64,000 bases of DNA from Thalia democratica (lineage: Eukaryota). The stretch is taken from NCBI GenBank assembly GCA_965202585.1, contig OZ241828.1, positions 62,806,001 through 62,870,000 on the forward strand, written 5' to 3'. Below are positions 1 through 64,000 of the stretch, piece by piece. The translations under genes and the position numbers were made by a program. The notes under the pieces are model-generated. The model did no database searches and was not told the DNA's origin. It was given only the letters and a program-made list of their open reading frames with translations. The first letter of the stretch is position 1. Every line of letters begins with the position of its first letter.

Positions 1-215
1 ATTCAATCATGTGTTTAACGTTTCAGTCATGTATATTTAAAATTCATAACTTTACTGCTTAACTTACTAACTGTTTATGTTGTCAATATAAGTTTATACC
101 ATTTGTTGAACTTTAATGCTATTTTCATTAAGCTAGAATTCAATCAAGTAAAAACTATATTTCAAAAACCTATATAACGGCTATTTTTACTGTTCAAAAC
201 TTTTACTTTACGCAG

Positions 216-2901
216 GATAACTTTCCAATGTACATGGAATTCCATTGCGCCTACGATCAGAAACTTGGATCATGGAACGTGGGAAATGTTTGTGAATCGA
301 ACAAGGCATATTTTAATGGCCCATGGACTAATTCTCGCTGCTGTAAAGGAGAAATGTGCAACAATATATCTGTTTCTGACGACAATTTCAAAGAAAAAGC
401 GAAAAAAGCTTACACAAGAATAAATAGTAGAAGATTGGTTTATGACGCTGATATCTATACTTATCACGAGCCGATTAACATGACATTAGTAAGTTTAAAA
501 AAGGTTTTTACTCTTAATAATATCAAAGATTTGTTTAGTTTTTTTATTGAAATTGTTAATTTTAACCTTGTCTTAAACTTTTTAAAAATATTTTCAAAAG
601 TGTAAGTAAAAAAAACCTATTCTTCTAACTAAAAATAGTTTATTTGTTTTTGTATCGGTAAAGATTTTGAAAACTAACTATAGTTACAGCTAGGTTCTAT
701 ATTTGATTGTTTAAGTTTTAATTATTGATTTGTTGTCTAAGAATCTTTGTAACACTTTTTTCTAAATAAGTTATGAATCATACACTTATAAATTGCATCG
801 TTTTGATAATATAAATAAGCAATGGTCAACCTACAAACATAAAATGTTATTTAATGACAATATCTAACACAGGCGTTTGACATTATTGACAATCAAACGT
901 CTTACACGCCTCCACTACCAAGTGTTTTGCCCTTTGCTACTGGGATAAAAAAGAGGGACTAAAAGTCCCAAGAAAAACCCCCAAACAATTCTCAAATAAA
1001 AATAAAAAGCACAGACAACGACGTGCAAATGCGGTAAGATGTATTTAGACGGTACAATGACAATGAGAAATGTTCTAGAAGATTCAGAATGCACTTCGAA
1101 TTGGACTTGTGAGTCTGATGGTCAATGCCTGACAAAGTACAAAGAAGAGGTAGTTGGATATTTATTAGTAACTTAGAATTTTTGCTAACTTACTAAAGTA
1201 TGCTAAATAATAAGAAATGGACCAAATATATTTTTAAGATTTAACAAATGTAAACCTAGTTTTTATAGTAAAGCGTTCAAATTATGTTTTACTGTATTTT
1301 TTGATATGTTCTTTTCTATTGAGTAAGTAAATTAATGCTCTACAAGAACATTTATTGTAGTTATTAATTGTAGTTAACAATTTTTAATATTTTCTTATAT
1401 TAAACTTTTTGTCAGTATAAGTAGAAAAATAAAATTTGTTGTTTGTACTATATCAAAATTATGCAGTAGTTTTAAAATAATTTAACTAATGCTAAATACA
1501 ATTTAAGCAAACTTTAAGCTATAGTAAATGTTTTGGTTTTAGAAACGTGAATAGTAATACGCTTATTTTAAATTATCAAAATGACTTTACAACGATTGTG
1601 CTAGGAAACAAATCTAATTGTCTACATACAGGAAAGCTGTTTGGTGATTAAGTAATCGACAAATAAATTTGCTCTAAGTTAATAGTCCATAAAAAGTTTT
1701 AAGTTTTTTTGAGTTTATTAGAATTACTTTCCGAACAAAATATGATATACTTAAATGACAAATTTTGATTTAAACTGCTCAATAATTCATTCAACATAGG
1801 GGCACGGAATGTACATGCAATTTTCTTGCGAAAAAGAACCTTTGCTGAAATGTCCAACCGACTCAGCTGTTCAGGTCAACTTTCGAGGAGCTGAAGAGGT
1901 TCACTGCTGCAAAGGAGAAATGTGCAATGACGTCAACGTTACTGACGCGAGCTACAAACTGAAAGTGTTGGAGGTGTGCAGCAGATTTGAGGAAAAGGAA
2001 GCTAACGGTCGTGGACTTAATTGCAATGAGGTCAGTCGGTGTTTTTGAGATTTGCTTATTTAAACAAAACAAATTCTTTTTTAATAAGAACACTTTTGTG
2101 TGACTTTGGCTAATTCAGATTTCTACACATGATTTATAGTACAGTAATAAAAATCTGAAGAATTATTGTCATTCGCTCGCAATAGTTAATGTATTTTTGA
2201 TCGAAATAGTTTATGGTTATAGATTTAAGTAAGTACTTTTTGTTAAAATAGTTTATTTAATACACTTGTTAACATTAATTTAATTATAATCCTGTTATTA
2301 TTCAATGTCCACTAGGTTAATTTTTACTTTTGTAGCTGTTTTTGATTATCTTATTTATTATTTTCATTAATTGTTCTAGGTTGAAAACTATCTTGATCAG
2401 AGGATAGAAAATACGGAGTCAAGTTAATTGGATTCTTTTTTAATAGTTTTTACAAATTAAAAATACTGTAAGTTGATGTTTTTCGTTTAGACAATTTTTG
2501 TATAAAAACCGTAAAGCTTTAGCTTTCTTATTAAATTGAATTAGTTTCTTAACCAATTCAAAAAAATTACTATAAAAATTGTTGTTAAATATTACAACTA
2601 ATATAGTTTAGCTAGTTATTGTTTTCACTCTTTAAAACTTCAATAACTTATAATTGGACTTAATTTTATTTAAATTGATGAAAAATTGATGTAAATGAAA
2701 AATACTAAATTGTAGAAACAACCATTATTTGTTTGTATTACTTAAAGTTAACTAATTTAATTTAAAATTTCTCTTAAGAATTGATATTTAAACGTTAATT
2801 TATCTTAAATGTTTTATATTTTAGGCATCAAGTAACTAAGGTGCAGTCATACATTTAAGTATCTGCTTCTACTTCTAGTATTTTATTTGACTTATTTATG
2901 A
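216..2901 (+). CDS. Partial (5' end outside window) gene with tandem activin/TGF-beta type I receptor-like ectodomains and a GPI-signal-like C-terminus; no transmembrane or kinase exons seen
   Basis: Exons 216-488, 1015-1149, 1800-2030 and 2380-~2422 join through phase-0 GT-AG introns. Exons 1015-1149 plus 1800-2030 give TTTCKCGK...SECTSNWTCESDGQCLTKYKEEGHGMYMQFSCEKEPLLKCPTD...VHCCKGEMCN, the 10-Cys order of type I receptor ectodomains (CxC..C..TC..DG.C..C..C..CCxxxxCN). Exon 216-488 is the second half of a paralogous domain (MYMEFHC...CCKGEMCN). The exon after the acceptor at 2824 encodes CSHTFKYLLLLLVFYLTYL-TGA (stop 2899-2901). The last splice junctions are uncertain. Confidence 0.72.
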
Positions 2902-5900
2902 GGCTCATAGATGGTAATAATATTAACTTACAAATTTTTCTGTTTTAATTGAAAGTTTTTAAATATTTTAGTTTCTTCTGATAATTGCCTATAATTGTTT
3001 TCTATACATTTTATTTTGTCTAGCATTCTATTTATTTACAAAATAATAAACTATTGTTTAATTCAAAAATGTTAAAAAATTTCTTATTAATTAAACTTTA
3101 AGTTGATTTTTTTTTTTTTGGGTAAAAATCAGTTTTTTTTAGCAATATAGATTGTAATATCTCAAGATTAGTAAAATATGTTTATTTTCTTGCACCAATA
3201 AAAATTAATCATGTACATATTACATAAAGATGGTAATTATCATCTGAAATGTTTAAAAATATCGAGCTGACTAAAATGATATTTATATCTTCAACATAGT
3301 GCATAAAATACTTTCTAATTTTACTTGTAAAACAAATATATTCTTTTTTCGTTTATATATGACTTAGTTTACTATCGTTATTAGTTAAATTAACTAGAAA
3401 TAAAACTTAATATACTTTTTTATTGCTTTTAACGTTTCAAAGTTTTTTTAATACCTCTGGAATGTTCTAATGGCGAACATAAGGTAACTTTAAAGTATAT
3501 AAAACTTAAAAGACTTGAAGTTTCAAAGCTAGACCAATATCGGAGAAAAGCTACAAAAAAAATTAGTAATTGTAAACCATAGGAATAACCTTTAAATGAT
3601 TCTTTTAAACAATTAATATAAACTTGATTACTCTTTTCTAAAAATTAACTCTTTAAAAAAATTAAGTTAAGTATTTTTAAGATTTAAAAGATTTATTAGC
3701 TTTTTTAATTAAACAAATATCATATCTAAGAATACTGGTCTGTAAAGGGTATCCATTGTTTTATAGCTTTAAGAAAGAATTTATTTTAAAACTATAAACA
3801 GCTGTAAAAAAAATTCTCTAGGCTTTCTGAAAACAATTTTCAATTTCCAAAACAACATTGTTTATTCGAAACAGTTAATTTCTTTCCAATACGGATATAT
3901 TGGCGTTTATCTTTCAAATCTAATTTTTATAAGTTCTTATAAACGTTGTTTGTCGCTGTTTTTTTTTATTGTTTGTTTTTTTTGTAGGTATGCTTATCCT
4001 AGTTGTAAAACTGATTAATTTTAAATATGTAACTACAAACTGTTAATCTATCTCTAACTAGTTTTGCTTAATTTCACTTGATTTTATCAACTGAGTATTT
4101 TCTGATGAAAGTTTTATTTGTTTACTTATTTAAATTTTTTTTTAATATCAGTTAATACCTATCTTTAACAGAAATTAAACAGACTTAATAAAAAACTAGC
4201 TGCTTATGTACACTGTAAAAAATAATTAAGAAGTTAAATAAAAATTAAAACATATCTGATTAAAAAAGCCTAACAAAACTAATAATTTAATGTAAATTTA
4301 TGTGTATAATAATAATATTAGATTTATTTATGTTTAGTATGACATAAATTTGAATTATAACTTCTGTGAATCTTTTTATTGTGAATCTGTTAGGCTACTA
4401 ATATTTCAGAACTTTGATAAGTATTGGTTTAAATACTGCATGCAACAAATGAATGAAAAGTTGTCTAAGATCAGTTTAAACAAATTTGTTTACGAGAGTA
4501 ATTTTTTCTAAATATTTTTCACCAGTTAAACAACTTTGCATATTTAAAAAGAAACAAGTATAAGCAATGAAAAATTATAAAAAAAAAATGTTGTTGTTAT
4601 TAGATATACCGTAATACTGAAAATTAAACTTTCTTTATACTCATTTTGTGCTAAAAATTTTCTTCACAGTCATTTATTTTAGCCTAAAATTTTCTAAATT
4701 TGTTTATACTATAAGTATTCAGTAATAATAAGTGAAAATATTAGATTGTTTTAAAACAAAAAGTGCAAAATGACCTTTATAGTTTGTAAGCATTGCTATT
4801 CAAATACTCATTCAAAAAGAATTCAGAATATAATTCAGAAAAAAATACTCAGATTACTTGAATGTAAAAACAACATTATCAAACAATTACTTGTTTTTAT
4901 ATTCTTCTTTTTAAGTAAAGTTTATACTTTTTATTCTGCTTTTAAATACTTTGTTATTTATTGCGACATTAACTTTTTGTATACGTTATAGTGACTTTAC
5001 TTTTCACATTTTTATTCAATTTTAAACTAATAACGTTATTTCAGTTTTACTTAAATTCTTAACAAGGTTTAATTGAATATAGTAAAACCTTAAGTAAAAC
5101 TGAATAAAAACAGTTTAAGCATAAGTAGTTTTTCTAAATAAGTTTTTAGTTTCAAAAAAAGTGTTAGATGTTTTGCTCTTTTTACATTAGTGCACTAGAT
5201 TATTTTCGAATAAGATTTTGTTATTTATTCAAGGATCTCCATTAATCATTCAAAATATGAAAAACAAATTTTTGACATCAAAACTTTAAAATTTGAGTTC
5301 ATTGTTCTTAAATCGAGAACTTTTATTTTGATCTTTAAAGTAAAAAGTACATAATGCATTATTTATAGTTGCTACTATTAAAGTAAAAAAAGTAAATAAA
5401 ATTAGTTCTGGAAAATAATAAATTCTACACAGTTATTTCCAACATAGTAACTTTGAAACTTATGAGACATTTACGTAGCTTTAATCGTTCAGTTATTATT
5501 GTGAATCCCATTGTACTCTTTAAATCTCACAGCTAAATATTTTGTTAGTTTTTTAATAAACTATCTGACGAGTAAATATAGAAGTAGCAACTAATTGACA
5601 ACAAACGAAGTAACTTACTTTATTAGAATAACCAACCGATTCTAAATTACTGCTTGTTTGAGCTTCTCTAGAACTTCTAGAATTTAGTTTTCTGTTTGCT
5701 TACTTGAATTTAATATCTGTTTAAACTACTTTTACTACTTATTGATTATAAATTTCTTAATGTACCGTTTTTGATCATACTTAAGATGTCTTTATTTTTT
5801 ATCTATACACAGTTGTATACCTAATTTAAAATATGTATAACTACCAACAAGTTTTATAATTATTTCGTTTAATAACCATGTTTAATCGAATACAACCTTT

Positions 5901-7881
5901 AATAAGTCATTCTTTTACTTAGTATAAGTATAATTTTATTTCAAACAAAAAGATTTTCGTATAATATCAATTAACAAATGTTCGCATAAGAACCTTAAAA
6001 TTTACGTAACAATTAAGTTTTAATTAATTTGATGTTTTTACATAGAAAAAAATAAACATATCACATTTACTTAAAGTAGCCAAATACTTTTATGTGTCAA
6101 ACGGTTCAGTTGAAATTGCTGGTTTATTAAGAGCTCGCTCTAGAATTTGGTAAAAATCAATTTGTATATTAACCATTTTATTATTTTTGATTCATTAACA
6201 GTTTCAACATCAACATCAAATTTGAAATGTTTTTTAGACAACTCAATATATTTTTTACTTTGCTTGATCTTGTATTCCCGTCATTAGTTGATAGCTTATT
6301 ATCTCAGTATTTATTTTGAATTTCTCTATGTGTATAAATGTCGTTTTAAAATAAGTTATTGTTAAGTTCAAGAAAAGTATATCAAATTTTTTTAATTGTT
6401 TTATTGATGAATAAAAATATAACACAGTAAAAATTCTTAACTATGTAGAACTCAATATAAATTTGGTGAGTTCTACATCTTAAGCTAGTCATTATAAATA
6501 TTTTATATTTTGATTAACTCGATTTTAAGCATCATCTAAAAGTGTAATAACAATAATTACTCTTTGAAAAATTTTTGACTTTTGTCTTGTACAAATATGA
6601 AGTTCTCGAATATCTTAGTTGTTGTCTCTATTTGATGATTTTGTGATAAGTCATGACCTAAAGAATTGCTAAAATTACCTTCATTATTTTTATATTAGTA
6701 TCTGAAAAATACAGGGATTATATATATTAATCAAAACATAGAATTTTTCTTTTAGTAAAATAGCTGTTTCAGAGTATTAGAAAAGATTATATAGAAAAAT
6801 TTAAAAATTTCAACATGTTTTTAAAGAAGGGTAATTTCATGCATTGAAAACAGATATATTTAAGTTTTTCAATCAAAGGTTTAAAAATGTTTTTCTAAAT
6901 GTATTTTAAACAATTTTGTTTTTGTTTACCTTATTGACTTTCAAAATCTAAACTATATTCAATAGACTTTTTGATAATAGTTTATTTGTTAACTAAATTA
7001 TTGTTTATCTGCACTATAAATCATTCTCAAAATATGAAACTGAATTTTATTAAAACTTGTTTCTAAAATTATTCAAAAAAATAATTTAGATAATAAGTAT
7101 TTAAAATTATTTACAACTTAAGATATTAACGGATGCTTATAGACTACAAACTTTAACTGTAAAAACATATTTTTAGGTATAATTAAAAAATTAAAAGTAC
7201 TATCTGCTAATGTGTGTTTAAAAGAAAATTTAAGTGCTTATATTTAAATAAGAAAAATATTTACTGAATTAAGAGTGGTTGTTAAATTTTTGATTCCTAC
7301 TTATTAGCTTAAAATATCAGAAATATTGGTTACACTACAAAAATTTTTAAATTTAATTAATCATATTTATATTATTCGTCTAGACTCTAGTTGTTAGTTT
7401 TTTGTTATTAAGTCATTATTCAATAATTAATAATCTTTCCTTATATAAACAATACTTAATCATAAAATCTGAAGAGTTTTGAATTAATTACATTTACCAT
7501 AACCTATTTTGTGAATACCTTTATTCTGATGACTGTTGATTAATCATTTTAATAACATCTTTTATTTGTTCCTTAATGAAGATCTGTTTTTACAGTGAAG
7601 CATTGTAGACTGAATAAAATACAATAGTTAAAACCTGTATATACAAAAAGTATTGTTTTCTTATTTTCATAAGTACTAAGCACTATAACTAATTTTTAAT
7701 AAATCCTTGTGGTTATCAGTTACATTAGTATATAATATAGTTTGTCATCCATTGAAAAAAAAATTAAGTAGTTTTATATTGAAAATTAACATTACTCACA
7801 ATGTTGAATCACAATCAACAAACTATAAAACAAAACTACTATGTTAACATAACACCCAACTAAGCAGTAAGCAACCAAATG

Positions 7882-7963
7882 TGACTCAAATGCTTCTCAT
7901 CTGTGAATCGCGCTTTTTTCTACACATAATATTGCGTCATTATCATTCAGATACTAGGTGGCA
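7882..7963. promoter_or_regulatory. Small cluster of candidate TF sites (AP-1 TGACTCA, CRE-like TTGCGTCA, CTCF-like ACTAGGTGGCA)
   Basis: TGACTCA at 7882-7888, TTGCGTCA at 7932-7939 and ATACTAGGTGGCA at 7951-7963, within a locally GC/CpG-richer patch. Motif match only. Confidence 0.2.
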
Positions 7964-10900
7964 ATGTTTTGTTTCTTTATTACTCTTCACTTTTTCTGGA
8001 AATAGCTCGTCAGCGAAAAAAGTTTTCTCTTGCTCTTTAACTAATTTATAACCATTTCTATTCTAAGGTTTTTCCTAATAAGGAAATCAAAAACTAACTG
8101 GCTCGTAAAAATTATCTACCTTAGCTCTTTAAATAATTTTTATTCTAAAGCTTTTCCTTATAGGGAATTGAAAAAATAATTCATCTATTAAATGTTGTAA
8201 GTAATAAACCTAGCTAAAACAAATTCATACCATGTACACTGCCTGGAAATCTAAGTGTTTATTGATTAATTTATAATTGTTAACATTAAAACATTAAAAA
8301 CAAATACAAAACATAATTACCTATTTTTAAAATTGCTAGTATTATTAAAACATTTGTAAAAAGTTAAAATATATGATAGTTAATACTAAAAAGATAATAA
8401 CTTTTGTTTGTAATTTAATTTTCTAAGTAAAAACTAAAGTAAAGTATGTATAGCCTTTTTGTTACAAACACATAGCAAGTAGTTGTAAAAGTTTAGTATA
8501 CGTTTGCAATAACAACAACGATACTTGTGCAGTTTACTTATTAGTTTTTTACAAACAATTATTTTCTATGTCTTCAACTATTTTATCTTAGTTTTTTCTA
8601 AAGATCTTTTTTGGTAGTTTTGTCAAACTTTGATGGCTAAACAGTCACTTAACTTTAATGAAAATATATTTTAGTAAACAAAATAAAGCTCAGTTTTAAA
8701 TGATTTTTAGTTTGCAGAAAACCCTAATGTAGTTTAGACCAGTGTTTTACAAAGCTAGCAGTAACGCCTCATTTTGGGAAATTATTGTCTATACTATGTC
8801 AGTTACTAGTGAGGCGATATTTTTGAATAGAAAGAAAGTAAATTGTTTTACAAACTTCTGCAAAAAAGCAATTATGAATATGAATTCGGAAAACTTTTAT
8901 TCAAAACCAAAATTAACATCTGGTAGTCGCAGAAAACATTTAAATGTAAGTGCAGTTGTAGATTTAAAATGTTAAGAGAATTCTATTTTTAAAAGATATC
9001 GAATGCTTAGAGTTTGAAAACTTTGCAGTAATAAAATTAGTAACAAAGTTAAGTTTTGAAACTAACTGTCTATGCCCTACACAACACTTTAAAGGTATCT
9101 GATGTCTGCGACCCGATAACTAAAAGATTCCTTCGTGCACCAAGTTCAGGGACCAACTATTTTGAGCGTTTTTTTGTCGTTCAATAAACACAGTTTAAAG
9201 TTTTTGGTCGCTCTTCTTCAATTTTATAATCTATTGTAGACTTTTAACATCATTATAAGATATTAAACAGTTTTTCTAAACTAACATATTGTTATGCCGA
9301 AAAAATTAAATTTTGCTCAAAAAAACTTAACCATCATAAAAAAATTATTTGTTTACATCGCTGTCATGTACATAATTGTATTCAGATATCAGCTTTTAAC
9401 ATAAGTTAAGAAGACTACGTAATACTTATACTAAATAAATTATTTAAAAGTCAACTTTATTAAATATTTCTTAAATTAGAACAATACTATGAAAAGTAAA
9501 ACTTGAATGTAAATTACAAAAAATTTTAAAGTTCAACAATAGTAATAACAAAAATAAAAATCAATTGCTCCCCGTGTAATGTCGTCAGCGTAGTATGACA
9601 GAAAATTTAACGTCAGTAAAAACAGCTTGTTATTTACTTTTTATAATAAAATAAGGTTTATTCAACACTTTGTTTTTAAAACTATAAATTTAGAATCCCT
9701 TGGCTGTTATCTCGACTTTTGGTTGAAAGTTTTCAGTTTAAAATAACTTATTAATACACTAATTTCAGTTCTTAATCACATCCAAAAATCAGAACTTGAC
9801 CAAGAGTTACACGACGACTCAACTTCAGATAACTCAAATTCTTAAAAATAAAATACTACATCTCAAGAAGTAATATACATTTTTTTCAATAAAAAAGTGA
9901 TGTAGTTCTAGTTAAAAATTCAAGATTGTAAAATAAAAGCTAATAATAGCATTTATATAACGAAATATTAAAACCTACTAAAATATACTATATTCAATTA
10001 CCTATTATAGCAATATCTCAAAAACACTCAATGTTTTCAAAAAAAAAGAAAAACCTTCTGTAGACTAATAATAAAGTTACAACTCTTTTATTTGAGTATT
10101 AGCTGCTTTTTGACATATGGCATTTAAAAAAACTTTGTCAGAGATTGAATTGTCGGAATTTAACTTGTAGTGCACCCTGACGAAGTAACTGCGTCTAGTA
10201 ATAACGGCTACTCTGAAATCAATTTCTTGCTATGATCAATCAATTCTCTCGCGTATAACATTAATAACAAGTACTACTTAGCTGTTACAATAAACTTTGA
10301 CAGTCATAGTAAACATCGAAAATCAAGTGCTATCTAAAGATGCAATCAAAGATTTCTCAGCTGGAAAACACCATTTGTAGCGTGATAAAGTCTTCAGAAT
10401 TCTTAGAGATTTTCTTAAAATCAACTGTTATTTGTTCTTGTACTTAATTTTGTATCATCTGTTATAAAACTTGTTTTTATCACTCTATTTTTAAACATGT
10501 AAGATGTTTAAAAATTTTGCTGTTTTAAAAAAGGATAAAATAAATTGTTTTACTTAGATTAAAAACTACAACTAGCACATGTTTTCTTAAAAATAAGAAA
10601 TAAACAAAATGTTTAATAGTTTCGAATCCAATGTAAAAAGGACATTGTTATTGCGTAATTTTGTAATATAATAATAAACATACATATATTTAAAAAATAT
10701 GTTTATTTAAATAGTATTTTTAACAAAATTTTACTAAGTATAAGACATATATAAGTGTTTAAAACAATGTTATTAAATAACACTGTTTTAAACTGTTAGT
10801 GTTAGTGTTAAAATACTTTTCTTAACAGCTGTTAACATAGATGATTTTGTTAGTTGTTCACACATTAATAAATTTAACAGTTATTATAGCTGTTATTTGA

Positions 10901-11280
10901 ATTAAATCAAAAGTGTACAAATCATAAGTTTAAAGGCAGTTTTTAATGTAAAAAAGTATATGGTATGAAAAAACATGATAATATAATTTAAAAAATTTAA
11001 AAAATAATTTTAAGAAGTCATATAAGATAAATACATATTTAATGACATTTTAAAATAGTAGTCAACTTAAACTTAAATATAATAAAACTTAAAGTTTATA
11101 TGAATGAAATGTATTACATTTTCTTATTATATGTCTAAACAATAAAGAACCTACATTTGTATGTATTTTTGCCTTAAAACTGTTAAAATTATTCTATAGT
11201 TGTTATAAGATGTCATGATAAATGATGCAGTAAATGTAGTTGTGATTTTATAAACTCAATTATTTCTAAGCTTACTAGTT

Positions 11281-11363
11281 GCCCTGTCAGTCTAGTGGTT
11301 TGATTGTCTTGAAATTAATGTCTTTAGGTTCGGGTAGTTCCAGATTCGAAGCTCGTACGGGTA
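11281..11363 (+). pseudogene. Degenerate tRNA-like sequence (tRNA-Pro-like), copy 1
   Basis: A-box-like CAGTCTAGTGG and B-box-like GATTCGAAGCTC. The 3' end ACGGGT can partly pair with the 5' GCCC. The overall layout resembles eukaryotic tRNA-Pro (GGCTCGTTGGTCTAG...CCGGGTTCAAATCCCGGACGAGCC). The anticodon arm is enlarged and irregular. Confidence 0.5.
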
Positions 11364-12292
11364 ACAATTTTTAAGAAAACTTTAACTTTAAAAAAAAAAA
11401 AAAACTTTTTAACTTAAAGTATTAAAAACATTTTTAAAGATATTTTTAAAATTTCAAAATTTAATTTAAAAAATTTTAGTTATTACTTAAGAACATATTT
11501 AAAGCTTTTTATAGAAAATTTATTTGAGATATTAATAAGACTTACACAAGTACTTTTTATATACTCCAATTATATATAATGTTTTAAAATATGGTCTCTT
11601 AAATATTTGTATTAAATATAATAAGTATATGTAATAATGATAAAATTAAATCTTTAGCTCATGAAAAAAGTATTAGCGTTTAAGGTTGAATATGTTTTTT
11701 ATGAAGTTATTTGTTGATATCCAAGATAAAATCTCTTACTTTTTTTTAATATTTCGGTAGATTTAAAGCTTTAGTTAGTTCTTTAAATCAGTATAATAAC
11801 TAATAAGTTCAAACTATAAAAAATATCATAATACTTTGTAAAAGTTTTTGGTTTTGTGACTTTTAGGAAATTGCTAAACTTTTTTATACTTGTCTATATA
11901 GATTATTTTTACCTTTTTAAATTATATCGTGATTTAATTTTAATATTAAGAATACTTGACTATGATAAAGAACTTGTGCTGTGCGAACAAAAATTATTCA
12001 AATTATTTACTATTCTAATCATGTTCTGACAATACAGACTAGGAAATATTTAAGAGACCATGTCACAAAAGTAATTTGTATTTTAAATATATAAAAAGTA
12101 CGTGTGTGAGTATTATCAATATCTACAGGTATTTTTTCTTGCTTGCTAGACTTTAAATAATTTCTTAAGTGATAATTAGAATTTAAAAAAAAATTCTAAG
12201 ATTTTAAAAATAACTGTAAAAATTTTTAAAGTATTGCATGTTAAAGAAGTTTATCATCTATAAAAAGTTTAAGTTTTCCCAAAAACAAAATG

Positions 12293-12388
12293 AGACCCGT
12301 ACGAGCTTCGAACCCGGAATTACCCGAACCAATTAACATTTTTTTCCAGGCAAACTAACTACTAGTGTATAGTATAGACCAATGGGCC
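12293..12388 (-). pseudogene. Degenerate tRNA-like sequence (tRNA-Pro-like), copy 2
   Basis: The minus strand reads GGCCCATTGGTCTA...TTCCGGGTTCGAAGCTCGTACGGGTC. The acceptor stem GGCCCAT/ACGGGTC pairs at 6 of 7 positions (one G-U). There is an insertion in the D-arm region. Confidence 0.5.
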
Positions 12389-12585
12389 ACTAATAAACTT
12401 TAAAATAATTGAGTTTATAAAAGCATAACTACATCTAATGCATCATTAATCATAACATCTTAAAAACTGACTTATGTTTTGGTTAAACTTACTTTTAATA
12501 ATTTTTTATTTGTTAAGACTATTTAAAACTCAGTTTAATTTCAATTTAAATCAAGTCTCTCAATAATACATGCATGTTTAAGTAA

Positions 12586-13299
12586 GGCTTTTTTAGTTGT
12601 TTAAAAAGTTTAGGAGGGGGGGTCCAACATTTTTTTTTATATAATATTTTTGGCTTTTATATGAAAGCTTTCAATACAAACTACAAGCCTGTTTTTATAG
12701 AATTTAAAATGGTCATTTAACTTTTGAGATATTTTATCTTTTGTAAAAAGTTTCTGATACAAACGTATGGACCGCAAATTTTTCGGGGTCAATTTTCTCT
12801 GAAATTTAAAGATTCATTAAAAATCTATCTTCTCTTTCATTTTTCAAGCAGTCTTCTTCAAATTTCAGGAAATGTTCCTTATATTAAAAGCAAAAAAAAC
12901 ATTACTTCAAAGTTTAGAATTTTAATAATATAAAAAAAGAATAAAAATGTTAACACAAAAATATTTTTTCTTTGTTTTTAAATAATATTTTTACAATGTT
13001 TTTTAAAATTCAAAAGTTCCGTTTTTTTGTTATTGTATAAAGATTAGACTGTAAAAGTTTGAAGAAGATTGATTGAAAAATGTAGAAGGAGATAGATTTC
13101 AAATAAAATAGTCTTTTTTGCTGTTTTAGTTTTCCCTTTCCATAGGAAACCTATTATGCGGCCTGACTTTGACTGGTCATATATCATATCTCAAAAAACA
13201 ATTTTAATTTTCTTAAATGTAAAAAATCATCTTCAAGCTTATAAAAAACTCTTTAAAATAAGATCAACTTGTAAAAAACATATCTGATCCCCTATAGCC
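12586..13299. mobile_element. Palindromic non-autonomous DNA transposon, possibly Kolobok-like (TTAA target)
   Basis: Long imperfect inverted arms: aaatctatcttctctttcatttttcaagcagtcttcttcaaa (~12820-12865) matches the reverse complement of ~13055-13105, and ttttgagatat matches atatctcaaaa. Termini are GGCT...AGCC, flanked by GTAA and TTAA. Confidence 0.5.
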
Positions 13300-13334
13300 T
13301 TAAAGTTAATAATTAGTTTCATCAACTGAACTTT

Positions 13335-13420
13335 ATCTACCGTGCAAAAATGACGACTCGGTCAAAAGTAACTACTCGTGAAAAAAGACTCCGTGCGAAA
13401 TTGAGGCCGTGCAAAACTAG
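13335..13420. repeat. Fragment of the CGTGCAAAA-array foldback element family
   Basis: Tandem ~17-18 bp units with CGTG(C)AAAA or CGTGCGAAA cores. Confidence 0.6.
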
Positions 13421-13722
13421 TTAAACTTTAAACTATTAAACATTTTAAAGACAATTAAACTTGCTAAATTAAAAGTAAAAATAGTAGCTCTTATAAAATT
13501 TTTGTGCTCAATGCATTAAATAAGTTTTACAGGGTGTATTTGAAAAACATTGAACATTTGGAATCTTTCGATTGAAAATCTGACAAGGTCTGCCAATTTT
13601 TTGTGAATTGTTTTTATCTACCAAGTGTAAGAATTTCAAAAAAAATAAACATGTTTAAGTTATTATTATTAATATTTATCTAAGCTTTATTTACTACAAT
13701 CACTATTTGCACGCGTTTTGTT

Positions 13723-13732
13723 CTGATTGGCT
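13723..13732 (-). promoter_or_regulatory. CCAAT box (NF-Y consensus AGCCAATCAG)
   Basis: Exact CTGATTGGCT on the plus strand. No linked gene established. Confidence 0.25.
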
Positions 13733-13788
13733 CTTAACTTTCTCCTGGGTTATTTTTTCCCAGACTTGTGAAAAAGCACTGAAAGAAC

Positions 13789-15519
13789 CAGGGGCGTATT
13801 TTGACTGGTTTTCTATTTCCTGTGAACCGCCCGAAAGAAGAAAAAAAAATCTTAGAATATGACTAAAAACATTGTTTATTAACTTTGTTTTGGTTATATG
13901 ATAAACTTTGAATAATGAATGTTAAATTTATAACACTGAAAGATAGTTAAGTTTCCTTAACAAAAAATGCTCGTTTTTTCCCAGCTGGAACAGATTTTAA
14001 ATAAAATTTTAATTGTGATTTCATAATAAATTAAAGTTTTAAAGTTGCATTTTTTTTCTGGGAAACGTTTCAATAAGATGCTCTTAGTTTCCATTAAAAA
14101 TTGTTACTTAGTCAGAATAGCTTTTGAGTTATTATTGTTTTTCAACTAATAAGTACAATTTTACTTAAAAATGCCCATTATAATCAATAAAATTTTATTT
14201 AGTTTATTGTATGTAATAATGTTGTGTGAAGCTTTTAAGTCTTAAAAAGTTCAATTGAGAGAGTTTTCAAAATCATTATCATTATTTCAAACCAAAATCT
14301 ACCTCACCATCTGGCAATTTATTCTTTTATCATTTAATGGTATTTTAATACTTTAATTTAAGTTTTTTTATTTTTGTATATCTGTTGGCCACAAAGTTGT
14401 ATCTTGATTTTTGAATTTTCAACTTTGAGAGATTTCAAAACCATAACCAGAATCCCTGCACCATCAGGCAAACATTTAATAGTAACTTAAAGATGTTTTA
14501 ATTTAATTGTATAAGTCTAAAAAATTTTTTTTTAATAAAATTTCAATTTTTATTTGAGTTGTTTTAATTTTGTATATGTTATTGTATATTTAGTGAAATT
14601 TCAAATTTTATAGATTGAATTAATTGAAAAAAATATTTTTATTATAAATAAATATATATAGGAAAAAAGTTTAAAATTAAAAAAAAAAACTGTAAGAATT
14701 CCACCTATATTAACATTTAAATAAAAATTGAAATTTTCTTTATAAAAATTTATTCTAGTTTTAATTATTTTTTGATATTGTTTCCTGATAAAATCATTAA
14801 TTTTAAGGGTTCCCAAACCTGGATTCCTGGAAAAACCTTGAATTCGGGAAATTTTGAAAAAAACTGGAATTTTGAAGAAAAATGACTAAAGAAACCTGGA
14901 AAAGCTGTAATTTTAACAATTTTCAACAGTAAAATTTATATTTGACTTAAAAACTCTATCATATAAATAAAAAAATGTTGTCATCATCAAAATTTTTTTA
15001 TTAAAAAACACATTCAAAGTAGCAGCTTTACAGTATCTTTTCAATGTACTTAAACTATTTAACACAGTTTTTTACCTTAAACTTAACTTTAAACTGAAAA
15101 TAGACCCAAAAATAAGTACTTTAAAAAAACTGGATGAAATTTGGAAATCCAGGAAAAATTTTTGAAAAAAGGAGTGGCAACCCTGATTTTTTATAAAGTA
15201 AGTTAGTTATGTCTGTAACAGTTGAATAAATAAATAACAATTTTTGATATACAATTTGTAAGTTCATAACTTTGTTTTGGTTCTTTTAGTTTTTATTTAT
15301 TTAAATTTAATACATTATTAATTTTATTTTTCTTTTACTACTTATATGTTTTTAAGCAGAAAAAAACATTTTAAACAAAGAGTATTACGGCTTAAATTCA
15401 GTAGTACGCACAATGCGTACTTAACTGGCAGTGCATACCTAAAAAATTCTTACTTAAGCGGCAAATTAAGAACAAAAAAATTGTGAACCCCCTTTGAAAA
15501 ATATCTAGACACGCCCCTG
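13789..15519. mobile_element. Non-autonomous hAT-type element (~1.7 kb including a nested MITE)
   Basis: Termini CAGGGGCGT...ACGCCCCTG. Flanks GAAAGAAC and ATAAGAAC form a decayed 8-bp TSD. The interior is homologous to 26095-27534. Confidence 0.8.
14805..15185. mobile_element. MITE with (C)AGGGTTGCCA-type termini, nested inside the hAT element
   Basis: Ends AAGGGTTCCCA and TGGCAACCCTG. It is absent at the equivalent position of the 26-27.5 kb copy. An inverted copy lies at 30097-30541. Confidence 0.8.
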
Positions 15520-15954
15520 ATAAGAACTATATTATTTTTTATTTTTCAGGAAAAAAGGGAGCTACAAGCTTTTGACTAAAATAAAACAAACAAAATAAAG
15601 TTAAAAGCTCCAACTAGTGAATTTCTATTTGTGACAAATAAAAAATATTAAATAAAGAATAAAATTAATTTGATAATCAATTTTTTTTTGTTTATTTTAT
15701 GCTGATAAAGGTAAAACTGCAGTTATTTAATTTACCTTTTATTTTAATTTATATATATATTTTTAAATTTATTTAATATTTAAATATCTAGTTTATAAGT
15801 ATCTATTTAAATATATACATATTTATTTTTAGTTTATTTATTTTATAATTATTTACAAATTTCTTTTATTTTTTAATTTTTAGTTTATTTCTTGTATAGT
15901 TATTTGATTTTTTAGTTTAGACTTTTTTTATTGTTTATATATATTTTTTAATTT

Positions 15955-16060
15955 TACATTATTTCATGCAAAATTGACTATTCATGCTAATTTATTTCGT
16001 GCGAAAATATTTTGTTACTTGTATATTCGTGCGAAAGTCTATGCTCGTGTTATTTTTGTG
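15955..16060. repeat. CGTGCAAAA-array family arm preceded by a TTTA-rich low-complexity core
   Basis: catgcaaaattgac, tcgtgcgaaaat and tcgtgcgaaagt units follow an AT-only tract at ~15700-15955, the same layout as 35280-35900. Confidence 0.55.
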
Positions 16061-16879
16061 TTATTTTTATTCTTCATTTTATGTGTCTTTCAGTTTAAGT
16101 GGACTAGATTTTGATACCTAGGATCCTCGTATTGACAGTTAACTTGCAATGACAATAACAATAAGAAATATGTAAAATAAGCGTTATTAAATGCTAAAGA
16201 ATTATTTTCAATATTACATCAAATTAGCAAATCACATATTGATTTAAAAATAGACGAGCATATTAGTTTGTTTTATTGTTGTACAAACAAAAAAAAAAAA
16301 ATTCAATTTATTTTTCCAACGTGTTAAAAGACAAATGCAAATTTCTAGACATGACACTGTGTCAATTTAAATGAAAACGAAACTAAACAAAAACGTTTAT
16401 TTAATTGTTAAGAGCTGGGTTTATTTTATTAAAGCCGGGTTTGGTTTCATTCTGCTTTAAGTAAATTAAAAATCACGTAAGTGTAAATGTAGTAAATTTT
16501 ATTAGTTTCAAAGCTTAAAAATAGCTAAGAAAAATCTAATATTTATGTCAAAGTAATAAAGACTACAGTAAACGCTAAAAACATTATCAATATCTAGAAA
16601 ATAATTTTAGGTATTGGCTTTTCACAAGTTTACTGTTAACTAAAAAAGTCAAAATTCCATATATACTTAATAAGAAAATTTTATTATATCTCATCAAAAA
16701 ACTGCAATTAATTAATTGTAAGTAATTACTCTGCATAAGGCAAAAACTAGTTGGTTTAAACGTTCTGAAATACTTAAAGCAGAAACGTACATAACAAATT
16801 TTAAAACAAAAAAATTAAGTATTATCTAAATAAGTTCAATAATTTATTAGATTTTCAGCTCAGCAAGAATTTTTTTCTA

Positions 16880-19800
16880 TCAATTGCCTCTTGAACCCTT
16901 ATCGGCCCACTGTCCATGAGTTGGTTTCCAGTTTTGCAATTCCAATTCCAAGTGTTTGACGGCCTCGTTTTGTTCCCTGGACACATCATTATCGTCATCG
17001 TCATCAAATTCAAGCATTTCCAGAATATCTTCAGTCACCCCGCAGTCATCATCATCATCTTCATCATCAGTTTCAATCACATGGTCTTCAGTTTGAGAAG
17101 ATTTAGGTTTCTCTAGTTTTTCTAGAAGTTCTTTGACTTCTGAATATTCTTCAATTTTTTCCTTTGTGTGATCTACAACTTTTTCCTGTGAAACTTGTAA
17201 AATTTGTTCCTGTTGATCTTCTACAACTTGTCTCTTCTTATGTTCCACTATGTTTTCTTGTTTAATTTTTAGTTCTTCTAGTGTGAATGCAACAGCGGCT
17301 TCTGTTTCATCTTTTTCTACTGCTGGTGCTTCTGTTATTTTTTTAAAACTCATTTCGTATGTTTTCACTATTTTACGTTGTTGCTAATGTAAAAAGATAA
17401 TTTATATTGTTATTATACACAACATAAATTTGAATGTACAAGAAATTAGTAAAAGTAGTCTTAAGAAAATATATTCTCAGGATTACTAATGCACTTACCA
17501 TTGTTAGTTTTAAGGCGTTCGTCTACAAAATGAGTCAAGTCGTTGAAAGTTGACCTTTTTATTTTGCAAAAAACAAGTCCGATGCCTTCAGAGTCAATTA
17601 AGTCGCGGTTTATCAAGTCTTGTTCACGTTCCTGTTTTGAAATTATAAGTTTTGAGGTATTTTTATAAAGCCTTTATTAGAGGAAAGTTTTTCGTTTTAC
17701 ATTAAATTGACAATCTATTTTGTCTTGCATACAATAAAGGTTAGGTTTACCAAAATAAATTTATTACTTCCTTATAATTTATTATTAGTAAAAAGTAAGT
17801 AATGAGAATTTAAATGAGTAAAAGTTAGAGGATTTAAGCATGTTAGATTATACTAATAGTTCTTAGGATTGTACTGTACTTTTTTTTTTTGATTTTTCAG
17901 TACTAACTTTAATCATTTTAACCACTGTTCTCGTATCTTGCATGTTCAATTTCATGCACTTATCAAACAAATCCGTTTTTTCTTTACGAGAGGCAAGATC
18001 TTGATTTGTTTGTGGGAGAAAATATTTGTAGCTTTTGAAGTAACCGGCCACAGCTGAAACTGGAAACTGCATTCCTTGATTGTCACTGACGGTGCTTGGA
18101 AAAATATTTAATAAATATTAGTATTGTTATCTAGATGTATGTGCCATTATAACGTTATTTGATAATATTAGGAATATAAAATTTCGTTTTTCAATTAAAA
18201 AAAAAAGTCTTTTCTTTTTTAAAAAACTCAGTATACTATTAAACATAAAACTATAAATTAGTTAGAGTTTTTCTGCAAAAGACTAATACTTCTTAATGTA
18301 CACTGTGCATAGTATTATTTTAAATACAGAAACACTACACTTTAACAGTAGTCTATAATAGATACAAATAAAATTACCATTTGTCTATTTTCTTCTTTTC
18401 AACTGCAGTTGAATCAGGTAAAGTTTTAGACAAATTAATTAAGAGGCGTGGTTTCTTCTTCAACGTGTTATTCTATTAAGTAAAATTTTGTTGTACTTAA
18501 AATTGTACTTTAAAGTTGTTTTTAATTGAACAAAGCTGACTGATTTTGAATTTGTTATGTAAAAATGACTTTGTATTATCATTTCACTTCATTTCTAAAA
18601 CAGTAAATTATAAAATAGTTAAGCAATATGATCAATAAATTGTTGTTTGATTTTCTAGTTTTATCGTTTTTTTCTTACAAATTAGGCTCACAGAGAAACA
18701 AACTCAAACTATGATAGTAAAATATGTATCGTCAGTCTTTAAGAAAGTGTGTAAGTTACATTACATTCAGTAAGGGTAATTTTATATGTACTTTTAAACA
18801 ATTACCTTGCATATACTCTTTCGCTTCAGTTGGTTGTTTTCAAGTTTATTTAGAAATAAACTGTTTTCTTTAAATTTTTCTTCAGAACTGTTTTTACTTA
18901 TAATATTTAAATTGTGTTCATTTGAAAAAAATGGAATATTGTTACTTTGAGTTTTATTTCTACAGTAATTAGTGCCATACTTATTTTGATATGAAGAAAT
19001 CATTTTAGTAGTATTTTTCTCTTGAGATGAAGAAATTATTTTAGAGCCATTTTGCTCTGAAGATAAACACATTTTTTTAAAACAATTTTTATTTTGGTTA
19101 GAAGAAATATTTTTAGTTGCAGTTTTATTTTGAGAACAATTAAATATTTTAGTGCCATTTTTCTCCTTAGTTGGAAACATCGATTTAATACCATTTTTCA
19201 ATTAAGTTGATAAAATATTTTTAGAGTAATTTTTGTTCTGAGTTGAGAAAAACTTTTTAATGCCATTTTTCTCTTTAGCTGAGGAAATAACTATAGTGAC
19301 CTTTTTATCTTTAGCTTGAGTAATCTTTTTAGTCATATATTTCTCTTTAGCTGAAACAAACTTTTTAGTAGTATTTTTTGTTTGTGTCGAAGAAATCTTT
19401 TTAGAAACACATTTTTTTTTTAGCTAAAGAAGTCTTTTTAGTGCCATTTTTCTTTTGAGTTAAGCTAGTCTCACTTTTTACCGGTGCTTTGGTGTCTCGA
19501 GCGAGAGGAAGTTTTGACCATCTATAATTGCAAAGTTTTAAATAATAACTTTTTTTATAAACAACCAAATGTTAATTAAAAAAGTAAACTTTAAATTAAT
19601 CACGTTTGAACTACTATCTAATAGAATGATTTTAAAGCATAAGCTTAAATTGATAATTGTTTTTATAAAATAAAAAAAAAATCAATAATGAAACTTAATT
19701 TATTGAACTTTTAGTATTTTAATGTACTTATTCGATATAAAAACCTCGCATAGAATTCTTTTATCATTGTTTTGCTGCACTGAGTTACAAAGGCTTCTGA

Positions 19801-22800
19801 TCCATTATAGAGTTCACAGTTAGCAACTATAAGCTTAAAATCCGCTTCAAAATTCTTTGGAGACTTATACTTCCTGAATTTAAAAAAATATATCTAACGA
19901 TTAAACTTCAGTATAGTTATAAACTTTTTATATATGAACTAACTCAAGCTATTTTTTTATACAGCTTTTATAATGTGATGAGTCAACTAACAAAAAAGAA
20001 CTTTAGTTGTTTTTTTCAAAGTTTTTATTGAAAATAACGCAGTGTAAAAATTTAATTCAAGTATTAATAGAATTTATTTTAATAACAGTAAATTGTCAAT
20101 TTTTACAAAAAAAGAAGTTTTATATTAAAAATCGTCTTCTTACCCTGCCAGAAGTTTCTTTTTCATTGTACTAAGGTCCATCGGATTTTTGATGTTATTG
20201 AGATAATCAGAATATAACTTTGTATCCACTGGTATTTTGAAAAAGGTTACCCAAGTCTTAAAATTTATAGTAAATTGTTATAGGTTTTAAGTTTTTTATT
20301 GTATTAATATACAGTGGTCATAACATTATTTGACTAAAATAATTGTAGAGTTTTACTTTTCAAAGAATAATTTAAAAACATATTTATCAGTAATAATTGT
20401 TACAACACATAAATTTCTGCTAAAAATGTCTTCGTGTGTAATAAAACATTAACATTTTATAGTCCAAAAACTTACATTGTTTTCCTTAGCATTGAGGTCC
20501 TTTAGCAATTTTAAAGCGAATTGATGCTGCTCCATGGACCATTCAGTTTTCTTTAGAACTTTATACTCCTGTATATAAAAAATATATGCAATTTAAACTA
20601 GATTAACAATTTTAGAAACTTTTTATTTCTGCAATTAAACAAAATACAACAGGATTTAGGATTTCGTTGTAGAGAAAGTTTGATTACATGCACAAACCTT
20701 TTTTCTTGTTTGTAAATATTACTAAAATTTAATATTAAAATGTTTTTCGATCGTTTATTAGCGTATTTAATATAACTTTAAATCATTAACCATACGCAAA
20801 ATGTACAAAAACAAGGTTGAACATTTCACTAAACAAAATAGATACTCTATCTCATTTTTTTTACACAGCTTTAAAATTAAAAATATTCTCAATATAGTTG
20901 ATTTTTAAAAACAGATTTAAAAAATAAAAAGAAAAGGTGAAAGAAAGCCTCCAGTGCAAATAGTTTCATTAGAGTTTTAATTTTTTGAAATAAATTTTAA
21001 TCAAACAACCAGGAACGTTAGACCTGGTTAGTTTTTTATTTAAACTCGTCGGTCAGTAACTTCTATAAAAAGTTGTATATGAAAAATTACAAACTTATAA
21101 AATTTTGAAAGAGATTGAGATCTAATAACACTGGTTGTTTGAATTTTTTAAAAGTTATAACATCAATAATATAAAAAAAGCGAACGATTTAAGCCAGATG
21201 ATTTATTCCATTTATACTTAGAAAATAAAATAAGATAACTAAGTTAAATAGTGACTTTTTTTATTTTTAACGCTGTGTGAAAGACGAAAACGTTTTGTAT
21301 AGTTTGTTTAATAAAATTTTGAATTATAGCTTGTTATTTTTGTGTATATCCATAAGTTTTACTTCTTTATTAATATTGAACTTTAGTACTTTTATAATAA
21401 ACAAAGAAAACGAATAAATATTATTTTTCTCTTAACAAGTTTAATTACATTAAATAGAATAAAAACCAATAAATCTAATTTAACTTTAACAAAAAGAAGT
21501 TTCGTTTATTTTACCTAAATTAAACGTTTGATTTTTTTGAATTGTTTGTACTTTAAAACAACTTTCAAACATTTTTTCAGTCTACTAGCTATATTTTAAT
21601 TTAATAATGTTGATTTATCTTAAATATCTATTCAAAAACATAAATAAAAGCGTTCGTTAACAAAAGATAGTAGCGAAAGAAGTTCAAGCGATTGTATAAC
21701 GATTTATGAATTATACAGTTTGTGTGTAATAAAGAAAGGATACTGTATAATTTGTTATTATTTTACCTTAAATGCTAACCCAATCTTAAAATGCTTTACA
21801 GATTTATATTTATTTTATTTAAGATTAAAAAAAACAATAATAGGGTTAGATAAATTATGAAAAAAAAAACTTCATACTAATAATATTAGACTTAATTCTA
21901 GTGTTTTACAATTACAACGTAAAATAATATATTCATTAACTAAACTAAGAAAAGATAAATTATTAAACGATTATACACAGAATAAATCTACTCCAGTGCT
22001 TCTGAACCTTTTTCTAGTGGCGGAACCCTTTTCCAAAATTCAATTTCTCCGCGGAACCCCTAATTTTAATTCTACATAAAATGTTTAATTGAATAAATGT
22101 TCTTTTTTAAATTTCGAAAGGCTTCGCGGAACCCCATTTCAGAAGCACTGATCTACTCAATTATACATTTTTGAATTTCACTAAACAGCAAACAAAAATG
22201 AAAATAAAAGTGTTTATAAATATGACTAAAAAACATTTATTTTATAACTTCAAAAAACAAATGTATTAAAACATACTTTTTGCATTTTAGCAAATTTTTT
22301 CTTGATAAAGTCTTCTACGGTTTTACCCATTACAAAAGCATCATCTCCTTCCTGAAATATATATCAGAATAATATTTAAAACTAATAAAATTGAACTTAA
22401 AAGTATTGGTTTAAATAAAAATTATAAATAATTTAAACTTAAAACTTTAACATGATTTAGCAAGTTTTAAGATACTTTATTGTTTTCAAGTTTAATTTGT
22501 AAAAGTAGAAAGTAGATTGTGTACCAATGAATATAAAGCTTTTTGTATAATAAACACTTCACAGATATATAAATTTATACAAACTTTGTTGTAGGTATAA
22601 CAGTTTTCGAACATCAACTTAAAATCCGCAAGACATTCATCTTCATTTGAGTATTGATTGGTTTCCAGTCTATCTCTAATAGTTTGTATACACATTGGAT
22701 TTTTGATAATATCAGGGTAGTCCTAGATAAAATTCAAATTTAGTATTTCGTTTGTAACTATTAAGTAATTAGTATTTATATAATGTGTATTAGGATAAAT

Positions 22801-23232
22801 GAGAAAAGTTTAAGTTAGTTTTTCGATTATTATGAAAGCTTTTATTTTTCGAAGATTACTTTTAAAAACTTAATTAAACCTATTTAGAAACTTTGATAAA
22901 CCTTATTTAAAACGGCTAGTGTTAACAAAATTTAAAAATTAAAAATACAAACAGTTTTTTAGACTTTTAAAATGTTTAAACTTTAAAAGCGTTAAAACAA
23001 TTTTTTTTGTAATAAACTAAATTTTGTCAATTACTGATTAGCTTGAAAAATTTTTGAACTATTTCATATAACCATAACAACCCCTTAAAACTATAAACAA
23101 ACTAACAGGTACTTCAACATAGTCAACGGGTTGGTGAAATGGCCAGCTATACTTGTGTTTCAGTATTTTTGGCACAATATTTGTTCTAATGTAGTCAAGT
23201 TTTCTTCTTGACATATTGTTTTTCTCGGTCAT
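16880..23232 (-). CDS. Divergent BET-family protein (bromodomain 1, bromodomain 2, ET domain, acidic C-terminus); linker exon disrupted, so possibly truncated, alternatively spliced or pseudogenising
   Basis: Exons 23232-23107, 22722-22585 and 22351-22277 give BD1 (KYSWPFHQPVD..PDYPDIIKNPM..ENCYTYNKEGDDAFVM). Exons 20568-20476, 20256-20144 and 19873-19745 give BD2 (FFKIPVDTKLYSDY..KNPMDLSTMKKKL..NCELYNG). Exons 18472-18378, 18094-17908 and 17631-17499 give an ET-like domain (SRKEKTDL..VVKMIKEREQDL...GIGLVFCKIKRSTFNDL). The last exon is 17367-16880. These junctions are phase-compatible GT-AG. Exon 19521-18806 has a +1 frameshift and a TAA. Confidence 0.85.
18965..19465 (-). repeat. Degenerate 39-nt (13-codon) minisatellite in the BET BD2-ET linker
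   Basis: About 12-13 units close to TCA ACT CAA GAG AAA AAT GGC ACT AAA AAG ATT TCT, giving K/S/T/N-rich SxQEKNGTKKIS-like peptides. Confidence 0.8.
21994..22150. mobile_element. hAT (Charlie-like) MITE, 157 bp, in a BET intron
   Basis: Perfect TIR CAGTGCTTCTGAA/TTCAGAAGCACTG, perfect 8-bp TSD ATCTACTC, and internal GCGGAACCC repeats. Confidence 0.95.
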
Positions 23233-24590
23233 TGTTAAGTAACAAACTAGGTAAACTTATTTGTAAAACTCTATACCATAAAATAAAACAAAATTAGTTT
23301 TGTAAATAAAATATAACGTAAGGTTGAATAGCGTAATAAACTTTTACTTTCTTTGTTTGAAAAAATATTGCGGACTATTTTGATATGTTGAAGGAAAATA
23401 AAACAGTTAATGTGAGTTAAATGTATTATCAATAAAAAGAGTATACTGAAACTTATTAGTTATTCATTTGACTACTAAGTTTATAAAACTGTTAATTATA
23501 ATTTGTATAAAAATGAAAAAAAAAACTTGAAAAACAACTGATTTTACTGTATATAAGGTTTTACTGCAACATACACTTTATATCAAACCACACATGGTTT
23601 TGCATTAACTTTGTGTTCAAACTTTAAAGGTAAAACATTGTTTAGTTAGTACGTTATTGGATTAAAATATATTTTTAAAATGAAATATAATAGTATTTAT
23701 AACAGTAAACTAATTTTGTTGTATTATAAAAGTTCACTTAGTAGCAGAAAATATTAACTTGATTCTAAATAGACACAAATAAACATAATAAACCCTTTCA
23801 TTCTTCTAACACACGGGGTTCAACAGTTTAAAATAGTTTTTTTTTGTAAAAATGTAACATATTAACTGACGAAACTGTTATCACCACAAGTGTATAACAC
23901 GACTGAAATGATTTTGAAACTAAATAATTGATAGCATTCATAGTTGTCATTTTTATATAAGCAAGTCGCAAAACATTACTCGAGTATTATACTTTAAATT
24001 AAAACAAACAAACGTTTGTTCAGTATTGTGAATTTTTTATTAATGGTAACCCTAGTGTACACCTGTGAAAATCACTGTACTAAAATATTATATTATAAGC
24101 TCAGAGTAATAGCCCAGTACGAATGCTTAAAAACAAAACTAATTAATGAATACAGCCACAATAAAGTTATAATAGGTTAAGCATACTTCCTTTATTTATT
24201 ATTCGACAGAATTATTTAGCGATAAAAAAATTATAAAGTTAAAAAAAAAAATTAACACAATGGTTTTAATCTTTAAGTTTAGTATTAAATTTAAAGAATA
24301 CATAAATATTCTTAATTTTAATGTCATTTAAAGACATTCTTAAAATGTCACTATATTATTTCCGCAATAAAGTAGCTTAAAAAAGTGTTCACATTTTTAT
24401 AAACTATAACAGTGAAAACAAACTTGAAAATTATAAGGAAGTTAAATCAAATATTATAATGAAAACATAATGATACATGTGAAATTATGCCTGAATATAA
24501 TCCAACTTTCATTTACTTTTGTTTTTTAATAATTAAACGCTTGCTTGTAATTTTTTTATTAAACTAATTTAATTATTAAATGTACTAGGT

Positions 24591-24931
24591 CAGGGGTCGG
24601 CAAACTGTGGCCGTCAAAGTCAAAAATTGCGGCCCGCGAGCTTTTTTAGGCGAAGAATAACCGCTTTTAAGACAATAAAAAAAATAAGAAAATGAAAAAA
24701 AAAACTTACATTTAGGCAGTTGGTTCAATAAATACTATTTAATAGTGCTCTGCTATTGCTTAATTTATCACATTTTCAATGTAAATGATACTTTTCTACT
24801 GATTACTGGAAATTTACTTGAATAAACGTGGCCCTCGAAAAAATTTTTCTAGATAATGCGGCCCGTGAGCAATTTTCCCATAGAAAAGCTAAAAAATTGG
24901 CCCGCAAGCTAAAAAAGGCTGCCGACCCCAG
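24591..24931. mobile_element. hAT (Charlie-like) MITE upstream of the BET gene
   Basis: Termini CAGGGGTCGGCA...TGCCGACCCCAG, TSD TACTAGGT/GACTAGGT (7 of 8), and internal GCGGCCCG(C/T)GAG repeats. Confidence 0.9.
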
Positions 24932-25019
24932 GACTAGGTGAAGCTCAGCTTTACTAAGTACTTTAAAAATCATTTTTAAAGTATTTAGTTTAAAAATCAA
25001 TAGTTAATCTAATAAATTA

Positions 25020-25396
25020 AAAAAATACCGATCGAGGATAAGGATTAATGGTAACAGTGATGGTAAAAATAAAAAAGAAGAAAGAAAATACTACACAAAC
25101 TAATTAAAAGTAAAAAACTAAAAAAAAAACCTTTAAACTAATAAAAAACAAAAAAAGTAGTTCATTACGGAGAGTAAGGGTTAGGATTAATAGTAATAGA
25201 AAAACATATTATTTAAAATATTTTCCAAAAAAAAAATCAGGAAAATAAACATATGTATAAATAACAAAATTATAAAAAAAAAAAAATTACCGCCCGAGGT
25301 AAGGGATAATAGTGATAGCAAAAAAAAAAGACGCTGTGTGCAAAAAAGTCCCTTCTTGCAAAAGTGTCATCTCGTGCAAAAGTGACACCCACCCGT
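25020..25396. mobile_element. Partial CGTGCAAAA-array foldback element
   Basis: Three internal CCGAxCGAGG-TAAGGG..TAA(C/T)AGT motifs, then GTGCAAAA units, ending CCCGT as at 35900 and 57550. Confidence 0.65.
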
Positions 25397-26094
25397 TATA
25401 AACACATGTTGCAAATGATCGAAATTATATTTGAACAAACTTTATATAACATGACTATTGTCGCTTTTCTACACAAATAAATTGGCTTTAAAGGGCAGGG
25501 CTTTTTATACAAGTAAAGTATAAGACATTATTCATTATAAGTACTAGTAAATGTAGTAATTAATGAAATTTAAAAGTAGTTAAAACTTAAAAAATTTTTA
25601 CTGTACGTTCAAATTATTTTAGTAATCAACTATAGTACTTACCTTTGTTATTTAGTCTTTTAAAGAAAATGTGTTTTAATTAGTCGATAAAATTTTGACT
25701 TGTGAATAAAATATTTATTAACAAAAACAAGTAAATTTATGAATAAGTTTCGTAAGACCCTCATTTGCTAATCCAACTTTTGTTCAAAAGGAGTTCAGAA
25801 TTCAGATTATAAGCTTGTATTTAGGTTCAAAGAATTATATGCTATAAGTAATATTGAACACTATTTTGAAAAAATCTCAAAAGCAAGGCAGTTGTTTTTG
25901 AAAAGCAACATGATTTAAAAAAGTTCGAAGAAGTTTTTTTTACATTGACTGTAAACAAATAAGCCAAGGTTTCCCATAGTGCTCCTTGGGGACTATCAAA
26001 TAAATTTAAGGGGAAATGAGCAGCAAAGAGGCCAAATAGAAGGCCATGAGCACTAAAGGGGCAGCAGGGAGGTCTAAAGTATCTTTTAATTACG

Positions 26095-27534
26095 AAACTT
26101 TTTACTAAAATGCTCTTAGTTCCCATTATAAACTGTTAGTTAGTGTAAACAACTGTTGAATAATTAATGCTTTTGAACTAGTAAGTACATTTTTACTTAA
26201 AAATGTTCAATATAATAAAGAGAGTTTTATTTTACTTAGTTTATTATATATAATAATGTTGTTTGAAGCTTTTTGTGTTATGTTGTTATATAGTAATGTT
26301 GTGTTGTGTTTATACTCAAACATTCATACTATTTGTTTATGTGACAACCAACTGGGTTTAAACCTAGAAAAGTTCAATTCAGAGAGTTTTAAAACTATCT
26401 TTAGACAACTAAACCACCTGGAAATTTATTTTTTTATCATTTTATAGTAGTTTAATATTTTTATTTAAGTTGTTTTATTTTTGTATATCTGTTGGCCACA
26501 AACTTGATTCTTTTAAAGTTTTAACTCAAAGAGATTTCAAAACTATCATTAGAATTCCTGCACTATCAGGAAAACATTCAAATAAAATTTAAAGATATTA
26601 TAATTTAATTGTAAAAGTCTAAACGTTTTTTTAGTGAAATTTTAATTTTTATAAATTAAATTACTTCAAAATAAATAATTTTACTATAAATAGATATATA
26701 AATGTGAAAATTTGAATACAAAAATGAATTATTTGTAAGAACTCCATCTATACTAACATTTAAATCAAAATTGAAATTTTCTTTAAATTTTATTTAAATC
26801 TTATGAATTTACAAATTGTATATCAAAATTCAAATCTGTTATCTAAAACAAAAATATTACAGACATAATTAACTTACTCTATAAAAAATTGACTTTTTTA
26901 TCAGAAAACGATATTATAAAATAAATAAAATTAGAATTCAATTTTATAAAGATGTTTTAATTTAATTGTACAAGTTTACACATTCTTTTTAGTGAAATTT
27001 CAATTTTTATAGATTAAATTACTTGAAATTTTTTTTTTGTTATATATAGATATATGATTGTACAGAGTTCAAAATTAAAAAAAATTGTAAGAATTCCATC
27101 TATACTAACATTTAACTCAAAATTAAAAATCTCTTAATGAAAATTTATTCTAGTTTTGATTATTTTACAATATTTTTACGTGAAAAAAAAGTTATTTTTT
27201 TATTCAGTAAGTTAGTTTTGTCTGTAATATTTTTGTTTTATATAACAGATTTGAATTTTAAAATTCAATTAGTTAGTTCATAAAATTTTTTGGTTCTTTT
27301 AGTTTTAATTTATCTAAGTTTAATACAATATATTAAATAGAAAAATATATTATTTTTTTATTACTACTTATATATATATTTTTAAATTCAAAGCAGAATT
27401 TTAAACACAGAGTTTTTTGGCTAAATATTACGTACTTACCTAGCAGTGCATACCTAAGAAATGCGTACTAAAGCGGCAAATTAAGAACAAAAAAAAATTG
27501 AATCCTCTTTGAAAAAAGTCTGGACACGCCGCTG
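26095..27534. mobile_element. Left-truncated second copy of the 13789-15519 hAT element
   Basis: Extended similarity (tgctcttagt, gtatatctgttggccaca, gcagtgcatacctaa, gcggcaaattaagaacaaaa). Right terminus GACACGCCGCTG. Confidence 0.8.
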
Positions 27535-29045
27535 CTTAAGTGTTTTGAATGGTAGTTTTTTGAGTAATGTTGTTGGAGGGGGATACATATTACTTATATC
27601 TTTAAGGCGACCTTTCGAAAAAAAAATTGAAAACTCTGGTATAAAGAATAATTATTTTTTAGTTATTTAACTAAAACTAAATTATCAAGGTATAAAAACT
27701 ATGTTTTTACACTTATTTCCTGTTTTTTTTTAACAACAAAATAATACATAGTAATAACAATCTACTACCTTAATACTGTAAGTTTCATTAGGATTTAGAA
27801 ATACAAGTCAAACAAAAAACTAAATGAACCATACTTCATTGATACAATTGCATTCTTGCCTTTTATCTAAATAATTTTGTCATATATAAAAAAGTTTAGA
27901 TTTAAATTAAACAAGTAATGTTTAACTAAGATGCAGTTACAACAAAACAGATTAAACTAAGTAAATGCACCTGACGCACGCTTTCACCAAAAACTTCACA
28001 TGAAAAGATAATTTGGAACTAACAAGCAATAAATTCTTCTCAAAATTTTCTTTGTTAATAGTTTTAGCACTAGTGATACATATTTATTGGAAAGATTACT
28101 AGAGTGTTCAAAAATTTTTATCTCTAGTCTTTTAAAGGTTTCTGATGATAAGGATAAGTTACTGTCAAGTTAAGCTAATAGATTCAATATTAACAATATA
28201 ATTTTACTTACTAGTTTAGAATTTTAAAAAAGTAACATTTGATCAAAGTAAAACAACTTGCATCGAATAGACATATTTAAATACTTCACAAAAGTATTTA
28301 GTCTAAGTACTTTTAATTACCTGCAGCCATTACCTTAGTTGATATAAAATAAGTTAAGAACTAATATGAGATTATTACAAAATTTAAAATTACAGAAGAT
28401 TTTTTAAGCCATTAGTATTGTTTATTTTCAACTAATTAAAAAAAAATTACTATCTTGTTAAAATAGTGAGATTTTTGAGCATTAATATATTAGTATCTGT
28501 ATGGCTAGTTCAATGTCAAAATTTCCTTATAGTTTTTAGCTAACGTGACTTTTCAAATACTATTCTATGATAATTCCTATAAAAATAGTTATATATTAAA
28601 ACCTCAAATGCTTAATTTTTGTATAATCTAAGAATCTTTTGGAAATATGACAAGCATTTTTCTATGAACTTAAGAAACCAATTAAGGGTAACTTAGGTAA
28701 AATTAATTAGTGTGAGTTAATATTAAAAATTAAGAAAATGTTTAAATGTTTGCTTTTATTTTTAAAACTAAAACTTCTCTATACAATACCTGTCTAATTA
28801 TTAAAGTTGTTAGCATGTTCCAAATAATGTCAATGTAGGTTTTTTGAAAATTTTTTCCAGGATTTTTTAATTTTTTCAAGATTTTTTGGTCTATTTTTAG
28901 TACAAATTTAAATTTAAGTAAAAAACTGTCTAAAATAGTAGAATAGCATAGAGTGGCACTTAAAGTTACTTTAAACGTGTTTTTTAATTAAAAAAGTTAA
29001 TAATACAGAATTATTTTTCTCTTTATGATTTATTTTTGTTATTTA

Positions 29046-29266
29046 TTAAGACCTTTTATTAATTTCATGTGAAAATGGTTTCGAGCTCAAGTTTGCTCTA
29101 GGATTCCAGTTTTTTAGTAACTCTGTAAACAGAAAATAAAACTTAATAAAATAAAAAAATTTAAACACAACATAACCTCATTAATATAACCTCTTTCTTG
29201 ATTATGCTTCAGAAATTCATGTACAGTGTAAAAATTTAACCAAAAAATATTGCACTTATTTGAAAA
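29046..29266 (-). other. Possible orphan exon pair
   Basis: 29266-29191 and 29122-29046 join in phase across a 68-nt GT-AG intron with a good pyrimidine tract, giving FSNKCNIFWLNFYTVHEFLKHNQERELLKNWNPRANLSSKPFSHEINKRS*. No recognisable homology. Confidence 0.2.
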
Positions 29267-30096
29267 CTACTAAAATGGTCTTTTTTCAAAATTTCTCATG
29301 TAGGACAAGGGAAGTTATTTGCTAAACACTGTTTTTGATAAAAACAAGCTTCTTTTAAAACATGATAATAATACAAGTTTATGATTAAAATATTATAATT
29401 TAGTAAAACTAGGTTTAACTATAAACTGGTTTAAAAAACTATTTTTTTATTTTAAATAATTTATCCACTAAAAACATTTCTATAACTGATGTTACAAAAT
29501 AAAATTTATTTAAAGATTATTTAGAAAAACAACGAAAACAAACACGTTTAACCTTTAGAAAAGTCTTTGAGAATTTAACTTAAATTTAAGCAGAAAATTT
29601 TAAAATATTGTTTTAAATAAACAAAATTTTTAATATCATAAAAATCCACGTAATTTTAAATAAAATACTATAACTATCTTTCTAAATCAATTAAAATAAA
29701 TTAAATAATAATATGATAACGTAGCTAAATAAAAGTTGGAGAAGACTTTTCATACTTTTAGAATTAGTAGCTAGCATTATATTTCTATTTAAATATTTTT
29801 AGTTATTTATAACCTTAAGTGGTGTAAGGACTTGTAAATATATTAACTAATTTAAACAAATTCATTACAACTGAAAAAAAATTGTAAACAATATAAAACT
29901 GATTGAACTTTTAAAACTAAATATATAGATATTTACTTTTTAAAAGATGATAAAAAATTACAATACAAAATCTTTTAATTTTTAATTCACATCAGTATTT
30001 TATAGTATTAATATGATTTGAAAAACTTAGTATTGGATTTTTTTATTTAATGAGTAGAATAGTTGTGCCAAAATAAAATACTCTATTTATTTTGTT

Positions 30097-30541
30097 CAGG
30101 GTTGTCACTTGTTTTTTCAAGTTTTTCCAGGCTTTTTAAATTTCTTCCAGGTTTTCAAACTTACACATTTTTGGGTCTAATTTTAGTTTTAAGTTTTGTT
30201 TAAGGTAAGAAACTGTGTTAAACAATAAAGAAACATTGAAAATATACTGTAAAGCTACTTTGTAAATGTTTTTTACTAAAAAAGTTTTTGTTGATGAAAA
30301 AATGATTTTACTTCTATGATAGATTATATGAGTCAAATAAAAATTTTACTACTGAACATGTGAAAATTGTTGAAAACCGAGTTTTCCAGGTTTTTTTATG
30401 ATTTATGTTCAAAATTCCACGTTTTTCCAGATTTTTTTATAATTTCTCAAATTCTATATTTTTCCAGTTTCTTTTGACTAAACTGTCAAATTCCATGTTT
30501 TTCAAGGTTTTTCTAGTTTTCAAGGTGAATTGGCAACCCTG
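30097..30541. mobile_element. MITE with CAGGGTTG(C/T)CA TIRs (same family as 14805-15185, opposite orientation)
   Basis: Termini CAGGGTTGTCA...TGGCAACCCTG. The interior matches the reverse complement of 14805-15185. No clean TSD. Confidence 0.85.
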
Positions 30542-32571
30542 TTTATTTCCATTTGAAAAAGGATGGTAACATAAAAACAGTTTTATTTCTTTATTATAAA
30601 TTATTTATTTCTGTTTTTATCTCAAAACTGATTCAAAAAATTGCTAAAAATCAAATTTTACAAAACTATTAAGTCAAAAAGTGTAAAAATTAATTTGAAT
30701 CCATGTTTGTAAAAAACACTTATACAACTCATTTTAGGAAAACCATTTAACTTTTTTATGATATTTAGTTAATTAAAATTTTACTTCACTTATTTACTTA
30801 AATAATACAAAAATTTTTTAAATATTTTGAAGTTAAAAACTGTCCTAATGTTTTTTAAACTTAAAAACATTTTAGGTAGATATAATTTAATACAACCTAA
30901 AGATAAACCTTTAAAACTTCACATAAAATTTTTCTATTTTGAAAATAATTTTTAATAATAATAATTTTTGATAAGCAATTTAAAAACTCCTAAAGCAGTT
31001 TCTGTGTAGTAGTACAATTTTATATAATGAATAAAATATTTGATTTTTTAATTTACCTGACTTTGGAAACCAAAATTTATGATTTTTATATTTAAAAGTA
31101 TTTGAACAAAACTGAAGTACCTAAAGTCATAACCAATATATCTATATTAATAGTAATGAATAATATATTGACAAACATAAAAGCAGAGTTATTTTAATTA
31201 TAAATACTAAATATTTTTTTATAGGCTTTCAGCAATTATTTTAATAAATAATATAACAGTATGAATATAAAATAAGACTAATATAACTTAAACAAAACAT
31301 ATAATACACAAAACTTTAATACTTTTTGAATATATATTACAGTATAAATAATCTATTTAAGATAACTCACTTTTTTTCCACGTGCTTAAAGTCCCTAAGT
31401 CCATAATAGTTATATGTAGGTAAAGTAAGTAGTAGAATATGAAATTATAAATATAACTAAAATGTAGTTTTATTGAAATACTATTTTAAATTCAATACAG
31501 ACTAGGAATGCTTAGGTCAAAGTTTTTGTATATTCAGAAAAAAAAGTTTGACAAAAATAGGTAAAAGTATTTGTTTAACTTGTGTGTTATATAAGAAGGC
31601 TACAACTTAATAAAAAGTAATACTGACTAATACTTATTTTGTTGAGAATGAATTTTAGTAAAATATTTTATTGTTTTAAAGCTATATTGTATTGAGTTCT
31701 TGCTATTTTCAATTATTCTAAAAAGTAAATTTAATAACTCTTAAAGTTCAGCTACAATACTAATAGACAAATAACAATTTTTTCGTTTAATTTTATGCAA
31801 AATAATGAAATTAGTACGAAAAAAAAACTGATTGTTTGTGCATAATTTGTTAGATATACGTTCTATTTTTCGTTAATTTACTTAATCTTTTAAAAGATTT
31901 CTTTTCAGAGTAATCAAAATATCAATACTTTATAGTTAGTAAATTTTCATATAGTTATAAAACCTAGAATGATTACAATCTTGAAATTTAGACTTTTAGT
32001 TTTAAGTTTTATTCATTGGTAGGACTTATAATGTTTTATTTACTGATAAGTTATAGGTAAAAGGTTGTAAAACTTAATAGACAACAAAAACAATATTAAG
32101 TAAGATTTTTATTGTATTATAGATCAAGGCCTTTTTATAATGTAAAACAAATCTACAATAAAAATAAAGAAGAAAACAAACGCTAAATTGAACAGCTACA
32201 ATTAGTTCAACTCCTTATCTAGAATGTTTTAGTTTTATTCAGTCTTCAGTTAATTTTTTTAATTAAAATAGTTTTTTACTATAAATAAATCAGTTGATTT
32301 TGTAACTTTATAAAAGTAATAAAAATATTTTGTTTATCAAAAAGTTACAATTTTAAATTATGAAGTTTTTAATTTTTTTTCGAAACACTTAAATTGTGTT
32401 TTGGAGTTTCTTAATTTGTAAATTAAATTTTCATTTAAAAATTTGCGAAATAAAACATGGCTTAGTGTACAGCTACATTTTTTTTGACATGTATAATTCA
32501 AACTTTTTTCGTGTAAGTGTTTAGTTGTAACTGATTTTTTAAATAGAAATTTAATCAATTAATGTGCCAAA

Positions 32572-32876
32572 TTTGAGGTAGTAGTAACTATTCTGAAGTG
32601 TTTGATAGTATCACAAGAAAATTCACGTATATTGAAACATTGCCAAAATGGGTAAGAACATCAGAACCAACTTCACATGATCATTTCAGACGAGATCTAT
32701 TTATTTCTTCATACCAGACCGTCAGCATTGTTTATAAAATTTATTTCTTTAGAAAAGAAAGCAATAAAGTCCATGTACACAGCTATGACGTCAATAACGG
32801 TCTTTTCAGCTTCAAAGCTGCTATGGAGTTAGAAAAGTTCGAGAAAGTAAGCTACACTAAAATCCCAATGACGTAA
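32572..32876 (+). pseudogene. Kelch-repeat gene, 3' fragment (copy A)
   Basis: Homology to copy B starts abruptly at the GGSSDYCEVFDSITRKFTYI-equivalent sequence and ends KIPMT-TAA. No 5' part is present upstream. Confidence 0.85.
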
Positions 32877-33409
32877 AGTATGAAGTTTATACTATAATAA
32901 CTACAATGACATTTATAAATTTAGTTTTAATATCAGTCTATTCTGTTTTAATTATTTTTTTAACATAATCTTTTTTGTTGAATATTTCCTATGTATATTC
33001 GTTTGCATTAAAACTATTTTATATATTGCTTATTTTACTGTATTTAAAGGTTTTATGTGTCTGAAGTTAGTACAAACTAAAGTTGTTTATATTTTTTTCT
33101 CAGATTTTCTTTCTGTTATGAATAAATTCAGTAATAAGTATATAAATAAAACACTATGAATAAAATTCATTGTATAACTTATTTTAACAACTAAATTCTC
33201 ATCTGGATAAAAAAAAGGTTTAAAAATAATAGTTTATGCTCTTGACGTAATAGAAAAGTATTCTAATAATGCATTGTGAAATTTTCTTTTAACATATAAG
33301 TAATTTCGAGCATAACATTTTTAGTAACATAAACAAAGTGTTTTCTATAAGTTTTAAATTTATACTTGACTTGTTTAATTAGTAAGTATCTAAATTAAAT
33401 ATAGTTTTC

Positions 33410-34760
33410 TAAAAATTTCGTTGTAAAGTAAAATTTCGAAAGCTTGAATTTTAATAATATTAGAAAATTGTTTTTATAACTATAAATTAAAAATTTATTG
33501 TAGGTGATAACTTATATTTGAACAGTAGGTTTGTAGTTTACTTTTGTGATTCGTTTAGGTTAGGGGACCGCGGACTCCATCTAGCCCGCCAAGTGGAAAT
33601 GAACGGCTCACCAATGTTTACTAAATTTAGTTGTAATAGGACCCGCAAAAAGTAAAACTGAGGGCAATAAGAATGTGAATCTAGCCTGTTAAACAGTTTA
33701 CTTGACATTCTAAGATTTTAAGTGACGAAAAAAAAAGGTCTCTCGTAGAACTTACAGGAAATTTAAAACTTGTACTAGATGTAGTAACAAAAAGATTCGT
33801 ATAAAATAAGTAGTTTTTTAATTTCTGATTTTTTAATTTTTATATTTAATTATAGTTAAGTTCATTAAGTACCATTAAAATAAAGAAGTTATAATTAAGT
33901 TGATACTTGAAGATAATTAAACAGCTAGAATTTGTCGATAAAAAAAAAAGTTTTTAAAAAGATAGTAGTATATGTACTTGAGTTGCTAAATATAAAAGGT
34001 AAAAGTTGGGATAAAAGGTGGCAGAAAGCTATATTTTTAATGCATTTACATATAACATGTAAGTGAATACGAAGCATAAAATAAAAACTAAGAACGAAAC
34101 TAAAGTTATTTAAAAAATATAGCACTAAAATTTTCTTAATTTATAACTAACTATACTAAATAACTATTAAATGATACTTTTTTTATTTACAATTTTTTAA
34201 CTCAAACTAGCTTATCATGTAGATGTGTTTAGCTCTTCTAACTGAAAGTTAAAAGTGAAAATGTGCTTAACTTTTACTTAAAGGTTATTTATTCATAAAT
34301 ACTTTTTTTTGTTAGTATGTTTTTAAGTTATATATTGCTTTCTAAAAATTGTTGTAGTAAAATGAAATTTTAAAGCTTGTAAGTTTATACAACTAGAAAA
34401 TTGGTTTTATAACTACAATGATAAGTTTGTTTGCAGTTGATAACTTATTATATAACAGTAAATTTGTAGTTTATTTACGAGATTCGATTAGGTTAAGGGC
34501 CCGCGGACTTGATCTAGCCCGCCAACAAGGAAATGAAATTCGTTGATGTTTACAAAGTTTAATTGTAATAGGTAACGAAAGGTAAAACTGCGGCCAGCAA
34601 GCAAGTAAATCTAGCCCGTTAAAGTAAATTATAAAGTGTGTACTTGACATTCTAAGTGACGAACGCAAAATAAAAAAGTCTCTTGTACAATTCAGGGGAA
34701 ATGTAAAACTTACACTAGATATGGTAAAATAAAAAAATCGCACAAAATATTTATTTTTCG
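33410..34760 (+). repeat. Diverged direct duplication (~33410-33810 and ~34350-34760) with a conserved GC-rich core
   Basis: Shared blocks gataacttat, tttgtagttta, ttaggtta.ggg.ccgcggact..atctagcccgccaa, gtaaaactg, aatctagcc.gttaaa, tacttgacattctaag. Confidence 0.8.
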
Positions 34761-35279
34761 AAATAAAGTAGACAATTGAATAATTTTAAGGTATAAAATG
34801 AAATGGAAGCCCGCCAAGGACTTAATTTTTCCACATCGGGCTCGCTGACTGGATACATTGCTCACATCTAATGTAAGCGGCGGTGATTTACAGCTGTGAT
34901 TTTTCTAAGCTTTGTGTTTATTTTTCACTTTAACATTTTTGCAGTGTACATGGTGGGTCAAATAGGCTTAATTCGAAACGGTTAATTAGCTAAACTTAAG
35001 ATAAAAGTGTTGATTGTATAAAACACATGCACTAATTATTTTCAATGTGAAATATTTATTAAAATTATAGTGTTATTCTTTATCTACAGTTATACCGAAG
35101 CAGTCAACTTTGTATTTCATTGTTCATTTTAAAGAAGAGATGTTTTCAAAGCATTAAGATATGGATATGGAAAACTTATATATTTTTTTAAGTATAGACA
35201 TACAAATAAGTCTACTAACTTTAGAAAAATTGATTCAGGAATTCTTCATACGCAATTTCTTAGCGCAATAAAAATAAAA

Positions 35280-35900
35280 GTAGCTGTCAAATTTGCACGA
35301 TCGTACAAAATTGCAAAGAAGCCGAACATTTGTTGAAGGGACAAATTTGCAATAGGGCTCAAAATTCCACGAAGGCACTTTAGCACGAAAGAGAATACCA
35401 CGAAGGCACTTTAGCACTTTTACACGAGCACACACTTTTGCACAGGTTGAATTTTCTAATTATTATTTATTTTTTTATTAATGTTAATTTTTTTTAAATA
35501 GTTTATTTAGTCTTTTATTTTTATTTTTTACTGTTACAGTTACCCCTGACCCTTACCTTCGTTCGGTATATTTTTTTTTTAATTTATTTTTATCTACTAA
35601 TTTTTCGTCTTATTTTTTTAATAATATTTATATTAGTTAATTCTTTTACTATCACTGTTACCTTACCCTCGGTCAGTATTTTTTTTGTTTGTTAAATAGT
35701 TGTTTTTTTTTCTGCTTTTATTTTTTATACATTTCATTTTTGTGTTTTCTTTTACTTTCGTGCAAAAATTACCCTCCGTGCAAAATTGTAACTCGTGCAA
35801 AATTGACCCTTAGTGCAAAATTGTCTTCGTGCAAAAGTATCTTCGTGCAATTTTGTTCCCTCATACAATTTTTTTTTGTGCGATTTTGACCTGTTCCCGT
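35280..35900. mobile_element. CGTGCAAAA-array foldback element (most complete copy)
   Basis: Left arm of TTTTGCACGA-type units, an AT-rich core with two TTACCCT-CGGT motifs, and a right arm of about six CGTGCAAAA units ending TTCCCGT. Confidence 0.75.
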
Positions 35901-38153
35901 AAAAAAGAAATCTAAAACTTAGTTTATAGTTTTACATAATTTAAAGAAAGAACCGTAACTTTTTAAGACATACAACTAAATAGGTGTATTTTTGTTAAAA
36001 AAATTCTTTTATAATAATTTAAGTTAACCTTATAAAACTTAAAAAAAAAATCTGTTTTCTCTTAATCTAAATAGCGATAATATAATTTAAACTACATATT
36101 AGTTTTTTATTTGTTTTAAAATATTCTGTAGTTTTATATTCTCACTGTACAAAACAAAGTTAAACTAAAATGTATAATAGTTAAAATAAAAAGTTTAAAG
36201 TTATTTGAAAAACAAAAACAAAGTATATTTGTTTTTAATTAAGTTTTTAAAAGGATTTTTTATATTTATTCAAACTTATTAGAACTGAGTTTAAGTATAT
36301 AACTCAAAAATTTGTCTAAAAATATACAAATTTATAATAATCGTTGAAATTAAGTGGTAGTATTTATTATTCCGAATACCCTTTTTTGAACAACAAAACA
36401 TAAAACTATATTCTATGTATAGTTCTCGAAAAATTTAGTTAAACACTATTTTTTAATTAAACTAATTAATTTCAAACGTTAAAAAAAAAATCTATTTGTT
36501 ACCATCGACAAATTTATTATGTTTAAAAAAAAATAAAATAAAATAAAAACGCTTATAGCGTATCGTGTTCTTACTTTTGTGTTATTATAAATTAACTTAA
36601 AAAAACTTTTTTACAATATTTTTATGCAAACTAAATTTGAATAACACTTATAAACATATTCTATTTGGTAACTCGATTAAAACTTAATGATTGTTTCTTT
36701 TTTTCTTGTTTTTGTAAATGAAATTTCAGTTTAAATTGTATTGAATATAAAAATGAGTACAATTAGCTTTACATAAAAAAAAATTAGTTAAACAAATACA
36801 TGAATTAATTTGTCTTTTTATAACAGGGAGACAAGTTCTACCATTTAACTGATCTAATTAATGTTAGCAATTAAACATTATATAAAAATAAACTAATGAT
36901 AGTTTCAAAGTGATACTTTAAAAATTATTAATCTAAAATGCATACTTTTACTTAACTAACATATTACAGATAATTACTATTTCATTTGTATTAAGTTTAA
37001 CTTTTTATAATAGATAATAAAAACTTTAAACAAACTTCAGCTCATACGTAATGTTTTATGTTGAGTGGTCATGTTTCGATTGTTTAAAGTTTTTTTATAA
37101 ATAATTTAAGAATTAAACATGCATAAAAGATATTAATATTGAATCTGTTTATTTGGATAAATATATAATAATTTTTTAAGTATTATTGTAAATAAATAAA
37201 TAAAAGAGTCTTTTTAATTTTATTAAAGCTTTAAATCTAATATTTAAATTATTATTTAATTATTTTAAGTATTTTAGTAAAATTTTACTACAGTTCAAAG
37301 TTGAAAAATTTCATTAAATTATCTTTCTAAATACAACCTGTAAATAATATTATATATTGTTATTTAAACGACAAAAAAGGCGCTCAAAAAGTTTGGTCTG
37401 AAGACATGGTGTACAAAAGAACCTCGGTTATCGAGTCGAACACCACAAGCTTATAAAGTTTCTTACGAGCTATTTCACATTGTTTTTTTTATCACTTAAT
37501 CTATGTTAATAAAAAAATCAGTTAAACGAAAAAATAAAAAATAAATAAAACTAAACGAAAAATAAGTGAATTTTGTGTTTAATAATGTACTATGAATTTT
37601 GTTTAGTAACATAAGAACTAAAAAATATACAACACTTAAAAAAAACTTTTAAAAGACGATAAACAGCACTAATAACAAACGTGTGAATACTTGAATTGTA
37701 GGTTACAACTTCTTTCAAGAAAGTAAAATGTAATACGCTGAATGTATTACAATAGTTACTAGTAGTTTATATTACAATAGATACCATTAGTTTTATTAGT
37801 ACATACTATTTGAATATATATTCCATAAACTTTTCCAAAATAGCTTGTAAACTAAGTAAAAATATTTTTTAATATAAGTTGTAAAATGATAAAATTAAAG
37901 TTTAATATAACAAAATTAGTTATAAAAGTATTATTTATACTAGTTTAATACAAAACATTCATTTCAAGATTCGTAAAACTTGATTCATAATTAAACTTTC
38001 AAATTATTTAAGCACAAAATATTAATTTATTTTATAAGCCTACTAAAAAAAATTTTTAAATAATATATTAGTAATCTAAACTTGCTTATGATAAATTTAT
38101 TTTAAGTTTCTAGTGTTTACTGTAATTACAAATAAACAAACAAAAATTAATAA

Positions 38154-39104
38154 ATGGGGTCATATTTTTCAAAACCTGAGAAAAAATCCGGAGAGCAGTT
38201 TCCTGTTCTGTATAGAAGCAGGTATTGTGATCAGGAAAATTTTAAAATTACAGCGTTTAGTAGAGCATGCGACGGAAAAGACGTTTATTTTGATAAACCT
38301 GTCTTGCTGAGTAACTTCGATGCTAAAGAACGTCTACCTAATGTGATGACAAAGTCCAGTGATGCAGTCAGTTACAAATCTAGTACATTGAAAAGAGAAA
38401 TTAGGCTTAAACCGTTTAGAAATTGTAGTAATTTAAAGTTTTTTGGTAAGGGCGGTTACCTTTATTTGTTGAACCAGCATCTTTTATCAAAAAGAGATTA
38501 TTACTCTCGAAGAAGACAAACACACTAATAGATGGAAATCTATTGCTTTATGATAGAAAGAAGGAAGTATACAGCTTGTACAGTTTTCGAAGGCAAAATC
38601 GTTGTGTAAGGAGGTATTAAAACGGTTGTAAGAAAAATTATGACATATAGGGGTTCACATAATTCCGTTGGAAGAAAACTTGTGAGCGAAAGCCCGAATT
38701 CAGTAGAAGCTTATGATCATCATGAAAACAAATGGACCTATTTTCCTAGTATGCTATCACGAAGAACTAACCATTCAGCACTTAGTATCGGCAACAAATT
38801 GTTTATGATTGGAGGTAGTAGTGATTATTGTGAAGTGTTCGACAGTATCACAAGAAAATTCACGTATATTGAAACAATGCCGAAATTGGTGAGAACATCA
38901 GAACATGATCATTTCAGACTAGATCTATTTATTTCTTCATACCAAATCGTCAGAATTGGTTATAAAGTTTATTTCTTTAGAAATGAAAACAGTAAAGTCA
39001 ATGTTCACAGCTATGACGTCAATAACGATCTCTTCAGCTTCGAAGCTTCCATGTAGGTAGAAAAGTTCGAGAAAGTAAGCTACTTTAAAATCCCAATGAC
39101 CTAA
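38154..39104 (+). pseudogene. Intronless kelch-repeat gene, copy B
   Basis: Starts MGSYFSKPEKK and carries kelch motifs (CTVFEGKIVV.GG, VEAYDHHENKW..FPSM, HSALSIGNKLFMIGG). Relative to copy C it has an ~150-nt internal deletion, a frameshift, TCA>TAA in V-S-GG, and TAG where copy A has GAG (~39054). Confidence 0.88.
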
Positions 39105-41294
39105 AGTATGAAGTTTATAGTTATAGTACTTTTATATATTATAAAATTTTGTATGTCAGACTATTTTGTTCTACTTAGTTTTTATAACTTTATATTTTTT
39201 GTTGTAATTTTACCAATTTATGTTGGTTTACAATAAAACGATTTTTGTCGATTGCTTCTTTTATAGTTTCTTAAAATTTAATATCTTTAGATTCTCAATA
39301 AATTTGAAGTTAATACGAACAAAAGTTGTTTACAATTCTTTCAGTTGTTGTATTTTGCAATAGATAAGTCCATTAATAACCATAAAACTAAAGAACATAC
39401 AAAAATAGTTTTTAGAGACAATCAAACTACTAAACACTCGTATATAAAATTAAATAGTTTAAAACAATTTGGTTATGCTCCTGAGCTTCAAAACACAAAA
39501 GTGATTAGTTTGGACAGAAAAGTCTAATATAACTTATTGTAGGATTGTCTTATATTTGTTAAAATTAAAATTGCCTTATTTCTTTCTTGTTTTTTTAATC
39601 AAAGTTTCAGTTTAAACTGTATTGAATATAAAAATAAGTTCTATTAACATAAAATGAAGAAAAAATTAAACAAATACATGATTTCATTTGTCTTTTTATA
39701 AAAGCACGACACGTTCTACAATTTAACTGATTTAATTAATATTAGCAATTAAACATTATTTAAACATAAGATAGTATTGTTTATTGAACGGTAAAAAATA
39801 ACGCTCAAAATGTTTGGTCTAAGGAACCTTTCGGTTATCGAGTTGTACACCACATAATTACAAAATTTCTTACGAGCTATTAGATTCTTTTTTTTTATCA
39901 TTTGAATTTTTTAGGCTTTTGTAATAAAACAATCAGTTAAAAGAAATAAAAGAAAAAAAATTGTTTAGAAGTATATGTACTAAAAAATAGATATAACGTT
40001 CAATCAACTAATAAAAGAAAATACTTTTAAACAATACTTTTAGGCAACCACTTGAATACTTGAATGATAGGTTACAACCTTTTTAAAGAAAGCAAAAATG
40101 TATTATGCTAAAACATTGTTACGTTTATTTTTGTCAGTATATTGTGCTAAAAATGTTATTTTTATTTTATCTAATAATTTCATATGAACAGTAAAAATAA
40201 TTTTATTTTTGTATAGATAAATATACTACCTCATAATTTTTTAATAACTTTAAAGAAGTGAATTCTACTTTAACTGAACTTAAATTTTATAAATTTAGAT
40301 AAAAAGTTAAGTAATGTTGAGTTTATGCTTTTAATATAAAAACAGAAAACAAAAAAATATACAATATTAGCAACAGCAAATTTCCTTCTGTTTCAAATAT
40401 ACTTTTTTATATTTTAAGTACTTGTCTAAGTCTAAAATTGATTTACTACTAGGCAAAAAATATTTATAAACATAAAAAGAAGTTTTTTTTTTCTTTTATT
40501 TTTGACTTTCTCAGAAAAAGAGATAGTGATAATTTTAAAGCGATGCTTAAAAAATATTAATTTAGAATGCTTACTTTCACTAAAGTTAAATATTACAGGT
40601 AAGTAGTATTTTATTTGTATCAATTTTAACTTTTTTCTATAGAAATAAAAACTTTAAATTTACTTGAGTACATTTATATTGAGTGGTCACGTATCTATTG
40701 TTTTAAGTTCTTTTAAACAATTAAAACATTAAACATGTATAAAAGTTTTAAAAATTGAATTTGTGTACTTGGGTTTACTTAATAGAAAATTTTTTAAATT
40801 TTTTTATTGTGTTTAAATTAAACATTTTAAATAATTTAACTAAAACTCTACTACAGTTTAAAATTGAAAATTTGTATTGAAATGTCTTTCTTAATAAAAC
40901 CTGAATATTGATAGTAACTTTACTAGTAACTATAACTTAAATGAACATTCCATAAAATTTTCAAAAAAGCTTGTAATCTAAGTAAAATACTTTTGATAAT
41001 CTGTTATATAACTATCATTTATACTACCTGATTAGAAAGCATATGTTTCAGGCTATATAAAACTTGATTACAAGCATAAATTTTAAAAGTTTTTTAGCAC
41101 AAAATAATAACCTGTTTTTAAAAACTAACTTAAAAAATGTTTTCGATTTCAGCTGAACACATTTAAATCTTAGTATATTTATGCTGTTAAAAAGTTTAAA
41201 ATAGTTGTATTTAAAACTATTTGCTTAAATTTTAATTTATTTTCAGTTGTAGTACTTACTGTTATTGCAAAAATATTGTTGTAAAAATAGAGAA

Positions 41295-42431
41295 ATTAGA
41301 TCTTCTTTCTCAAATCCTGAGAAAAACTTTGGACAGCAATTTCTTATTTCGTATAGGAGCAGATATTGTGAACAGGAAAATTTTGAAATTGCTGCGTTTT
41401 GTAGTGATTGCGATGGTGAAAATATCTATATTGATAAACCCGTCTTTCTGACCAATTTCGATACTAAAGACCATCTAACTAATTTGATGACAAACTGCAG
41501 CCAAAAAATCAGTTGCAAACCTCAAACATTGAAAAAAGAAATAATGCTAAAATCAATTGGTAATAATGGTAATTTAAAGTCTGTCGGTGTTGGTGGTAAC
41601 ATTTATTTGTTGTGTCAGCACCTTTTAGAAAAAATAAACTATAGTACTGGAAGTTATTACAATTTAACTTCTGTAAAAATGTTTCCTCCTGCAACTAAAT
41701 GTTGGAAAAATTTACCGGAAATATCTGATGAAAAAGGAAATTATTCTATATGTTCTTTTTTGCAAAAAATGTGTGTATTTGGAAAACTTTGCATGTTTTA
41801 TGACAAACACACTAATGAATGGAGACATATTGCATTAATGCTTGAAAGTAAAGAAGATACAGCTTGTACAGTTTTCGAAGGTAAAATTATTGTTTCAGGA
41901 GGTTTCAAAACAGTTCGAAGACGGATTACGACATATAGGGCTTTTCATTATTCCGTAGGAATAGACTTTGTAACCGAATGCTCGAATTTAGTAGAAGCTT
42001 ATGATCATCATGAAAACAAATGGACTTCTTTTCCTAGTATGCTATCACGAAGAACTAATCATTTGGCAGTTAGTATCGGTAACAAAATATTTAACTTTAA
42101 CCAAACTTTTAAAAGACGATAAACAGCACTAACAACAAACGTTTGAATACTTGAATTATTATAGATTACAACTTCTTTAAAGAAAGTAAAATTCAATACG
42201 CTGAATGTGTTACAATAGTTACTAGTAGTTTATATTACAATAGATACCATTAACATTTACATTGGAAATACATACAGTTAACATTGGAAATAAAATTTAC
42301 TTTTCAAAAAAGATAACAATAAGGTAAATGTTCACAGCTATGATGTCGAGAACAATATTTTTAGCTTCAAAACTTCGATGAAATCAGTAAAGTTCAAGAA
42401 AGTAAGCTATATTAGAATTTCAATGACCTAA
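41295..42431 (+). pseudogene. Intronless kelch-repeat gene, copy C
   Basis: Long open frame with several kelch repeats. ATT sits at the position of copy B's ATG. Coding sequence after GNKI (~42092-42270) is replaced by non-coding DNA. The 3' end has a 1-nt frameshift and ends ISMT-TAA. Confidence 0.85.
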
Positions 42432-45400
42432 AGTGTGAATTTTACCTTACCAGTACTTTAATGATATTTATAGTTTGGTTTCAATGATGGTTTATGTTTT
42501 TCTACTAAGTCTTTTATAACTATGTTTTCTTTTGTTAAATCTTACCTGTGTTTGTTATTATGCAGTAATTTTTTTTTTGTGATTGTTGATTATATAACTG
42601 TTTAGTTTTTTTAACGTCTTGTGAATACAAACTAAGATGGTTTATAGTTCTTTTAGTTTTTATATTTTGTTTAAGATAAGTTCATTTACCTTTAGAATAA
42701 AAAAAGTTACGATTGAGTTGATATTTAAAGACATTTAAACAACTATAATCTAATCGATTTGAAAAAGTTATTTATAAAATAGTAGTATATGTTCTTGAGT
42801 TGCCAAAGAAAACAGGTTAAAGTTGGGGTAAGAGGTGACATATGAAGTATATTTTTCAACGCATTATAACAAAAAATGTAAATTAATACTAAGCAGAAAC
42901 TAAAAACTAAGAACGAAACTAAAATTAACTTGAAAATTAGTACTAAAATGCTTCCTAGTACATATAATCACTTAATATCATGCAATATTAAAACAAAATT
43001 CAAGGGAAACTTATACAGTAACCTTCCTTTCGTGTTTTTACTTTTAACAAAACAAAAACTAATGGAAAGTGCGAACTTAAAAAAACACTTTTATACAAAA
43101 AGTTTTGTTCCTTTAAAAGTAAATCTCAAGAATGTTATGAAGGGATATGTTGTTACCTAAAGCCTAAAAAATCATTCATTTAAACAATATTTTTTATTGA
43201 AGCCCAAAAACATGTTTAACAACTAGTTCCTTATCTAAAATTATCGACCTAGGTCCTAGGCAGTCATTTTTTTTAGGTGATTAGTAAAATATTTAATTTT
43301 TAGAAACGATGTCTTCGAAGCGTAAAAATATGGGTTTTTTTTTTAACGTAAATCACACAAAAATATTCACTTAACTCAAAACTGACAATGCAGGAGAGCA
43401 CATTTCCTTACACACTTTTTATGACGTAACAGAAGACTTCAAAATCTTAACAAACATTTTTAGATCATTAAAACGAAAATTCTATATATTTTGACACATG
43501 TTTAACTAACTATATAATTTTAAGTCTTTAAGTTCAACTAACTTAGTGAATTTACTAAGTGAGGTTTTCTGAAACCTTATTTACTTCTCAGTTTCAGCTA
43601 TTAACCATGCGATACATAGCTTCGAAAATTTGAATAAAAATTTTTAGTTTTATAATACAAAAGATCAAAAGACCTGCTTATTTTCTTTCATTTTAAATGA
43701 GCTTAAAACTAGGGTTTAATGTAAAATTTGATACGTATATATATCCTTAAAATGTTTTATAAAGTAAAATATTACTTCTAGGCTTAACTGATACTAAATC
43801 AATATTAAATTTTCAAAAAACTTAAAGGTTTAATTTTTTCTTTATAAAATACGCAATACTTTAAAAGCTTAAGATCTATAAAAGTTTCATAATCTTTTTT
43901 TCAAATATTTAAAAACTAATGCAGCTTTAACTTTTTTCTTAAACAAAATACTACTGATTAGAAAATATTTCGTATGAAGCAAAAAACTTTTTATTAAGAC
44001 AAAAATAGTTATTAAAACTAAAAATTAATATTATAAAAACCCAGGACACTACTACTACTACTTTTTGCTTATCATATTTTTGGAAGATACGCAAATCAGT
44101 TTTGCTAGAGAACTTTTTTAAAACCTAGGACAAAGTTTTATATATTTTTATTACCGTTACTTGTTTTTAGTTATGTATCTAATTTTAATTATTTTTTAGT
44201 ACGCAATGAATATATTAATTGTGTGAATTATATATAATTTATTAAATTAACAGTTTATCTGAAATAACCAATAAGCTTTTGAGCAAAAAATTAATAAAAA
44301 ATAGTACTACTTGGTGTCTTAGTTAATAAAAAAGAACAGTCACTGCTTTAGTTTTTAAGCATGAAATAAAATATACAGATACTAAAGTAACTATTTTCAA
44401 GAAAATGTAATTAAGCAAAAAGAAAATCGTTTAAAATGGGCTTTAACTATAGGCAAATTAAATTTTAATATTATTTTCTAAGAACAGTTTTATTACTGGT
44501 TTAGCTGTTTCGTTTTTATTCACTAAAAAACTTGTATTTTAAAATCTTTTTTAATTTGAGTTAAAGTTGTTTTTAGAAAAATAAAAACAGTTTTAGAACA
44601 CTTTGACTGTATTTTCTAGATACACTTTATAACGATAAATATTAACACAAATAGTGCATCAGCTAAACAAATAGTTTTGTAGTTTTATTTTCATACTTCA
44701 TAAATTCACACGAATGCTCAAATATTCAAATAAGCATTCTTCAAAACAAAACTATCAATTTACGGAAGTTAAATGTATTTCACTCAAAACATAAAACTTA
44801 GTTTTAAATATTTTTGCAGATTCTTTAGGGTATAATTTCTATCAACACCGCCCACATCAAAAGAATAATAAAAATAATAAAATCTATAAATGTAGACACA
44901 ATTCTAACTTTTAATAATTTGACAGCAACCATTGCATATAAGGTTTAAAAGTTATTTAAATGTCATGTTAATAAGTTAAAAAATAACAAAATAATCTTAT
45001 ATGACTAATATGAACAGTTAAAATTTTGTTTTAGTTAAACAGCGACTTGAAAAACTTTATAGGATTGAAGAAATAATAAATAAATGTTTCAAAAATACAA
45101 CGTTTTTATAAGGTTTAAACAAAAGCTGTTGATATTCAATAATGAATTTTTTAAATAAAGTAAAACAATTACCAAACCAGATGTTTTACTTGTAATTTGC
45201 TATAATACATTAGTTCAACATTAATAGGACTGCAAGAAAAACAATAATAACTCTCTCAAAGAAGCTGTAATTTATAAAACAGTTTATTATTCTAAAAACA
45301 ACTGTGATGAATAAAAAACATTATTAGTATTGATTATCTATCGAATTAAGGGTAAGCTTTTGCTGTTGACTTAAAATATGTTTTGGTAAATAGACTTGAA

Positions 45401-46410
45401 GATAAGAACAAAAAAAAATAATTTGTCGATATTAATAAAGAAAAACATAGAAAAAAGTAATGTAGTCTAAATACACTTTCATCAACATTTTTTCTTTTCA
45501 AATTTTTTTAGAAATTTATAAAATACTTTATTTGTATGTCTAATTGAAAAGATTTGTTTTGTTACTGGTATTAACTAAGAAAAATAATATAAGTCACTCA
45601 TTAAAAAAAAATTATTTATTTCATTTAGCGTATCATCAGAATACGCTTGCTGAAAACTGATAAGATTATAGTTTAAATTTAGTTATATACAATGATTTTT
45701 AAATGTCTAGCTAAAAATAGCTAGTCATATAGAGTTAAGTGTAGAAACCTACCTGAAAGGTTTAAGTTATAGTTTAGTTATACTTTGCTGATTTAAATTT
45801 ATTTTTAAGACGAAATTTTCTGAAATCATCATAAAATGGTTTGACCTCTTTTAAATAAATAACAAAAAAAGATAGTTAGTTAATAAACTTTGTTATACTA
45901 CAACACTTAGTTGACTAGTTACTTTATGACTTTTCCTTTATGAACTATGTTATAATTTTTAAAGTTATCGACAATGTGAAACAAAAAATTAAAATTTTCT
46001 AAATTTTTAAGCAGTATTAATTAAATGTTTCATTTTTTCACTATTTAATTGTTAAAATAGATGTTGGTTCAGTTATTTGAGAACGATTTGAAAATTTTAT
46101 TCTAAAAAATGAATAAACATTTTTGTATAAAACTAGTAGCCAAACATAAAAATGTAGTCTAATCTTTTTATCTTGTATTAGTCAACAAATTATCCATTTC
46201 ATAACTATTCAAAATAAAAAAGAGAATATTTTTTAGCCAGTTTTTTTGATATGAGTACATTAAATAAATATATTTTATAAACTTAAAAATGAGTTGGCAC
46301 AAATAAAGTAACTAAAAATTTTTACGAACAAAAACACTTTTTTACGGCTTTAACATTTCAGTAATACTTGCGGTTACGTTTTTTACAATTGCAGATTTAA
46401 CAACAAAAAA

Positions 46411-47442
46411 ATGACTTTCACTATGTTCACATCAAACATAAAACTGTTAACAACTGTGTTAATGGTCACTGTTATTAACTCGTTTGAACTTCAGCAAGGG
46501 GGTAATGACATTCTGTTGAACAAGTTTGACAATTTGACTCAACTCGAAAGTGTGCATCAAAGTGATAATATCAAGCCGGTTGCTCCTCACAAAACTTATA
46601 GGTTCAAATGTAGGTGAGCTGCAGTTTTTTAAGTTTTTTTTTAAACTAATGAGTTTAATCAAAACATAATGTTGGTTATAAAGTTGTTTCGCTAAAATTT
46701 CAAATAGTTTTTACTGATTGTTTGAAATAATAAATATGTTTTTAAGTAAAGTTTTTTTGTGATTGATACTAAAAACTTTTATTAGCTTTTTATTTGTACT
46801 TAAATGTTTATTATATAACCTACTTGTAGTTAAGTTAAAACAACTGAATTAACACTTCTTTTATTAAAACTTTCTTAAAAATTTGTATTAATATTGAATC
46901 AATGAGTTACAGAAACCTAGAGGTTAGCTTTGTTGAAGTGAAAGATTGTGTTGGAAAATGTTACAACCCGAATACATGCCGTGTGTTCAAGGTAACCTTT
47001 TTTTGATTTCATCAGACGTTTTACTAAAACTCTGCTAACAAATGTTATTTTAGTAATAAGACTTTAAAACAAGTGAATCATAAACTTTTTAAAATTGTTT
47101 TTTACAGCTAAAACCAAAAATAAAATAATTGGTGTTGTATATGGAAAACAATCAAGTTTTTTAATTATAAAAAATGTATATACATAAAGTATATATAGAA
47201 ATCATAATAAAGCTCTAAGTGAGTAAAACCAAGTTGTAAATTAACAAATTTTATAGAAGTTCAAAAACACTCCGATATGGAAGTATGCCACCTTCAAAAC
47301 ACTAGATGGCGGTAAAGAGACGTTTCGCATTCCAGATGCTTGCCACTGCACAGTGACGTCACAACAAAGTGGAAGTTCATACGATGAGTGCGTCAGCAAG
47401 CGGGGAGAAATATTTAAAATGATGATGATTTTTAAATTTTGA
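46411..47442 (+). CDS. Secreted minimal cystine-knot protein (155 aa), family unassigned
   Basis: Exons 46411-46613, 46913-46991 and 47257-47442 join through phase-compatible GT-AG introns with no internal stops. There is an N-terminal hydrophobic signal (KLLTTVLMVTVINS). Cys pattern: FKC-x12-CVGKC-x5-C-x32-CHC, plus one extra Cys. Confidence 0.8.
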
Positions 47443-50007
47443 TTTCGGATTTATTGTTTATTATGTTTTGAATTAAAAATTCAAGCAGTTTTATGTTTTG
47501 ATCATAAAACGCTTATGTCCGGTTTATCTTTAAAGCCTTGATGAAATTTAAAAGCCATTTCTTTTTAAAGCTCGGACACTCGTCTTCTTCTTCTATTTAA
47601 CAACTTTTTCTTGCCTTTTTGTTAAATTCTATTTTTAATTATTTAATGAAATACAAGTTTAGCGGAGATTATAAATTATTTCATGATTTTAAAATTTTTG
47701 TTTTAGCGGTAAAACATATTTATTTTAAAATAAAACGATGCTATTAAGTTTTTTGTTGTTGCTGTTGTTGAACTTTTCAATTCTAGAAATAATGATTCTG
47801 GTATTTTGCTGACGTTATTTTTTATTGCTTTTCGATTTAATAATTTAGTAGATTTTTATTTAGGTAATGAAGTGATTATGTTTAGTTTGTTAGAGTATTT
47901 AAAGACTTTTAAACTCGTAACTACTTATTACCAAAACAGGATTTTCTAGTTTTTGTATTTAATAATTTTTCTTTTTATTTCTGTCGACAGTTTTTCTTTA
48001 AATATTTTGTTTAGAGTAAAAAAAACGTTTGAATGTAAAAATTGGCTTGTTAAGAAAATTAAGGACACTAAATTTGCTAACTACCTAATACATATTCTTA
48101 TTTTGCTTTGTTATTAGTTTAATAACTTTAATGATAATTAAAAACTAATAAAAAAACTAACTTCAATGAAGTGTTAAATTTTTAACACTTAAAAACATAG
48201 TTTGAAATACAAAAAAGAGTATAAATAACTATTTAAAAAAATCAAATTTTATTGTTTTTTTCTTTTTTACATAAAAATTTTAAGGGTAAATTTTAGGGTT
48301 AATTATAAAAAACACATAGTTTTTTTTGTCCGAAACTAAATTTATATATAAACATCTAACAACGTCTAGTACATTAATGTGTATGTGAAACACAAAGTTT
48401 TAGTACTTATCTTTGGAGTTTTTGCAAATAAACTATATTCACTTCAGAAAAGTATGATTAGTATGAGATATTCACTTAATAACAAAAGTTGTACCCAAAA
48501 ATATTATATTTAAGCTTTTCTAAATTGTTAAAAAATAAAAAATAATTCATTAATGAATTACAAATAATAAATGCATTTCACGGTAAAAGTAATTTGATTT
48601 TTATTTTAGTTTAGCTTAACATTAATATTTTATTTTTTTTTTAATAAACTTAGATTTAGGAGACGTTTAATGTTTTATAAAATTATAAACTATACTGTGT
48701 ATTAAGTTTAAAAAAAATACGGCTTCGGTTTAAATAAAACTTATATTTAGTTCTGCTTGTTTTGTGTTAAACGTTAACATTTTTTTATTCAGGTTTAGAG
48801 ACTTTCTTTTTAGACAAGTTTAAATAATAATGAAAGGTATACATTTTATAACACGCTTAAACTTGTAATTAAATCATATTTCAATAAAAGGAAGGCAAAA
48901 TTTGATTAAAAAAACAAATAGTTTAATAAGTCAACCTGTTTTTTATTTGTTGCTAAAAAACTTAAATTTTTTGTTAGAAAATTGTACGTAAAGTTTTATG
49001 TTTGAAATGTTTAATAGTGCTATATAAGTACAATAGTAATTATTTATTTAAAGTAATTTTAAAAACTTACATTAGTTTAATGAACTGTTGTTAAGCTTAA
49101 TATTTTCAATTAACAGCAAAACTTAATGTTGCTAAATCAAGCACCCACAACAGATTTTAACCTTTGTTGATATAATTTACTCATTTATCATAATTTTGTA
49201 ACAAAAACTCTACAAACTTAAGTTACTATTCTCTTTTAAATAACTTACTTTAAAGTTCAACTTGAAATCTTTAAACAATAAAGCTTCTTTGTAACGAAAC
49301 TGTATACTACGAAAAATTTAACAAACCAGATTATTTAAATACATTCAATTTTATTGAGATTGTTATCTATAATCTTGGCTTATTTCAACGTTTTTACTAA
49401 ATTATAGCCATTATTTATGTAATCTATTTAAAACATTTTATGCATACAACAGAATTTTAGAGTTTAATTTTTTTTTAAATTTTAAATAAATAAAAGCTTG
49501 AAACCTTTTTTATTTACAACTCAAAACAAAACTAAAAATTTTACGTTTAATTAAAAAAACCACTGTAGTTTATTTTATATAGTGAAAAGGTAGTTGATAC
49601 ACTAATAATATAATTGTTTAGTAACAAAACAATTTTTTATTATACAAAGCTCTCTAAGTTTTATAGATTTGTTAAATAAATGCTTTTTTAGTCAATACAG
49701 TGTGTTTTGAAAGCTTAGTTTGTAAATAAAAACGTTAACTGCTCATTAATAAAAAATAAGGTATTAATTTTTTTTTAATATTTTAAACTTTTTAAGAAAC
49801 GATACGTACAGATATAAAGTTACTTCTTTTACAAATTGAAACTAAATTTACAGATTTGTTATTTTTTGCTGAGTTAAAAAAAATAATTACCCTTGTAAAC
49901 TTAAACAACAGTTAAAACAAAAACAAAAGCCAGAATCTATTGTGCTCATTAAAAGTAAAATTATACTCAAAACAAACTAATCAAGTCTTTATGACGTCAC
50001 TAAAACG

Positions 50008-51413
50008 TTAGTTGACACACGCTACGTTGAAGACGGCCACCGCAAAAAAGCTCATTAGAAAGTTGACACCAAATGTTCTTCCACCGCAGCTGGCTGGGAT
50101 GTTTTTGTCCTTCAAATCATTGCACTTGTCGGTCGTGCAACAGTGAGCTTTGACGTCACTGCATTGTAACAAAAAAAAATATTATTTTCTGTTTACATTT
50201 GAACTTTTGAACATTTGTTGCGTTAATATTCTACGGCAACTTCATTTGGAAGCTATGCTTGAAACTACAGTGCTAGTTAAACACAACTTGTTCACTATAA
50301 GTTTAACTTTGAATATCATGTTTTTAATTTTAATAGGTTTGTAACTTTTTAAATTTGTTCACACCAAAATTATTTTAAACAATGATCATCCTAGATGTTT
50401 GATTGAAAAATAGACTTTGCAAATCAATTTTTAAAACACTTTTTAAAACTTTAACAAAACTGAAAAATTATCAGTTTCTTATTCTATAAAAGTTTCACTT
50501 AAACAAATTGTATTTTTTTTAATGCTTAAAACTAACTTCATTTATTTTTAATAAAAAACTAGAAAACATCGTACAGCATGTTTGCAAGGTAAGAAAAAGT
50601 TATTTAAACCAATAAAAGTAGTATAAATTAACAACTATCAGCTCACCCCTTGCTCACTTGAAATTTGTTACCTGCAACCTGGAACAATACGCCTGCATTA
50701 AACTTTCTCTGTACTTCAGTAACGTTCCCATAATGCAAATCGCAAAACATCTGGCAGCTCATATACGTCACGTCTTTTACTGTGAAGCAAATTAAAACGC
50801 TCAAAATTTTACTGTAAAACAAAGGGTCATTTTTAACTTGTGTGTTGATGAGCACTAGAATAATACTGTGAATAAATCACAATGTTAAGTACATTGTTAA
50901 ATTTTTGTAATTTTTATTTTCTTAACTAATAAGCCTTACTAGTTTACTTGCTTTACTATTCGTGACATATAAAGGCTAATTTTTAAACATAATTTCCTAC
51001 AAATATTGTAAAAAACTTATACTTTGAACTTTTTGAATAAACTTCGTTAATAAACAAAATTATAAAATAGCTTTCCTAGATTATTTTTATCTATAAAGTG
51101 ATAAATGTAGCGTGATTTATTTTTATGACACGCAATAAATAAATTAAAATAAATTTTACTACGGTTTATCCACAATAATATGCCACAAACTTTTTGTTCC
51201 GTTTAGTTCCATTTCTTCCATTTCCAACCGCAAGCATTTGTGTCCGATCCCTGTTGAGGAATCGCAAGCCACCTCTGTAAGACCACCAGATTTCCACGCC
51301 TCGATTTCCGGCATGAACCCGCTAGAATGACCAATTTTGTAGCCCACTTTACACTGAAATTGCGCAGCGATGGTTTGCGCTATGAGTAGCAGACAGAGTC
51401 TTTTGCAACTCAT
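50008..51413 (-). CDS. GPI-anchored Ly6/uPAR (three-finger) domain protein, 168 aa
   Basis: Exons 51413-51191, 50779-50647 and 50158-50008 are phase-compatible. Signal peptide MSCKRLCLLLIAQTIAA, an 8-Cys domain ending CCTTDKCN, and a GPI-like tail ASCGGRTFGVNFLMSFFAVAVFNVACVN*. Confidence 0.88.
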
Positions 51414-53077
51414 CTTCGGCTGTTGTTTTCTAAAGTAGTTAAGGAATTAAAAAACAGGTTGTTTTCAGTACTACTCTGTTGAAGAGAATGTGGTTAGGGT
51501 TTTTAAAAGTATTTTCTTACTTGCTTGAATTATTTTGTTAGTTTTTAACTATTATATGTAACTTAGTTTAATTCCTCAATCTGTATAAACAGTATTAACA
51601 GTTTAAAGTCCTGGACATGATATTTGTAATATTCATTCCGTACAGTCTAAAAATTTTTTTAAATTAAACGGATATCTTTATAAGCAGAAAATTCTTTTTG
51701 TCTGATAAAAACCAGCTCGCAGAATGTAGTAGTTGCTACATTAAAATTAGTTTTAAAGTTTTAGTATTTTCATATCATCTACATTGTAAACCCTCACTTA
51801 CTTCATAATAAAGTAATTTCAAATGTTAATTTCACTATTGGTCGTGTTTTAAGGTGGATGTTTTTTTCTTTTTTATTTTTTGATTACAACCATATCAAAA
51901 GTTAATTAATATTTGTACATAAACTTTTTGCACAAAATGTAATATAACATTGTGAATTGAATTATTTTTTGTACTAAAGTCATTATTTTTGATAATAGTA
52001 TCATTTTTAAACATAATAATACTTAATTTAAAAAAAAACATTAACTACATTTAAAAACATCATTTAAAAAAAAACTGACTAAAATCTATAAAATTAACAG
52101 GAATTTTCCTAAAAACAGCTTGAACTTGCTAAAACTTTTCTTTATAGTATAAGTAAAACTTAACAAATTAAATAACTTTGCCTATTTTTCTATTTTTTTA
52201 TCGTTCGATTATTGTCGTAGTAACTAAAAAGCATTTGAAACACAATATCTCAACTATTGCTAAAACAAAATGTAAAAAACTAAATGTGACTTGAAATAAA
52301 AAAACTAAATGTTGGTTGCAAGTGCTGTATTACTAAATTGCAAGTCGTGGCGTTTAGAACAAACTTACTCCCACTCATTTAATTAGGAAGTTACGTAATT
52401 GACACGAGTATCCTATACAGCAAACTAAGCTGTAGTTTTATTTCAACGATATAACTTTAAGGTTTTAGTTTTCTGGCTAATCCAAAGTTACAAAAGAAAT
52501 AGTTGTAAAGTAAAAACAGCTTTCATTTAGGGAAAAAGGTTTGTTAAATTGTATAAAAGATACTGTTTCTTTTTTAGTTGCTACAGCAACCAAATACACA
52601 AACTAGATATAGTTGTTAAAATTGTATTTTATACTAATTTTACGCCACACCTTAATAAAACACGACACTAAAATAAACATGAATTGTTTTTTAAACTTTT
52701 ATTACCGACTGTTTTGGAATAGCGTAAGTTTAACTTTTTCTTTCAGACGTTTCAAATCAAAATATGATCTGCTTTTTACTTATACAGTAGATGGTTTAGA
52801 ATAAACCAACGAAAAAATACATTATAAGTTAGTTTACTTTTTTGTTGTGATCATTAAAATTTCACCTAAAATAGTTTACTTTACTCAATCAAACTTAAAC
52901 AAATTTTTAAAACCTGTTAAAAACTTTAACATACAAACCTGCGTTAATTCAAAAATCGTTTAACTTTAGTTATTTATAGTACATTTTGTGTAGTTATTTG
53001 TCTTCACTAAAAATATTGCTCAATTTACTGAAATGTAAAGAGCTTATCTAATTAAAAATGTCAAGTTAAATACTTAA

Positions 53078-53210
53078 TTTACTACTAGGTTTCGGTGGTA
53101 AAAATTTGCGACCTTTTCAAATATAATAAAATAGTAAACTATACAATTATTATTTTAATATACTTGATAAGGTAGCAATGTTTTTTTTTCCACCGAAACC
53201 TGTTAGTAAA
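53078..53210. mobile_element. Small palindromic MITE-like element
   Basis: 21-bp inverted repeats TTTACTACTAGGTTTCGGTGG and CCACCGAAACCTGTTAGTAAA (2 mismatches) around an AT-rich spacer. Confidence 0.65.
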
Positions 53211-54649
53211 CAAAATATAAAATTTGCAAATATTAACTTAAAATGCTTATTAAAAAAATAATTCTGTACAATTTAAGAAACAAAAAGGTGTTGAAAAACT
53301 TCAGCAACATTTGCAAATAATATTTTTTAATTTTAGTTTTGCAAATTTGAATTAAAGAAGATAAGAAGATAAAGATTCTTATTTGAATTAAAAAGTTGAA
53401 ATAATTTAAGGTTTTCAAAAAAATTTATTGTATCTAAATCAAAATTATAAAAAAATAATAAATTAATTAAACTCATTTTAAACCCTTTACAATATTTTAG
53501 TTTTTAATAAATGAAATTCCTTACTATCATCTTTAATATTTTATTTACTTTGTTTAATGTAGCCTTTACTTAATTTTTAGACTGTGTTAAAAGTAGCTTA
53601 CGTTTAACTGACTAATTATTACAGGTAATATAACAAATAACTGTTTAAACGTTTCAAACTTACTATATACCAATAAATAAACAAAAACTGTAAGTGTTTT
53701 ATTAAACAAGCTTTTCTAGTTTAAAACGTACTAAAATTTGTTTATTTAAAATAACAAATGAAACAATTAAAAAATAAAAAATAAATTAGTTATAATGAAT
53801 ACGTTACTGGCAAAAGTTATATGCTTAATAAATAGTTAAAGTATTAAAATAAGGTGTAGTTTCATTTAACACGCACAGCTTTAAGTTTAAAAAGTTTAAA
53901 TTACACAATTAACTATAAACTAAAATATACATTGAACAATAAACAAACTAAAATATTTGTTAGAAAGAAAAGTTAACTTTGGTTTGATATCTTTTTATAT
54001 TTAAATTTATTCTTAACATCTTTATTATCTGTTTTGAGAAAATTTTTGCTAGTTTTTTATAACTTTTTATATGTTTTTAAAAAGTATAATTATTTTTTTC
54101 TTGCTCAGTGTTACTGTATTTTTTAGAGAAAAATGTTAAAAGTCTAAATTCTTAGTTTATATTTCTACGACAAATTAGTAAAAGTAAGTAAAAATTTAAA
54201 ATATTAGGTTTAATATTCTTTGAGTAAAATTTTATATAAAAAATAAATTGAATATTTATAGTTAATTTTTGTTTTTATTTTATAGTTTATTAAAAATAAT
54301 AGGTTTTTATAGTGTTAACAAAATTTACAAAAAAAATTATTTTATTGCTTAATTAACAACTACCCAACTGTTCAAACAGTCTTGACTTGAAACACAGTTT
54401 TTTAAAGTACCGAACTCATTTAGCGGAATGAAATCTCGTAGACTAGTAAATATTTTTAAGTAGACTCTTCAAGACTATACACATAAAAAAATTGATAAAA
54501 ACAAAACAATTTTTTTTTAGATCGAGAACAAAATAAAAGACGTAACTCAAGAATAAATAAGTCTAACTTAGGAATTAGATATTCTTGAGCCTTGGATTTT
54601 TTAAATTTACACTGTATACTAATAGTTTAAAAAACAACATAAATTATAA

Positions 54650-55045
54650 AGGGTCACTTTTGAAGGGTCTTTCTTGCACGAAGTCACTGTTGCACGGATT
54701 GAGATTTTGGCACGTCATCGCTTTTGTACGAGCAGTCACTTTTGCACGGAGATAGTTTTGCAAAAATAGTAAAGTTTTTAGCAAGAACTTACTTCAAATC
54801 GACAATTTTTTTTTAATAATATTGTTGTTTTGCATTAGGTATGTTTTTAGGTTGTATTAAAACTTAAGTTTATTTACTTAAGGTTAATTAGATTCATTTC
54901 ATTATTCTTATCTTCTTTAACCATGCGTAAATACAGCTTCGTGCAAAATTGACGACTTGTGCAAAACTGTCACTCATGCAAAAGTTACTGAACGCATATT
55001 TGACACTTCTGCAAAATTGACCCTCCGTGTAAAAATGATCCGATG
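54650..55045. mobile_element. CGTGCAAAA-array foldback element
   Basis: Left TTTTGCACG units and right GTGCAAAA units in inverted orientation. Confidence 0.7.
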
Positions 55046-55129
55046 TATTTTATTACATTTTTTTTATTATAAGATTTTAAAAATAAATGTAATAAAAAAA
55101 ACGTAATTGATAAAAATATCTTCACCAAG

Positions 55130-56545
55130 GTGCATTGTGTGTTATGAGAGGAAAACTAATAGAGCAACATTAAAGTGCTCTGCAGCTGATATTGTAAATA
55201 TTTTCGTTAAGGTCTACATATTAATACGAACAATATAACCTTCTGTTTCCTAATTTAATACTTTCAAAAATTTTACAGCCTCCGCAAACGACTTAGAAGC
55301 TGAAGAATCACAACCAAACTGCAGCAACAAAATGAGAATGGAAATCAGGATCCATCCTGAGAGGCATCACAAACACGTGAAGAAGACCTCAAGGACTTCA
55401 ACTACGACACAAGTAAAAATGTCACCAAAGTTTAAAATGACCAAGCCGATAGAAGTGGAATCGTCGACAAAGTCAACAACGAGGAAGCTTAGTGTTAACC
55501 ACGCGGGTGTTTTTAATGGTTTGTATTTTTTTATATACTAAGGTTGAGTGTTTTATCAATATGTTAATATTATGAGAAAACTTTATGTAAAAAAAAACTA
55601 TACCTTGTTTGGTCACTTTGACAACAACACAAATGCTTTAGATCTAAACTAACTTCGAACCAGTTTATCTTTTTGTAAACTATGTCTAATATTACAAAAC
55701 AATTAGTTTTTAAAACAATATTCAATAAAAAAACGAACACGTCTGACTTTTGTTAAACGATTGTTTGTATGTAACAGAAAACGTTTTACAATAAAGTTGA
55801 GGTTAAGACAAATTTTGAAACTTTGCTGTGTCTTAAATGTACATACTTGTAAAAATATACTTTAGTTTGAATGTAAAATATTTTCAGTATAATAAAAATC
55901 TATACTTGATAATCCTTTTTTTTTTGAATATTATCTAAACTAGGGTTTCTAAAACTAATTTTCCTGATTTCCGATACCGCTGAAATTTAGAAATCTTCTC
56001 CCCCTTTATTATATATCGCCTCTTTACTAGTTAAATTTCTATTTACTTTCGCCAGTGTTCTACTAGTTGGCCACTGATAACAAAAACCGGCCCATGTGTG
56101 ATATCTTCCATTTTTGGATACCCTGATCTTACGTTTTTACTTTTGATTTTAGTTTCTAATTTTATTTCTCTCTTATGTCAATTTCTGAATGGCATGTTTA
56201 ACTCAACACTAAGTTTACTTCGAACTTAGTAAAAAGATAGTTTTTGATTTGATTGTGAGAATAAAAACTTTTTAAATCTTTCAACAAATCTCCCAGTAAA
56301 CTATCTATATTAATTATTTTTGGCTCAAATATTATGATACATGTTTAGCAAAACATTAAAGTTTATTTCAACCTTAGTATGAAAACAATTTCAAATGTGT
56401 TTACGTAAATAAGGCCTTTTAAATTTTCTAACAGACCTTCCTAACTCGAATAAGCAGGAGCAACTCAAACACAACGCAATCAAACTTTCTTCTTATTGTG
56501 ACGTCACTTATAGCGTTCACTTTATCAGTTTTTGTCAAAACATGA
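55130..56545 (+). other. Candidate, possibly degenerate, GPI-anchored S/T-rich gene; model unresolved
   Basis: Exon-like segments are 55130-55193 (CIVCYERKTNRATLKCSAADI), 55279-55518 (open 80-codon S/T/K-rich frame) and 56435-56545 (SRSNSNTTQSNFLLIVTSLIAFTLSVFVKT*, GPI-signal-like). The middle exon's open frame is out of phase with both neighbours. Confidence 0.35.
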
Positions 56546-57243
56546 GCTTTACTTTTTAGCATGATATGATGTTGGACAAAGCATAATTCGAGTAAAACAA
56601 GTTTAGGGAAACAAAAGCGGTTGATGGTCAATAAAAATTAGTTAGTTTATATATTTATTTAAGAGCACTGTGCGATCTGCCTGTGCTTATTGTACTGTTT
56701 GTTTTTAGAGTTAAGCAGGCAAACTCAATTTTTAAGTACGTTTAAAAAAATAATTCAGAATGTTTAATAAATGATACCTTACAAAGTTTAATGAAAAAAT
56801 TAAAAAGGTCAACACTGCCTTTTTTTTTGTTTTATACTTTAAAGTATACTTAAAATAAAATGATACATTTTAAAATTAAAGTATAACATTTATTTTTATT
56901 GTAATTTTTAGAAATACAGCAAAAGTTCTTTGATAGCAATCATTGTATTTTTAAAATCTTTATATTAATAACACAACTTTAAGTAGATAAAAACTTAAAA
57001 ATGCTACATATTTGAAACTTATAAATCATTTTTCAAAAAATAAAACTTAAAAGTCTTAAGAAATAGCTATACACTTCTTTTTTTTTTGAAGAAAAACGTG
57101 ATGATTTTTTTTTTCTATTGTTATAATAAACAGTTTTAACTTGGTTTTTTTCTTTTTTTTAATGATGAAAAATATGGCAAATAAACACAAATATATTATT
57201 AGAAACGAATTTTATAAGAATTAGTACACTTTTATTTTGGGGG

Positions 57244-57550
57244 ACGGGTCAAATATGCACAAAGGTAGCTTTTGCACGAAAAGTCATTTCTGTACGTTAG
57301 TAAAAAAAAATGTATAACATACAAGAAAAAAAAAAAGAAATAAAAAATTTATACAATAACAAAAAGAAAGAAAAATACTACCGACCGAGGGAAAGGGTTA
57401 GAGGTAACAGTAATAGTAAAAAAAAATAAAAATAAAATTATTATGATAATGAAAAATTAAAAAAAAATAAAGAAAATAAAAATATTTTTCATCCGTGCAA
57501 AATCTCTTAGTACAAAAGAGTCCCTTCGCGCATATTTAACACAAACCCGT
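57244..57550. mobile_element. Short CGTGCAAAA-array foldback element
   Basis: ACGGG...CCCGT termini, inverted TTTTGCACGA/CGTGCAAAA units, and a central CCGACCGAGGGAAGGGTTAGAGGTAACAGT motif. Confidence 0.75.
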
Positions 57551-60105
57551 TTTTTAATAATAATAAAAGCTTTTCAGCATAAAATTACATTTAAAGCACA
57601 CTAAAATGAACAAATAAAAAAACATTTAGACTGCAAACAGTATACTTAAGCAATAGTAAAAGTGAGTATTTTAAAGTACAAGTATTTAAAAATAAAAAAA
57701 GTAAACATAGTTATTATTGTTGATTTTATACTTAATGGGGTCAACGATATGGTCAAACTTTTGTTATTATATTAATAGAACAAAAAGTTACGAATTATAA
57801 CAACACTCTGTTATAAACACAACCATTGTTAAGAAGCCTGTTTGTTTTACCATTGCAAAGTTTTAATGTCGTAAAACATGTTGTTTTAGCAAAACTTAAT
57901 AAAGTTTCTAAAAAAAAATTACTTAACTTTAATCTTAAAACTTCTTTTATCTGTATTAACAACATATGTTTTATGATACGTTAATTTTTTACCTTATTTT
58001 TACATTAATCTAATACTTTAATAGTTTTTTGTCATTAAAGTTTACTTTGTAACAAAAAAAACATTTTCAAATTTTTTTATGTTAAATTAAGTTGTAAACT
58101 TCTATTACTTTACATGTACAAGCGATTATTGTATACAATGTTTGGTTAAAGATTACAATCTACAAGATGATCGATAATTTAGTGCTTACAAACTGGGTTT
58201 AAAAATATAACTGAATATTTCATTTTTCTAAACTGCTTAACGTTTTAAGGCTAAGCAGCATTTACAAACATCAGTAGTACAACAAATAAATAGTTTTACA
58301 AATGTGTATAATATGTTAAGACACATTAAAACAACTTAGCAAAGAAATATGCATTTGATTTCATTTTATCTCGGTAAAAACATTTTAATTTTTTTAGGTA
58401 AGAAGCAGGTTCAAAAACATTTTTCGACTCAACCAATATTGCTAGAATATGTAAAAAATTACCCATTACCTCAACTTGAAGTTTATTTAGTTTTTATTAT
58501 TAATAAACAAGCCCTTAAGGAGTGTAAAATCTTTCGCTTGGTCAACGTAAACAATGTTCAAAATACTTAATAGAAAAACCGTAATCCGGACTTGAAAAAC
58601 ATAATACTTATAACTGAACTTTCTTTATCCCGTCTTTTCATTACGCGCCCTATTCGAGTTCTTTCCTAAGAAGCTGAACACAATGCACTTGAACTCGTTT
58701 GATCTTCACTTGAGATGAGTGTGAGCGTTAATACTGATAAAAATCAGAAAAATATATTTGATTGATTAGAAAAAGTTGAAAAAAAGGAGACAGTAGTTTA
58801 TCAATGTTGGTAACTTGACCATTTTGTTATCAATTAAAGTATACAGATATTAGAAGATATCATCATATCTTAAATGAATATTTTTGTTAAAACTAATGGT
58901 ATATATCTCATTAAGTTTAAAAACTATGTGTCTTTTGTAAATTTATAGAAAAACTTCTTTAATGTTTTTGAAACAGTAAATGTGTTAGATTAAATTAGTC
59001 AGTTTAAATCATTTTAAATATTTTATTGATACTTTTCTTTAAACTTTTACGATTACTTACGAACGTTTCTAGTATTTTTGTTTTAGTTGTCTTTACTCGA
59101 TTGTTTTATTGTATACAAAAAGTAGCTTACGTTTTGCTGACTAACTACAACGTGTAGCATGACAAATAAATGATTTAAACTAACTAATTTTATTTATTTT
59201 ACCCATGAGTCATTACTGTATATCACTTACTAGACTTACTGTATACAAATTATTAAACAGAAACCGTCACTGTTACGTTTAGCATAAGATGTATTTTTTT
59301 ATAGCATAAAATGTAATCCAGTTTGTTTGTTATTAAGTTGAAATTAAAGAATGTATAAATAAGTACGTTACTGGCAGAAACTTAAGAAAATAAAAACAAA
59401 CATAAAATATTAAACGACATTAACTGAAAATTACCAAAAAAGTAAAAAATGATCAAGTTAAAAAAACGTACTATATGAAAAAACAATTTTCCTTTGTTAA
59501 CTTTTTAAAATTAAAATTATTTTTTTAACATCTATTCTATCTGTTTTTAGCAAATTTTGTTTATTGTTTTTATAATTTTTAGCTGCATCTAATAAGTATA
59601 ATTGTTTTTTTTTTCAATAACATTGTATCGTTAGATAAAATATATTTAAAAATAGTATTTTTCTTTTATTAATCAGTACTCTGCAATTAAAAAACATAGT
59701 AGAATTAAACTTTTTAAAAATATTAGGTCTAGTTGAAAAACGTAATCTTATAAACATCTTTATTTTCAAACACTTTCAATCAACTATTTTTTACCTCATT
59801 TAAACTGATTGCTATATCCAATATCTGCATGTATTTATATTATATGGCTTTGTTAATAACTACCCAAATTAAAAAAATCTTAATTTAAATTATCAACAAA
59901 CTATGATCTTAACATGAAGTATTTATTCTTTAATTTAAACACTAGACATTTTTGAGCCTTGACATTTTGTACCTCGAACCAGATATGTTAGAGTTTGTAA
60001 TAAAAAGTAAAAAATGGTTAGTTGTCTTATAACTAACAGCGAACTAAATTAAAAGGTTATATTTTTCATTCGCAGTTTATAGACTATAATCAGCTTGAAG
60101 ACCAC

Positions 60106-61183
60106 CAGGGGCGTAGCGTGGGGAGGGACACTGGCGCATGCGTGCCACCCAAAAAAGAAAAATGTAAAAAAAAGAATGTAATATCTTTATCCTTTATAGT
60201 TTTTTTTTTTTCTGCTTAATTTGCCTTTTTTCAACTATGTTTATCTAGTGATCAAAAAGTTATCGAAATTTTGAATACCAACAAGTGGCAAAATAGGAAA
60301 GTACATGTTATTACTCAATATACTGATTCGGTGCGTAATTGCAAATGCGCACCGATGTTGTTGAAAAACTCCATAAGGAAAAATTTTATAAGTTTATTAA
60401 CTTCATAAGAATTTAGACTCAAAAAGCACGCAGTTAATATAGCGCACCGCTGTAGTATAACCTTATTGCAGATTATTTTTCTACAAAAAGTTTACAAAAA
60501 TACTTCACGCTTAAAGAAAAATTAAACAAATTTACAATTTTTTCTTATGCTACATTGTTAAGAATACTGCTAGTTTTCTGAACTTTATTTTTGTAAACAT
60601 ACACGAAAAAGCGTGTCGGCATATGAGAAATAAACTTTGTTTGTGATTTTTATTTTAAACAAATACAATCAAATGAACTAAATTTAAAAAGTATACTTTT
60701 ATCTATTTTACAAAGTTGTAATAAACTGTAATAACAGTTATAAAATTGGTCTATTTTAAGTTCTGTGTAACTTTATTAAAATTATGTGCAATGAGGTGTT
60801 GTTATCACTGCTGTATTGTATATTAAAGAGATTGATATTTTTTTCGTAAATAAAACAGATACTTTCGTTTTATTGAATATATAAATTTTTAAAAATATAA
60901 AGTTTACTATAAGTAATAAAACAAATTTTATTTAGTAAATTTACATTTTTGCAAGTATAAGTAATTTTAATGAAGTTTATATTGTTTATTTAATTGTTTA
61001 ATATTCAAATATATAATTATTTTTTAAAACAGTTAACGAACTTATTTTAATAAATAAATTTATTTCAATTATGTCACTTATAAAAAGTTTTTTTTATAGC
61101 TTATTACAAAAGTTTTAGTTTAGAAGTTTTTTTGAGAAAAAAATTTGCGCACCCCCTGACCAAAATACCACGCTACGCCACTG
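60106..61183. mobile_element. Non-autonomous hAT element, 1078 bp
   Basis: 16-bp TIR CAGGGGCGTAGCGTGG/CCACGCTACGCCACTG (1 mismatch), perfect 8-bp TSD AAGACCAC, no transposase ORF. Confidence 0.95.
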
Positions 61184-61803
61184 AAGACCACTAAAGTGTT
61201 TACATTAAAATGAACAAAAAGTTTTTATTAACACCAATAACAGAATGTTTTACTTTAATAATGCTTATCTACAAAAACAACAGTTATAGTTAACTAAACA
61301 TTAATAAAACAAAGTATTTTTAAACTTATTTTTATTCAAAAACTTATATTTCTGTTGAACAATGTAACAAACAGAGTATTTAAGATTGAAGTAGATCTTA
61401 GTTTGCTAATAGGTTTTAAATTGTGTTTTATATCATTAATTATTTAATATTAGAAAATATAAACTATGTTAATAACTTTGTGACAAAATGTCTTTTGTTA
61501 CAATATAACTTATCAACTTAATAAATCCCGAGTCAAGAATAGTAAAATTTACTGTACTTATAAATTAATGAATTTGGTTACTTTAATGACTTTAAATTAT
61601 ACAAACAAAATACTTTATTTACACATTCATTTACTACGCGATAACGTTGCTAACTAATATACAGAGTTCAACAAAAAAGTAATCAGATATTATTGACGTA
61701 AGCTTCAGTTGTCTAGATGCTGTGTGTTTTTATTATAAATAATTAAAATAAGAGAAAAAATTCCCAACAAGCGAGCTAATTTAAATTTTTGGAAACCAAA
61801 AAA

Positions 61804-62692
61804 TCAGGACTTAGTGAATCCTGAGCCTACTGCAATAAAACTGATTAAAAAGTTTCGGAAACACGTGTCCTCGTTGCAAACGAAATGCTTAAAATCGTCT
61901 TTCTAGCCGCTGGTTTGCTCCTTAAACTCCTGATACAGTCTTCTTCGTACGTTTCTTTCGAGCCTTCATCTTCTTTCCGCCTGACGCACTTTTGAAAGGA
62001 TCTTATTTGATTTCGCTCGTTCAACTCGTGTGAACACTTGCAACTTTTTCGACTCCAGTATTTCGTTGACGTATTGTTATAATTAGATATCGTGTTATGA
62101 TTAAACATTGAAAAGTCAATATTGTGATTATTTTTCATCACGGAATATCCGGCTGCAACTGTCGAGCTCTTAGTGTGGTCCTTTTAACCCGGATTGGGAC
62201 CTTTTAAAATCTTTAAAATGTGTGGTTAAGACAGATTTAACATAGAAATTAATTCAAAAGAAGATTTTGAAAACGTACTCTAAATTTACAGTTAATCAGC
62301 TTCACTGCAAAACGGATTTTCTACAATAATAAAAATAAATATCAAAACGGCAAACTTTTCAAAAACAAATAAAACATTGCTAGAAATGTAGTAAGATTTC
62401 AGAAAAACATCATGTTGTACAAGTTTGAATATTATTTTATGGTTTGAAACCTCCTTTTAATATTCCAACAGCATTGTCAAGGCTCGCTTTGTGAAACAAC
62501 AAAATGTTGTCACTTTTCTCTAAGCTTTTTTGGTGCCGTTTTACAACGCGGTATATCTTGTCTACATAAGGAGCGCCTCTGATCATCGTATCTTTGAAAC
62601 ATTTATTGATGATTTCGTAGTCAGAACAGTTAAATTCTATGGCGTGCAATTCGTACATTGAGTATTTGTCATGTTCGTTAGCTATTGAGCGG
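61804..62692 (-). pseudogene. PARP/ADP-ribosyltransferase catalytic-domain pseudogene
   Basis: VDKIYRV...SDNILLFHKASLDNAVGILKGGFKP matches the PARP LLxHG(S/T)..N...IL..GF motif but is followed by TAA. The G-x-G-x-Y segment is not recognisable. A downstream frame gives FKHFVCNEDTCFRNFLISF, which resembles the PARP C-terminal strand. There are several stops and frameshifts. Confidence 0.7.
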
Positions 62693-64000
62693 CTAATGTT
62701 GGTTATTTTAACTTTTGTTTATTTCATTGTTCATATACATATACGTATATATGTGTATATGAATTTAGAAATTAGGTAGTTTAAATTATTAAAAAGTTTG
62801 TAGTATAATATGTTTTAACTTTGACAACTTGAAACTTTTATAATTTTTTTATAAGATTTATAATTAAATGTAAACTTTAGTTTTGTCTGTTTATTGCTGT
62901 AGTAGTTAAAAATTAGTACTTTGGTTAAGCTAAATTACTAGCGCTTTTTTTTTAGATTATAATAAAATTGATAACTATGTCTTTTATATATTTTTTATCA
63001 GAAGTTTTAGTTCTAAGCACTGAAGAGCAAACTTAATTTGGCAAAAAAACTAAAAAAAAAAGTTAACAAAAATACATTAAACGTTTACTGAGTTAAAGTC
63101 AAACTAGTTGACTTTGTTTTGTAGGAGTAAAATAGTTTTTTTTTTTAAATTTAACTTTAAATTTCCGAAATAATTAAACTGAGAAAATTTTTATGAAAAT
63201 TGAAATAACTTTAAAACTTTTAACAACACATGGAAACCTAAGCGTTTTCAGTAAATTAATTCTAAAAACACTTTTATAGTTATCTTACTATAATAAACAC
63301 TCTAAATAAAAGTTTCTTCAAAAAGTTTTAACTAAACAACCTTTCTTCAATTTTTTTTATCTAATTGGCCAATTTTTTTACTTTGTGAGTTCGCATAGCT
63401 AAAATATTTAGAACAAAATATTAATTTCTTTTTTTATGCTAAAATTATAATATTACTAAAATAGTTATTTTCAAAGAATATTTTTTAATGTTGTTGTTCA
63501 GACAACTTTTATTTAATAGTAACATAAGGTGAAGTTACAATGAAAACAACATTACTTTGTTTATTACAAGATATATAAGCACCTTTTATAACTCATTGAA
63601 CTTGACAAAAGCAGTGTTTGGCTTTTATCAAAACAAGAACTGAGTTGTGTTTAAGATTAAGAGCTTTGAGCTTTTTCTTAAAACCGCTGTTGCAGTCTTG
63701 TACAGTCGTAGTAAACGTAATAAATATTAAACTTAGAACTTTTTATTTACTAATATGTTAAAATAAGTTTAAGCTAAAAGTTAATAATTCTAAATACTTT
63801 GTGTATATGCCCTTGAAAATAACGGCTAATCATAAATTATATCAGAGTTTTCCAAAAAGGACAATATCGCCATTGTTTAAGCGAACTCATTAAGTCGGTA
63901 AAAATAACTAGTAGGCGCAAAAAAGGTAAATTTTTGAAACTTGACAACTAAAGTACTTTATCAACATTAAATAAAATAACTTTTGTAAGAAAAAAAAGTT

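Follow-up and report, generated by a model that had tools for sequence, protein, structure and literature searches.

A candidate lineage-restricted tunicate gene with tandem three-finger modules on basic linkers

What kind of gene do the duplicated cysteine-rich modules at the start of this tunicate sequence belong to, and do they add a component to TGF-beta/BMP signalling? The initial annotation of positions 216-2901 had proposed at least two repeats of a two-exon, phase-0 module with the ten-cysteine pattern of a type I receptor ectodomain, closed by a short hydrophobic C-terminus of the GPI type. We examined this proposal across the window (the whole 64,000-nucleotide stretch of Thalia democratica DNA that was analysed) and in related sequences from marine metagenomes and reads.

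Exons, modules and their conservation

The window is very AT-rich (~24% GC) and free of N runs. Plus-strand open reading frames with GT/AG borders occupy three GC-richer islands, all in phase 0. The first exon, E2a (216-488, plus strand, 91 codons; AG at 214-215, GT at 489-490, phase 0 at both ends), encodes the second half of module 1, with five cysteines and the motif CCKGEMCN, and then a 42-aa cysteine-free basic linker. Next is the core of E1b (1015-1149, plus strand, 45 codons; AG at 1013-1014, GT at 1150-1151, phase 0), which encodes the first half of module 2, beginning TTTCKCG and likewise bearing five cysteines; the window allele can read it in frame only if splicing uses the acceptor CACAG directly ahead of position 1015. 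The third exon, E2b (1800-2030, plus strand, 77 codons; AG at 1798-1799, GT at 2031-2032, phase 0), supplies the second half of module 2, again with five cysteines, followed by a 34-aa tail with an extra cysteine pair.

Joined, E1b and E2b give module 2 the ten-cysteine pattern C-x-C-x19-C-x5-C-x5-C-x16-C-x7-C-x17-CC-x4-CN. E2a and E2b are paralogous, with 32% identity (tblastn E = 5e-8 within the window) and with MYMxFxC and CCKGEMCN present in both. What the window holds is one and a half modules, namely the second half of module 1 and a complete module 2; module 1 has its first half upstream of the window, and this half was found in a contig of a relative (L001). No third module was detected anywhere in the window by a tblastn-type search, and an Rfam search of positions 1-8000 returned no match. 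The two-exon, phase-0, ten-cysteine module of the initial annotation is borne out in its exons, splice sites and phases at 216-488, 1015-1149 and 1800-2030. Its ‘at least two repeats’ hold good as one and a half modules with paralogous halves, but the start of the module's first exon has to be moved upstream of the first cysteine.

A divergent relative lineage, hereafter R, is represented by Tara Oceans metagenome contigs L001/L002 and L003/L011/L012/L014, the last four of which share ~99% identity in their overlaps. DNA identity between the R contigs and the window is 86-89% (81-87% for L001), and because this makes R too divergent to represent either of the two organisms in our read index, R is probably a species other than that of the window. 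The tandem layout is conserved in this relative, as its contigs are collinear with the window over 8-725 and 750-4960. Moreover, R keeps every splice site, the tandem order and all 17 of the 17 cysteines of the three exons, and the only indels in its exons measure 9 and 6 nt.

Exon by exon, the E2a orthologue in R (P0001/L001) is 71% identical in protein sequence and retains five of five cysteines and the GTAAGT donor, with a dN/dS of 0.46; all three of the polymorphisms listed for E2a in read contigs are synonymous. E1b is 87% identical to R in DNA, with a single 9-nt in-frame indel and a dN/dS of 0.29, and E2b is 91% identical, with a single 6-nt in-frame indel, also polymorphic among the reads, and a dN/dS of 0.74. 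Under simulated neutral change, the probability of acquiring no stop and keeping all cysteines was 0.002 for E2a, 0.048 for E1b and 0.041 for E2b. Given the conservation in R, the dN/dS values and these simulations, the three exons are genuinely coding and moderately to weakly constrained, the weakness being evident from the fact that exon conservation relative to R barely exceeds that of the introns.

Linkers, the reference allele and the 3' end

The basic stretches around the modules are best seen in R. There the first exon of module 2 extends for 97 stop-free codons from an acceptor equivalent to window position 871-872, through a Lys/Pro-rich linker of ~90 aa into TTTCKCG. The first exon of module 1, on L001, lies within an ORF that exceeds 200 codons, in which a polar N-terminal part is followed by repeats and then by TTTCKCG. 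These repeats have a 15-nt period and 13.6 copies with no indels, in frame with module 1, and encode the pentapeptide N-[KR]-K-H-x; ~68 aa of such His/Lys repeats directly precede module 1. No signal peptide was found in the 5' part of R that L001 covers, the gene's 5' end lying outside both the window and L001. The module boundary drawn by the initial annotation is thus in need of amendment, for while the module does consist of two exons, in R the first of them runs upstream in frame into the basic linker.

In the window allele the linker part of the module 2 first exon (873-1014, plus strand), a continuous ORF in R, is out of frame, and an exon that began at 873 would be terminated by the TAA at 960-962. 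Relative to R, this allele lacks 1 nt at 936/937 and carries 2 additional nt at 1013-1014. The 2-nt gain itself creates the in-phase acceptor ahead of 1015, an A-rich site with a poor pyrimidine tract, which is the only route that keeps module 2 in frame. An exact read contig for 762-1042 documents the reference haplotype as real. Other haplotypes among the reads, from the same organism and from a sister organism (B), are without the 2 nt at 1013-1014, and one haplotype of the sister organism has an extra C behind 929. The reference allele may represent either a linker-skipping variant spliced through the new acceptor or a null or defective allele.

At the 3' end, the hydrophobic GPI tail of the initial annotation did not withstand comparison with R. 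The candidate C-terminal mini-exon (2860-2901, plus strand, within the ORF 2836-2901; AG at 2858-2859, a weak acceptor, and TGA at 2899-2901) tops the hydrophobicity ranking of the 74 AG-started short ORFs found in 2031-7800, but with three others close to it there are four similar candidates among the 74. At 2883, R carries a 1-nt insertion that throws the tail out of frame beyond its eighth residue and loses the stop, and for this reason the mini-exon is probably non-coding. No GPI signal was found in E2b, which has no hydrophobic tail, and the mini-exon is frameshifted in R and unexceptional among chance ORFs.

Immediately after E2b, GTCAGT (in 2031-2048, plus strand) can be taken either as a phase-0 donor or as the start of a short read-through, VSRCF-stop. 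Four of the five family members have GT[AC]AGT after their E2b-type exon, where it also reads V-S, with a stop within 1-4 codons in all four. The read-through endings at this position are VS-stop in R and L006/L013 and VTWCF-stop in L007. An AATAAA at 2144-2149 (plus strand), 98 nt past the read-through stop and kept in R, is a possible poly(A) signal, albeit a weak candidate with the hexamer occurring at 0.68 per 100 nt in the window. Comparison of the window with R revealed no downstream conserved coding exon on the plus strand over 2031-4960 or on the minus strand over 3200-4960. The gene may end near the read-through stop, or it may splice to an unrecognised exon.

Family assignment and distribution

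To judge from their sequence, the modules would belong to the three-finger superfamily (Ly6/uPAR/activin-receptor), and may be of either the receptor or the Ly6 subfamily. Pfam scoring was done exon by exon, on single exons only, and on this basis the three window exons gave no match even at E = 10. The E2a of R matched Activin_recp best (PF01064; 18.5 bits, E = 0.004, against a gathering cut-off of 20.9), with CD59 (PF25152; 15.9 bits, cut-off 33.9) and BAMBI (13.5 bits, E = 0.089, cut-off 23 bits) behind it; BAMBI matched in this exon only, no model reached its cut-off on any exon, and UPAR_LY6 gave no match at the exon level. The initial annotation had advised comparing Activin_recp with Ly6/UPAR profiles on spliced peptides; in this exon-level ranking the receptor profile is barely ahead of CD59, and every score falls below its cut-off.

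A motif-based protein scan returned only contigs L008-L010, a true type I receptor gene from an unrelated animal; we rejected it as kin and kept it as a control. This gene (L009) was found by its CCKG[ED]MC motif and verified by its transmembrane segment, its SGSGSG box and its kinase exon; its matching exon reaches 16.6 bits against Activin_recp. That exon aligns to E2a with 33% identity over 51 aa, a figure biased by the selection of L009 through the motif. The L009 transmembrane, GS-box and kinase pieces, used as tblastn queries, had no match across the 64-kb window at E = 1, and in this the initial annotation, which had noted the absence of transmembrane and kinase exons, was right. The first-half exon has no similarity to receptors in PDB sequence searches or in comparison with L009. 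PDB sequence searches with single exons and exon profiles gave chance-level matches only (a fibrillin EGF domain at E = 0.76, bL31 and PRORP); an EGF-like reading of the first exon was discarded, its cysteine positions being unfit. Leads from a feature atlas were weak (0.76-0.80) and fell within one clan (ecTbetaR2, Activin_recp and a Bouncer-like UPAR_LY6 cluster). Folded alone from its alignment, the E2-type second-half exon, which is only half a domain, yielded a model of low confidence (pLDDT 52.6).

Individual sequence features point in both directions. On the one hand, the modules share with type I receptor ectodomains and BAMBI the CxC start, TCxxxGxC (here TCESDGQC) and CCxGxMCN (here CCKGEMCN). 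On the other hand, a tight CxCx2-3C loop is expected of the type I receptor ectodomain family, and in module 2 the third cysteine follows the second by 19 residues, so that this loop is absent; L009 has it, as CVCNNC. Both modules have ten cysteines and end in CCKG[ED]MCN, which is the CCxxxxCN ending of Ly6/uPAR LU domains. The internal intron interrupts the tip of loop 2, 7 residues after Cys5 and 9 residues before Cys6, whereas that of L009 lies immediately before Cys5. In LU-domain genes, two exons encode each domain, the intron between them falls at the loop 2 tip, and symmetrical introns of phase 1 flank the set (PMC6600238). Hence the intron position and the missing tight loop lean towards a Ly6/uPAR ancestry, with the CxC start and TCxxxGxC pointing the opposite way. 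Of the receptor identity claimed in the initial annotation, then, the shared motifs and the top Pfam match persist; significance (18.5 bits is below 20.9, and CD59 is close at 15.9), the tight loop and a receptor-like intron do not.

Multi-LU members of the Ly6/uPAR family (uPAR, C4.4A/LYPD3, CD177, TEX101 and the zebrafish two-LU GPI proteins) resemble the locus in having tandem three-finger modules, each with its own two-exon set, an internal intron at the loop 2 tip and flanking introns of symmetrical phase (PMC6600238), and in their ten cysteines and CCxxxxCN ending. The locus departs from them in that its flanking introns are of phase 0 rather than phase 1, its modules start with CxC rather than CxxC and have a long loop 1 (19 residues), and the 7-8 disulfide is kept in both modules; its inter-domain linkers are ~90 aa long and basic, the exon of its last module is without a GPI signal, and it has no UPAR_LY6 match. 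It differs from type I receptors and BAMBI in lacking transmembrane segment, GS box, kinase and the tight Cys2-Cys3 loop, in its sub-cut-off scores and in an intron position unlike that of L009; BAMBI has a single ectodomain and a transmembrane segment, whereas here an ectodomain-like module is duplicated. GPIHBP1 is similar in that its three-finger domain directly follows a long, highly charged, low-complexity stretch (PMC6600238). That tract is acidic, however, while the one described here is basic (His/Lys/Arg/Asn pentapeptide repeats), and unlike GPIHBP1 the locus has two modules and a charged tract that shares an exon with a module's first half. The window itself also contains a classical Ly6-type gene on the minus strand (51413-51159 and 50172-50008), a two-exon three-finger domain with the CCxxxxCN ending. 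Unlike the locus, it encodes just one domain, with a signal peptide and, in its CCTTDKCN exon, a hydrophobic GPI-type tail; its similarity to E2b is marginal (E = 0.074).

When the two second-half exons were combined into a profile and 1.84 billion representative proteins were searched with it, five kin emerged, all short ORFs on marine metagenome contigs and mostly from Tara Oceans; neither a receptor nor a named Ly6 protein reached E = 0.001. E2b and R's long first-exon ORF, used as queries in word-based protein searches, gave no match, and a scan of JGI metagenomes for an exact DNA motif gave 0 matches. Distant members (P0003 and P0004/P0012) carry the family motifs, and P0003 and P0004 also retain the extra cysteine pair of the E2b tail. 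One member (L013) has a complete single module, and another copy (P0005/L007) has lost the CC..C motif. In the read index the locus occurs in three DNA contig sets from two organisms and in no RNA run. This distribution suggests a family restricted to one lineage, that of planktonic tunicates.

Function and alternative explanations

We favour, with a probability of about 0.6, a lineage-restricted tunicate gene whose product would carry two three-finger modules on basic linkers and act as an extracellular binding protein. Tandem duplication of a two-exon unit would have given rise to two disulfide-rich three-finger modules, preceded and separated by long basic, probably disordered stretches. 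As laid out in R, the predicted protein would comprise a polar N-terminal region, ~13 N-[KR]-K-H-x repeats, module 1, the ~90-aa Lys/Pro-rich linker and module 2, closing with a short tail that bears a putative extra disulfide pair. Such a product would be extracellular, either secreted or surface-bound. Its two three-finger heads may bind a protein partner, and its polybasic tracts may hold or steer it onto polyanionic surfaces, by analogy with the charged tail of GPIHBP1 and the service it renders to its LU domain. Because the locus evolves fast and its alleles are deeply divergent, a partner that itself changes fast would be more likely than the conserved BMP/activin ligands; defence and the recognition of gametes or of self/non-self are examples of where it might act. 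The architecture, narrow distribution, dN/dS of ~0.5 and frameshift polymorphism together suggest an extracellular binding protein with such a partner and an affinity for polyanionic surfaces.

How the exons combine bears on this reading. A single transcript carrying both modules appears the most economical arrangement. In neither lineage is there a Met or other start upstream of the acceptor of the module 2 first exon, which must therefore be spliced to an upstream exon; the conserved GTAAGT donor of E2a matches it in phase, and no exon candidate exists between 489 and 872. These same facts make it improbable that the locus instead yields two single-module products, or alternative or mutually exclusive exon pairs each ending just past the second exon, since module 2 would then need a start codon and signal sequence that its first exon does not have, or an upstream donor. 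Some support for such products comes from the second-half exons, which run on throughout into GT[AC]AGT (V-S), with a stop within 1-4 codons in five of the six having it, from the single-module member L013, which ends in VS-stop with nothing coding in the 1.5 kb downstream, and from the uniform phase 0, which makes exon skipping frame-neutral. Yet the read-through tails past E2a (38 codons in the window) are completely different in the two lineages. Somewhat more plausible, though still unlikely, is that the gene is decaying in the window's species and that the reference allele is a null, truncated after module 1 at the TAA at 960-962. Decay would be in keeping with the two frameshifting linker indels relative to R, the poor acceptor at 1013-1014, the near-equality of exon and intron conservation, the dN/dS of 0.74 for E2b and the family copy that has lost its CC..C motif. 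Against it, the module 2 exons of the window are still open with 12 of 12 cysteines, exon indels are all multiples of three, the +2 insertion itself makes an in-phase CAG acceptor, and haplotypes of the same and the sister organism do not have that insertion.

With regard to function, the multivalent trap or co-receptor for TGF-beta, BMP or activin, GPI-anchored or secreted and built from duplicated type I receptor ectodomains, now seems very unlikely. The CxC start, TCxxxGxC and CCxGxMCN are what one would expect of it, as is the absence of kinase exons; Activin_recp is the top match of R's second-half exon, whose 18.5 bits match the 16.6 of a true receptor exon, and the L009 exon aligns to E2a. 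However, all Pfam matches are sub-threshold and CD59 scores nearly as well, the L009 alignment is biased by motif selection, there is no tight Cys2-Cys3 loop, the intron is placed as in Ly6 genes rather than as in L009, the GPI exon is unconserved and the first-half exon is unlike receptors. Furthermore, lineage restriction, a dN/dS of ~0.5 and frameshift polymorphism are not what would be expected of a regulator of a conserved morphogen. We would give an equally small chance to a more elaborate form of this idea, in which a tunicate-private secreted trap of TGF-beta receptor/BAMBI-like ancestry would be pinned to the matrix or tunic by its polybasic tracts and would sequester BMP/activin or other cystine-knot ligands, with allelic linker variants, including indel-driven shifts of exon boundaries, tuning its reach. 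Hardly credible is an intracellular protein of nuclear type, in which the His/Lys repeats would serve localisation or nucleic-acid binding and the cysteine-rich modules would bind metal. The covered 5' part of R shows no signal peptide and a polar, highly basic N-terminal region, as such a protein would, but the true 5' end lies beyond the covered sequence, the number and spacing of the cysteines and the CCxxxxCN ending fit disulfide-bonded three-finger domains, and the weak family leads are all to extracellular three-finger families.

On present evidence, the tandem three-finger gene favoured here would add no new component to TGF-beta/BMP signalling. We found no description of tandem three-finger domains combined with polybasic, His-rich repeats, the nearest analogue being GPIHBP1 with its acidic tract. 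The locus offers an example of the in-frame duplication of a two-exon three-finger unit through symmetrical phase-0 borders, and a natural case of a disordered linker whose indels go together with a possible displacement of an exon border. If expressed, these genes would constitute a small family confined to a single lineage of planktonic tunicates.

Haplotypes across the gene and the block 3' of it

Across the gene of tandem three-finger modules (plus-strand exons 216-488, 1015-1149 and 1800-2030), reads from the same and the sister organism showed very divergent and near-identical haplotypes side by side; the divergent ones differed by 8-12%, plus indels, and the coexistence was seen at window positions 69-498, 762-1035 and 1426-1879. 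A 6-nt in-frame insertion behind 1999 was also polymorphic in reads, and relative R, a divergent lineage in Tara Oceans metagenome contigs, has the insertion state.

On the 3' side of the gene lies an AT-rich block (3247-4960) that is 90-100% identical to relative R across most of its length, with drops to 82-88% near 3606-3635 and 4558-4588, whereas identity is 75-88% in the gene introns immediately 5' of it; the change from intron side to block is sharp and lies at about 3240. No conserved ORF was found on either strand of this block.

Repeats

Depth within the AT-rich block was single-copy in 3247-3600 and 4260-4960, and 3600-4200 is a high-copy repeat. In each of the three DNA runs, contig word depth marks 3801-4200 and 5201-5400 as high-copy repeats, with values of 2,500-9,000 against a level of about 100 elsewhere. 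Two GC-richer islands in opposite orientation (11279-11371 and 12245-12355) share a translation containing SGFEARTG, and appear to be short interspersed repeat copies.

Other genes in the window and on metagenome contigs

A minus-strand ORF of 162 codons (16880-17368), which encodes a highly acidic, Asp/Glu-rich protein segment and is adjoined by minus-strand ORFs extending to about 19200, is part of a separate gene. Also on the minus strand is a classical, single-domain Ly6-type gene of two exons (50008-50172 and 51159-51413): one encodes the signal peptide and the first half of the domain, while the other carries CCTTDKCN at the end of the domain and, beyond it, a hydrophobic tail of the GPI type.

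The metagenome contigs L008-L010 (38% GC), returned by the motif-based protein scan, carry a bona fide animal type I receptor gene of the TGF-beta family, with two ectodomain exons, one TM exon, the first kinase exon and an SGSGSG box; CCKGDMCN is present in its ectodomain.

Follow-up and report, generated by a model that had tools for sequence, protein, structure and literature searches.

Tandem expansions of interleukin-17 (IL-17) genes are known from marine invertebrates (PMC8353272, PMC5457136), and an S-P-W or C-P-W motif upstream of the cystine knot is a feature of IL-17 proteins (PMC8353272). Invertebrate IL-17 keeps the third knot disulfide, whereas the cysteines at this site are absent from tunicate and vertebrate IL-17 (PMC11087794; PMC8353272), with only the two-disulfide ('T2') type being kept in tunicates and vertebrates (PMC11087794). 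The closest relative of IL-17 is Trunk, and there is cross-talk between the two pathways (PMC11087794). Here we compare with these systems a gene of Thalia democratica that lies in a 64,000-nucleotide stretch of DNA, called the window throughout. Our best explanation, to which we assign a probability of about 0.68 as a whole (the IL-17 fold included), is that the gene encodes a secreted protein of ~131 residues with an IL-17-type two-disulfide cystine-knot fold, and that this gene arose by recent duplication within a large and rapidly evolving family, spread across tunicates, whose sequences have diverged beyond the reach of Pfam's IL17 model.

Set beside IL-17, the members of this family are likewise secreted, measure about 130-150 residues and carry both a signal peptide and an N-terminal extension, and the model of a relative predicts the same four-strand, two-hairpin cystine-knot fold. 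Four invariant cysteines are arranged as C..C plus CxC, an N-x-P-V/I motif opens hairpin 2, and the family has undergone tandem multigene expansion, as IL-17 has in molluscs and sea urchins. With tunicate and vertebrate IL-17 in particular, the family shares the lack of cysteines at the two positions of the third knot disulfide. It differs from IL-17 in its CxxxC spacing (Cx4C or CxCxxC in IL-17), in up to four accessory cysteines (C0, C1, C4 and C7 in the numbering used below) at sites that IL-17 leaves unused, in a hairpin 2 that is about 7 residues shorter, in a conserved helical N-terminal segment and, for many members, in a very basic C-terminal tail that follows C7. PTTH/Trunk, the neurotrophins and Spaetzle belong, like the family, to the cystine-knot cytokine superfamily and have the same kind of elongated monomer with two hairpins, but in the neurotrophins and Spaetzle the knot is complete, with three disulfides and a far larger ring, and the S-P-W register is lacking.

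The window holds a real and intact three-exon gene (Table 1), with an open reading frame that runs uninterrupted from its ATG to a TGA and yields a product of 155 amino acids. GT/AG dinucleotides are present at all four splice junctions and the intron phases, 2 and 0, preserve the frame. G+C content is 36-41% in the exons, 20-21% in the introns and 24% across the whole 64-kb window, which is the contrast expected for real coding exons in a very A+T-rich genome. A hydrophobic stretch (LLTTVLMVTVI) at the N-terminus leads into an S-F-x-F junction, likely cleaved between the Ser and the Phe, that is also kept in paralogues; removal of this signal peptide would leave a mature protein of about 131 residues. 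Seven cysteines are found in the protein, at residues 67, 80, 84, 90, 123, 125 and 139 (spacings of 12, 3, 5, 32, 1 and 13). An earlier sequence-only reading of this DNA had proposed the same gene, and its three exons and signal peptide check out, as do the VEVKDCVGKC, SFV and GKC strings and the absence of the PDGF inter-chain cysteine positions, read from the window protein itself.

Table 1. Parts of the three-exon gene, with positions counted from the first nucleotide of the window.
Feature	Position	Strand	Basis or remark
Exon 1: start codon, signal peptide, conserved N-terminal extension	46411..46613	+	Gene model, GT donor at 46614
Signal peptide, residues 1-24	46411-46482	+	Likely cleavage after Ser24
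Clade-specific 27-nt (9-residue) deletion, between Gln44 and Leu45	46542..46543	+	Family alignments; took away C0 ('KYC')
A58-P59-H60 motif, counterpart of IL-17 S-P-W	46582-46590	+	Register against IL-17A, family alignment
Cys67 codon	46609-46611	+	Exon 1, which also holds the first two bases of codon 68
Intron 1, 299 nt, GT..AG, 20% GC	46614..46912	+	Gene model
Exon 2: predicted second strand of hairpin 1, Cys80-x3-Cys84-x5-Cys90	46913..46991	+	Gene model, family alignment, fold matches
Cys80, Cys84 and Cys90 codons	46947-46949, 46959-46961, 46977-46979	+	Exon 2
Intron 2, 265 nt, GT..AG, 21% GC	46992..47256	+	Gene model
Exon 3: predicted hairpin 2, Lys-Arg site, short hydrophobic tail, stop	47257..47442	+	Gene model, own-genome profile match E 3.5e-7
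N98-T-P-I101 motif	47266-47277	+	Exon 3
Cys123-His-Cys125, predicted second pair of IL-17-type knot cysteines	47341-47349	+	Exon 3; fit to IL-17A
Cys139, presumably accessory	47389-47391	+	Exon 3
TGA stop	47440-47442	+	Exon 3

Searching the genome exon by exon, and then with a family profile, revealed at least 44 family loci at E ≤ 0.001, the window locus included, and paralogues repeat the exon layout, signal peptide and cysteine pattern of the window gene. The nearest copy, 96-97% identical, lies 3 Mb off on the same chromosome at 66.00 Mb. A copy at 58.07 Mb, 90% identical, is a pseudogene with an ATG>TTG start, a GT>AT change at the intron-2 donor and a premature stop, and there are two fragments, one at 58.65 Mb and the other on contig 41. 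On chromosome 6, two genes (79.80 and 79.82 Mb) are 45% identical to the window gene, the 79.80 Mb copy having eight cysteines, and a large clade of relatives is arrayed on chromosomes 1 and 2. The more distant members are genes at 41.09 Mb on chromosome 6 (with two exons) and at 35.55 Mb on chromosome 8, together with a clade of intronless genes of 151 residues that lie on chromosome 8, at 34.70 and 53.07-53.08 Mb, and on chromosome 4, at 82.00 Mb. The site of intron 2 varies across the family, being placed ~27 codons later in the chromosome 1/2 clade, while other clades are without it or are intronless altogether. A maximum-likelihood tree paired the 66.00 Mb copy with the window gene as its sister, in a clade composed only of sequences from this genome (100/100 support).

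Relatives were also found outside this genome, where a profile search of 1.84 billion representative proteins returned 66 matches at E ≤ 0.001, with 25 reaching E ≤ 1e-10. Scored against a family HMM built from 54 members of that search (metagenome and other-tunicate proteins, with the genome's own loci left out), the window protein reached 86.5 bits (E 1.4e-19 with the search space set to 1.8 billion), a result that shows it to belong to the family. Its tunicate relatives are XP_002131215 of Ciona intestinalis, annotated as 'uncharacterized protein LOC100176666' (UniRef F7A8V3, 'CTCK domain-containing protein'), and XP_076799799 and XP_076807302 of Clavelina lepadiformis, and other homologues come from marine metagenomes that include Tara Oceans contigs, one homologue being 83% identical to the intronless gene L053. 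The named homologues agree with the mitochondrial code in marking the animal as a tunicate and not as Hydra, which the 24% G+C had suggested at first. The Ciona and Clavelina proteins have the cysteine framework and motifs in common with the window gene, but the tree assigns them to its second main branch ('A-R-W / S-P-W') and they keep an N-terminal cysteine that is gone in the window gene. No function is described for the Ciona and Clavelina relatives, the literature searched held no mention of the Ciona identifiers, and the spliced 155-aa window protein found no match, not even itself, in a large protein collection. The window protein had been put forward as an orphan, which these relatives in its own genome, in Ciona and Clavelina and in marine metagenomes contradict.

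Cysteine occupancy was counted in 68 aligned family sequences, the fullest of which carry eight cysteines arranged as C0, C1, C2-x3-C3, x5, C4, ~32 residues, C5-x-C6, ~10-13 residues and C7. Four of these positions (C2, C3, C5 and C6) are invariant at 68/68, followed by C1 (67/68), C0 (59/68), C4 (57/68) and C7 (about 44/68). C0, within a 'KYC' string, comes after a conserved Y-x-L-L-x-K-x-D-x-x-T-Q stretch, and the deletion that removed it from the window gene is common to three chromosome-4 copies; RVLRKYCPS is still present at the deletion site in the contig-41 fragment and in the metagenome homologue P0035, which is the homologue closest to the window clade over exon 1. The window protein thus has an odd number of cysteines because its clade recently lost C0 and not because of a special C-terminal cysteine. 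With C0 deleted, one of Cys67, Cys90 and Cys139 must be unpaired, and this odd cysteine could be free or make an inter-chain bond. A match of the 'KYC' cysteine to VEGF Cys26 was considered and dropped once the fold searches pointed to IL-17. Two further features credited to the protein do not hold across the family. The Gly of the supposed CxGxC motif is variable, with relatives showing CQRFC, CGMYC, CDQKC and CIGTC, and the ~40-aa segment described as 'pro-like' is conserved family-wide, is confidently folded in a relative's model (pLDDT 89-95) and has no dibasic site before Cys67, which argues that it is not a propeptide.

The fold was read from two single-exon relatives that are 25-30% identical to the window protein, and was transferred from them to it. 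For the intronless L053:1339-1791, an AlphaFold model made with a 59-row family alignment (pLDDT 83, core above 90) matched IL-17A/F in the PDB by Foldseek with an rmsd of 2.5-3.7 Å over 76-90 residues, as against about 10 Å for neurotrophins, and its best 50 matches by VIA-align were all IL-17A, IL-17F and IL-25 (Z 6.3-7.5 over model residues 50-134). The model of the closest single-exon relative, L045:2375-2665:- (pLDDT 92), similarly had only IL-17A/F/IL-25 among its best 50 Foldseek matches, with TM scores of 0.64-0.70 by both lengths and an rmsd of 1.3-1.9 Å over 74-81 residues. Exhaustive alignment of this second model to 48,161 representative chains gave Z 9.7 for IL-17A, 9.0 for IL-25 and 8.9 for a third IL-17 entry, with lower values for NGF and PTTH (6.1 each), sclerostin (5.3), gremlin (5.1), VEGF-C and VEGF-A (4.1) and PDGF-B (3.8). 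The IL-17 structures compared include human IL-17A/F and IL-25, such as 8dyf, 8ruu and 7uwj. Searches of the Atlas and of AlphaFold DB placed family models in an IL-17/NGF/Spaetzle neighbourhood, the Atlas model of P0042 being nearest to IL-17C, and searches by language-model features put IL17 clusters at the top for L053 (0.89, 181 features) and P0042 (0.91-0.92). On the strength of these models, the two family relatives show the IL-17 fold. A homodimer prediction for the L053 domain scored 0.00 with the monomer fold itself uncertain in that method, and speaks neither for nor against dimerisation.

Beyond its overall shape, the family is collinear with IL-17A. The alignment of the L045 model begins at model residue 2 and IL-17A residue 64 (precursor numbering) and continues without large gaps, in a register that sets the family's A/S-P-x motif on the IL-17 S-P-W and C2 on IL-17A Cys94 (precursor numbering). 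From the first residue of this motif to the first knot cysteine there are 22 residues in the family and in IL-17A alike, and from that cysteine to the Pro of N-x-P-V/I there are 20 in both. The motif is degenerate in the window copy, where the distance from A58-P59-H60 to Cys80 equals that from S49-P-W to Cys71 in IL-17A; relatives carry S-P-W, A-R-W, A-P-Y or S-P-F at this site. Cys80/Cys84 and Cys123/Cys125 are in register with IL-17A Cys71/76 and Cys121/123, the first pair with a spacing of x3 and not x4, and the LPVACxCV-type ending is another IL-17-like feature of the family.

Sequence searches gave a different picture, in which the link to this named family is not significant. The window exons had no IL17 match in Pfam, and the PF06083 cut-off of 24 bits was reached by no family member tested, the best scoring 15 bits (L048 and P0067; E 0.033). 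IL17 was the Pfam family matched most often among homologues (5 of 67), with all matches below threshold and a best E of 0.0018. A sequence search of the PDB with phmmer and three family profiles found no IL-17 chain and nothing above threshold, while a six-frame PF06083 search of the genome revealed 26 canonical IL17 loci, which form arrays on chromosomes 5 and 8 among other places and do not overlap with the window family. When the family was aligned by hhalign with the IL-17 domains of these canonical loci, only the 14-column LPVACxCV motif aligned (probability 13%). Fold, motifs and gene-family behaviour are thus like those of IL-17, yet PF06083 fails, so the family is not a demonstrated member of IL-17 by the curated sequence definition. 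The best-supported reading, resting on the models, is an IL-17-fold, sequence-divergent subfamily that stands apart from the genome's canonical IL-17 and whose link to IL-17 is structural. The sequence-only reading was right that sequence searches place the protein in no family, whereas its fold and motifs fit interleukin-17, a family that had not been listed among those compared. The clear orthologue in a named family that would have overturned that reading was found only in part, since it is structure that ties the protein to IL-17. The broader proposal of a secreted cystine-knot protein of growth-factor type is likewise supported at the level of the cystine-knot cytokine/growth-factor superfamily, but not in its 'new orphan' part.

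Six cysteines had been taken as knot cysteines, and the fit to IL-17A suggests that probably only four of them are, namely Cys80, Cys84, Cys123 and Cys125. From the register we infer that the two IL-17-type knot disulfides are Cys80-Cys123 and Cys84-Cys125 and that Cys67, Cys90 and Cys139 are accessory. The same register sets Cys67 (C1) where the first strand ends, close to the tip of hairpin 1 rather than to its base and ~7 residues from the ring, and Cys90 (C4) in the loop that joins the knot to hairpin 2, a placement that does not bear out a 'very short finger 1'. We consider very improbable the alternative of a complete six-cysteine knot (Cys67-Cys90, Cys80-Cys123 and Cys84-Cys125) with a 12-residue finger 1, in a new growth factor or hormone nearest to PDGF/VEGF. 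Its appeal lies in the C-x12-CxxxC-x5-C-x32-CxC spacing, which most members keep, and in the likeness to PDGF/VEGF of the C3-C4 and C4-C5 spacings when only the six are counted (C-x3-C, C-x5/6-C and C-x32/33-CxC overall), in addition to the basic C-terminal tail of some members and to the PDGF clusters that come top in the L045-domain feature search at 0.80, a level that shuffled proteins also reach. PDGF and VEGF are, however, absent from both top-50 lists, their Z scores on the relative's model are only 3.8-4.1 versus 9.0-9.7 for IL-17A and IL-25, and no Pfam search returned a PF00341 match. The family also differs from PDGF/VEGF in its variable CxGxC Gly, in having no inter-chain cysteine pair, and in a segment before CxxxC that is laid out as in IL-17 and not as the long finger 1 of VEGF. 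Moreover, C1 is retained in 11 members without C4, and in two members C0 and C1 are the only cysteines besides the invariant four, a distribution more in keeping with accessory disulfides than with a third bond of the knot. For these accessory bonds we slightly favour C0-C1 and C4-C7 from presence and absence, because six-cysteine members carry only C0 and C1 beside the knot and because C0 and C1 flank the predicted hairpin; C1-C4 together with C0-C7 is geometrically possible too. A somewhat better case, though still an improbable one, can be made for a ligand of the neurotrophin/Trunk/PTTH/Spaetzle branch that signals via a receptor tyrosine kinase or a Toll-type receptor, given that NGF and PTTH are the next-best folds after IL-17, that neurotrophins lead the Foldseek E-value list for the L053 model, that NGF and Spaetzle clusters come just behind IL17 in the feature searches and in the Atlas shape search, and that Trunk has the kinship and cross-talk with IL-17 described above. 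What weighs against this branch is that IL-17 stands ~3 Z units above NGF and PTTH, with its 1.3-1.9 Å far below the rmsd of the neurotrophins, that the S-P-W and N-x-P-V register matches IL-17, and that the family lacks the third-knot-disulfide cysteines that neurotrophins and Spaetzle keep; Pfam searches of family members and homologues returned no NGF, Spaetzle or related match.

Two other readings concern the standing of the window copy and of its lineage. The window clade looks weakly constrained, because one of three near-copies is a pseudogene, a family-conserved cysteine has been lost, and the comparison of the window gene with its 66.00 Mb sister (7 non-synonymous and 4 synonymous changes) gives a dN/dS of about 0.43, which rests on 11 differences, counts too small to test. 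The window copy might accordingly be a decaying or functionless young duplicate within a functional family, its open reading frame being intact only by the chance of youth, with neither expression nor secretion of a working ligand, a reading that we regard as unlikely. The loss of the conserved N-terminal cysteine, which leaves seven, would suit it, as would the broken 58.07 Mb copy, the fragments at 58.65 Mb and on contig 41, and a coding-sequence identity to the 66.00 Mb copy (97.6%) that is not above that of intron 1 (98.0%; the other intron is at 94.7%). So too would the spliced protein's lack of a match in the large protein collection, and three sequencing runs, none on record as RNA, that at this locus covered the introns, contained diverged copies and held no splice joints. 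On the other side, two copies keep the full open reading frame, all splice sites and every other family-conserved residue, the coding sequence is better kept than the introns relative to the pseudogene (94.7% versus 85-89%), and other subclades with an odd cysteine count are clearly maintained, such as the intronless clade with seven cysteines each and eight intact copies. More conceivable, if still tentative, is an extension of the IL-17-type reading in which the ~44 loci make up a second, unnamed tunicate lineage of IL-17 fold beside canonical IL-17, with accessory C0/C1/C4/C7 disulfides replacing the third knot bond and maybe a receptor other than IL-17R; the loss of C0 in the window clade would then free a cysteine for a covalent dimer or a decoy.

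Under our main reading, of a secreted protein with the IL-17-type fold, the bonds Cys80-Cys123 and Cys84-Cys125 would close a two-disulfide knot, and the mature protein would most likely form a dimer that signals outside the cell during defence or epithelial responses, by analogy with IL-17 in other marine invertebrates. Its putative receptor would be of IL-17R type (FN3 plus SEFIR) or a related one, and three SEFIR-domain loci in the same genome indicate that IL-17-type signalling parts (receptor or adaptor) are present; candidate SEFIR-bearing receptors map to 47.64 Mb on chromosome 8 and 32.08 Mb on chromosome 5. Surveys of IL-17 that are based on Pfam domains would miss this family, which both Ciona and Clavelina possess and which has undergone strong expansion here; by such counts Ciona has three IL-17 genes and some animals have none. 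Should its members be working ligands, the closest invertebrate relatives of vertebrates would have a larger and more varied cytokine repertoire than is listed, and the family would offer a natural series of IL-17-fold proteins with differing accessory disulfides, one relevant to the question of what stabilises the two-disulfide IL-17 knot of chordates (PMC11087794). The window gene alone is of modest importance, as it is a young and possibly weakened copy. As a separate observation on this animal, its mitochondrial COX1 has AGA/AGG codons at invariant Gly positions (FF-G-HPEVY, DP-x-GGG-DP and IPT-G-IK), which corresponds to the ascidian mitochondrial code.

The same genome carries, separately from the divergent family, at least 26 canonical loci that pass Pfam IL17 at 35-42 bits, most of them arranged in tandem arrays and most with the pattern CCxCxxC ... 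VPVGCTC. Three IL-17 have been reported in Ciona, whereas at least 26 canonical loci are found here, which is a large expansion for a tunicate. Two of the three loci with the IL-17-type signalling domain SEFIR are enclosed by open frames ~580 residues long; these two are candidates for IL-17 receptors or the CIKS adaptor, and the third is interrupted by stops.

That the genome is a tunicate's and not that of Hydra follows from its mitochondrial COX1 (contig C1833, locus L063:1501-2817), in which AGA/AGG occupy invariant Gly positions and TGA is read as Trp, this codon use being the ascidian mitochondrial code. COX1-like stretches with many stops were also seen on nuclear contigs (C4:56.84-56.94 Mb and C757:31.3-32.1 kb; L064-L066), several of them within 100 kb, and probably represent mitochondrial DNA that was inserted into the nuclear genome.

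Within the divergent family, intron positions differ among the clades of what is one small gene family (see table). The member at locus L048 (C8:37.857 Mb) and the protein P0015 have CGEC, so that the first and second knot cysteines are separated by two residues rather than three, and lack the accessory cysteine C7. The L048 member gives both the strongest own-genome profile match (117 bits) and the weak match to Pfam IL17. The 483-aa metagenome protein P0068 from the representative-protein search is built from a ...DCQASCKSPINCPFEKTLKDNPISS... unit that recurs along its length, and five of its stretches match the family profile. What is repeated is confined to the C2-C3-C4 and N-x-P portion of the domain; the protein may be a genuine repeat protein or an artefact of assembly or gene calling.

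In the sequencing runs, the contig of a second organism (organism B, run X3) lacks 9 letters at window 46556 in exon 1, which leaves the frame intact, and also differs from the window gene at several exon positions. Contigs that differ by ~10% and have intron 2 replaced occur in all three runs; they probably derive from paralogous copies.

Elsewhere in the window, two tandem long open frames look like a kelch/beta-propeller-type repeat gene pair, and two other frames carry a CCKGEMCN motif that is of three-finger / receptor-ectodomain type.

Loci, clades and open frames discussed in the text
Feature	Location	Strand	Character
Canonical IL-17 loci (L067-L088)	C5:17.10-17.36 Mb, C8:17.58-17.78 Mb, C4:48.47, C1:47.19, C6:36.1/37.2, C2:57.40 Mb		Pfam IL17
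SEFIR-domain loci (L077-L079)	C8:47.636 Mb, C5:32.080 Mb, C10:13.358 Mb		n=3
Window clade and chromosome-6 clade	chromosome 6: 79.8 Mb (chromosome-6 clade)		two introns
Chromosome-1/2 clade			second intron ~27 codons later
Single family gene	41.09 Mb		one intron
Chromosome-8 clade			no introns
Tandem long open frames	window 38154-39053, 41253-42119	+	...GGSSDYCEVFDSITRKFTYIET.PK... common to both
Related third fragment	window 32577-32873		upstream of tandem frames
Open frames with CCKGEMCN	window 132-602, 1800-2045	+
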